This document shows, one piece after another, positions 1 to 38,488 of a stretch of 38,488 nt of DNA. The notes beneath the pieces are model-generated. The model was not told where the DNA came from. It worked only from the letters and a program-made list of their open reading frames with translations, and searched no databases. The position numbers and the translations under genes were made by a program. Each line of letters starts with the position of its first letter. Positions within the stretch are counted from its first letter, which is position 1. Origin of the DNA: a virus. Lineage: Duplodnaviria > Caudoviricetes. The stretch is from positions 1 through 38,488 of IMG/VR virus record IMGVR_UViG_3300048855_000191. The stretch is one strand, 5' to 3'.

Positions 1-1065
1 TCAGCCGCCGATTCTTAACGCATTCGGAACCGCCGTTTCGCGCCACCTAGCCTTGATGTATTTCTCGGTTGTGGTCTTTTGTTTATGGCCGCAGAGCAGT
101 TGGATGCGCTCGATCGGATGGTCGTTCAGCCACAGGTCCGTCGCCCCCTTGCCCTTGAGGTCTCGGAACCCGAACGACGGCATGTTCTTGAGCACCGGGA
201 CGGTGTCGCGCACGCGATCCTGAGCCTGTTTCAGCATGGCCGAGATCCCGTCATAGGTGTAGCGGGTGCCCTTGAGGGTGTGCACGATCGGCTGATGCAG
301 CACCGGCACCTCGCCAACGGCGGCCGTGACGATCTCGCCCAGGCGGCCCTCGAGCGCGATGTCGATCAGGCGCCCGGTCTTGCTCTGGCGGAAGTGCAGC
401 ACGGGCTTGCCAGCCTTCCTGATGATGTTGGCGGGGGTCCAGCTCAGGACGTCGACCTCGGGCCGCTGCAGCGTGCGGTAGACCAGCTCCATCATCAGGC
501 GCACGGCGCGCGTGCTCGCGTTGAAGACGGCTTGATATTCCTCGTCGGTCACGTAGCGCTCGCGCTCGGTTTCTGGGTTGCGCTGCACGCCGCTCGCACG
601 CATGCAGGGGTTCACCTTGAAGCCGCCGTGATTGTTGCGCAGCATCCAGCTCATGCAGGACGACAGGCAGGCGCGCTCGCGGTTGGCGCGTACGCCGCGG
701 CCTTCCTTCGCGCCGATGTCGAGATAGTCGGTCACGTGGTGCGGGCCAACTTCGGACGGCAGCATCTTGCCGAAGTAGGGCTTGAGATAGTCGAGCGCGC
801 CCCGGTAGTCGTCGAGCGTGCGCTGAGACATGGTCTTGGCGCGCACCCGCTGCTCGCAGTCGATGATGAACTGATCGAGGAACCACGACATCGTGCCGTA
901 GGTGCCGGTCGGGTCGGCGTAGTGCTCGGCGCGCTTCTTGGCCACCGCCAGATCCTTGCCGAGGTTCTCCCACTTGCCGCCCGGGTGGGCGTAGTAGAAG
1001 GTGCCGGACCGGAGGTAAACCCGGTTCGGCAGGCCGAGGCTATCGTCCTTGCGCTTGCGCCCCAC
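1..1065 (-). CDS. int: Tyrosine recombinase (phage integrase)
   Basis: Motifs TLQRPE (Arg I), QSKT, FRDLKGKG, LCGH and TTEKY. GTG start at 1065 is preceded by GGAGG, so it is preferred over the ORF-track start at 1125. Confidence 0.93.
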   Translation of the reverse strand: MGRKRKDDSLGLPNRVYLRSGTFYYAHPGGKWENLGKDLAVAKKRAEHYADPTGTYGTMSWFLDQFIIDCEQRVRAKTMSQRTLDDYRGALDYLKPYFGKMLPSEVGPHHVTDYLDIGAKEGRGVRANRERACLSSCMSWMLRNNHGGFKVNPCMRASGVQRNPETERERYVTDEEYQAVFNASTRAVRLMMELVYRTLQRPEVDVLSWTPANIIRKAGKPVLHFRQSKTGRLIDIALEGRLGEIVTAAVGEVPVLHQPIVHTLKGTRYTYDGISAMLKQAQDRVRDTVPVLKNMPSFGFRDLKGKGATDLWLNDHPIERIQLLCGHKQKTTTEKYIKARWRETAVPNALRIGG

Positions 1066-1333
1066 GCTTGCCTCCTCGGATGACTTGCAGAAGGGCGGCC
1101 CGGTCGGGCTGCCCAGGGGCCGCATTGTGCGTGGGTTCGGGCCGGCGACCGATCATCACCCGTTCGAACTCGCCGCGGGCAACGAGGGGCCTGCCGTTGG
1201 GCTTGCGGTGCACGACGAGGCCCAGCTTCGTCAGGTACTTGATCTGATAGCCCGGCACGACCAGCGGCGCGCAGATCTCATGGATCTCGTCGTCCGAGAG
1301 AAAAGGCAGGGAGCTCATGGTCATTGCGTCCAT
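1040..1333 (-). CDS. DUF4224-like protein, probable excisionase
   Basis: FLSDDEIHEIC...QIKYLTKLGL...KPNGRPLV pattern; overlaps the integrase start. It is the C-terminal part of ORF 1040..2074. Confidence 0.75.
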   Translation of the reverse strand: MDAMTMSSLPFLSDDEIHEICAPLVVPGYQIKYLTKLGLVVHRKPNGRPLVARGEFERVMIGRRPEPTHNAAPGQPDRAALLQVIRGGKRGAQAQGR

Positions 1334-1563
1334 CGGATGGCCCCCGTGCTTGGGCAGCGTCCGGAGGTGCGGCTGTCGATCGCGGAGGCTGTGAAATTCA
1401 GAAGGCCGCCGCACACGGCACGGCGATGCGATTTGCGGCGCGCAGCATGATGATCGCCGGGCGCTTGCACCACTTTGGCCTGTCGCCACCGTCTCGCTTC
1501 CCGCCGAGCGGCTGCAGGCGCAGGCCCCCGGCGGCGTACCGGGATCTTGCTGGTTTCGTTCAT
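1321..1563 (-). CDS. Hypothetical basic protein
   Basis: ATG with AGGAG RBS; fills the gap in the operon. Confidence 0.5.
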   Translation of the reverse strand: MNETSKIPVRRRGPAPAAARREARRWRQAKVVQAPGDHHAARRKSHRRAVCGGLLNFTASAIDSRTSGRCPSTGAIRWTQ

Positions 1564-1614
1564 GGTTTCTCGCTCCTGCGGAACGCCCGCGCCGCGAGTG
1601 CGCGGGCAGGGAGG

Positions 1615-2433
1615 TCAGCTCGGCGAGCCGACGAGGATGGGCAGGCCGGTCTCGGCCGCGATCGTGGCGCGCAGTTCCTTGACCGCGGCCTCGATGACCT
1701 TGTGCGGGCGCACGAGCTCGTACCAGATGGTCAGCTTGCCGCCGTCGGCGATGCGATAGCGCAGCTGCGCTTCGACCTTCCAGAGCTCGCCGTTCTCGAA
1801 CACCGGGATGGCGAGCACGAAGACCTCGGGCACCTGGAGCTGGCCCTTCTGCGCCGAGCCCTGCACGTCTTCTTCGTAGGTGAACTGGGTAGAACCATCC
1901 GACAGGCGGACGCTGGACGCGAAGTTCACTTTCTTCTTCGCTTCGAGCGTGCGAGCCACTTCGAGCACCACAGCGCCGAGCGGCGTTGCGATGTCCGGCA
2001 GATTGGTCTCGATGAACTGCGCGAAGTCGGTCTGGGTCTGATGCCGGCCGCTCATGCCCGTCCAGGTTTTCCACTCGGGGGACAGCGGCGCGTTGTAGCG
2101 CGCCGCGTGGTCGCGCCAGCCGGGCTCATCCGCGTGGTCGTTGAAGACCGCGTGGAAGGTCGGCGGGTTGATGGTCGAGTAGAGGCGCGTGCCCGCGCCC
2201 TTCTGGTCGTTCACCACGGAAATGAAGCTGACGGCATCGTGCAGCGTGGTCATGCCCCGCTTGCGCAGGGGAGCGGGCAGGATCTCTTCCTTGCCCTCGA
2301 AGCTGTAGCCCTCGGGCACCAGCACGTAGGGGAAGGCGTTCTTGAGGTTGTCCAGCTCGGCCGCCTTCATGGCGCTCAGGCCTGCACCTGCCTCCAGCGC
2401 GGCGGCGATATGGTTGGTGTTGTCGTTGCTCAT
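1615..2433 (-). CDS. DUF2303 / YfdQ family phage protein
   Basis: WRDHAARY, QTDFAQFIETNLPDI and F(T)YEE...VPEVFVLAIPVFE motifs; paired with a YfdP-like gene. Confidence 0.85.
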   Translation of the reverse strand: MSNDNTNHIAAALEAGAGLSAMKAAELDNLKNAFPYVLVPEGYSFEGKEEILPAPLRKRGMTTLHDAVSFISVVNDQKGAGTRLYSTINPPTFHAVFNDHADEPGWRDHAARYNAPLSPEWKTWTGMSGRHQTQTDFAQFIETNLPDIATPLGAVVLEVARTLEAKKKVNFASSVRLSDGSTQFTYEEDVQGSAQKGQLQVPEVFVLAIPVFENGELWKVEAQLRYRIADGGKLTIWYELVRPHKVIEAAVKELRATIAAETGLPILVGSPS

Positions 2434-2473
2434 TGGGAAAATCTCAGAGGTTGGATGAAGGAGGGCGCAGGTC

Positions 2474-2854
2474 TCAGGACACCGCGCGCACGGCAGGGCG
2501 GACCTCTTCGGCCACGGTTTTCACGCCGTCCAGCGTGCGCTGCCGCGGGTCTTCGCGCTGCAGGTTGTTTTCGGGGGTGGCGAACATCAGCGTCTTGCCG
2601 CGGACGGGCTTCGGCTTCTTCACCTTGAGGTCGCTGTCAAGCTCGACCTGGCCGGCCTTGCCCACCGGCTTGATCTTGATGGCCAGCACGATTTCGCCGG
2701 CCTTGCCGGTCTCGGTGCAGGCGTGCACCAACTCGTTGAGCTCGTGCGTGGCCTCGTCGGAAATGGCGCCATAGTCCAGCGCCTCGAGGAACTCCGAGAA
2801 GCTCTGCCGCCGGGCCTGCGGCGTGGGGGATTTCAATACTTCGGGCATGTTCAC
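2474..2854 (-). CDS. YfdP-like phage protein
   Basis: TGKAGEIVLAIKIKP...FATPENNLQREDPRQ pattern; sits upstream of DUF2303 as is typical. Confidence 0.75.
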   Translation of the reverse strand: MNMPEVLKSPTPQARRQSFSEFLEALDYGAISDEATHELNELVHACTETGKAGEIVLAIKIKPVGKAGQVELDSDLKVKKPKPVRGKTLMFATPENNLQREDPRQRTLDGVKTVAEEVRPAVRAVS

Positions 2855-2869
2855 CTTTCTGGTGGTTGA

Positions 2870-2958
2870 GGGAAGAAAAGCGGGCGCCGCTCGCGCGGGT
2901 CGGCCGGGAAGTGGAGGAGGGAGGAGGAGGGTTGTCCCGCCCGACGTGTCGCCCAGAA
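2870..2958 (-). ncRNA. Candidate hairpin RNA with a CCUCC-repeat (anti-SD) loop
   Basis: Intergenic. Stem arms 2899-2909 and 2935-2945 enclose CCCUCCUCCUCCCUCCUCC on the minus strand. There is also a GCGA tetraloop hairpin and a pyrimidine tail. Confidence 0.45.
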
Positions 2959-2963
2959 AGTGG

Positions 2964-3251
2964 TCAGTCGGCCTTGGCCGCGGAGAACTTCTTGAAGGGC
3001 AGCGGCTTGATGTGTGTCCCGAAGAAACTGCCCTTCGACTCGGCCTCCATGAACTGGTTGTGCAGTTCGGGCGAGACGTTGGGGTACTGGTAGGTGTGGC
3101 CCGGCCCGCGCGTGAAGGTCACGGCGAGGGTGTTGGTGGCCTGGTCGTAGCCCACGGCTGCCACCTGGTTGGAACTGACGGGCGTCAGCGCGATGTCGAG
3201 CTGCTCGGAGGGTTCGTTGAAAGCCGCGGGCGCGGCGAAGGTCTTGGGCAT
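2964..3251 (-). CDS. KTSC domain protein
   Basis: VSSNQVAAVGYD...TLAVTF...YQYPNV...FMEAESKGSFF...IK is the KTSC signature. Confidence 0.9.
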   Translation of the reverse strand: MPKTFAAPAAFNEPSEQLDIALTPVSSNQVAAVGYDQATNTLAVTFTRGPGHTYQYPNVSPELHNQFMEAESKGSFFGTHIKPLPFKKFSAAKAD

Positions 3252-3275
3252 GTGGTGGCTCCTGTGGTGGGTTTG

Positions 3276-5027
3276 TCAGGCGGCCAGGCGCTGCGCGTGC
3301 GCGGCGGCGGCTTCGGTGGCGCGACGCGCGACGGCGGCGCAAAGCGCGGGGAACTGGTGTTCGTGGTACAGCGTGGCGCCGCGCTCACGCGCTGCAGGCT
3401 CGATGCCGAGGGAGCGCAGTTGCTCGGCGGTCAGGTTGAAGCCGAGGCGCGCGGCGATGTCGCCGATGCGCAGCGTGGGCACGCCGCCGGCACTGGCGGC
3501 CGGCTCGTTCGCGGCCGGCGCGCGTTCGATTGCCTGCAACTGAGGCGCCGGGGTGAGGGCGGGCTGGGCTGGCGCGGCGATCGGGGCGGGTGGCGAAGCG
3601 GCAGCAGCTTCCCGGGCCTCTTCATCTGCGGCGCGCTGCCGCTCCAGTTCGGCGCGCGCGGCGGCGTCGGCCCGCGTCTGCTCTTCGGCGCGGATGCGCT
3701 CGCGCTCGGCCTCAAGGCGAGCGCGCTCCTTCGCCTCGTGCTCGGCGATGCGGGCCTTGATAACCGCCTGCAGGTCGTCGGGCGCCTTCGCGACCAGCAC
3801 GCGCGTGTCCGGAAACAGAAACACCAGCTGCTGGTGTGCGGCCAGTGCCTTCAGGTTAGCGTCGATGCGGTCAGCCGCTTCGTTCGCGGCGAGCTTGTAC
3901 TGCGTCAGCACGGTCGCAACCGCATCCTCCATGCTGTCGAGGTTCCGCTTGCCCTTGATCGCTCCCGCAAAGTCGGTCGGGATGGTCGGCAGGTAGTCGC
4001 CCCCGAGGCGCGCCGACAGCGCGGCGGCGTGCTCACGCTGCGCCGTGATCGCCTTGTGCACGATGGCCTCGCGACGGGCTTCCTTCTCCGACTTGACCAG
4101 CTTCTCCAGCGCCAGGCCCTTGGCGTCGAACGCGCCGGCGATCTCGCGCACCGTGCCGATGGCCGCATTGATGTCGCCCATCTGCCCCATCGCCTGCTCG
4201 ATGGCGAGCTTCAGCTTGGCGGCCGAGTCGCGGCAGAACTTGGCGTCAGCCTCGGCGTCCGCGAAGTCTTGATCGGTCGTCAGCTCCGTGTTGATCGCCC
4301 CGATGTACGCCAGCGCGGCCGGCTTGTACTGGTCGAGGTTGCACGCGATGACGCGACCCTCCACGCGCATGTCGAAAACAACGGGAAGGTTCGACACGGT
4401 CTTCGGCACAGGTGCCGGCGCCGCCGCGGGCTCGGGCACGTAGGCCACCACGTCTGCCTCGAACTGCTGCCAGCCCGCGACGATGCGCGCCCGCAGTTCG
4501 AGGTTGGGCGTGTACCAGCAGTGCCGTTCCTCGATCAGCGTGCCGTCATCGGCCCAGTGCGACGCGAGGAACAGCGTGCGTTCGACCGTGCCAGCCACCA
4601 TGCACTGATGCTCCATCTGCACCTGATAGTCCATAGGCAGGTCGGCGCCGGTGCAGCCTTCGAACATCGCATCCTGCAGGCGCTTGCCCAGCAGCTTGTG
4701 CTCGAACGCGGTGTCACCCATGAAGGTGAGGCCGTCGAAGGAGGCCGAGTAGACGGCCTGCGCGCCAACCAGCGGTGCCAGCTCTTCACCGATGATCTTC
4801 TCGGCGAGCGGCCGGGCCAGAGCTTCAAAGCGGTGACCCGCGTCGAAGCGGCGCTGCGTGTGCGCGTCCACCTCTTCGGTGAGGCCGGTGGCGCGTTCGC
4901 GCACCAGTGCGGCACGGGTCTTGTACGGGCTGACGCCCATCATGGCGGGCGCGTCGGAGGCGTTGAAGTGGGTGGCGCGGTGGGCATGCCACTCCGGGCT
5001 GCCTTGAACGAGGTTGATGATTTCCAT
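3276..5027 (-). CDS. YqaJ-like viral recombinase exonuclease with a long helical C-terminal region
   Basis: QGSPEWHAHR, ASDAPAMMGVSPY, ASFDG, EHK and YQVQ motifs; adjacent to RecT. Confidence 0.9.
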   Translation of the reverse strand: MEIINLVQGSPEWHAHRATHFNASDAPAMMGVSPYKTRAALVRERATGLTEEVDAHTQRRFDAGHRFEALARPLAEKIIGEELAPLVGAQAVYSASFDGLTFMGDTAFEHKLLGKRLQDAMFEGCTGADLPMDYQVQMEHQCMVAGTVERTLFLASHWADDGTLIEERHCWYTPNLELRARIVAGWQQFEADVVAYVPEPAAAPAPVPKTVSNLPVVFDMRVEGRVIACNLDQYKPAALAYIGAINTELTTDQDFADAEADAKFCRDSAAKLKLAIEQAMGQMGDINAAIGTVREIAGAFDAKGLALEKLVKSEKEARREAIVHKAITAQREHAAALSARLGGDYLPTIPTDFAGAIKGKRNLDSMEDAVATVLTQYKLAANEAADRIDANLKALAAHQQLVFLFPDTRVLVAKAPDDLQAVIKARIAEHEAKERARLEAERERIRAEEQTRADAAARAELERQRAADEEAREAAAASPPAPIAAPAQPALTPAPQLQAIERAPAANEPAASAGGVPTLRIGDIAARLGFNLTAEQLRSLGIEPAARERGATLYHEHQFPALCAAVARRATEAAAAHAQRLAA

Positions 5028-5040
5028 GGTGTGGTGCTCC

Positions 5041-6147
5041 TCAGAACGGCAGTTCGGCGGTGCGCTGGGCCAGCAGTTCGGCCAACTCGGCGCGCTGCTG
5101 TCCGTCCGGCACGGCGCCGATCAGCTCGTCCATCCCGTTGAGGTGGTCGAGCGACTGGGCCTTGGTGATGCGGTCGGCGACGTGGGCATACGTCATCGGC
5201 TCGGCGGCGGGTGCAGGCGGCGTCTGCTTGGCTTCCACGTCGGTGGCGCCGCCCGTCTTCTTCACCGCGCGCAGCGCCTGTTGCTGTGCGTCGGTGTATG
5301 GCTCGCCGCGGGTCGCCGCGAACTGGATGAAGTCCTCGGCGGTCTTGCGCCCGGACTGGATGACCTTCGTCCATTCCGGCAGGTTCGAGTCGAACTTCGC
5401 CTGGTCGTAGTGCTTCGGCGGCGCCGGTGGCGCGGCCGCGGCGCCCGCGACTTCATCGACCATGCCCATGAACTTCTCGCCCGGCTCGGTCAGTTCATCC
5501 GGTGTGTAGACGCCCAGGATCACGTCGGGCGCATGAAGGCGGGCCCAGCGCTTCTGCGCCAGGTAGGCGAGTTGCTGCTTCGGGTCTTCCGTCCACAGCG
5601 TGCTGTTGCGCGTGCGCGCCTGCGTCATCAGCAGCTCCAGCACACGAGGCTCACTCTCGCCCTTGATCGTGGACCAGACGCGCACGCCCAGGCCGTGCTC
5701 ATCTTCCTGCTTCCAGGCAGGGACGATGTACTTCTTGGGGTGGCCGTTGTCGTCCTTCTTGGTCTTCGACTCCACCTCCTTGAACTTGCCGACGATCTTG
5801 GTCCATTCGCCGAACCACTCGAAGCGGAAGCGCTCTTTCACGGCGCCGCTGGAGTTGATGACTGCCGCGACCAACTGCGCTTCGTAGCCCAGCGTGCCGT
5901 TCACCAGATGCGTTTTCTGCGCGACGGCGAAGGGATTCATGCCCCACTGCATCGACTGCAAGCAAATGGCGAAACAGTCGCCCTTGCTGCCGCGCAGGTG
6001 CGTCGGCACGGTGGTCTTGCCGCTTGCCATGAGGTCGGCGAGGCGCTCGAGGCGCTCCATGCTGCTGGTGTCCATCAGCAGTGCGCCCGCCGACGCGCTG
6101 CTGCTCAGCGCGAGCGCGCTGGTTTCGGTTGTGGTGGTGGCGTTCAC
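5041..6147 (-). CDS. recT: RecT family single-strand annealing protein
   Basis: VPTHLRG..GDC...QWGMNPFAVAQKTHLVNGTLGYEAQL and WARLHAPDVILGVYTPDEL. Confidence 0.88.
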   Translation of the reverse strand: MNATTTTETSALALSSSASAGALLMDTSSMERLERLADLMASGKTTVPTHLRGSKGDCFAICLQSMQWGMNPFAVAQKTHLVNGTLGYEAQLVAAVINSSGAVKERFRFEWFGEWTKIVGKFKEVESKTKKDDNGHPKKYIVPAWKQEDEHGLGVRVWSTIKGESEPRVLELLMTQARTRNSTLWTEDPKQQLAYLAQKRWARLHAPDVILGVYTPDELTEPGEKFMGMVDEVAGAAAAPPAPPKHYDQAKFDSNLPEWTKVIQSGRKTAEDFIQFAATRGEPYTDAQQQALRAVKKTGGATDVEAKQTPPAPAAEPMTYAHVADRITKAQSLDHLNGMDELIGAVPDGQQRAELAELLAQRTAELPF

Positions 6148-6344
6148 TTGCGCTCCTTCCGGTACTGGTCTTCGGTGATTTGCTGGATGTCGGCCTTGCC
6201 GCCTTCACGGGCGGCGTGGGCGCGGTGCGCGTTGAAGAAGAGGTCGGCGTCCCAGACGCGGTGTTGCTCCACGTAGGTGTTGCCGTCCTTGTCCGTGTGA
6301 CGCGCGAACACGTCGCGCGTGATGAGGGCTTCGGCGGTGCTCAC
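6144..6344 (-). CDS. Hypothetical protein (66 aa)
   Basis: GTG at 6344 overlaps the upstream stop; its own stop overlaps the recT start. Confidence 0.65.
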   Translation of the reverse strand: MSTAEALITRDVFARHTDKDGNTYVEQHRVWDADLFFNAHRAHAAREGGKADIQQITEDQYRKERK

Positions 6345-6592
6345 TTCGCGATGCCCCACATCGAGAACCATTCGGCGCGCGGCGCGGGCTCGTACATGCC
6401 GAGCAGCACGGAGGCCAGCAGGAGCAGCAGGACGATCACGCCAACAACAGCGAGGTCGGGCGCGCAAGAGGGGAACCACAGGCCGCGCGGCTCGTCGACG
6501 TGTGCGTCGTTTGCCGCGGCCGGGAATTGGCCGGACAAGGGGGGAGTGCCGCCGGCGGCGGCGCGAGGCGGGTGCACGAGGCGAACGCTCAC
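6341..6592 (-). CDS. Small single-TM membrane protein
   Basis: Hydrophobic stretch LAVVGVIVLLLLLASVLLG; 4-nt overlaps with both neighbours. Confidence 0.65.
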   Translation of the reverse strand: MSVRLVHPPRAAAGGTPPLSGQFPAAANDAHVDEPRGLWFPSCAPDLAVVGVIVLLLLLASVLLGMYEPAPRAEWFSMWGIAK

Positions 6593-6864
6593 GATGCGAT
6601 CCTTTCGAAGATGAGGAGGGCGAGGACGGAGAGGCAGGCGACGAGAGCCGACGCGATCGCGGCGGCTTTGTCGAAGAGATGCTGGCGGCGCGGCACAACG
6701 ATGTGCAGCGCGACGGTGCTGCTGCGCTGGCCGGGGCCGAACGCCTGTTCCAGCGTGCGCGGCATGAGGCCGGAGCGGTGATCGTCGGCGTTGACGGTGC
6801 CGGCGAAGGTGGTCTCACCAGGCGCGGCCGGCACGAGCGGAAAGGAGTAGCCGAGGCGCTTCAT
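6589..6864 (-). CDS. Small protein with a C-terminal TM segment
   Basis: PRTLEQAFGP motif and a C-terminal hydrophobic helix; coupled overlaps. Confidence 0.65.
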   Translation of the reverse strand: MKRLGYSFPLVPAAPGETTFAGTVNADDHRSGLMPRTLEQAFGPGQRSSTVALHIVVPRRQHLFDKAAAIASALVACLSVLALLIFERIAS

Positions 6865-6983
6865 GCGGCCGCCCAGGACAACGAGACGGCGGCGCGCGCA
6901 GCGCGCACGTCGGCATAGAAGCGGCGCAGTGCCGCGATCTGGCCTTGAATCTCCAACAGCTGGGCTCGCAGGATTGCGTTCAT
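6861..6983 (-). CDS. Hypothetical 40-aa peptide (not in the ORF track)
   Basis: MNAILRAQLLEIQGQIAALRRFYADVRAARAAVSLSWAAA; ATGA overlaps on both sides. Confidence 0.6.
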   Translation of the reverse strand: MNAILRAQLLEIQGQIAALRRFYADVRAARAAVSLSWAAA

Positions 6984-7171
6984 GCGAAACCTTGCGAGTG
7001 CACAGGGTCCATGCGCATGGCGGCCTCGACTTCGAGGCGGATCAGTGCGCCCGACGTTTTGGCCTTGGCATGCGCGCGATCAAGAGCCGCGAGCTCAGCT
7101 TCGGTGAACTCGGGGCAGGGCGGCGGCACGGCCGCTGTGGGATGGGCAGCTCGCCCGGGGTTGTTCTGCAT
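6980..7171 (-). CDS. First gene of the leftward early operon, hypothetical
   Basis: GAGGAG RBS; directly downstream of the PL-like promoter. Confidence 0.65.
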   Translation of the reverse strand: MQNNPGRAAHPTAAVPPPCPEFTEAELAALDRAHAKAKTSGALIRLEVEAAMRMDPVHSQGFA

Positions 7172-7209
7172 TTGCGCTCCTCGCGGGCCGATCGATGGCC
7201 GCGGGACGC

Positions 7210-7252
7210 ACTTTAGAACAGTCTAAATTAGAGAGTCAAGAAAAATCTAAAG
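7210..7252 (-). promoter_or_regulatory. PL-like promoter with two repressor operators
   Basis: Minus strand reads TTGACT-N18-TAAAGT. Operators are TTTAGA-ACAG-TCTAAA (7212-7227) and TCAAGA-AAAA-TCTAAA (7236-7251). Confidence 0.8.
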
Positions 7253-7327
7253 TTTTGGGGCGTGGGCACTGGAGCGAAGTGCGCGCGGCGCTCGCCGAGC
7301 GCACGAACGGGGTTCGCGCGTGGAGAT

Positions 7328-7966
7328 CTAAAGCTCGACGCCGGTCCATCGGCATCGGCCGATGACCTCGAACGATTCGGGGTCCTGGTAGACCTTGCTC
7401 TTCGGTTTGAAGTCTGGGTTCTCGGCAGTAGCCAGGACGCCAATGCCTTCCAGGATGCTCAGCCTCTTGATGAGGAGTTCGTCGCCATCGCGAAAGGCGA
7501 AAAAATCTCCGTTCAGGTTGGTCCTGTCAGCGGTGTCCACCAGGACCACCGAGCCTTCGAGGATCTTGGGCGTGTTGCTGTTTCCATCGGCATCCACGAC
7601 CACAGCCTTTCCCGGCGCGATTCCAAGCTTGCGAAGGAAGTCAGAGCGAAACGAGAGGGGCGGCTTGTCGTCAACGTGGTAGACGACTTTGCCGAGCCCG
7701 TTCGAGAACGAGACGTCCGCCCGGCGGACCTGGACGAATTCAGTTTCAACGATGCCGGGCTCGAAGTAGCGCTCGTCCAGGTGCAGTTCCGTCGCGATGT
7801 TGCGAGCCGACCGCTCGCCGAAGCTGTGCTTGTCGTCGACCAGCTGCGACACCCGCCCCTCTGTGAGCCCAACTCGCTCCCCGAAAGCCCTTTGGCTTCC
7901 GTGATAAGGCGCCTGCGCAATGAGCTCGCGCAGCCGGCGCTTTCGGTAGAGGGTTGTGTCGTCCAT
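7328..7966 (-). CDS. cI: CI-like repressor (HTH + S24 peptidase)
   Basis: HTH SQRAFGERVGLTEGRVSQL; S24 domain with GNSNTP (Ser), LLIKRL (Lys), ENPDF and VIGR; divergent from a cro-like gene. Confidence 0.92.
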   Translation of the reverse strand: MDDTTLYRKRRLRELIAQAPYHGSQRAFGERVGLTEGRVSQLVDDKHSFGERSARNIATELHLDERYFEPGIVETEFVQVRRADVSFSNGLGKVVYHVDDKPPLSFRSDFLRKLGIAPGKAVVVDADGNSNTPKILEGSVVLVDTADRTNLNGDFFAFRDGDELLIKRLSILEGIGVLATAENPDFKPKSKVYQDPESFEVIGRCRWTGVEL

Positions 7967-7967
7967 G

Positions 7968-8034
7968 TTTAGGAAAGAGTAAACCCCCGGACTTTAGAAA
8001 TATCTTGACTCTTAGCTTTAGAGTCATCTAAAGT
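7968..8034 (+). promoter_or_regulatory. PR-like promoter with operators
   Basis: TTGACT (8005-8010)-N18-TAAAGT (8029-8034). Operators at 7993-8008 and CTTTAGA-GTCA-TCTAAAG (8016-8033), with a degenerate third site at 7968-7983. Confidence 0.8.
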
Positions 8035-8040
8035 TCTGGC

Positions 8041-8253
8041 ATGAACCTGAAACAATGGCTAGACGAGGAGCGCGGGCGATGCACTGCGCTGGCCGCACAC
8101 CTCGGCGTTTCTGTGGGGCGGGTGAGCCAAATGGCCGCCGATGGCGTCCCGCCGAAGTTCATGTTCTCCGTTCGGGATTTCAGCGGCGGCGCGGTCAGCC
8201 TCGAATCGATGGTTGCGGCACGCACCCCATCGGCGGCGAAGGAGGGCGCGTGA
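8041..8253 (+). CDS. cro: Cro/YdaS-like HTH regulator
   Basis: MNLKQWL...TALAAHLGVSVGRVSQMA HTH; divergent from cI. Confidence 0.85.
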   Translation: MNLKQWLDEERGRCTALAAHLGVSVGRVSQMAADGVPPKFMFSVRDFSGGAVSLESMVAARTPSAAKEGA

Positions 8254-8429
8254 TGCACATCAAGGCCCTCGCTTCACTGAGCCATTCCGAGGTCGCTGAC
8301 CTCGCCCGGGCTGCCGCTGACCGAGGCGAAGACCTCGAGCAGGCCAACCCATTCCCGGCGGGGCACTGGCGCCGCGCCACCTTCGAAGACGTGTTCCGCG
8401 AGCGCTCCGCAGAGCTGGCGCTCGCCTGA
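8253..8429 (+). CDS. Hypothetical protein
   Basis: GGAGG RBS; start overlaps the cro stop; NPFP motif. Confidence 0.6.
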   Translation: MHIKALASLSHSEVADLARAAADRGEDLEQANPFPAGHWRRATFEDVFRERSAELALA

Positions 8430-8456
8430 CCCCCGCATCCGCATCACGAGTTCCAC

Positions 8457-8774
8457 ATGTCCATTCTCCAAGACGACGACGACGCGGCATTCGCCCGTCC
8501 CATCATTGGCGCGCTCGGAAAGCTGACGGAAGACCTGAAGACCAAGGTCGACGAGCGCACCCTCGAAGTGTTCCAGCATCAATGCTCCCTGAGCGGCACG
8601 AGCCCTGCGGGGCTGCTGCGCGATTTCGTTTACCTCACCTGCTACGGCAAGACCTATCGGGCGATGGCGGCTGAGAAGCTGATGCATGACCAGGAGCGTA
8701 GCGAAGCGCTGCGCGTGCTGACAGGGCGGATTGAGGGCCCCGAATTCAGCGGCGGCCAGGGGAGGGCAGTTTGA
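8457..8774 (+). CDS. Putative ribbon-helix-helix regulator in the CII position
   Basis: KLTEDLKTKVDE..helix..SPAGLLRDFV pattern, plus its position. Confidence 0.55.
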   Translation: MSILQDDDDAAFARPIIGALGKLTEDLKTKVDERTLEVFQHQCSLSGTSPAGLLRDFVYLTCYGKTYRAMAAEKLMHDQERSEALRVLTGRIEGPEFSGGQGRAV

Positions 8775-9157
8775 ATCCCACTCCAACCACTTGGCACCCG
8801 CTCGAAGTGGCGCGCCAGCACGCCGAACACTTCACACCGGAATTCCTGGCCTACCTGCCCGAGAACTTGCACGTCTACGACGCCTTCGAGCGCGAGGCGC
8901 TGCGCGTCGTCGCGCGCGGTTTCAAGCACTACAGCGCGCGCACCATCATCGAGGTGCTGCGCCACAACTCGGCGCTGGCCGAGCGCGGCGGACCGTGGAA
9001 GCTGAACGACTGGCACACGCCGTACCTCGCGCGCCTGTTCGCGCTGATGCGACCGCCCTTTGCCGGCCTGTTCGAGTTCCGCGCCACGAAGGCCGTCGGC
9101 CGCGGCCGCGCTGCGGCGGCGAACGATGCGTCGATGGAAGGGGGCACCGCATGCTGA
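8771..9157 (+). CDS. Conserved-looking phage hypothetical protein
   Basis: Coupled overlaps; YSARTIIEVLRH...PYLARLF...FEFR. Confidence 0.7.
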   Translation: MNPTPTTWHPLEVARQHAEHFTPEFLAYLPENLHVYDAFEREALRVVARGFKHYSARTIIEVLRHNSALAERGGPWKLNDWHTPYLARLFALMRPPFAGLFEFRATKAVGRGRAAAANDASMEGGTAC

Positions 9158-10824
9158 CCCCTCAATTCGTCCTGCCGATCGCGGCTGAGCTGGTGGTCGA
9201 CCTCTTCGCCGGCGGCGGCGGCGCCAGCACCGGCATCGAGCAGGCCATCGGCCGGCACGTGGACATCGCGGTCAACCACGACCCCGAGGCCGTCTCGCTG
9301 CACGAGGCCAACCACCCGCAGACCAAGCACTACACCTGCGACGTGTTCGAGGTCGACCCGCTCGATGTGACCGGCGGCCAGCCGATCGGCCTGCTGTGGG
9401 CATCCCCGGACTGCAAGCACTTCTCCAAGGCGAAGGGCGGCAAGCCGGTGTCGAAGAAGATCCGCGGCCTCGCCAACGTGATCGCCGAGTGGGCCGAGAA
9501 GGTGCACCCGCGCATCATCTGCATGGAGAACGTCGAGGAGTTCAAAACCTGGGGCCCGCTCGACGAGAACAACTACCCGATCCCCGAGCGCGCCGGCGAG
9601 CTGTTCCGCGAGTGGCGCGCGCGCATCGAGGCGCAGGGCTACGTGGGCGAGTTTCGCGAGCTGCGCGCCGCTGACTACAACACCCCGACCATCCGAAGGC
9701 GCCTGTTCGGCGTCTTCCGTTGCGACGGCGAACCGATCGTCTGGCCCGAGCCGACGCACGGCAAGGCTGGCACGCTGCCGGTGCGCGTGCGCAAGCTCAA
9801 GCCATGGCGCACCGCGGCCGAGTGCATCGACTGGAGCATCCCGTGCCCGTCGATCTTCGACCGGAAGCGGCCCCTGGCCGACGCCACGCTGCGCCGCGTC
9901 GCGAAAGGGGTGATGCGCTACGTCGTCGAGACGGCTGAGCCATTCATCGTGCCGATCGCGAACTGGAGCGGCGAGCGCGTGAATGCAAGCAGCGAGCCGC
10001 TGACAACGGTGACCGCAAACCCGAAGGGCGGCGCGCATGCGCTGGTGGTTCCCACCCTCGTGCAGACCGGCTACGGCGAGCGCCCCGGCCAGGCGCCGCG
10101 CGTGCCCGGGGTTGAGAAGCCGCTCGGCACCGCGGTTGACGGGCAGAAGCATGCGCTGGTGGCGGCCTTCCTTGCGAAGCACTACACGGGCGTTGTGGGC
10201 AGCGAGCTGCCCGAACCGCTCGGCACCGTGACGACGACGGACCACCACAGTCTCGTGGCCGCTCACCTTGTGCACATGGGCCATGGCGAGCAGAGCGCCA
10301 ACGGCGCGAAGCGCTGGAGCCATGGCGTGCGCGATGTGGGCGAGCCGCTGAATACCGTCACGGCATCCGGCATGCCCGCGGCAGTGGTAACGAGCAACCT
10401 CGTCAAGCTACGTGGCACCAGCACGGCGCAGGCCGCCGATGAGCCGCTGCACACTGTGAGCGCCCAGGGCACGCACTTCGCCGAGGTGCGCGCCTTCCTG
10501 CTCAAGTACTACGGCACCGACCAAGATCCGAAGCTCGACGAGCCGCTGCACACCGTCACGACCAAGGACCGCTTCGCGCTGGTGACCGTCAAGGGCGAGC
10601 AGTACGCGATCGTCGACATAGGCCTGCGCATGCTCTCGCCGCGCGAGCTGTACCGCGCCCAGGGCTTCCCCGACACCTACATCATCGACCGCGGCGCCAA
10701 GGGCGAGCCGATGACGAAGACCGCCCAGGTGCGCATGTGCGGCAACAGCGTGTGTCCGCCGCTGGCGCGCGCGATCGTGGCGGCCAACTACCGCGACGCG
10801 GGACAGGAGAGGGCTGCCGCGTGA
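9151..10824 (+). CDS. DNA (cytosine-5) methyltransferase
   Basis: Motif I DLFAGGGG, motif IV ASPDCKHFS, ENV, RRRLF, motif IX/X RELYRAQGFP...CGNSV; ATG at 9151. Confidence 0.95.
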   Translation: MLTPQFVLPIAAELVVDLFAGGGGASTGIEQAIGRHVDIAVNHDPEAVSLHEANHPQTKHYTCDVFEVDPLDVTGGQPIGLLWASPDCKHFSKAKGGKPVSKKIRGLANVIAEWAEKVHPRIICMENVEEFKTWGPLDENNYPIPERAGELFREWRARIEAQGYVGEFRELRAADYNTPTIRRRLFGVFRCDGEPIVWPEPTHGKAGTLPVRVRKLKPWRTAAECIDWSIPCPSIFDRKRPLADATLRRVAKGVMRYVVETAEPFIVPIANWSGERVNASSEPLTTVTANPKGGAHALVVPTLVQTGYGERPGQAPRVPGVEKPLGTAVDGQKHALVAAFLAKHYTGVVGSELPEPLGTVTTTDHHSLVAAHLVHMGHGEQSANGAKRWSHGVRDVGEPLNTVTASGMPAAVVTSNLVKLRGTSTAQAADEPLHTVSAQGTHFAEVRAFLLKYYGTDQDPKLDEPLHTVTTKDRFALVTVKGEQYAIVDIGLRMLSPRELYRAQGFPDTYIIDRGAKGEPMTKTAQVRMCGNSVCPPLARAIVAANYRDAGQERAAA

Positions 10825-11789
10825 CCCGTCCCGTTCCATACCCCGCTGACACGCGGGCCAAGGGCTGGCGCTTCGAGCTCGACCACGAGCGCATCGAGCA
10901 GTCCGACACGTGGACGCTGGCGCCGGCGGAGGTGCGCCCCTGGCTGCTGATGCTGTGGCTCACAGCTTGGCGGCAAGAGCCATGCGGCTCGCTCTCAAAT
11001 TCCGACGAGCTGATCGCCGCGCGCATTGGCATGCCCATGAAGGCGTTCAGCAAGCACCGCGCGGTGCTCATGCGCGGCTGGTGGCTGGCCGACGACGGGC
11101 GCCTATACCACGACACCGTGACGAAGCGCGTGATCGAGATGATCGCGGCGCGCGACAAGGACCGCACCCGGAAGGCGGCGTACCGCGCCCGGATGGACGC
11201 GGAAAGGTCGGCAGCGTCCCATGTAAATCCTGATTTGTCCCACGGGACAGACGATGGACGCCCGAAGGACTCCGGCCTGAGCGACCCCGGGAGAGACGAC
11301 ACCGGAACCAGAACCGGAACCAGTACCAGTAAAGAAGAAACACCCCCCGCTATCCGATCTACGTCCGGGTCGGTGGGGGTCGATGGGCAAAGCCCAACGA
11401 AGGCAGGGGAGGTGTGCCGGGCCATCCGTGCGAAGGGCATTGCCGATGCCAACCCGTCCAATCCCGAGCTGCTGGCATTCATCGCCAAAGGCGTGACCGT
11501 GGAGACGTTCGAGGCGGCTGCTGCCGTCTGCGTCGACGCGAAGCCCCCGAAGGGCATGGCCTACCTGCTCGGCATCGTGCGCCGCCAACTCAACGAAGCC
11601 GCCGCCATCGCCGCTGGGCCCGGCGTGCAGGTCGGCCTGTGGGATGCCACTCGCTCCAGCATCGTCGCGAAGGCTGCCGAGTTCGGCATGGGGCCTTGGG
11701 ACGAATACAAGTTTCAGATCGGGCAGGGCGAGAGCTTTGCCGCATACACGGCCCGCGTGCGTGCGCGGGTCGAAGGAGTTCCCGCATGA
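10821..11789 (+). CDS. Phage replication initiator (YdaU/DUF1376-like)
   Basis: PWLLMLW..AW...PCGSL..DELIA, a low-complexity linker TGTRTGTSTS and C-terminal MAYLLGIV; GTG start overlaps the MTase stop. Confidence 0.7.
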   Translation: MTRPVPYPADTRAKGWRFELDHERIEQSDTWTLAPAEVRPWLLMLWLTAWRQEPCGSLSNSDELIAARIGMPMKAFSKHRAVLMRGWWLADDGRLYHDTVTKRVIEMIAARDKDRTRKAAYRARMDAERSAASHVNPDLSHGTDDGRPKDSGLSDPGRDDTGTRTGTSTSKEETPPAIRSTSGSVGVDGQSPTKAGEVCRAIRAKGIADANPSNPELLAFIAKGVTVETFEAAAAVCVDAKPPKGMAYLLGIVRRQLNEAAAIAAGPGVQVGLWDATRSSIVAKAAEFGMGPWDEYKFQIGQGESFAAYTARVRARVEGVPA

Positions 11790-11995
11790 CGCTCACCCAG
11801 GTGGCCGCGATGGCGGCCGATGCCCAGTCCAAGCTCCACGTCCTCAACGTCGCCGCGCGTGCCGGCGCCGAGGCGAGGACCATCAACGTGCTGCGCGATA
11901 TGCACCGCACGCGCCTCGCGGTCGCCGCGGAGCTGTTCGCCGATACGCGCGCCGTGAACGACACCGCGTTCCAAACCGCCCCGGAGCTCGCATGA
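11786..11995 (+). CDS. Hypothetical protein
   Basis: GGAG RBS; ATGA overlaps. Confidence 0.6.
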   Translation: MTLTQVAAMAADAQSKLHVLNVAARAGAEARTINVLRDMHRTRLAVAAELFADTRAVNDTAFQTAPELA

Positions 11996-12519
11996 TCCCC
12001 GCAATCAATCCGTGGGATTCCGAGACCCAGCTGTTCGAGGAGCTCACGCTGGCGCGCCTGCTAAAGCACACCGAGCCGTGCGGCGAGTGCCTTGAATGGA
12101 CCGGCCACGCGCAGGGCGGCAAGCACCCTCAGGTGAAGCTCGGTGGCCGGAAAGGGCGCGTGTACAACGTCCGGCGCGTGCTGTGGGTTCTCACCCGTGG
12201 CGCCGTGCCGGCTGGCCGACAGGTCGGCGTGAAGTGCCATTGCGAGCTCTGCGTGCATCCCGACCACCTCGTGCTGCGCACGCGCTCGGCTGCGATGAAG
12301 GGCGTGAAGAAGTCGTTGCTGTCAGCGCGCCGCATGGCGGCGACAAAGCGCGCGGCGTCGCGTATTACCGAAGCCATGGTGCACGAGATCCGATCGAGCG
12401 ATGCCCCGTCGATGGAGCTCGACCGACGCTTGGGCCTGGGCCACGGGACCGCTTGGGGCATTCGGAGCGGCCGCAGCCGGCGTGACTTCGCCACCGACAT
12501 GCTGGGAGGGCTGCGCTGA
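11992..12519 (+). CDS. HNH-like (His-Me finger) protein, degenerate
   Basis: CLEWTG...C..ELCVHPDHL followed by a C-terminal HTH-like region. Confidence 0.7.
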   Translation: MIPAINPWDSETQLFEELTLARLLKHTEPCGECLEWTGHAQGGKHPQVKLGGRKGRVYNVRRVLWVLTRGAVPAGRQVGVKCHCELCVHPDHLVLRTRSAAMKGVKKSLLSARRMAATKRAASRITEAMVHEIRSSDAPSMELDRRLGLGHGTAWGIRSGRSRRDFATDMLGGLR

Positions 12520-12956
12520 TGGCCCGCATGCGCCGCCCGGCCGGCCTGGGCCTCATCGAGCGCGCGCTGATCGAGAAGCAGTGGCGCGAGACCAACGTGC
12601 GCGCGCAGATCCACGCCATCCTCGGCGACGACAGCGACCAGTTCGTCAACGCCGCGGGGCGCGTGCTTTACGTGGTGCTGGGCGCGCTGATCGCCGAAGA
12701 GGTCAACCCGGAAATGCCCGAGGTGCGGATCGTCCGCGGCGCCTGCAATGCGCTCTACGAACAGGCGGGGGAGCCAGACATCGAGCCCGCGCGGCGCGCG
12801 GCCATGCGATCGGGCCTCGAGGCGTGCGACCGGCTGCTGGGCGGCCTGCCGCGCAAGTCGCTGACGGATGCCGCATGCGAGCTCGAAAGCCGGCTACGCG
12901 CCTCGAACGTGAACTGGCGCGACTTCGAGCGTCTGCTGGAGGGCATCGCCGCATGA
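12519..12956 (+). CDS. Hypothetical protein
   Basis: GGAGG RBS; coupled ORF with GC3-rich codons. Confidence 0.7.
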   Translation: MARMRRPAGLGLIERALIEKQWRETNVRAQIHAILGDDSDQFVNAAGRVLYVVLGALIAEEVNPEMPEVRIVRGACNALYEQAGEPDIEPARRAAMRSGLEACDRLLGGLPRKSLTDAACELESRLRASNVNWRDFERLLEGIAA

Positions 12957-13216
12957 CCTGCCCGAACTGCGACAAGGCGGCCATTCGTGCCGACTGGCCC
13001 GGCTACACCGCGAACTGTCGCGAATGCCTTGCCCGCGGCATCGCCAACGGCCCCGAGTTCTGGCGCTCCCGCCAGGACGGCACCCTTCGGCCCGAATACA
13101 AGGCGGCGCTCCAGACCATCTGGGGCGACGACTGGAAGGCCGGGCACGAGGCCGTGAAGCATGCCGCTGCGCGCCTCCAGGATCTGCGCACGTCGCCCCA
13201 AGGAGCCCTGCTTTGA
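12953..13216 (+). CDS. Small Cys-rich (CxxC x2) protein
   Basis: MTCPNC...CREC; ATGA overlap. Confidence 0.65.
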   Translation: MTCPNCDKAAIRADWPGYTANCRECLARGIANGPEFWRSRQDGTLRPEYKAALQTIWGDDWKAGHEAVKHAAARLQDLRTSPQGALL

Positions 13217-13650
13217 CCACCGACATTCTCGGCATCGACCCGGGCGCCAGCACCGGCCTGGCCATGTACCGCGACGGCGCGCTGCTGTGGCTGCGCACGA
13301 TCGAGCCGCATTCCATCGAGCACGTCCTGCGGCACTTCAAGCCCGCGCGCGTGGTGTTCGAGGACAGCCGACTGGAGAAGCGTGCGTGGAACGCGCGCAC
13401 GAAGCAGGCATACGGTGCGGCGCTTGCGACAGCCCGCTCACTCGGGCAGGTGGACGCCTGGTGCAACCTCATCACGGCAGTCTGCGCCGAACTGAGCATC
13501 CCGGCCCACGGCATCAGTCCGACGGCCAAGGGCGCCAAGGTGGACGCCGCCCGCTTCAACGCGGCGACCGGCTGGGCCGCGCGCAGCAACCAACACGAGC
13601 GCGACGCCGGCATGGTGGCTTGGCCGTACCGAAGGGCCGCAAAGCAATGA
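13213..13650 (+). CDS. RuvC-like Holliday junction resolvase
   Basis: ILGIDPG..TGLA, VVFE and HERDA acidic triad; TTG start with AGGAG RBS. Confidence 0.8.
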   Translation: MTTDILGIDPGASTGLAMYRDGALLWLRTIEPHSIEHVLRHFKPARVVFEDSRLEKRAWNARTKQAYGAALATARSLGQVDAWCNLITAVCAELSIPAHGISPTAKGAKVDAARFNAATGWAARSNQHERDAGMVAWPYRRAAKQ

Positions 13651-14240
13651 GCGTGACCCCCAACGAGCAATCACGCCGCATGGCCTTCGGCCGCGGCGTC
13701 ATGGAAGGCCTGCGCATGGCGGGCGTATCGAACCCAGGAGACGCGATGAACGCAGCGAAGTTGGCCCGCCTCGAGAGCGGCTTGAACAGCATGGCGAAGA
13801 AGGTGCTCGCTGCCGTGCCGATCCAGACGCCGTGGTCGCGGGAGCAGATCGTTAGCGAGCTGCGCCGCGCCGGCGCGACGGTCGATCGCGCCGTCGTTGA
13901 CGGCTGCCTCGTCACCTTGTGCGAGCGGGGCGTGGTGAAGGAGCCTGCCCGCGGCACCTTCGTCCGCGTCATCGCTCGCCTCATCACCCCCGCAACCGAG
14001 GAGATCCCACCAGTGTCCACCACCGCCCACATCATCACGCCTGCCTCGTCGCCCCAGGCCGCGCCGGCTGCGCCCCCGCGCGACGATTCGCTGTCCCGCC
14101 TCGCGAACGTCGCCGCGCTGCTGCGCCGAGCTGCGGACGAAATCGAGGGCATTGCCCTTGACGTCGAAGCGCGCGTGCAGGCCGCGGGCAAGGAGGGCGA
14201 GACGCTGCGCCAGCTCAAGGCCCTGCTCACCGGCACCTGA
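13647..14240 (+). CDS. Hypothetical protein with a wHTH-like domain and coiled coil
   Basis: ATGA overlap; VDGCLVTLCERGVVKE..RGTFVR wing pattern. Confidence 0.6.
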   Translation: MSVTPNEQSRRMAFGRGVMEGLRMAGVSNPGDAMNAAKLARLESGLNSMAKKVLAAVPIQTPWSREQIVSELRRAGATVDRAVVDGCLVTLCERGVVKEPARGTFVRVIARLITPATEEIPPVSTTAHIITPASSPQAAPAAPPRDDSLSRLANVAALLRRAADEIEGIALDVEARVQAAGKEGETLRQLKALLTGT

Positions 14241-14252
14241 GGCGAGGACGAC

Positions 14253-14753
14253 ATGGCCGACATCGCATTGCAAGTCATCTGGCCCGACCAGGAGCACGCG
14301 CGCACGAGCCTGCTGCAGCGCGTCGCGCCCTGGTGCAAGGAGCAGTGGGCCGCCGGCCGGCGCCTCGAGCTGGAGATCCGGCTGCACGAGGACGCGAAGA
14401 CCGATCGCCAGCGACGCTACTACCACGGCGTGGTGCTGAAGACCATCGCCGCGCAGGCACGGCCGCACGGCCAGCAGTTCTCGCTCGCCGTCTGGAAGGA
14501 GCACTTCCGCGCCGAGTTCCTCGGCCACAAGACCGTCACCTCGCGGAATCCGCTCACCGGCAAGAAGGTGCGCCGGCGCCAGCGCGTCAGCACCGAGGAC
14601 CTCGGTGTGAAGGGCTACAGCCAGCTCATCGACCGCGTGAGCGCGTTCGCCGCGACCGAGCTCGGCGTGACGTTCCCCGCCAGCTTCGAGCAGTGGGAAC
14701 GCATGCAGGTCGACCCGGACACGGGCGAGATCATCGGAGTCATCGCACCATGA
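14253..14753 (+). CDS. NinB/YbcN-like recombination protein
   Basis: KTDRQRRYYHG, WKEHFR and STEDLGVKGYSQLIDRV.AFA...GVTF. Confidence 0.8.
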   Translation: MADIALQVIWPDQEHARTSLLQRVAPWCKEQWAAGRRLELEIRLHEDAKTDRQRRYYHGVVLKTIAAQARPHGQQFSLAVWKEHFRAEFLGHKTVTSRNPLTGKKVRRRQRVSTEDLGVKGYSQLIDRVSAFAATELGVTFPASFEQWERMQVDPDTGEIIGVIAP

Positions 14754-15340
14754 AGCGCAGCGCGCCCCTGCTGCGCTCCGGCTTCAAGCGCCGGCCGAAG
14801 TTCATTGGCGTGGACCTGGCCGCCGGGCCGGACATCGGTGTGGTGGTCGAGGTTGTGTCGCGCGCCGGGGCTGCGGTGCCCGGCCGCGTCGTCCGCATGG
14901 CGGCCATCAACGATGCCGACTTCCGCGGTGGCGTGCCGAAGACCGAGTCACAGCGGAACCCCGCGCTGCTGGCCATGGCGCGCGGCCAGCGCTGTCTGCT
15001 GCAGGTGCCGGGGATATGCCAGCCGGACCCCGCAACCACAGTCGCGTGCCACAGCAACCAGTCGGCGCACGGCAAGGCCGGCGCGCGCAAGGCAGACGAC
15101 CAATGGCATGTCCACGGGTGCGCGGCATGCCATCGCTGGCTCGACCAGGGCCCGGCGCTTGCCGCCGAGAAGAACGAGCGCTTCGCCAGCGCTCACCGCT
15201 GGATGGTTGCCATCTGGCAGGACATCGTGACTGGCGCGCAGGCGGCCACTCCGCGCGAGCGCCGCGCCGCCGAATGGGCGCTCGCTCGGTGCTGTCTAAC
15301 GTATAAAGCGAGCCAACGGGAAGAGGACAACCATGGCTGA
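14750..15340 (+). CDS. DUF1364/YbcO-like Zn-binding nuclease-fold protein
   Basis: ARGQRCLLQVPGIC...TTVACHSN...GK....KADD...GCAACHRWLD. Confidence 0.82.
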   Translation: MKRSAPLLRSGFKRRPKFIGVDLAAGPDIGVVVEVVSRAGAAVPGRVVRMAAINDADFRGGVPKTESQRNPALLAMARGQRCLLQVPGICQPDPATTVACHSNQSAHGKAGARKADDQWHVHGCAACHRWLDQGPALAAEKNERFASAHRWMVAIWQDIVTGAQAATPRERRAAEWALARCCLTYKASQREEDNHG

Positions 15341-16091
15341 TGAGGGCATTGCAGTGGACGACGAGGATTCGAAGGCACGGAGAAATCTCATGATAGCCAG
15401 CACGGTGGTGATCCTCGCCTGGTGGCTGGCTATACCGTTCGACCAAATGAGCACCAAGTTCTTGGGCTTTGCACCACAGGTCAAAACCTTCGAATGGAGG
15501 GTTTGGTTTGCGGCTGTGGTTGGATTGATCTATTTCGCTCTTCGATTCTGGTTCTCTGAAGCCAACAAAAAGGCAATCGCCGAGTACGCCTCGGACAAGG
15601 TTGTCTGCTCGAGCCGGGCGCTACGACGATGGCTCCGTTTCGAAACTGCGCTGTTCGTGCGTTTCGGGAGAAACACCCCAATGCCTGTGCTGGGTACCGC
15701 GTTCCACACGGTCGCTCAGGTCGCGGTGAAAAAGGTGCAGTCTGCCTATGCGGACGCAGGGCCCTCCGCAGAGATCGTGCGCATCATCGTGTCGGAGGCC
15801 ACGTTTGATAAGCCGTTTTTGAATAGCGCGACCGACCCCAAGATGAGCTGGAAGTCGGGCGCCGCTCGCATTCAATTCATTGTCGGTACTCCAAACGGAG
15901 ACTACCCGTCACTAAACGGTGCGCAGCCCGTGGGATTCGAGTTGACCACTCTGGGTCGAGCAATGGCGTGGTTCGTCACCGCGATGGAGGTCGCATTGTT
16001 CTCGAGGAGTGGGACCGGCCTGCTTCTTCCATGGTGGCTGGGAAGTGCGGCCATCGCGCTCGCCGCGTGGAAAGTCTGTGCGGCCTGGTGA
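15333..16091 (+). CDS. Multi-TM membrane protein (cargo/moron)
   Basis: Two N-terminal and one or two C-terminal hydrophobic helices; visibly more A/T-rich than its flanks. Confidence 0.75.
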   Translation: MADEGIAVDDEDSKARRNLMIASTVVILAWWLAIPFDQMSTKFLGFAPQVKTFEWRVWFAAVVGLIYFALRFWFSEANKKAIAEYASDKVVCSSRALRRWLRFETALFVRFGRNTPMPVLGTAFHTVAQVAVKKVQSAYADAGPSAEIVRIIVSEATFDKPFLNSATDPKMSWKSGAARIQFIVGTPNGDYPSLNGAQPVGFELTTLGRAMAWFVTAMEVALFSRSGTGLLLPWWLGSAAIALAAWKVCAAW

Positions 16092-16135
16092 CATGAGCCA
16101 GCCGCTTAATTGTTATGTACGAGGAGAACACACGA

Positions 16136-16669
16136 ATGGCTGACCCCCGCAAATCCACCACCGCCCTGGTGCTCGAAGCCGTGCAGGACCTGCACAACCA
16201 GGAGCAGATCGTCACGCGCGAGACGCTTGCAGAGCTGACCGGCCTCAAGCTCAGCGTGATCGACGATCGCCTGGGCACGCTCACCGATGACGGCGCGCTC
16301 CTGCGCGTGCAGCGTGGTGTCTACGTGCCGGCCGCGCAGCACCCGCCGGCGCGGCCAATGTCGAAGACCGTGATGCCCGATGGCATGGTCAAGATCGAGA
16401 TCGGCGACGACGTGCTCGCGCTCACGCCGCGCGAGGACCGTGCGCTCGCCAATCTCATGGCCGGCGCGGCAGCGCAGGCGGCAGCGATCGAGACGGGCCG
16501 GAACGCAGCCATCCTGGCGGCCGAGCTCAGCGAAGAGGTGAAACGCCTGCGCCGCCAGGTGTCTGCGCTCGAAGCGCGCATCGATCCCGACCAGGGGCAG
16601 TTGTTTGGCACCCCCTGTAGGGCAGGAAAGTCCGCGGCCAACGGCTCACACTTCGAGCAAGCGGTGTAG
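16136..16669 (+). CDS. Winged-helix DNA-binding protein, candidate late-gene regulator
   Basis: VTRETLAELTGLKLSVIDDRLGTL...LLRVQRGVY; GAGGAG RBS before ATG 16136; last early-region gene before the late promoters. Confidence 0.7.
   Translation: MADPRKSTTALVLEAVQDLHNQEQIVTRETLAELTGLKLSVIDDRLGTLTDDGALLRVQRGVYVPAAQHPPARPMSKTVMPDGMVKIEIGDDVLALTPREDRALANLMAGAAAQAAAIETGRNAAILAAELSEEVKRLRRQVSALEARIDPDQGQLFGTPCRAGKSAANGSHFEQAV
16611..16660 (+). promoter_or_regulatory. Putative late promoter copy 1 (tRNA)
   Basis: CCCCCTGTAGGG-N24-CACACT-N7-A16660. Confidence 0.65.
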
Positions 16670-16736
16670 CTCAGCCAGGTAGAGCAGCAGGTTCATACCC
16701 TGCGTGTCGTCGGATCGAAGCCGGCCACCGCAACCA
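16660..16736 (+). tRNA. tRNA with CAT anticodon, initiator(fMet)-like, CCA encoded
   Basis: Cloverleaf: acceptor AGCGGTG/CACCGCA, D stem GCTC/GAGC, anticodon stem GCAGG/CCTGC with loop TTCATAC, T stem GTCGG/CCGGC, ACCA end. Confidence 0.9.
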
Positions 16737-16835
16737 GACACGAAGCGAAGATCGCCCCCGCAAGGGGAAGCTGCCAGCAGATTCCGTCCCTTGATGTGGC
16801 GGTGCAGTTGGCGCCGGGCAGCAACCGGCACCTTC

Positions 16836-16909
16836 AACGTGCAGTTGTCTCCTCGCGCGGCTTCGGTCGCACGTTCGCCCGCCAGGCTCACCCTGGCGGG
16901 CATTGTTTT
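16836..16909 (+). ncRNA. Candidate anti-SD small RNA downstream of the tRNA
   Basis: AACGTGC/GCACGTT stem encloses TTGTCTCCTC and is followed by a terminator hairpin. Confidence 0.5.
16877..16909 (+). terminator. Rho-independent terminator
   Basis: GCCCGCCAGG-CTCAC-CCTGGCGGGC-ATTGTTTT. Confidence 0.7.
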
Positions 16910-17301
16910 GCCCCATCCTGGTCATCAGCTTCCGCGGCAATCGTCGCGCACCAGTCAAAGAACAGATCAAGTTCTTTCGACTTATCGAACAGGGCGTCCG
17001 CTCCCAGTTCCAAGCTCCGACGTCTCATCTCGTCAGTCGGGTAATTTGTCAGGACCACCATTTGTTGACGTGGCAGGCGGTCTCGGCATGAACGAAGAAC
17101 CGCGAGTCCAGAGCCTTCCCGCAGGAACAGGTCCACTATCGCCAACTGCCAGCTATCGCCATGCCTCGCGAGAGCTGCGATCGCGTCGCCTTCGGTCTCC
17201 GCAACGGCAATCACTTCTACTCCGGCCAGTTCAGCAAGGGCCGGTATTAGGTTTTTCCGTATGGTCTCACTGTCTTCGACGAGGACGGTAGCGAGCGGCA
17301 T
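16888..17301 (-). CDS. Stand-alone response regulator receiver domain (CheY-like)
   Basis: VLVED, IVDLFL.EGSG (phospho-Asp), VLTN and GADALFDKS. Confidence 0.92.
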   Translation of the reverse strand: MPLATVLVEDSETIRKNLIPALAELAGVEVIAVAETEGDAIAALARHGDSWQLAIVDLFLREGSGLAVLRSCRDRLPRQQMVVLTNYPTDEMRRRSLELGADALFDKSKELDLFFDWCATIAAEADDQDGAKQCPPG

Positions 17302-17423
17302 AAAAAACGTTCGTCTAAGTTACGTAAGTGCAGACTTTTTACGTACGCGGATTGTGACACCACGGATTCTTCCAAACTAGCTCGTTGTCCTGTAGGAGGA
17401 GGCCGCATCGCTGCTCCCTGATG

Positions 17424-17473
17424 CCCCCTCTAGGGTTCGACTCCAAACTAAGCGCTAGCAACACTCGCGGGCA
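17424..17473 (+). promoter_or_regulatory. Putative late promoter copy 2 (terS, leaderless)
   Basis: CCCCCTCTAGGG-N24-AACACT-N7-ATG. Confidence 0.65.
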
Positions 17474-18420
17474 TGGCAACACGCAAGCCGGCCAAGGGGC
17501 AGGCGCCCGCACCGAAGAAGATCACCACCAAGCCCGCCGCCCCTAAGAAGGCCGCGGGCATGCCTGCGCGCAAGAAGGCGCCGCCAGCGAAGGCGAAGAG
17601 GGCCGCACCGCCCGCGCCGGCCGCCGCCAAGGAGCCCGCACAGCTGGGCCTCACCGACCTCCAGCAGCGCTTCATCGACGAGTACCTCGTTGACCTGAAC
17701 GGCACCCAGGCAGCCATTCGGGCCGGCTACAGCCCGGACACCGCTCGGCAGATGGCGTCCGAGAACCTGTCAAAACCGTACCTCCAGGTTGCCATTGCGG
17801 AAGCACGCCAGCGACAGCAGGAGCGCACGCACATCGAAGCCGACCGCGTGGTGCTGGAGGCCTGGAACATCGTCTTCGCAGACCCGCGCGAGCTCGTGCA
17901 GGTGAAGGTCGGCTGCTGCCGGCACTGCTGGGGCGAGGGCTTCAAATTCCAGCGCACCATCGGCGAGTTCAATCACGACCGCGAGCAGCACGCCCTCAAG
18001 GGCGGCGCTCCCGTGGACTTCGACGAGAAAGGCGGCATCGGCTTCGATCCGCTCAAGCCGCCGCACCCAGCGTGCCCCGACTGCGGCGGCGACGGGCATC
18101 CGCGCACTGTGCTGGCCGACACGCGCCACCTCTCTGCCCCGGCGCGTGCGCTCTACGCCGGCGCCAAGATGACGAAGTACGGCGTCGAGGTGCAGATGCA
18201 CGACAAGGCCGCCTTCGCCGAGAAGCTCTTCAAGCACCTGGGCCTCTACGAGAAGGACAACCAGCAGAAGACCGATCCGCTGGCAGCGCTCCTGCGCCGG
18301 ATCTCGAACGGCAACGCCAACGGGTTCCGGCCTGTGGCCGACGATCCCGAGGCGCCCGGTGCTGGCACTGCGGTGCCGAACGGCATGCAGCCGCGCCAGG
18401 ACGTGGACGGCGAGGACTGA
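17473..18420 (+). CDS. terS: Terminase small subunit
   Basis: LTDLQQRFIDEYLVDLNGTQAAIRAGYS...ASENLSKP and DK...EKLFKHLGL. Confidence 0.92.
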   Translation: MATRKPAKGQAPAPKKITTKPAAPKKAAGMPARKKAPPAKAKRAAPPAPAAAKEPAQLGLTDLQQRFIDEYLVDLNGTQAAIRAGYSPDTARQMASENLSKPYLQVAIAEARQRQQERTHIEADRVVLEAWNIVFADPRELVQVKVGCCRHCWGEGFKFQRTIGEFNHDREQHALKGGAPVDFDEKGGIGFDPLKPPHPACPDCGGDGHPRTVLADTRHLSAPARALYAGAKMTKYGVEVQMHDKAAFAEKLFKHLGLYEKDNQQKTDPLAALLRRISNGNANGFRPVADDPEAPGAGTAVPNGMQPRQDVDGED

Positions 18421-18422
18421 CC

Positions 18423-20105
18423 ATGGCGGCGAAGGTGCAGGACGACGAGCGCGACGACTGGCTGCCCGAGCTCGCCGGCGGCTCTGCGCTCGATAAGCAG
18501 CTCTGGCCGGACAAGCCGCGCGACCTCAAGCGCGTCACGGTCATCCCGCCTTCGCAGGCTCCCCAGGACGAAGCGGAGCTAGAGCGCTGCCTTGCGGACC
18601 CCGAATGGCGGCTGTTCAGCGGGTGCCTCTACCAGATCATCGTGAAGGGGAAGAGCGAGGGCGACGACGACCTTGTGCAGCCCTTCATTCCGAACCGCGC
18701 GCAGAAGCGCTTCATCCGCCGCCTCTGGCACCGCAACATCATCCTCAAGGCGCGGCAGCTCGGCTTCACGACCCTCATCGCCATCCTCTGGCTGGACCAC
18801 GCCCTGTTCAACGGCAACCAGCGCTGCGGCATGATCGCGCAGGACCGCGAGACGGCCGAGGCGATCTTCCGCGACAAGGTGGTGTTTGCTTACGACCATC
18901 TGCCCGAGGAACTGCGGGAGCGCTTCCCGCTCGCCCGGGCGAGCACGAAGGAATTGCTCTTCGGCCACAACAACAGCAGCCTGCGGGTGGCGACCAGCGT
19001 GCGCGGCGGCACCATCCACCGGCTGCACGTCTCCGAGTTCGGGAAGATCTGCGCCAAGTTCCCTGCGAAGGCCAACGAGGTGGTCACAGGCTCGATCCAG
19101 GCCGTGCCCTTGTCGGGCATCCTGGTCATCGAGAGCACGGCCGAGGGCACGGACGGCGAGTTCTATCAGATGTGCCAGCGCGCCCAGGCGCTCGTGGCCG
19201 GTGCGCAGAAGCTCACGCCGAGCCAGTACCGGTTCCACTTCTACGCCTGGTGGCAAGACCCGACGTACTCCATGGACCCGGCTGGCGTCGCGGTCAGCAA
19301 CGAGCAGCACGACTACTTCAACGACCTCGAGCAGCGGCTCGGCTGCAAGATCGACAGCGGCCAGCGCGCTTGGTACGTGGAAAAGCTCCGCAACGACTTC
19401 TCCGGCAAGGAGGAGAAGATGTGGCAGGAGTACCCCTCGACGCCGGAGGAGGCATTCCAGCAGTCCACGGCGGGCCACTACTACGCGAAGGACATGGTGC
19501 TGCTGCGCAAGCGCGGCGGCATCTGCCACGTGCCGGTGCTGGACCTGCCGGTGTACACCTTCTGGGACATCGGCAACAGCGACGGCACAGCCATCTGGTT
19601 CATGCAGGTGCTGCGCGGCGAGGACCGCTTCATCGGCTACTACGAGGAGCACGAGGAAGACCTGCGCCACTACGCGCGCCACCTGCAGGAGAGGGGCTAT
19701 CTCTACGGCGGCCACTTCCTGCCCCATGACGCAGACCACAAGCGGCTCGGCGACTACAACCGCAGCACGCGGGAGCAGCTGCAGCTGCTGCTGCCCGGCC
19801 AGGCCTTCTTCATCGTGCCGCGCGTCACCGAGCTGATGACCGGCATCTACGCCGTGCGCAAGCACATCAAGGGCGCCTTCTTCGACATCGACGGCACGAA
19901 GCAGGGCATCGAGCGCATCCAGGGCTACCGGAAGAAGTTCAGCCAGTCCGAAGGGCGCTTCATCGACCAGCCCGACAAGAGCAACGGGTGCACCGAAGGC
20001 GCCGACGCGCTGCGCCAGTGGGCGCAGGCCAAGGAACTGGACCTGCTGAGCAGCCTGACCCAGAACGGAAGCTACGTGGAGGCGCCTGAGCCTGTCTGCG
20101 TGTGA
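18423..20105 (+). CDS. terL: Terminase large subunit
   Basis: Walker A ILKARQLGFTT, LHVSE Walker B, IESTA coupling motif, nuclease FWDIG and LPHD; ATG 18423 with GAGG RBS. Confidence 0.95.
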   Translation: MAAKVQDDERDDWLPELAGGSALDKQLWPDKPRDLKRVTVIPPSQAPQDEAELERCLADPEWRLFSGCLYQIIVKGKSEGDDDLVQPFIPNRAQKRFIRRLWHRNIILKARQLGFTTLIAILWLDHALFNGNQRCGMIAQDRETAEAIFRDKVVFAYDHLPEELRERFPLARASTKELLFGHNNSSLRVATSVRGGTIHRLHVSEFGKICAKFPAKANEVVTGSIQAVPLSGILVIESTAEGTDGEFYQMCQRAQALVAGAQKLTPSQYRFHFYAWWQDPTYSMDPAGVAVSNEQHDYFNDLEQRLGCKIDSGQRAWYVEKLRNDFSGKEEKMWQEYPSTPEEAFQQSTAGHYYAKDMVLLRKRGGICHVPVLDLPVYTFWDIGNSDGTAIWFMQVLRGEDRFIGYYEEHEEDLRHYARHLQERGYLYGGHFLPHDADHKRLGDYNRSTREQLQLLLPGQAFFIVPRVTELMTGIYAVRKHIKGAFFDIDGTKQGIERIQGYRKKFSQSEGRFIDQPDKSNGCTEGADALRQWAQAKELDLLSSLTQNGSYVEAPEPVCV

Positions 20106-20116
20106 GGACCACCAAC

Positions 20117-22438
20117 ATGAATGACCAGACCAACACCCCCGACCCCGTCGACACGCCCGATGGGGACGTGCCGCTCTCGCTCGCCGAGTACCGCGACATC
20201 ATCGAAGAGATCGAGAACCAGCCGCGCACCTGGCGCCGCACCGCGGACCGCGAAATGGACTACGCCGACGGCAACCAGCTCGACACCGAGCTGATCCGCG
20301 CGATGAAGGCGCAGGGCATCCCGACCACCATGGAGAACCTGATCGGCGCGGCGCTGGAGGGCATTCGCGGCTACGAAGAGGCGACGCGCACCGACTGGCG
20401 CGTGACGCCCAACGGCCAGCCGGGCGGCCAGGACGTGGCGGACGCGATCAGCTTCAAGCTCAACGAGGCAGAGCGATTGAGCAAGGCGGATGACGCTTGC
20501 AGCGGCGCGTTCTATCCGCAGATCGCCGTGGGCCTCGGATGGGTGGAAGTCAGCCGCAACTCCGATCCGTTCGCCTATGCGTACCAGTGCAACACGGTGC
20601 ACCGCAACGAGATCCACTGGGCGTGGGACTGCAAGCCGGACCTGAGCGACTGCGCGTGGCTGCGCCGCCAGCGGTGGATGCACCCGTCGCGCCTGGCGCG
20701 TGTCTTCCCTGATCACAAGGAACTGATCCGCCGCTTCGGCCGCGCCGGCATCAACTGGTGGTCCGAGTTCGACGAGACCCAGTACGGCGGCGGCAGCACC
20801 GGCCTGAACAGGGCATGGGACATAGCGCGCGAGTGGACGCGGCTGGAAGACCGGTGGTTCAACCCGATGAACAAGGAGGTCTGCGCGTCCGAGCTCTGGT
20901 ACCGCCGCTGGTCGAACGTGACGCTCCTCAAGAGCCCGGACGGCCGCGTGGTGCAGTTCGACGAGAACAACCCGGCGCACGTCTTCGCCGTGACGAAGCA
21001 GCGCGTGCAGGTCATGCGCGCCACGGTGCCGGTGGTGCGCCGCAGCTATTGGCTTGGCCCGCACGTCCTGTTCGATGGGCCGAGCCCGTACGCGCATCGC
21101 TACTTCCCCTACGTGCCGTTCTGGGGATTCCGGGAGGACAGCACGGGCGTGCCGTTCGGCTACGTGCGCAACCTGATGGACCAGCAGGACACGCTCAACA
21201 ACGGAAACGCGCGGCTGCGCTGGGGCATGAGCTCCTACCGCACTGAGCGTACGAAGGGCGCGCTCGACATGCCGGATGATGTGTTCCGCCGCACCATCGC
21301 CCGCCCGGACGCCGACATCGTGCTGAACGCGGCCCACATGGCGCAGCCCGGCGCGCGCTTCGAGGTGAAGCGGGACTTCCAGGCCAACGCGCAGCAGCTC
21401 GAGCAGCTCCAGAACGCGCGCAATGCGATCGAGCGCATCAACCCCGCCGCCGCGGGCGCGTTCTCCGGCCGGCGCGGCACTGCGACCAGCGGCGTGCAGG
21501 AGGAGACCCAGGTCGAGCAGGCGAACCAGTCGCTGGCACACATGATGGGCAACTTTAAGCGTGGGCGTACCCAGGTGGGCGAAATGCTGATGTCGATGAT
21601 CGTGCAGGACATCGGCTCGCAGCAGCACGTCGTCGTCATCGAGGGCGATGCGGTCACGGCTGATCGAACTGTCGTCATCAACAAGCCGGAGACGGACCCT
21701 GTCACCGATGTCCCGTACCTGTCGAACGACCTGCAGCGGACCATGCTCCAGGTCGGTCTGGAAGACGTGCCCAGCACGAAGACCTACCGCGCGCAGCAAC
21801 TCAACGCAATGAGCGAGTCGGTCAAGAGCCTGCCGTCGCAATACCAGGCCGCGGCCATGCCGTTCCTGGCCAGCCTCATGGACGTGCCGTTCAAGCGCGA
21901 GCTCGTCGAGGCATTGCGCGCGGCCGCCACACAGGAGACGCCCGAGCAGGTGGAGCAGCGCATCCAGCAGGCGGTGCAGGACGCGCTCGCAAAGGCTGGC
22001 AACGACCTCAAGGCGCGCGAACTCGACATGAAGGAGCGTCTGACGGAGGCGCAGATCAAGCAGATCATGGCCCAGGCGGTGCAGACCGGCGTGCAGGCGG
22101 CCTTCGCGGCGATGCAGGGTGGCGCGCAGGTGGCGCAGATGCCGATGATCGCGCCCATCGCCGACGCGATCATGCAGGGCGCCGGCTACCAGCGGCCCAG
22201 CCCGGGCGGCGACGATCCGAATTTTCCCATGCCGGCGCAGACCGCGGCCATGAACATCAAGAGCCCGTACATCCAAGGTCAGGGCTCAGCCACCGCCTCC
22301 GCTGCGACGGAGGAGGCAGGTGCAGCGCCACTTGTGGAAGAGAACACCAGCCCATTGTTTCCGCCACGGACAGCGAACAGCGCCACGGGCATGGATGGCA
22401 TCGAGACGACACGGGTATCCGACAACACACCGATATGA
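20117..22438 (+). CDS. Portal protein (P22/933W-like podovirus type)
   Basis: Follows terL; YADGNQ, FPYVPFWGFRED..GVPFGYVR and TATSG..E..QVEQ; C-terminal coiled coil. Confidence 0.85.
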   Translation: MNDQTNTPDPVDTPDGDVPLSLAEYRDIIEEIENQPRTWRRTADREMDYADGNQLDTELIRAMKAQGIPTTMENLIGAALEGIRGYEEATRTDWRVTPNGQPGGQDVADAISFKLNEAERLSKADDACSGAFYPQIAVGLGWVEVSRNSDPFAYAYQCNTVHRNEIHWAWDCKPDLSDCAWLRRQRWMHPSRLARVFPDHKELIRRFGRAGINWWSEFDETQYGGGSTGLNRAWDIAREWTRLEDRWFNPMNKEVCASELWYRRWSNVTLLKSPDGRVVQFDENNPAHVFAVTKQRVQVMRATVPVVRRSYWLGPHVLFDGPSPYAHRYFPYVPFWGFREDSTGVPFGYVRNLMDQQDTLNNGNARLRWGMSSYRTERTKGALDMPDDVFRRTIARPDADIVLNAAHMAQPGARFEVKRDFQANAQQLEQLQNARNAIERINPAAAGAFSGRRGTATSGVQEETQVEQANQSLAHMMGNFKRGRTQVGEMLMSMIVQDIGSQQHVVVIEGDAVTADRTVVINKPETDPVTDVPYLSNDLQRTMLQVGLEDVPSTKTYRAQQLNAMSESVKSLPSQYQAAAMPFLASLMDVPFKRELVEALRAAATQETPEQVEQRIQQAVQDALAKAGNDLKARELDMKERLTEAQIKQIMAQAVQTGVQAAFAAMQGGAQVAQMPMIAPIADAIMQGAGYQRPSPGGDDPNFPMPAQTAAMNIKSPYIQGQGSATASAATEEAGAAPLVEENTSPLFPPRTANSATGMDGIETTRVSDNTPI

Positions 22439-22507
22439 ATCCGTCGTTCCTTGGTGTTGATCTGAGTTTCAGAGGCGAGCGAATTCGATGTGAGGCGCGA
22501 TCTCGGG

Positions 22508-24217
22508 CTAGGTGAAGTCGACCCGCCAAAGATGGGCGGCACGACGCGCCATCCTCTCCTGTCGCGCGTCCAGCTTCGCAGGGGTCCAGTCATCACCGAT
22601 CTCGCCAGGCAAAGCACTGCTCGTTGTGTAGCGGCTTCGACCGTAGGCATCGAGTTTGGTCTGTAGGTCCGCGTTGCCTATGGTCCTGTTCAATGTTGGT
22701 TCCAGCCACGTTAGATTTCCGATGCGGTCGATGTACCGTTCGAACGTATCTCGTGTGAAGGAGGCCTCCCAGACTGCAGTTGGATTGACAGGAAGAATGT
22801 GCTCCACAGTCCCAGGATCAGAGTCTGCATCGCATGCGCGCTGAGAGGCATCTGCTTCGAGGCGCGCGAGGATGTATCTAACCAGTTTGCTTCCCTGTCC
22901 GGTGCTGTCAGGTGCAAAGAATGCAAACTCCTGAGTGAAGCGATCGTCTTCGACATAGACAGAACGCAGTGCCCCAAAGATCTCTCCTGGGGTTTTCAGG
23001 TGGCCCTCGAGGACACCTTTCGCCGCCTCATGAAACACTAGCTCGAGCCGGTTAGTGTTCAGCGCGCTCACCGCGCTATATCGGAAGAGAATCACGACAA
23101 GCATTTTCAGCACGCGGGCGAAATCTGCTTGGTCGAGCCGCTCCCAGGCTGCGAAGACAAGGGGAGTCATCTGCCTCACGCGCAGCACGTTCAGATCCCG
23201 AATGTGAGGTGCACTTTCGCGCCGATCGATCCAATACTGATGTTGAGGGTCGAAGAGCGCAGCAAAAACCTCTGCCCTGCGTTCGAGGGCCTCCAACAGA
23301 TCAAAGGTATCTTGCCCTGTACGCACGCGATCGCGAACAAGCTTGAAAAGGCGTTGAGTTCTCACGCGCGGCAACTCGCATTGCAAGTGGTACCGCAGGA
23401 ACTCGGGAAATCGTTCCTGATGCACCGTAATCATGAGCGATTTCCAGCGACGCTGTAGCGCTTCAAGGTCGGCCGCAGTGCGCAACCTTGAGAAGAGATA
23501 GTTCTTAAGCAGATCTGTAGCGGAGAGCTCTAGCCCTCGCGCATTCAGCGTCTCGAAGACCGTGTACGCATTGAGTTCATCGTCGACGGCGATGCGAATG
23601 AACATGAGCTGGCGACCGGTCGTCTCAGACACCAGGCGCGCCAGCTGCGTCCCGTCAGTGGTGCCGTCTGACCAACTTTCCACCTGGCGCTTGAAGTATG
23701 AGAAGCACTGCCACAGCAATTTGTTGGACTTCGACAGTCCTCGAGGATTGATAGGGGTCCGAAGCTGAACAAGGTAGTCTTGGTAGAAGGCGTTGTCACT
23801 GTCATTCAACGTGAGCTTGCTCGCTTCAACCAATGAAGCGGGGTCTTTCTCGCCAATAAATCTCGCCCGCAATGCAGCAGCTCGCTGCTCGTTGTCGTCG
23901 GCACTGATTCCTTGATCCCTCAGTTGAAGCAATCGCGAGATCACTGCCAAAACCAGCAGGCTCAGAGTTGCGAGGCGCTGCTGCCCGTCAATGACGGCGA
24001 ACTCTCGGTCGGACCGTCCTTCAACCACCAGAGCACCCATGTAGTGCGTGTCCTCAGGACGTTCTGAGAGCTCCTTGAGGTCAGTCCAGAGGTCTTCCCA
24101 TTGCTCTTCGGTCCAAGAATAGTCCCGCTGATATGGCGGGACGGTATATAGGCGTCCATTCCCGATCAGTTCGAGGAAAGTTGAAGTGCCAGTGTTTAGA
24201 AGATTGGCTTTGGCCAT
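22508..24217 (-). CDS. gmrSD: GmrSD-family (DUF262 + DUF1524/HNH) modification-dependent restriction endonuclease
   Basis: PPYQRDYSW, IDGQQRL, FETLNARG, VEHILP and IGNLTWL...N; ATG 24217 with GGAG RBS; lower GC; antisense to the virion genes. Confidence 0.9.
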   Translation of the reverse strand: MAKANLLNTGTSTFLELIGNGRLYTVPPYQRDYSWTEEQWEDLWTDLKELSERPEDTHYMGALVVEGRSDREFAVIDGQQRLATLSLLVLAVISRLLQLRDQGISADDNEQRAAALRARFIGEKDPASLVEASKLTLNDSDNAFYQDYLVQLRTPINPRGLSKSNKLLWQCFSYFKRQVESWSDGTTDGTQLARLVSETTGRQLMFIRIAVDDELNAYTVFETLNARGLELSATDLLKNYLFSRLRTAADLEALQRRWKSLMITVHQERFPEFLRYHLQCELPRVRTQRLFKLVRDRVRTGQDTFDLLEALERRAEVFAALFDPQHQYWIDRRESAPHIRDLNVLRVRQMTPLVFAAWERLDQADFARVLKMLVVILFRYSAVSALNTNRLELVFHEAAKGVLEGHLKTPGEIFGALRSVYVEDDRFTQEFAFFAPDSTGQGSKLVRYILARLEADASQRACDADSDPGTVEHILPVNPTAVWEASFTRDTFERYIDRIGNLTWLEPTLNRTIGNADLQTKLDAYGRSRYTTSSALPGEIGDDWTPAKLDARQERMARRAAHLWRVDFT

Positions 24218-24347
24218 GTTTTTTCTCCGGCGAGGTGAGGTCGGGAGGGATCTGCAAAGGAGCATTTCTCCGTCCAGCATCCGCTCTTTTGGCGATTCTG
24301 CCCTAGGGCGCGACGCACGCGGTCGTGGGGCGATCCGTGGAGAACGA

Positions 24348-24397
24348 CCCCCTGTAGGGTTTTCCGAGTGAACGTGCCCCCGGCACAGTCGCGTCAA
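24348..24397 (+). promoter_or_regulatory. Putative late promoter copy 3 (scaffold-capsid operon)
   Basis: CCCCCTGTAGGG-N24-CACAGT-N7-A24397. Confidence 0.65.
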
Positions 24398-24569
24398 GCG
24401 TGGAGCGAAAGCGAAGCGCGAAGCAGCCCGCTCGTGAGAGCCGGCGCCTCCCCCGAAAGGGCGCGAGGCATTCCCACCTGCTGGAGGTGTACGGGGTAGG
24501 GCTTCGGCCCTGCCCGGTGCTCCAAATGCGGATGTCCCCTGCGGCCACGGCGATATGTGGCGGACGAGC
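24397..24569 (+). ncRNA. Structured multi-hairpin RNA or 5' leader
   Basis: Closing helix TGGAGC/GCTCCA encloses hairpins capped by GTGA, GAAA and TTCG tetraloops. Confidence 0.55.
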
Positions 24570-25619
24570 ATGACGGCAACAACGACCGAGAACTTCTTTG
24601 ACGGCATCGACGGCGCGCTGACGCTGGAGCAGGCTGCCCAGGCTATGGCCTTGGCAGAACAGGGCGATACCGGCGGCAAGCCGGAAGACGGTGGCGCGCC
24701 CGCGACCACCACTGCAACCGACGACAAGGGCCCCGAGAAGACCGAGACTCCCGACAACGGGCAGCCCAAGGCTGACGACAAGGCGACCACCCCCGGCGTA
24801 GACGACGCGGGCACCAAGGACGACGAGACGGGCATCGATCCGTCCAAGGCCGTGGTGCTGGCGCGGGATGGCAAGCACACCATCCCCTACGAACGCCTGG
24901 AGAAGGCCCGCCAAGGCGAGCAGCACTGGAAGGCTCAGGCCGAGGAAGCCCAGCGACAGCTGGTCGATCTCAAGGCGCAGGCTGACGCGCGAGCGGATGC
25001 CGGTCAGGCCCCGACCAAGACCGACAACATGGTTGCCACCGCAGAGGCAGCCATCGAGAAGGGCGTGGACCCGGGCCTGTTCGGTGACTTCTCCGAAGAG
25101 GCTCTCGCCGCTGGCATCGCCAAGCTGGTGCAGCAGCAGGTGGAGGCGCAGGTCGGCAAGGCCGTCGCGCCGCTGCAGGCGAAGCAACAGCGAGACGCTG
25201 CCACGGCCCACTACGAGGCGATCTACAAGGCGCACCCCAACGCTGACTCCATCGTGGAGAGCGCCGAGTTCAAGGCCTGGGTGGAGGCGCACCCGAGCGC
25301 GGTGCGCGACGCCTACTGGAAGCTGTTCGACCCCGCGACGGGCGGGACCGCCGATCAGATCGTCGAGGTGTTCGACGCCTTTACGAAGACGGGCAAAGAA
25401 GTTCCAACGGCCGCGGCCCCTGACAAGGCCGCGGCAAAGGCCGCCGTTGCTTCCGCGCGCGCAGAGCCGCCGCCCAGCCTCACCAGCATCCCTGGTGGCC
25501 GGGCAGACGGGCTCTCGCCGCAAGAGCGCATGGCGAGCATGGGTGGTGACGAGCTGTACGCGGCCATGGAAAACATGAACCCCGCACAGATCGAAGCCTT
25601 TCTGAACAAGCAACTTTAG
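24570..25619 (+). CDS. Probable scaffolding protein
   Basis: Acidic low-complexity N-terminus, DGKHTIPYERL and a coiled coil; lies between portal and capsid. Confidence 0.72.
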   Translation: MTATTTENFFDGIDGALTLEQAAQAMALAEQGDTGGKPEDGGAPATTTATDDKGPEKTETPDNGQPKADDKATTPGVDDAGTKDDETGIDPSKAVVLARDGKHTIPYERLEKARQGEQHWKAQAEEAQRQLVDLKAQADARADAGQAPTKTDNMVATAEAAIEKGVDPGLFGDFSEEALAAGIAKLVQQQVEAQVGKAVAPLQAKQQRDAATAHYEAIYKAHPNADSIVESAEFKAWVEAHPSAVRDAYWKLFDPATGGTADQIVEVFDAFTKTGKEVPTAAAPDKAAAKAAVASARAEPPPSLTSIPGGRADGLSPQERMASMGGDELYAAMENMNPAQIEAFLNKQL

Positions 25620-25671
25620 TTGCGCAGGCATCGCCGGGAGGCGAGGCCTTTCCCAGTGAAGGAGGCCGACC

Positions 25672-26964
25672 ATGGCCGAGAGCAAAACCAACGTCCCATC
25701 GGGCGCCACCGGCGCCATGATCCAGCAGGCCGTGGGGGTCTTCCACACCTGCATGCAGCGCAACACGACGCTGAATCGCCTGACCGGCAAGATGCCGACG
25801 ATCGAGAACGCGATCGCCGGCGCGAAGCGCCAGTCGAAGCCGACGATGCCGATCGTTCGAGCCGATGACCTCGGCAAGAACAAGGGTGACGAGATCACCT
25901 TCCACCTCGACAACCCGATCAGCGGCTACCCGATCATGGGCAGCGAGCACGCTGAGGGCAAGGGCGTCGGCATGTCCTTCTCCGAGGACCGGCTGCGCGT
26001 CAACCAAGCGCGCTTCCCGGTGGACATGGGCAACACCATGACCCAGATCCGCACGCCCTACGACCTGCGCCGCCTCGGCCGCCCGAAGGCGCAGCAGCTG
26101 ATGAACGACTACATCGACCAGTCGATCCTCGTTCACCTGGCCGGCGCCCGCGGCTTCCATGACAACAAGATCGAATGGCGCGTGCCGCTGGCATCGCACC
26201 CCAAGTTCAAGGAAATCATGGTGAACCGGGTGAAGGCGCCGACGCGCAACCGGCACCTCGTGGCCGGCGGCGGCGCGGTGGGCGAGGTGAAGGCGAACGC
26301 CGGCGAGCTCGTCATTGCGTCGACCGACATGTTCTCCATGGACGTGGTGGATTCGCTGCGCTCGTGGATGGACCAGATCCCGCTGCCGCCGCCCCCAGTC
26401 GAGTTCGAGGGCGACCTGGCGGCGACCGACAGCCCGATCCGCGTCGCGCTCGTGTCGCCGGCCCAGTACAGCGGCTTCGCCACCAACCCGGACTTCCGCA
26501 GCTTCCAGGCCAACGCCTATGCGCGCGCCCGGCTCGCGAAGGATCACCCGCTGTTCCTCGGCGACGTGGGCCTCTGGAATGGCATCCTCATCGTGAAGAT
26601 GCCGAAGCCGATCCGCTTCTACGCGGGCGACGAGCTCCGGTACTGCGCCGCGTATGACAGCGAGGTCGAGACGGGCGTGGTCGTGCCGGCGTCCTTCGGC
26701 ACGAGTTTCGCGGTCGACCGTGCTCTCCTGCTGGGCGGCCAGGCGCTGGCGCAGGCCTTCGGCAGCTCGGAGCACAGCGGCATCCCGTTCTTCTGGAGCG
26801 AGGTGAAGGGCGACCACGGCGACAAGCTGGAACTGCTGATCGGCGCGATCCTGGGCATGTCGAAGATCCGCTTCGCGGTGGATCACGGCGACGCCACCCA
26901 GTTCACCGACCACGGCGTGACCGTGCTCGACACGGCGGTGCGCATCATCAAGCCGCGCGGCTGA
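25672..26964 (+). CDS. Major capsid protein (DUF4043 / N4-gp56-like)
   Basis: DLGKNKGDEITF, HLAGARG, HPLF.G..GLWNGIL and RALLLGGQALA.AFG; strong GGAGG RBS. Confidence 0.88.
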   Translation: MAESKTNVPSGATGAMIQQAVGVFHTCMQRNTTLNRLTGKMPTIENAIAGAKRQSKPTMPIVRADDLGKNKGDEITFHLDNPISGYPIMGSEHAEGKGVGMSFSEDRLRVNQARFPVDMGNTMTQIRTPYDLRRLGRPKAQQLMNDYIDQSILVHLAGARGFHDNKIEWRVPLASHPKFKEIMVNRVKAPTRNRHLVAGGGAVGEVKANAGELVIASTDMFSMDVVDSLRSWMDQIPLPPPPVEFEGDLAATDSPIRVALVSPAQYSGFATNPDFRSFQANAYARARLAKDHPLFLGDVGLWNGILIVKMPKPIRFYAGDELRYCAAYDSEVETGVVVPASFGTSFAVDRALLLGGQALAQAFGSSEHSGIPFFWSEVKGDHGDKLELLIGAILGMSKIRFAVDHGDATQFTDHGVTVLDTAVRIIKPRG

Positions 26965-26971
26965 TGCCCAC

Positions 26972-27000
26972 GGGGGCCGGTCTCGGCCGGCCTCCTTTTT
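26972..27000 (+). terminator. Rho-independent terminator after the capsid gene
   Basis: GGGGGCCGGT-CTCG-GCCGGCCTCC-TTTTT. Confidence 0.75.
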
Positions 27001-27031
27001 CACCCCTCACGAAATTCACAGGAGGCCAACC

Positions 27032-27511
27032 ATGGCAACCATCAAGAAACTGGGCTTGGGCCTGCAGCAGTTCGGCGGCTTCACCCCTTACGGCAATCTC
27101 ACCACGCTGCGCTCGGTGCTGCAAACCGCGGCCGACGGCGGCGCGATCAACGCCGACAGCGCCGCACCGCTCGCCGTCGGCGATGTGGTGGTGCTCGACA
27201 AGCTGCCCGAGGGCATGGTGCTCGAGGATTCGCAGGTGATCGTCTCCACCGCGATGACCGCGGGCGTGACCGGCTCGCTCGGCTTCATCTACGCCGACGG
27301 CGGGGACAGCGCCGATGTGCCGCAGGACGCTGCCTACTTCGGCACCGGCCTGGCGCTGAACGCGACGGGCCGCCTGCGCGCCAACACGGCCAAGGCGCCC
27401 GTGAAGCTCGCCAAGCCGGCGCTGCTGGTGCTGACCATCGCCGGCGCGGCCAACGCCAAGGTCTCGCGCGTCGACGTGATCGTTCACGGCGAACGCATGG
27501 GCCCGAAGTAA
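27032..27511 (+). CDS. Probable capsid decoration/cement protein
   Basis: Directly after the capsid gene; Ala/Gly/Val-rich beta protein (GDVVVLDKLPEGM). Confidence 0.6.
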   Translation: MATIKKLGLGLQQFGGFTPYGNLTTLRSVLQTAADGGAINADSAAPLAVGDVVVLDKLPEGMVLEDSQVIVSTAMTAGVTGSLGFIYADGGDSADVPQDAAYFGTGLALNATGRLRANTAKAPVKLAKPALLVLTIAGAANAKVSRVDVIVHGERMGPK

Positions 27512-27529
27512 TCGGCGGCTCGGCATAGC

Positions 27530-27560
27530 GGGGCGGGGCCGACGGCTCCGCCCCTTCTTC
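27530..27560 (+). terminator. Terminator-like hairpin
   Basis: GGGGCGGGGCC-GAC-GGCTCCGCCCC-TTCTTC. Confidence 0.55.
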
Positions 27561-27580
27561 ACATTCACGAGGAGCTTCCC

Positions 27581-28027
27581 ATGGCCGACAGCCAACTCGT
27601 CGCGGTGACGTACACCGGCACCGAAACGCCTTTCCTGGACCGCATCTACCGCTCGCGGCTGACCTTCGACCCAAACCAGACGCGCCAGGTGCCGGCCGAG
27701 CTCGCCACCAAGTTCCTGCTGCATGCCGACGTGTTCAAGGCGGCCGACGAGAATGCCGCCGCCAACTCGGTCGAGAGGAGCGAGGAGCCTTCCGTGCCGA
27801 AGGATGACACCCAGGAGCAGCTCGAGGGCGCCAAGAAGGCCGAGGACGAGCGGCGCCAGAAGGAGAACCAGCGGTTCGAGTTGCACCAGCAGATCGACAA
27901 GATGGACAAGCAGGCTCTGCGCGACTGGACGAAGACGAAGTTCCAGCAGGATCTCCCGGGCAATCTGGGGGTAGAGAAGATGCGCGATCGCGTCAAGGGT
28001 TTCGTGGACCAGTACGGAGCGCCATGA
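27581..28027 (+). CDS. Hypothetical virion-module protein
   Basis: GAGGAG RBS; C-terminal HeH/LEM-like helical motif (MDKQALRDW). Confidence 0.7.
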   Translation: MADSQLVAVTYTGTETPFLDRIYRSRLTFDPNQTRQVPAELATKFLLHADVFKAADENAAANSVERSEEPSVPKDDTQEQLEGAKKAEDERRQKENQRFELHQQIDKMDKQALRDWTKTKFQQDLPGNLGVEKMRDRVKGFVDQYGAP

Positions 28028-28692
28028 CCCTGCAGGATCTGATGCGGCGCTTCCGCGTCCTCGCCAATGACAAGGTGCAGCCCTATTTCTGGGCCGATGC
28101 CGATGTCAAAGACTGGCTGAACGATGCCCAGGCTCAGGCCGCGGCGCGTGGCCGTCTCTTGCGCGAAGAGGCGAACGCGGCGGTGTGCCGCATTGCGCTC
28201 GTGCCCGGGCAGGCCACGTATCGGCTCCACGCGGTCGTCTTCGAGATCATCAGCCTGCAGCTCATCCCGGCCAACGGAGACCGCGCGCGGGCGCTGCGTC
28301 TCGTGTCGCGCGAGTGGCTCGGTGCCGAGGTGCCGGGCTGGCGTGAGCGCGTCGAGCCCGCCCAGTTTGCGGTTCAGGATGACACCTCGTTGCGGCTCGT
28401 CGGTGAGTTCGAGCTTGGCGATGTGCTCGCGCTGGAATGCTACCGACTGCCCCTGGCGGCCATGGTCGAGACCACCGACAAGCCCGAGATCCACGCCGCG
28501 CACCACGAGCACCTGCTGCTGTGGGCGCTCCACAAGGCATTCAGCATCCCGGACACCGAGGCCTTCGACCCGGCGCGCTCCGACAGGGCCGAAGCGGGCT
28601 TCACCGCGTACTTCGGCCTCATGCCCGATAGCGACCTGCGGCGCATCACGCGCGAGGACGTGCAGCACCACAACCGGGGCATCCTGGTATGA
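28024..28692 (+). CDS. Probable head-tail adaptor protein
   Basis: MTLQDL...FW.D...WLNDAQ and PEIH..HH..LL.WAL..AF pattern. Confidence 0.65.
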   Translation: MTLQDLMRRFRVLANDKVQPYFWADADVKDWLNDAQAQAAARGRLLREEANAAVCRIALVPGQATYRLHAVVFEIISLQLIPANGDRARALRLVSREWLGAEVPGWRERVEPAQFAVQDDTSLRLVGEFELGDVLALECYRLPLAAMVETTDKPEIHAAHHEHLLLWALHKAFSIPDTEAFDPARSDRAEAGFTAYFGLMPDSDLRRITREDVQHHNRGILV

Positions 28693-28910
28693 GCACGACC
28701 CTGGTCCACATCGAGCTCCGCGCCGGCGAAACCGTGCGCATCGGCGACGCGCTCGTGACGCTCACGCAGAAGTCCGGGCAGCGCGCGCGCCTCGCGGTCT
28801 GCGCGGATCGCAGCATCCAGATCGTCCGCCCCGGCGGGCGGCAAACCACCTGCGCGCAGGAGTGCGCTTCTTCTACAGAAGAGGCCTCCCATGGCAAACA
28901 CGCTCTATGA
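28689..28910 (+). CDS. CsrA/RsmA-like small protein
   Basis: LRAGETVRIGD-ALVTL...GQRARLAVCADRSIQIVR aligns by eye with E. coli CsrA RRVGETLMIGDEVTVTV...GNQVRIGVNAPKEVSVHR. Confidence 0.65.
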   Translation: MSTTLVHIELRAGETVRIGDALVTLTQKSGQRARLAVCADRSIQIVRPGGRQTTCAQECASSTEEASHGKHAL

Positions 28911-29298
28911 CGCTGCGCGTCAGCGCTTCCTCGAAGGCCAGTTCAACTGGCTGACCGACACGATCAAGATCATCCTGGTGGACACCGGCGCGTACACGCC
29001 GCAGACCGCGATCCACCAGTACCTGTCGGACATCCCAACGTCCGCGCGCATCTCCGGCCCGGTGACGCTCACCGCGAAGGCAACCACCGGCGGCGCGGCC
29101 GACGGCGCCGACGTGACCTTCACGGCGGTCTCGGGCGCAAGCATCGAGGCCATCGTGATCTACCGCGACACGGGCACCGAATCGACCAGCCCGCTGATCG
29201 CCTACATCGACACCGCGACCGGCCTGCCCATCACGCCGAACGGCGGCGACATCATCGTGACCTGGGACAACGGCACGAACAAGATCTTCAAGGTCTGA
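28891..29298 (+). CDS. Virion structural protein (beta-rich)
   Basis: Strongly biased codons; Thr/Ala/Gly-rich; PITPNGGDIIVTW. Confidence 0.75.
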   Translation: MANTLYDAARQRFLEGQFNWLTDTIKIILVDTGAYTPQTAIHQYLSDIPTSARISGPVTLTAKATTGGAADGADVTFTAVSGASIEAIVIYRDTGTESTSPLIAYIDTATGLPITPNGGDIIVTWDNGTNKIFKV

Positions 29299-29302
29299 AC
29301 GC

Positions 29303-29617
29303 ATGTCTGGCACCCGACCCGAGCCCATCCGGGTGGGCGTCGAAGGCATCGCCCCGACCCCCATCGAGTTGACGCCCGCGCAGGCTGCGCGGCCGGTGGA
29401 CTGGCGCGCCGTGGGCGCGCTGCCTCCGTTCCAGATGTTCGTGCACGAGCTCGCGCCGTGCCCGCCGGGGCGCGACTCGCAGCAGTGGGCCATCGACTAT
29501 GCGGTGCGCTATGCCGGTCAGCGCGGCAATGACGTGCTGATGGCGGAGTACTCGAAGTGGCATGGCGCCAAAGGGCACTGGCCGGCCGAGACGCCCCTGG
29601 GGCAGTTGAAGGAGTAG
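29303..29617 (+). CDS. Hypothetical protein
   Basis: ORF fills the operon gap; WHGAKGHWP.ETP.G. Confidence 0.65.
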   Translation: MSGTRPEPIRVGVEGIAPTPIELTPAQAARPVDWRAVGALPPFQMFVHELAPCPPGRDSQQWAIDYAVRYAGQRGNDVLMAEYSKWHGAKGHWPAETPLGQLKE

Positions 29618-29619
29618 CC

Positions 29620-30705
29620 ATGGGCGTTGCAAACACAGGGTTCCGCCTCCGCGCGAGCACCCCCAACACGGTGGCCGGCTTCATCGAGACGGCCAACACC
29701 TACTGGCAGGCGCTTGAGGATGCGGGCATGCAGCGCGTGTCCGCGGCGAACTATGCAGGGCAGGCTGGCCGACTGGTGAGCGGCACGGCGGGGACCGACG
29801 AAACGCAGTTCACCGCATTGGGCACAGCCAACGGGCAAGGGGCCTGGTACTACAACGTCTACAAGCACCCGGTGCTGAACTTCTACTTGCGCGCGGCTGT
29901 GAACGAGGCTGGTTTCTCGGGCGCCACCCATCGCTGGGCCTGGATTCGCGCGGAGTTCTTCTTTGAATTGGACGGAGCCGGTGGCCATGTTCCGTCGGGC
30001 TACCTCGCCGCCAACCCTCTCGATTGGTACTCCAGCGCTGGCGTGTCGACTGCAGCGAACGGCATCACAGCGGCATATAAGAACCTCTATGTCAGCGTCG
30101 GGGACGATCATCTGTGGATCGGTAGCGAACCGGTCTCTTTTCCAATCACCACCCAGAGCTACCCTGGGTTCTACTACGCGCCGGGTCACTGCGGTGTGGG
30201 CTACGGCATATTTGCGGACACAGATGGAGCTGGCTCGCTGGCGCTGTTGCTGCCAGCGCGAGCGGTCAACTATGGTGGCGGCACTTCGGGCTCCTTCTAC
30301 TGGGGTGCGTCGGACCCAGCCCTGTACAACAACGCCTACCAGTACTCGGCAATCAGGTACTGGACCTGCGAGCCGGGCGCAAAGACGTGGCTGTTCCGCG
30401 GCGGTGCAGCGGCCGGCTTCATCCTTGATGCCGCAACGCCATCCACCAGCGTTGGGACTCGCGTCCAGCAGGGGCAGCTCTACATCAATGGCGTGCTGCG
30501 AAAGTTCAACTTCGGTTTCGTGCCGGAGGCCGCCGTCACCGACGCGGCCGTCCTCGAACTGAACCTGACAGGCGCCGGCGCAGGGAAGTTCCGGGCCATG
30601 AAGGGCTTCGGGCCCGCGAACCCGGGGATCGCGGGCAACTCCTCCACGACCGGCTACGACACCACGAGCAACTCGGCCATCATCCTGCCTTGGAACTCGC
30701 CGTAA
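29620..30705 (+). CDS. Putative tail fibre/receptor-binding-like protein 1
   Basis: Gly/Ala/Tyr/Trp-rich beta protein with divergent codon usage; GGAG RBS. Confidence 0.55.
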   Translation: MGVANTGFRLRASTPNTVAGFIETANTYWQALEDAGMQRVSAANYAGQAGRLVSGTAGTDETQFTALGTANGQGAWYYNVYKHPVLNFYLRAAVNEAGFSGATHRWAWIRAEFFFELDGAGGHVPSGYLAANPLDWYSSAGVSTAANGITAAYKNLYVSVGDDHLWIGSEPVSFPITTQSYPGFYYAPGHCGVGYGIFADTDGAGSLALLLPARAVNYGGGTSGSFYWGASDPALYNNAYQYSAIRYWTCEPGAKTWLFRGGAAAGFILDAATPSTSVGTRVQQGQLYINGVLRKFNFGFVPEAAVTDAAVLELNLTGAGAGKFRAMKGFGPANPGIAGNSSTTGYDTTSNSAIILPWNSP

Positions 30706-31046
30706 TGGCCTACGACGTGACCCCGGCGCCCGCGGACATCATCCTGCCGTTCTTCCGCGACGCTGGCTCGTATCACGTCCCGCGCGTCGGTGCGGGACGG
30801 CTCGCGGGGGAGTTTCCCGACGGCACCACGACTGTGGACGGCGTGCCAGTTGCAGCGGAGGTCCGCGTCCTGCTGCGCACCGCCTCGAGCGCGACGGGCG
30901 ACGGCGCAGTCGTGGCGGTGGTGCAGTCCGCGCCGGACGGCACATGGCTGGTGGCGAACCTGCCGCCGGGCCTCAAGTTCGATGTGGTCGGCCGCAAGAG
31001 CGGGCACAACGATGTGATCGTCGCCAACGTTTCCCCGGAGGTCTAG
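30705..31046 (+). CDS. Small Ig/prealbumin-like beta-sandwich protein 1
   Basis: GRLAGEFPDGTTTVDGVPVAAEVRVL...S..DGTW.V..L....FDVV; paralogue of 31771..32121. Confidence 0.7.
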   Translation: MAYDVTPAPADIILPFFRDAGSYHVPRVGAGRLAGEFPDGTTTVDGVPVAAEVRVLLRTASSATGDGAVVAVVQSAPDGTWLVANLPPGLKFDVVGRKSGHNDVIVANVSPEV

Positions 31047-31047
31047 C

Positions 31048-31774
31048 ATGGTTGCCACCACCAAAGTTTCCTGGTCGGCGAACGCGCGAGTTTCAAGCGT
31101 CGCGTTCGCGAAGGAATGGATCTCGGCCTTCTTCGCAAACCTCGACGCATGCGGGCTGGTGCAGACCAGCGACTCTGGCCAGCTCGATCCTTCGACCATC
31201 GCGGCCTTACCCGCGATCGGCGAATACTTCGGCTACCGCGTGTATCGATTCGACGACGCGCAGCAGAGCAACAAGCCTGTCTTGATCCGCTTTGCCCCCT
31301 ATATCGGCAATTTCGGTGGCGGGCTCAGCGGCGCCGTTGCTCCTGACGATCTCCCGCCCGCTCGACGCGGCGGGCGCGCCAACGGCGGAAGGCGTCGTCA
31401 TCTCGCTTCCGCTCGACGTTTACGACATCAGCGGGAACACCGGCAGCACCGGCATGCTGCTCAAGACCGGGTTCCTGAGCGCGGCGATGGGCGCGTTCAA
31501 CACTGCGCTGACCCCGTTCGTCGGGGGGCAGGCTGCGGCAGCGGCCGGTGGCAACACGCAGATCCAGCGCACCTACTACCTGGCACCTTCGATCAAGGCC
31601 AATCCGGCGCTGACGCTGTACTGGAACACGTCTATGCCCGTTGGCGATCAGTTCGAGGCAGCCGTGGACGGCATCGCGCGCACCTACATCACGCTGGGCA
31701 ACGCCACGGGCGCTCACGCGGACGCTGCGAGCGGCCGCGGTGCCGCGTTCGCCATGCTCTGGGGAGACCTGTGA
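31048..31774 (+). pseudogene. Putative fibre-like protein 2, frameshifted near 31330-31345
   Basis: Protein-like sequence runs in the 31048 frame to about GGLSGA, then continues in the +1 frame (LLLTISRPLD...FAMLWGDL). Confidence 0.65.
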
Positions 31775-32121
31775 GCATCGTTCTCGTGCCCGACCACTGG
31801 CCGCAGGTGCGGGTGGGAAGCATTGCCGTTCTCACTCCCTCGGCGCGCCGGCTGCGCAAAGGCACGGGCACGCTCTCCGGTTCGTTTCCCAACGGCATCA
31901 CATCGGTCGACGGTGTGCCGGCGCCGGCCGAGGTGCGGGTGCTGCTTCATACGCCTTCCGGTGGCTATGGGGATGGTGTCGTGGTTGCGGTCACGCAGTC
32001 GTCGGCCGCGGGCACCTGGAGCGTGAGCGGCCTGCCGCTCGATCTCACCTACGACGTGGTGTGCCGTCACGAGAGCTTCAACGACTTGATCTTGTCCAAC
32101 GTGACCCCGAAACCGATGTGA
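31771..32121 (+). CDS. Small Ig/prealbumin-like beta-sandwich protein 2
   Basis: GTG with GGAG RBS overlapping the upstream TGA; clear paralogy to 30705..31046. Confidence 0.72.
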   Translation: MSIVLVPDHWPQVRVGSIAVLTPSARRLRKGTGTLSGSFPNGITSVDGVPAPAEVRVLLHTPSGGYGDGVVVAVTQSSAAGTWSVSGLPLDLTYDVVCRHESFNDLILSNVTPKPM

Positions 32122-32126
32122 GGTGA

Positions 32127-35036
32127 GTGGTGGCATACGTCCCGCCCGAGGGTGACGAACTGAGCTTTGCCTTCTCGGATGGTGCGTACGCTCCACCCGA
32201 AGGCAATCTTCTGGCCTTCGCATTTCTCTCGCGGCCTCCGTATGTGCCGCCCCTCGGCTCGAAGGTCGGGCTCGAATTCGGTGAGGCGGGCTACGTGCCG
32301 CCCATTGGATCGAGGGTCGCGCTCGAGTTCGTGCGCAGCTCGGGGCCGCCGAGCGAAAACCAGTTCGCCTTCCCGGTGGGATGGGACTCGGCTGAACCAG
32401 GCGCACCGGCCTTTCGCAATGGCCGGGAGTTTCTCCGCCCTGGCGGATTCGCGACGTTCGGCGTCGGCGCGTCGCTCGTGTGGAAGTTCCACACCTTCGT
32501 GGCACCGAGCGGCTTCAACGCCAGCGCCGTGGGTGCGCTGGTCGCGCAGCTCAAGCACCGGCCGGTGGTGGCCGGCGGCGTCAATGCGGGTGCCGCGGGC
32601 AATCCCACCATCATCAACCGCAATCGCCACGTCGCGGCCGGGAACATCGCAGCGCCAGCGTGGGGCGCGAACCCCACGATCTGGCTGTACACGCGATATC
32701 TGCTGCCGACGGGACTGCTGGCCACTGGCACCTCCAGCACCAACCGCGTCAGCCACGACCGGCAGTACGCGCAGCTCAACGCGGGCATTCCAGCACCAGG
32801 CTTCGGCACGGCCTGGATCAGCCACGGCACCCGCGTGGTGTCGCCAACCGGGGTGTTCCTCGATGCGGTGGCGCGGCCCAGCGTGGGGGGCACGCGCTTC
32901 CTCACGCCGCCCGGGTGGGACTCGGCGGTCTTCGGGACGCGGATCATTCCCGAGTCGCAGACGGTGGCGCCGCTGGGGTTCCGCGAAGCGTGGGGCGCGA
33001 CGGCGATTAAGAACCACCTGGCCTTCGTGCTGCCGTCCGGGTTCGAGACGAACACCCAAGAGCAATTCCGATGGGGGCGGCCGGAGCTCTGGAACCTGCG
33101 CCAGCTCGTGGTGCAGAACTACGATGCGACCGACGGGCTGAACCCACCGCCCTGGTCGCAATGGACGTTGGTGGAGAACCGTAGTCGGATGGTGTTCGTG
33201 CTCGGCGTGGTGCCGCCGCGCTCGGGTGAACCGCAGATCTTCAACAACGCCCGCGTGGTCGCGCCGGCGGGCATGGTCCCGCCGGGCTATCCGGGCACCG
33301 CGCCTGTGGGAATGGTTGCCTTCGGGGTGCGCCGACTGCCGCTCGAGGGCATCGAGTCACCGCCCGTGCTGGGCTGGACAGCCGTGCACAACGCCGCGCG
33401 CGTCATTCGGCCTGCAGGGGAGAGCGGCCAAGACTTCGGCACGGCCATGCTGGAGAACACCCGGCGCTACTACAGCCGCTTCGGCGACATCGATTCGGCG
33501 TCGTACGGCGCGGCTTTTATCGCCTTCGCGATCCGCTCCATCAGCATGGAGCCGCGCTACGCGATCCAGCCGCCGGATGTGCCGCTGCCCGAGGTCAAGC
33601 TGTACACGCGCTACATCGAGCCGAAGCCCGACGACATGGCGGCGTTCGGCCTGCCAGCGCTGAGCGTCCACTTCAACATCGTGGCGCCGAAGTGGGCTCA
33701 TCGAGACCTGATCGGCGAGCCGCTGATCTTCAACGTCACGCCGGAAGTGCGCGCCTTCGGCTGGAACGCCGAGGAGCTCGGCAATGCGTTCGTGCGGCTG
33801 CAGTGGCGGCCGGTCTCGCCGGACGGCAGCAGCATGCAGCTGTTCGGGCAGGCGCGTGTTGCCGACCGCACGCAACGCATCGCGGTTCCGGGGAACAACC
33901 TGCTGCGCATCGGGGACAAGCTGGTTGTGACGAAGACGGGAGCGCCTCCCTACTCGCCCCAATGGATCGTGCAGGACGACGAGCCGCTGCCCGGAAGCGT
34001 GTTCGGTAAGCCAGGGCTGAACCAGTACGTGCTCTACGCCTTCGGCGTGGCGGCACCGGCCTTCGGCAACGCCGAGGTGCGGAGCAACGTGCTTCAGGTC
34101 GACGCCGGCATCAAGGTGGATGGCTACGGCGTGCCGGTGCTCACGCTGGGTAGGCGCACGGTGGAGGTCGGCGAGTGGCCGCTGTCGCAGGTGTTCGAGC
34201 CGTCGCCCGCGCGCGTGACTCCGCACACCATATGGGCGGTGGTGGAGGCGCCCGAGCAGGCGAAGCGCAATCACAGCGCCGGAAACCTGCACTACGTGGG
34301 CCAGACGAACCAGTACGGGCCCGGCGCCCGGTTCGGCAATGCGTGGGTCAGCACCTACCGAGGCCAGCTGCGGCCGTCCACCGTCGGCGACACCGCGCGC
34401 ATCGGGGTGCACAGGATTTACCTGCACCGCCGCTACGTCGAGCCGCCAGGGCTTCAGGCCTATCGCGTCGGCTCGGTGAACGTGGGAGACGGGCGGCAGT
34501 TCGTCGCGCAGTTCGCGGCGTCGGACGCGCTGCGGATCGGAACTGCCAGTGTGGCCCGCGGTGCATACACGGGCCCGCAGACCGTCAGGCCCGGCGGCTT
34601 GAACGCCCTTTCGTTCGGGCTGACCTGGGCATCGCTCCTGCACCGGACGCTCCCGATCGCGGGCTTTCATTCGCTGGCCATGGGCTCCTCGCGCGGCGAG
34701 GGCCCGTACCAATGGCAGTCGCTGCACGTCGGGCCGCCGATGCCAACCATTCCCCGAGGCTTCGAGCCTCTGGTGTTCGGCGCCGCGTGGATCTCGCTGC
34801 GCGTGCGCGGGGCAGAGCCGCCAGGATTCGATGCGTTCGCATGTGAATACGACCTTGAGCATTTCCACGAGCGCATGCGCGTGCGCAATGCCTACGTGCC
34901 GCCTGGGCCGCCCCCGCGCGCGGTGGTGCCTGTGGGGATCGACCTGCCGGCGCTCGGCGTGCCCAATGCGTGGCCTGCAGTGCACTACATCCGACCGGAC
35001 GGCAACGCCGACCAGTATCGAAAAGGAGCCTTCTGA
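32127..35036 (+). CDS. Large repetitive virion structural protein (969 aa)
   Basis: N-terminal YxPPxG repeats and recurring P.G....FG.A.V units. Confidence 0.8.
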   Translation: MVAYVPPEGDELSFAFSDGAYAPPEGNLLAFAFLSRPPYVPPLGSKVGLEFGEAGYVPPIGSRVALEFVRSSGPPSENQFAFPVGWDSAEPGAPAFRNGREFLRPGGFATFGVGASLVWKFHTFVAPSGFNASAVGALVAQLKHRPVVAGGVNAGAAGNPTIINRNRHVAAGNIAAPAWGANPTIWLYTRYLLPTGLLATGTSSTNRVSHDRQYAQLNAGIPAPGFGTAWISHGTRVVSPTGVFLDAVARPSVGGTRFLTPPGWDSAVFGTRIIPESQTVAPLGFREAWGATAIKNHLAFVLPSGFETNTQEQFRWGRPELWNLRQLVVQNYDATDGLNPPPWSQWTLVENRSRMVFVLGVVPPRSGEPQIFNNARVVAPAGMVPPGYPGTAPVGMVAFGVRRLPLEGIESPPVLGWTAVHNAARVIRPAGESGQDFGTAMLENTRRYYSRFGDIDSASYGAAFIAFAIRSISMEPRYAIQPPDVPLPEVKLYTRYIEPKPDDMAAFGLPALSVHFNIVAPKWAHRDLIGEPLIFNVTPEVRAFGWNAEELGNAFVRLQWRPVSPDGSSMQLFGQARVADRTQRIAVPGNNLLRIGDKLVVTKTGAPPYSPQWIVQDDEPLPGSVFGKPGLNQYVLYAFGVAAPAFGNAEVRSNVLQVDAGIKVDGYGVPVLTLGRRTVEVGEWPLSQVFEPSPARVTPHTIWAVVEAPEQAKRNHSAGNLHYVGQTNQYGPGARFGNAWVSTYRGQLRPSTVGDTARIGVHRIYLHRRYVEPPGLQAYRVGSVNVGDGRQFVAQFAASDALRIGTASVARGAYTGPQTVRPGGLNALSFGLTWASLLHRTLPIAGFHSLAMGSSRGEGPYQWQSLHVGPPMPTIPRGFEPLVFGAAWISLRVRGAEPPGFDAFACEYDLEHFHERMRVRNAYVPPGPPPRAVVPVGIDLPALGVPNAWPAVHYIRPDGNADQYRKGAF

Positions 35037-36223
35037 TGGCCGAAACCTTCCTCATGCCGATCGCCGGCATGAACAACGTGGCCGAGGACAAGGCCATGCA
35101 GCGCGGCGGCGACGCACCGCGGCTGTTCGTCCGCGACGCGGTGAACGTCAACATCACGCCTGCCGGCGGCGCCGCAATCCGCGCCGGCGAGCGGCGCGTC
35201 TCGCCCATCCCGTATCGCGATGTCTGGCAGAGCCCGCTTCACGGCGACACGTTCGGCACGCTGGATGGGCAGTGGGTGAAGATCAATACCGCGGACTGGT
35301 CGCACGAGGCGCTCGCCGCCCTTGGCGAAGGCGTCTCGCACGCGCTGCTGGACAACCTGGTGAGCGTGGCAGCGCCCGCAGGGCTGTTCGTCTATGACGG
35401 TGTGCGCGCGCAGCGCCTCGCGCTCGAAACGCCGGCGGCGCCGCTCGTGACCGCCGGCGCGGGGTCGCTCGAGCCGGGCGCCTACGGCGTGGCCGTCGCC
35501 TGGCTGCGCGGCACCACCGAATCGGCCACCTCGGCGCTGGCCAGCGTCGAGGTGCCAGAAGCCGGCGCGCTCGAGGTAGCGATGCCGCTGTGCCTCGATC
35601 CGACGGTGACGGGCGCGCGGCTCTACCTGACGCGGCGCGACGGTGGCGAACTGCTGCGCGCGGGCGACTGGCCGGCGGGCACGGCCACGATCCACCTGCC
35701 GCTCCTGCCGCGGCTCGGTGCGCCGGCCCAGTTCCGCCACCTGTCGCCGATGCCCACCGGCGCCCACCTGGCGCACTGGCGCGGCCGGCTGCTGGTCGCG
35801 CGAGGCAAGACCCTGCTGTGGTCGGAGGCCATGGCGTGCCACCTGCATGACGAGCGGCACAGCTTCGTGCAAATGCCGCAGCGCATCACGTTCATGCAGC
35901 CCGTGGACGGCGGCGTGTGGGTCGGGCAGGTCGATCACGTCGTGTTCCTTCGCGGCGCGGCGCCGGCCGAGTTCGCGCTGGAGCGCAAGGCCAGCCGCGC
36001 GCCGGTGCCCGGCAGCGCCGTCGAGGTGCGTGCCGAGGTGCTGGGCAGCGACCTGACGCCCGGCGGCAGCGCGGCGGCGGTATGGCTGGCAGAGAACGGC
36101 TATGTCGTCGGGACTGCGGCCGGCGCGCTGGTCGAACTGCACGCGGGCGTGCTGCGCGGCATCACAGCCCGGGCCGGCACCTCTGTAGTGCTTGGCCGCC
36201 GGCTGCTGACCGCGGTAGTCTGA
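35036..36223 (+). CDS. Virion structural protein (possible tail tubular/nozzle component)
   Basis: GMNNV...RDAVNVNIT..G.A..R.G N-terminus; AGGAG RBS; TGATG coupling. Confidence 0.7.
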   Translation: MAETFLMPIAGMNNVAEDKAMQRGGDAPRLFVRDAVNVNITPAGGAAIRAGERRVSPIPYRDVWQSPLHGDTFGTLDGQWVKINTADWSHEALAALGEGVSHALLDNLVSVAAPAGLFVYDGVRAQRLALETPAAPLVTAGAGSLEPGAYGVAVAWLRGTTESATSALASVEVPEAGALEVAMPLCLDPTVTGARLYLTRRDGGELLRAGDWPAGTATIHLPLLPRLGAPAQFRHLSPMPTGAHLAHWRGRLLVARGKTLLWSEAMACHLHDERHSFVQMPQRITFMQPVDGGVWVGQVDHVVFLRGAAPAEFALERKASRAPVPGSAVEVRAEVLGSDLTPGGSAAAVWLAENGYVVGTAAGALVELHAGVLRGITARAGTSVVLGRRLLTAVV

Positions 36224-36292
36224 AACCTTCTGCCCGGGCCATCCGGGCTTCGATCGCTGCGCAGGAGTGCGGCATAGGACATGGAGTTTCCT

Positions 36293-36868
36293 ATGACCCT
36301 GCGCAACGAACTGGCCGAGGACATCGGCCGCGATCTCTTCGATGTGACCGAGGAGGGCGTCTACTTCCCTCGCCAAGGCGTGCTCGCCCGCGGCGAGTAC
36401 TTCGACCGCATCAACAAGGGCGCGTGGCAGCGCACGAAGAACCTGATCGTGGTCGAGGGCCTGGCGCACATCCTCAATGTCGCGCTGGGCACCACGCCGA
36501 AGCCCGCCGGCTACTTCCTGGCGCTGTTCAGCGGCGCGGCTGCGCCGGTGTCGAACTGGACGGCGGCGAACTTCGCGGCCGTCGCGTCGGAGATCGTCAG
36601 CCTGACCGAGGGCTACACGAGCCCAACGCGGCCGGCGTGGACTTCCGCCAACACCAACACCGGCTCCATCGACAACATGGCAGCCGTGGCGAGCGTGACC
36701 ATCGCGACCGCCGGGCAGTTGAACGTGACCGGTGCAGCCATGCTGACGAACAACGCAAAGGGCGGGACCACCGGTGCCCTGGTGTCCGCGACCAAGTACG
36801 CGGCCGCGCGCGTGTTCCAGAACGGCGACACCTACGACATCGGCTATCGCCTGAGCCTGACCGTCTAG
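36293..36868 (+). CDS. Virion structural protein
   Basis: KNLIVVEGL, YFLALF and EGYTSPTRPAW; GGAG RBS before ATG 36293. Confidence 0.75.
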   Translation: MTLRNELAEDIGRDLFDVTEEGVYFPRQGVLARGEYFDRINKGAWQRTKNLIVVEGLAHILNVALGTTPKPAGYFLALFSGAAAPVSNWTAANFAAVASEIVSLTEGYTSPTRPAWTSANTNTGSIDNMAAVASVTIATAGQLNVTGAAMLTNNAKGGTTGALVSATKYAAARVFQNGDTYDIGYRLSLTV

Positions 36869-36871
36869 CCC

Positions 36872-38488
36872 ATGCTCGCACCGCGCCCCTACGGGCGCTT
36901 TGCCGAGCAGGCGGAGCTGTCCCCCGAAGACGCCGCCGTCGTCGAGCGGCTGGCCAGGTCCGTGACCAACTTCAAGGCCCTGTCTGAACTGGACAGCTTG
37001 AAGCGCGTCGCGGAGCTGCCCAGCGGCCGGCAGGCGGTGGCGCTGGACATGGGCGGCGTGTTCCGCGTGCTCGTCTTCGAGCGGCATGAGCATCCGCAGC
37101 ACCAGCCCACCGGCCGGGCCGAGGCGAACCTGCCCATGCTGTTCTCCGGCGTGATCACGCGCGCGCAGGTGCTGCAGGGCGAGGGGGTCGGCGTCAAGCT
37201 CACGGAGCAGACGCGGCGCCGGCTGATCGGGTATCGCGACGACCCGCTGCCGCCGAAGGACGTTGCGCTGCAGCGCTTTCGCATCGACTATCACGATCGC
37301 TTCGCCTACTTCCGGCCCGAGTTCAGCGGCATCTACACCTTCACCCAGTTCGTGAAGCACCGGCCCACCTGGTATAGCGGCGCCATGGCCGAGGTCATGC
37401 AGGTGGTCGGCGGATACGGCCGCCAGATCATGAGCGAACTGCCCGACGATCCGCTCGAACGCGCCACGATGCGCGTGCCGGAGCGCTACATGCGCGAGAT
37501 CCGGCGCGAGATCGCGGGCGTGCGGCTGCCGGGCTACACCGGCTTTCCGGACCGCGAAGGGCAGTTCCGGTGCGGCTACGCGCACAGCCAGTGCGAGGCG
37601 GTCGCATTCGATACCGATGACGCCCCTTGGCTGCTGCGCATCAATGCGCGTGGGGTGTTCGCCATGCCGCTCCCTCTCGTTCCCGCCAGCACGACTGCGG
37701 CGTTCAGGGAGTACGTCGAGGAAGTGGGCGACGACGAGCTCCTCAAGCTGCTGGATCGGTTCGGGGGGATGCCCTCCGGCGAGACGTTCCCGGATGACGA
37801 GCAGGACTTCGAGGTCTGGCGCCGGGCCGGCGTGTTCATTAAGGTCTGCGACTGCGCGGACTTCTATGACCACGCGGCCCTGTATGCGGCGAGCGGCTGG
37901 TCGTTGAACAGCCGCGGCAACGAAGGGTTCAATACCTGCTGGAGCCGCGACGACGCCGGGCTCCTGCGCGCGCACGCCTACAAGATGAAGCTGCGCCTTG
38001 CTCCGGCCGCCGAGGGTGGCCGCTTGAAAGCCGGTTGGCACTTCGACGATGAGGCGGACGCGGCGCGCGCACACAGCTACCTCGCGCGCGTGTTCGAGCA
38101 GTTGGGCGATGGCAGTCACCGCTCACGGGCAATCGCCTACAAGATCCGCCGCCAGACCAGCGCCCAAATCCTGGCCAGGGCCTCCGCCGCGAACGGCCCC
38201 GACACCGCCTACTGGGACGCGCTCGAGCTCGAACCGATCGCCGTGCACCAGGGGAACGTGGCGCGTGTGGGCACCGGCCCCTTGTATTGGCCCGGCAAGA
38301 ATCCAAAGTCCATGGGGCGCCTGAAATTTCCAGAGCTACGCGGCCTGGGCTGCGAATCCTTCCTCATGGTCTCGCCCGACTACGGGGGCCCCGCGGTGAA
38401 GTGCGACACGATTGTGTTCGGCTGCTACGTGGACGATGAGCTGCAGGTGGTGAAGTACTTCTACGACGAGCGCAAATTTCAGAGATCG
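36872..38488 (+). CDS. Large virion-module protein, 3'-truncated by the window end (absent from the ORF track)
   Basis: ATG 36872 begins MLAPRPYGRFAEQ...; the frame was read at its start and end and appears open, with GC3-rich codons. Confidence 0.8.
   Translation, partial: MLAPRPYGRFAEQAELSPEDAAVVERLARSVTNFKALSELDSLKRVAELPSGRQAVALDMGGVFRVLVFERHEHPQHQPTGRAEANLPMLFSGVITRAQVLQGEGVGVKLTEQTRRRLIGYRDDPLPPKDVALQRFRIDYHDRFAYFRPEFSGIYTFTQFVKHRPTWYSGAMAEVMQVVGGYGRQIMSELPDDPLERATMRVPERYMREIRREIAGVRLPGYTGFPDREGQFRCGYAHSQCEAVAFDTDDAPWLLRINARGVFAMPLPLVPASTTAAFREYVEEVGDDELLKLLDRFGGMPSGETFPDDEQDFEVWRRAGVFIKVCDCADFYDHAALYAASGWSLNSRGNEGFNTCWSRDDAGLLRAHAYKMKLRLAPAAEGGRLKAGWHFDDEADAARAHSYLARVFEQLGDGSHRSRAIAYKIRRQTSAQILARASAANGPDTAYWDALELEPIAVHQGNVARVGTGPLYWPGKNPKSMGRLKFPELRGLGCESFLMVSPDYGGPAVKCDTIVFGCYVDDELQVVKYFYDERKFQRS

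Follow-up and report, generated by a model that had tools for sequence, protein, structure and literature searches.

Phages are known to carry relatives of the RNA-binding regulator CsrA. Phage-encoded RsmA has been surveyed and proposed to act in anti-CRISPR control (PMC8450108, accessible text), and a csrA-like family is annotated as PHROG 8397, "CsrA-like regulator," with members in Bcep22 (gp54), BcepIL02, DC1, JC1 (gp47), GP4 (gp04), Pseudomonas phage 8P, and Hollowayvirus D14S. Among GenBank phage records, 56 hold a csrA-like homologue at E ≤ 1, and many of these are labeled CsrA-like. In the accessible portions of the published reports, the homologues of Bcep22, DC1, and GP4 are listed, their hosts are described as lacking csrA, and loss-of-function work is called for (PMC7366521); the JC1 homologue is termed a moron and is represented by one peptide in purified virions (PMC9144972); the CSP3 paper, like the JC1 paper, terms the gene a moron; and the family is mentioned in PMC10269572 and PMC8310193. 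The word "phage" is absent from the accessible portion of PMC13443453. A search of the openly accessible full-text literature found in the portions available neither a functional test of the csrA-like family nor a target RNA or RNA motif for it. In Bcep22-like and F116-like phages the gene carries an annotation but no assigned role, and published accounts treat it as a moron or speculate about effects on the host. The initial annotation of the locus described here had put it forward as an undescribed system; as far as the gene is concerned, this was mistaken, since it is already annotated as PHROG 8397 and discussed in print.

We analyzed a stretch of 38,488 bases (here called the window), a provirus record estimated at 61% complete. 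It encodes an integrase, RecT, terminase, a P22-like portal, an N4-gp56-type capsid, and an SU10-type adaptor. Its gene order from the portal to the PHROG 8123 gene is the same as in Hollowayvirus D14S, where the gene at the matching place is already labeled "CsrA-like regulator" (order: adaptor, csrA-like, PHROG 644). The csrA-like gene of the window (28689..28910, plus strand) encodes 73 amino acids. Its start overlaps the stop of the upstream adaptor gene (28024..28692, plus strand) in an ATGA, so that the two are likely translationally coupled, and its end overlaps the start of the next gene by 20 nt. The gene lies coupled within the late operon and has no promoter of its own. Two likely target genes lie downstream: PHROG 644 (28891..29298, plus strand; homologous to "Tail wing arm, gp31," PDB 9d93, E = 6e-14) and PHROG 8123 (36293..36868, plus strand; homologous to "Structural protein," PDB 26la_U, E = 1.6e-12), the latter with its start placed at 36293 rather than 36281 by comparison with relatives. 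A word-based protein search, which returned seven close matches only, gave a 75% identical protein named from Variovorax paradoxus, suggesting that the host belongs to the Comamonadaceae.

Other features of the window include a tRNA gene (16660-16733, plus strand) ahead of the terminase genes and, between the portal and scaffold genes within DNA of lower GC content, a GmrSD-type restriction-like gene (22508-24220, minus strand; both Pfam domains above cut-off) that is likely a defense moron. An ORF at 27581-28027 (plus strand) shares 34% identity with the C-terminal half of a D14S gene that is labeled "Anti-CRISPR protein." In a tail-fiber-like gene (31048-32121, plus strand), the plausible protein seems to leave the 31048 frame and continue in that of 31292-31774, probably reflecting a frameshift or an assembly error.

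By sequence comparison, the 73-amino-acid protein is a diverged CsrA homologue. The initial annotation had given about 14 identities to residues 1 to 44 of CsrA with one gap, a GET.IGD match, and a retained RNA-binding arginine, and each of these was borne out by a phmmer alignment to wild-type CsrA (5z38_F): 14 of 44 residues were identical (counted by hand), GET.IGD was present, and Arg47 (codon 28827-28829), which is directly followed by Pro-Gly-Gly, aligned with CsrA Arg44. The suggested comparison with PF02599 gave a match (20.1 bits; E = 6e-4) below the cut-off of 27, and the cut-offs of NF002469 (15.8 versus 73) and TIGR00202 (12.3 versus 70.1) were likewise missed. Searched against the PDB as a single sequence, the protein gave a weakly significant best E value of 0.014. 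A family profile built from 18 sequences matched RsmE (E = 7e-9) and CsrA (E = 2e-7), and all 11 sequences that it matched at E ≤ 1 were Csr/Rsm chains. The match to PHROG 8397 itself (E = 1.8e-14) spans residues 7 to 60. Among 1.84 billion representative sequences, the profile matched 1450 clusters at E ≤ 0.001, probably including canonical CsrA. The Arg44 equivalent is kept in 70 of 145 aligned family representatives. Three long proteins match the family profile repeatedly (P0083, 9 times; P0150, 4 times; P0157, 3 times) and may contain tandem CsrA-like repeats.

The modeled monomer is all beta, with a beta core at approximately residues 5 to 48 and a low-confidence tail. To the initial annotation, the C-terminal helix of CsrA appeared to be replaced in this protein; in the model, the tail contains no helix, has a pLDDT below 50 over most of residues 51 to 73, and is predicted to be disordered. 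A Foldseek search with the monomer model returned nothing at E ≤ 0.001 (RsmN/RsmF appeared at E values of 2 to 3), and VIA-align gave a best Z of 2.9; a single chain represents a swapped dimer poorly, and these weak matches are no evidence against a CsrA fold. A dimer model had been suggested as a check. Two copies of residues 1 to 52 were predicted to form a strand-swapped CsrA-type pair with a score of 0.55 (best of three controls, 0.00), passing a mark also attained by 20 of 30 pairs and 1 of 23 single chains among solved proteins. Contact agreement between runs was at least 89%, and pLDDT was at least 77. In CsrA dimers, strand beta1 pairs with beta4' and beta2 with beta5', and the predicted contacts (residues 5 to 10 with 33 to 38' and 16 to 19 with 45 to 46') follow the same pattern. 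The dimer pass may stem from likeness to solved CsrA.

RGGA hairpins, mentioned in the initial annotation with no coordinates, could be located: two exact copies of GCGCAGGAGTGC lie at 28854 and 36259, and with one mismatch allowed the window holds 4 matches versus 1.08 expected (GGA inside ordinary Shine-Dalgarno sequences at 27019 and 27570 was left uncounted). At site 1 (28852..28867, plus strand), hairpin A has the core GCGC-AGGA-GUGC (28854-28865), lies inside the 3' tail of the csrA-like gene 26 nt before the next ATG, and coexists with a predicted stem (28868..28883, plus strand) holding the Shine-Dalgarno sequence of the next gene. At site 2 (36256..36273, plus strand; core at 36259-36270), a second GGA (36277-36279) is positioned 14 nt ahead of the PHROG 8123 start. 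Here the motif also forms the 5' arm of a predicted alternative long stem (36255..36308, plus strand), which pairs the start codon and first codons. The long stem and hairpin A are mutually exclusive, the former being more stable by a predicted 6.7 kcal/mol.

The motif is conserved at the nucleotide level. The conserved "AQEC" in the tail of the csrA-like protein is a trace of GCGC-AGGA-GTGC at 28854. Of 84 distinct relatives, 47 have the motif in one frame of the ORF, 33 in another, and 4 past the stop; this retention in two reading frames and outside the ORF indicates that constraint acts on nucleotides. The same hairpin is present in D14S, 8P, Bcep22, and GP4, and it lies ∼20 to 40 nt upstream of the start codon. 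In Bcep22-like phages the motif, often with a five-base loop, occupies the leader of the major capsid gene, just after a promoter-like sequence recognized by eye. A third site was found in 21 of the 61 distinct relatives long enough to show it, with a loop that is mostly the Shine-Dalgarno sequence of PHROG 11163, a geometry expected for repression; the window, which has no such site, has lost it. Outer stem pairs 5 and 6 covary, with 45 of 65 Watson-Crick compared to ∼22 in shuffles that ignore relatedness (0 of 2000 shuffles); for 28 representatives, the count was 17 versus 8.4 (2 and 0 of 2000 shuffles). Pair 7 covaries weakly and pair 8 shows no covariation; pair 2 is G-U in 64 of 65. The four inner pairs barely vary, being set by the search pattern: the motif-first pattern fixed the stem and the loop GA, and other variants were invisible to the search. 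At gathering scores, Rfam models detected tRNA only in the window and six loci, with no model for the hairpin. Two members of a distant non-Arg clade, L364 (1758-1795) and L366 (1752-1790), carry tandem pairs of the motif before the capsid gene, an arrangement that fits a dimer with two RNA sites. In L388 (G007:C1:20677-20720), the leader arms are near-perfect inverted copies, such that the motif matches on either strand; this is the closed stem that precedes PHROG 8123 taken to an extreme.

Across the sequence collections searched, the hairpin motif and the csrA-like gene travel together; their co-occurrence was among the checks that the initial annotation had suggested. In a protein-first set of 48 loci, 6 lacked a target gene, and 42 of the 42 that held one carried the motif in its leader; this set includes many near-duplicates, and the pattern was loosened after inspection. 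In a motif-first scan of viral contigs, the csrA-like gene lay at most 450 nt upstream in 82 of 96 loci. Ten further loci had a target gene and no adjacent csrA-like gene; nine have the gene elsewhere on the contig, and the tenth is an 8-kb fragment. In metagenomes the gene was found at 52 of 117 motif-first loci, 50 of the 117 being evident chance matches with neither target nor csrA-like gene. Chance matches are also present among many of 48 genome loci, and these were excluded from the folding and association counts. By comparison, a capsid-protein control yielded the gene at 9 of 80 loci. The motif was absent from six relatives whose PHROG 644 gene is 85 to 89% identical and has no csrA-like gene beside it. 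Control records holding a PHROG 644 relative but no adjacent csrA-like gene had that gene nowhere (0 of 20; 0 of 12 near-complete), and the motif occurred in 2 of the 12 near-complete controls (single matches, compared to 4 reversed-pattern matches) versus 23 of 23 gene-bearing genomes, 14 of which had been picked via the motif and 9 reached without it. The genes recurring downstream of the motif are major capsid, PHROG 644, PHROG 8123, and PHROG 11163.

Folding predictions suggest that these leaders have two states. In 87 of 105 distinct leaders, hairpin A was disfavored by more than 1.4 kcal/mol relative to a long stem burying the Shine-Dalgarno sequence or start codon (capsid, 23/23; PHROG 8123, 4/4; PHROG 644, 60/78). 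In 79 of 105 leaders, the ribosome site became cheaper to open by 2 kcal/mol or more once hairpin A had formed. A median opening cost of 5 to 6 kcal/mol was left after its formation. Relative to a null with a shuffled spacer and an intact purine core, 26 of 29 representatives lay above the null mean (median 3.6 versus 0.2); for PHROG 644 leaders as a class, the cost of hairpin A was not above the null (P = 0.52). At window site 2, where the long stem is favored by 6.7 kcal/mol, the opening cost dropped by ∼2.5 kcal/mol upon hairpin A formation, a drop reached by 1 of 12 shuffles. At window site 1 the drop was 0.3 to 0.4 kcal/mol (reached by 7 of 12 shuffles), and the Shine-Dalgarno sequence was paired with or without hairpin A; on these folding results, site 1 was rejected as a switch of this kind.

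Taken together, these data moderately favor a model in which the csrA-like protein is a phage-owned translational switch that binds GCGC-AGGA-GUGC on virion gene leaders and acts, mainly as an activator, late in infection. The free leader would fold into the long stem, with the motif as its 5' arm and the Shine-Dalgarno sequence and/or start codon buried; in most relatives and at window site 2, formation of the small hairpin is computed to open this stem. The protein would clamp the small hairpin via its loop, as RsmE and RsmN do, and tip the leader toward its open form, in the way that CsrA acts on ymdA. Activation is expected because in 87 of 105 leaders the motif is predicted to be hidden in a long stem over the ribosome site. 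With the protein itself a product of the late operon, levels of its targets (in Bcep22-like phages, the major capsid; in F116-like phages, the PHROG 644 and PHROG 8123 proteins) would rise only after it accumulates. At the third site of relatives, binding would repress, since the loop there is itself the Shine-Dalgarno sequence, and one protein could raise some virion proteins while lowering another. Because no switch is predicted at window site 1, control there is more likely exerted via coupling to translation of the csrA-like ORF. In this way the circuit may set virion protein stoichiometry, as the initial annotation proposed.

The arginine implicated in RNA binding appears to vary together with the hairpin loop base. 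Among 91 distinct protein-loop pairs drawn from 161 loci (a profile score of at least 40 bits being required in the motif-first set), 31 combined Arg with AGGA, 2 Arg with another loop, 10 non-Arg with AGGA, and 48 non-Arg with AUGA or AAGA; L100 (non-Arg, AAGA) could not be aligned and was dropped. The 12 exceptions include P. aeruginosa phage D14S, which has Asn and three AGGA sites. The association persisted upon clustering at 70% (10/1/6/25; P = 5e-5), 60% (P = 1e-3), and 50% (P = 2e-3), and position 47 was the best column among residues 5 to 48. In a set of 150 independent representatives, the Arg was missing from all 5 proteins whose tail reads AHEC (AUGA loop) and from 5 of the 15 with AQEC. 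Tree-aware tests, built on the core alone and on the core plus the PHROG 644 protein (64 rows), gave 1 to 2 supported independent pairs, too few to reach significance, and the association may therefore reflect shared ancestry. In the accessible text of structural reports, RsmN-RNA shows the corresponding Arg in contact with N7 of the loop's first G (PMC3791407), and this Arg can also stack or bind backbone (PMC4005645). More than one loop type occurs within some non-Arg genomes, suggesting that specificity was relaxed and not switched.

The distribution of host CsrA bears on this pattern. Most Betaproteobacteria lack csrA, and none of the 9 motif-bearing betaproteobacterial genomes yielded a canonical CsrA; one was present in 9 of 9 gammaproteobacterial genomes and was not found in one unclassified genome. 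Loops were non-GGA in 9 of 9 CsrA-positive gammaproteobacterial genomes, which represent only about two lineages, versus AGGA in 6 of 10 genomes without CsrA (P = 0.011). We tentatively entertain the idea, which we regard as possible but doubtful, that these proteins are a re-coded CsrA whose non-Arg44 variants read AUGA or AAGA, giving a private virion switch insulated from host CsrA. D14S, with AGGA loops in an RsmA-bearing host, is a counter-example.

Two further elements had been assigned to the circuit by the initial annotation. The scaffold-gene leader (∼24390-24572, plus strand), presumed to be its structured leader, and a GGGA hairpin before the capsid gene are both kept in L066 and L072, two fragmentary records that lack the csrA-like gene at this place, and both elements were rejected as circuit parts. 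The scaffold leader, long and strongly folding, is also kept in L029, L071, and L081; it is conserved with or without a csrA-like gene nearby, has no Rfam match at gathering scores, and may be a separate conserved RNA.

The chief rival to an activating switch is that the protein binds the same hairpins and mainly represses, by blocking ribosome entry, stabilizing the closed fold, or hindering coupling from its own ORF. Repression is the usual outcome of CsrA binding (PMC7492729, accessible text), the third-site loop coincides with the Shine-Dalgarno sequence in most of the 21 of 61 relatives that have it, the Shine-Dalgarno sequence at window site 1 is paired in both states, and at site 2 another GGA precedes the start by 14 nt. 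Nevertheless, the free fold at the capsid (23/23) and PHROG 8123 (4/4) leaders is already closed with the loop hidden, so that binding needs the open form, and the hairpin is placed ∼20 to 40 nt ahead of the start codon; we judge a mainly repressive role unlikely. A more distant reading is that the motif acts on DNA or transcription, as an operator for the protein or as a terminator or attenuator hairpin. The inverted repeat that by eye follows shortly after a sigma-70-like -10 element in Bcep22-like leaders and the terminator-like score of window site 1 are compatible with this. However, most sites have no U tract, pair 2 is almost invariably G-U, G-U is accepted in outer pairs, loops are 4 or 5 nt, complementarity to the ribosome-site region exceeds that of shuffles, and CsrA homologues bind RNA, all of which leave this reading with very little weight.

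The two other alternatives concern the protein itself. Its single peptide in JC1 virions (PMC9144972, accessible text) and the position of its gene among virion genes would fit a structural or packaged virion component, with the hairpins read by another factor such as host RsmA; P. aeruginosa phages, whose host carries RsmA, do keep AGGA loops beside a non-Arg protein. Against this, every solved structure that the family profile matched at E ≤ 1 was a CsrA/Rsm chain, several motif-bearing hosts have no CsrA to serve as reader, and the loop base tracks residue 44 of the phage protein, making such a role improbable. Finally, the gene could be a host-directed moron that rewires host mRNAs for metabolism, biofilm, or CRISPR. 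The term moron used in the JC1 (PMC9144972) and CSP3 papers, the proposal of anti-CRISPR control for phage RsmA (PMC8450108), both from the accessible text, and the betaproteobacterial hosts without CsrA lend themselves to this explanation, and the initial annotation had suggested action on host mRNAs. That suggestion found no support: in five host genomes, the exact motif, as distinct from generic GGA hairpins, was barely above control (56 versus 37 matches, prophage copies included). Moreover, the gene lacks a promoter of its own, being coupled within the late operon, and it co-occurs with targets on the phage side. We consider a host-directed moron highly unlikely.

If the activating switch is right, it would be a dedicated phage translational activator on the CsrA fold, timing or balancing virion proteins. 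Its role is directly testable, given a defined target of 12 to 13 nt and a predicted two-state fold. If true, the link between Arg44 and the loop would make natural CsrA variants of altered RNA specificity available for studies of Csr recognition and for use as orthogonal parts.

How does this locus compare with the described systems? The Bcep22-like phages carry their homologue before the major capsid gene, with the hairpin in the capsid leader, whereas that of the window precedes PHROG 644 and PHROG 8123. RsmM and other close phage RsmA copies are, like it, phage-encoded CsrA-family proteins (PMC7366521 and PMC8450108, accessible text), but RsmM is 55 to 63% identical to E. coli CsrA, compared to 25 to 32% for the csrA-like family (PMC7366521, Table 3). 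With CsrA, RsmA, and RsmE (PF02599; RsmE-hcnA, PDB 2jpp; RsmN-RsmZ), the protein shares a homologous beta core, Arg44, and a predicted swapped dimer. It differs in falling below the family cut-offs and in having no C-terminal helix, an element through which RsmE contacts RNA; the positions of CsrA Thr5 and Arg6 are Glu and Leu, and it has a KSG loop. Because the cut-offs are missed and the helix is absent, we file the protein under PHROG 8397, with a mode of action likely resembling that of CsrA on ymdA. On the RNA side, the targets of the CsrA family are CAGGA(U/A/C)G and A(N)GGA loops, and the relatives with five-base loops match the CsrB repeat (PMC7652899, accessible text). Unlike the global CsrA regulon, csrA-like targets look like 1 to 3 dedicated sites per genome. 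The nearest mechanistic parallel is E. coli ymdA, where CsrA binding destabilizes a structure that blocks the ribosome site (PMC7492729 and PMC7652899, accessible text), and alongside it the proposed RsmA activation of phz2. A ymdA-type stem burying the ribosome site is predicted at window site 2 and in 87 of 105 leaders, but not at window site 1. In contrast to ymdA, the reader and the switch are here both phage-borne and are conserved together across hosts with and without CsrA, and activation is here a prediction.
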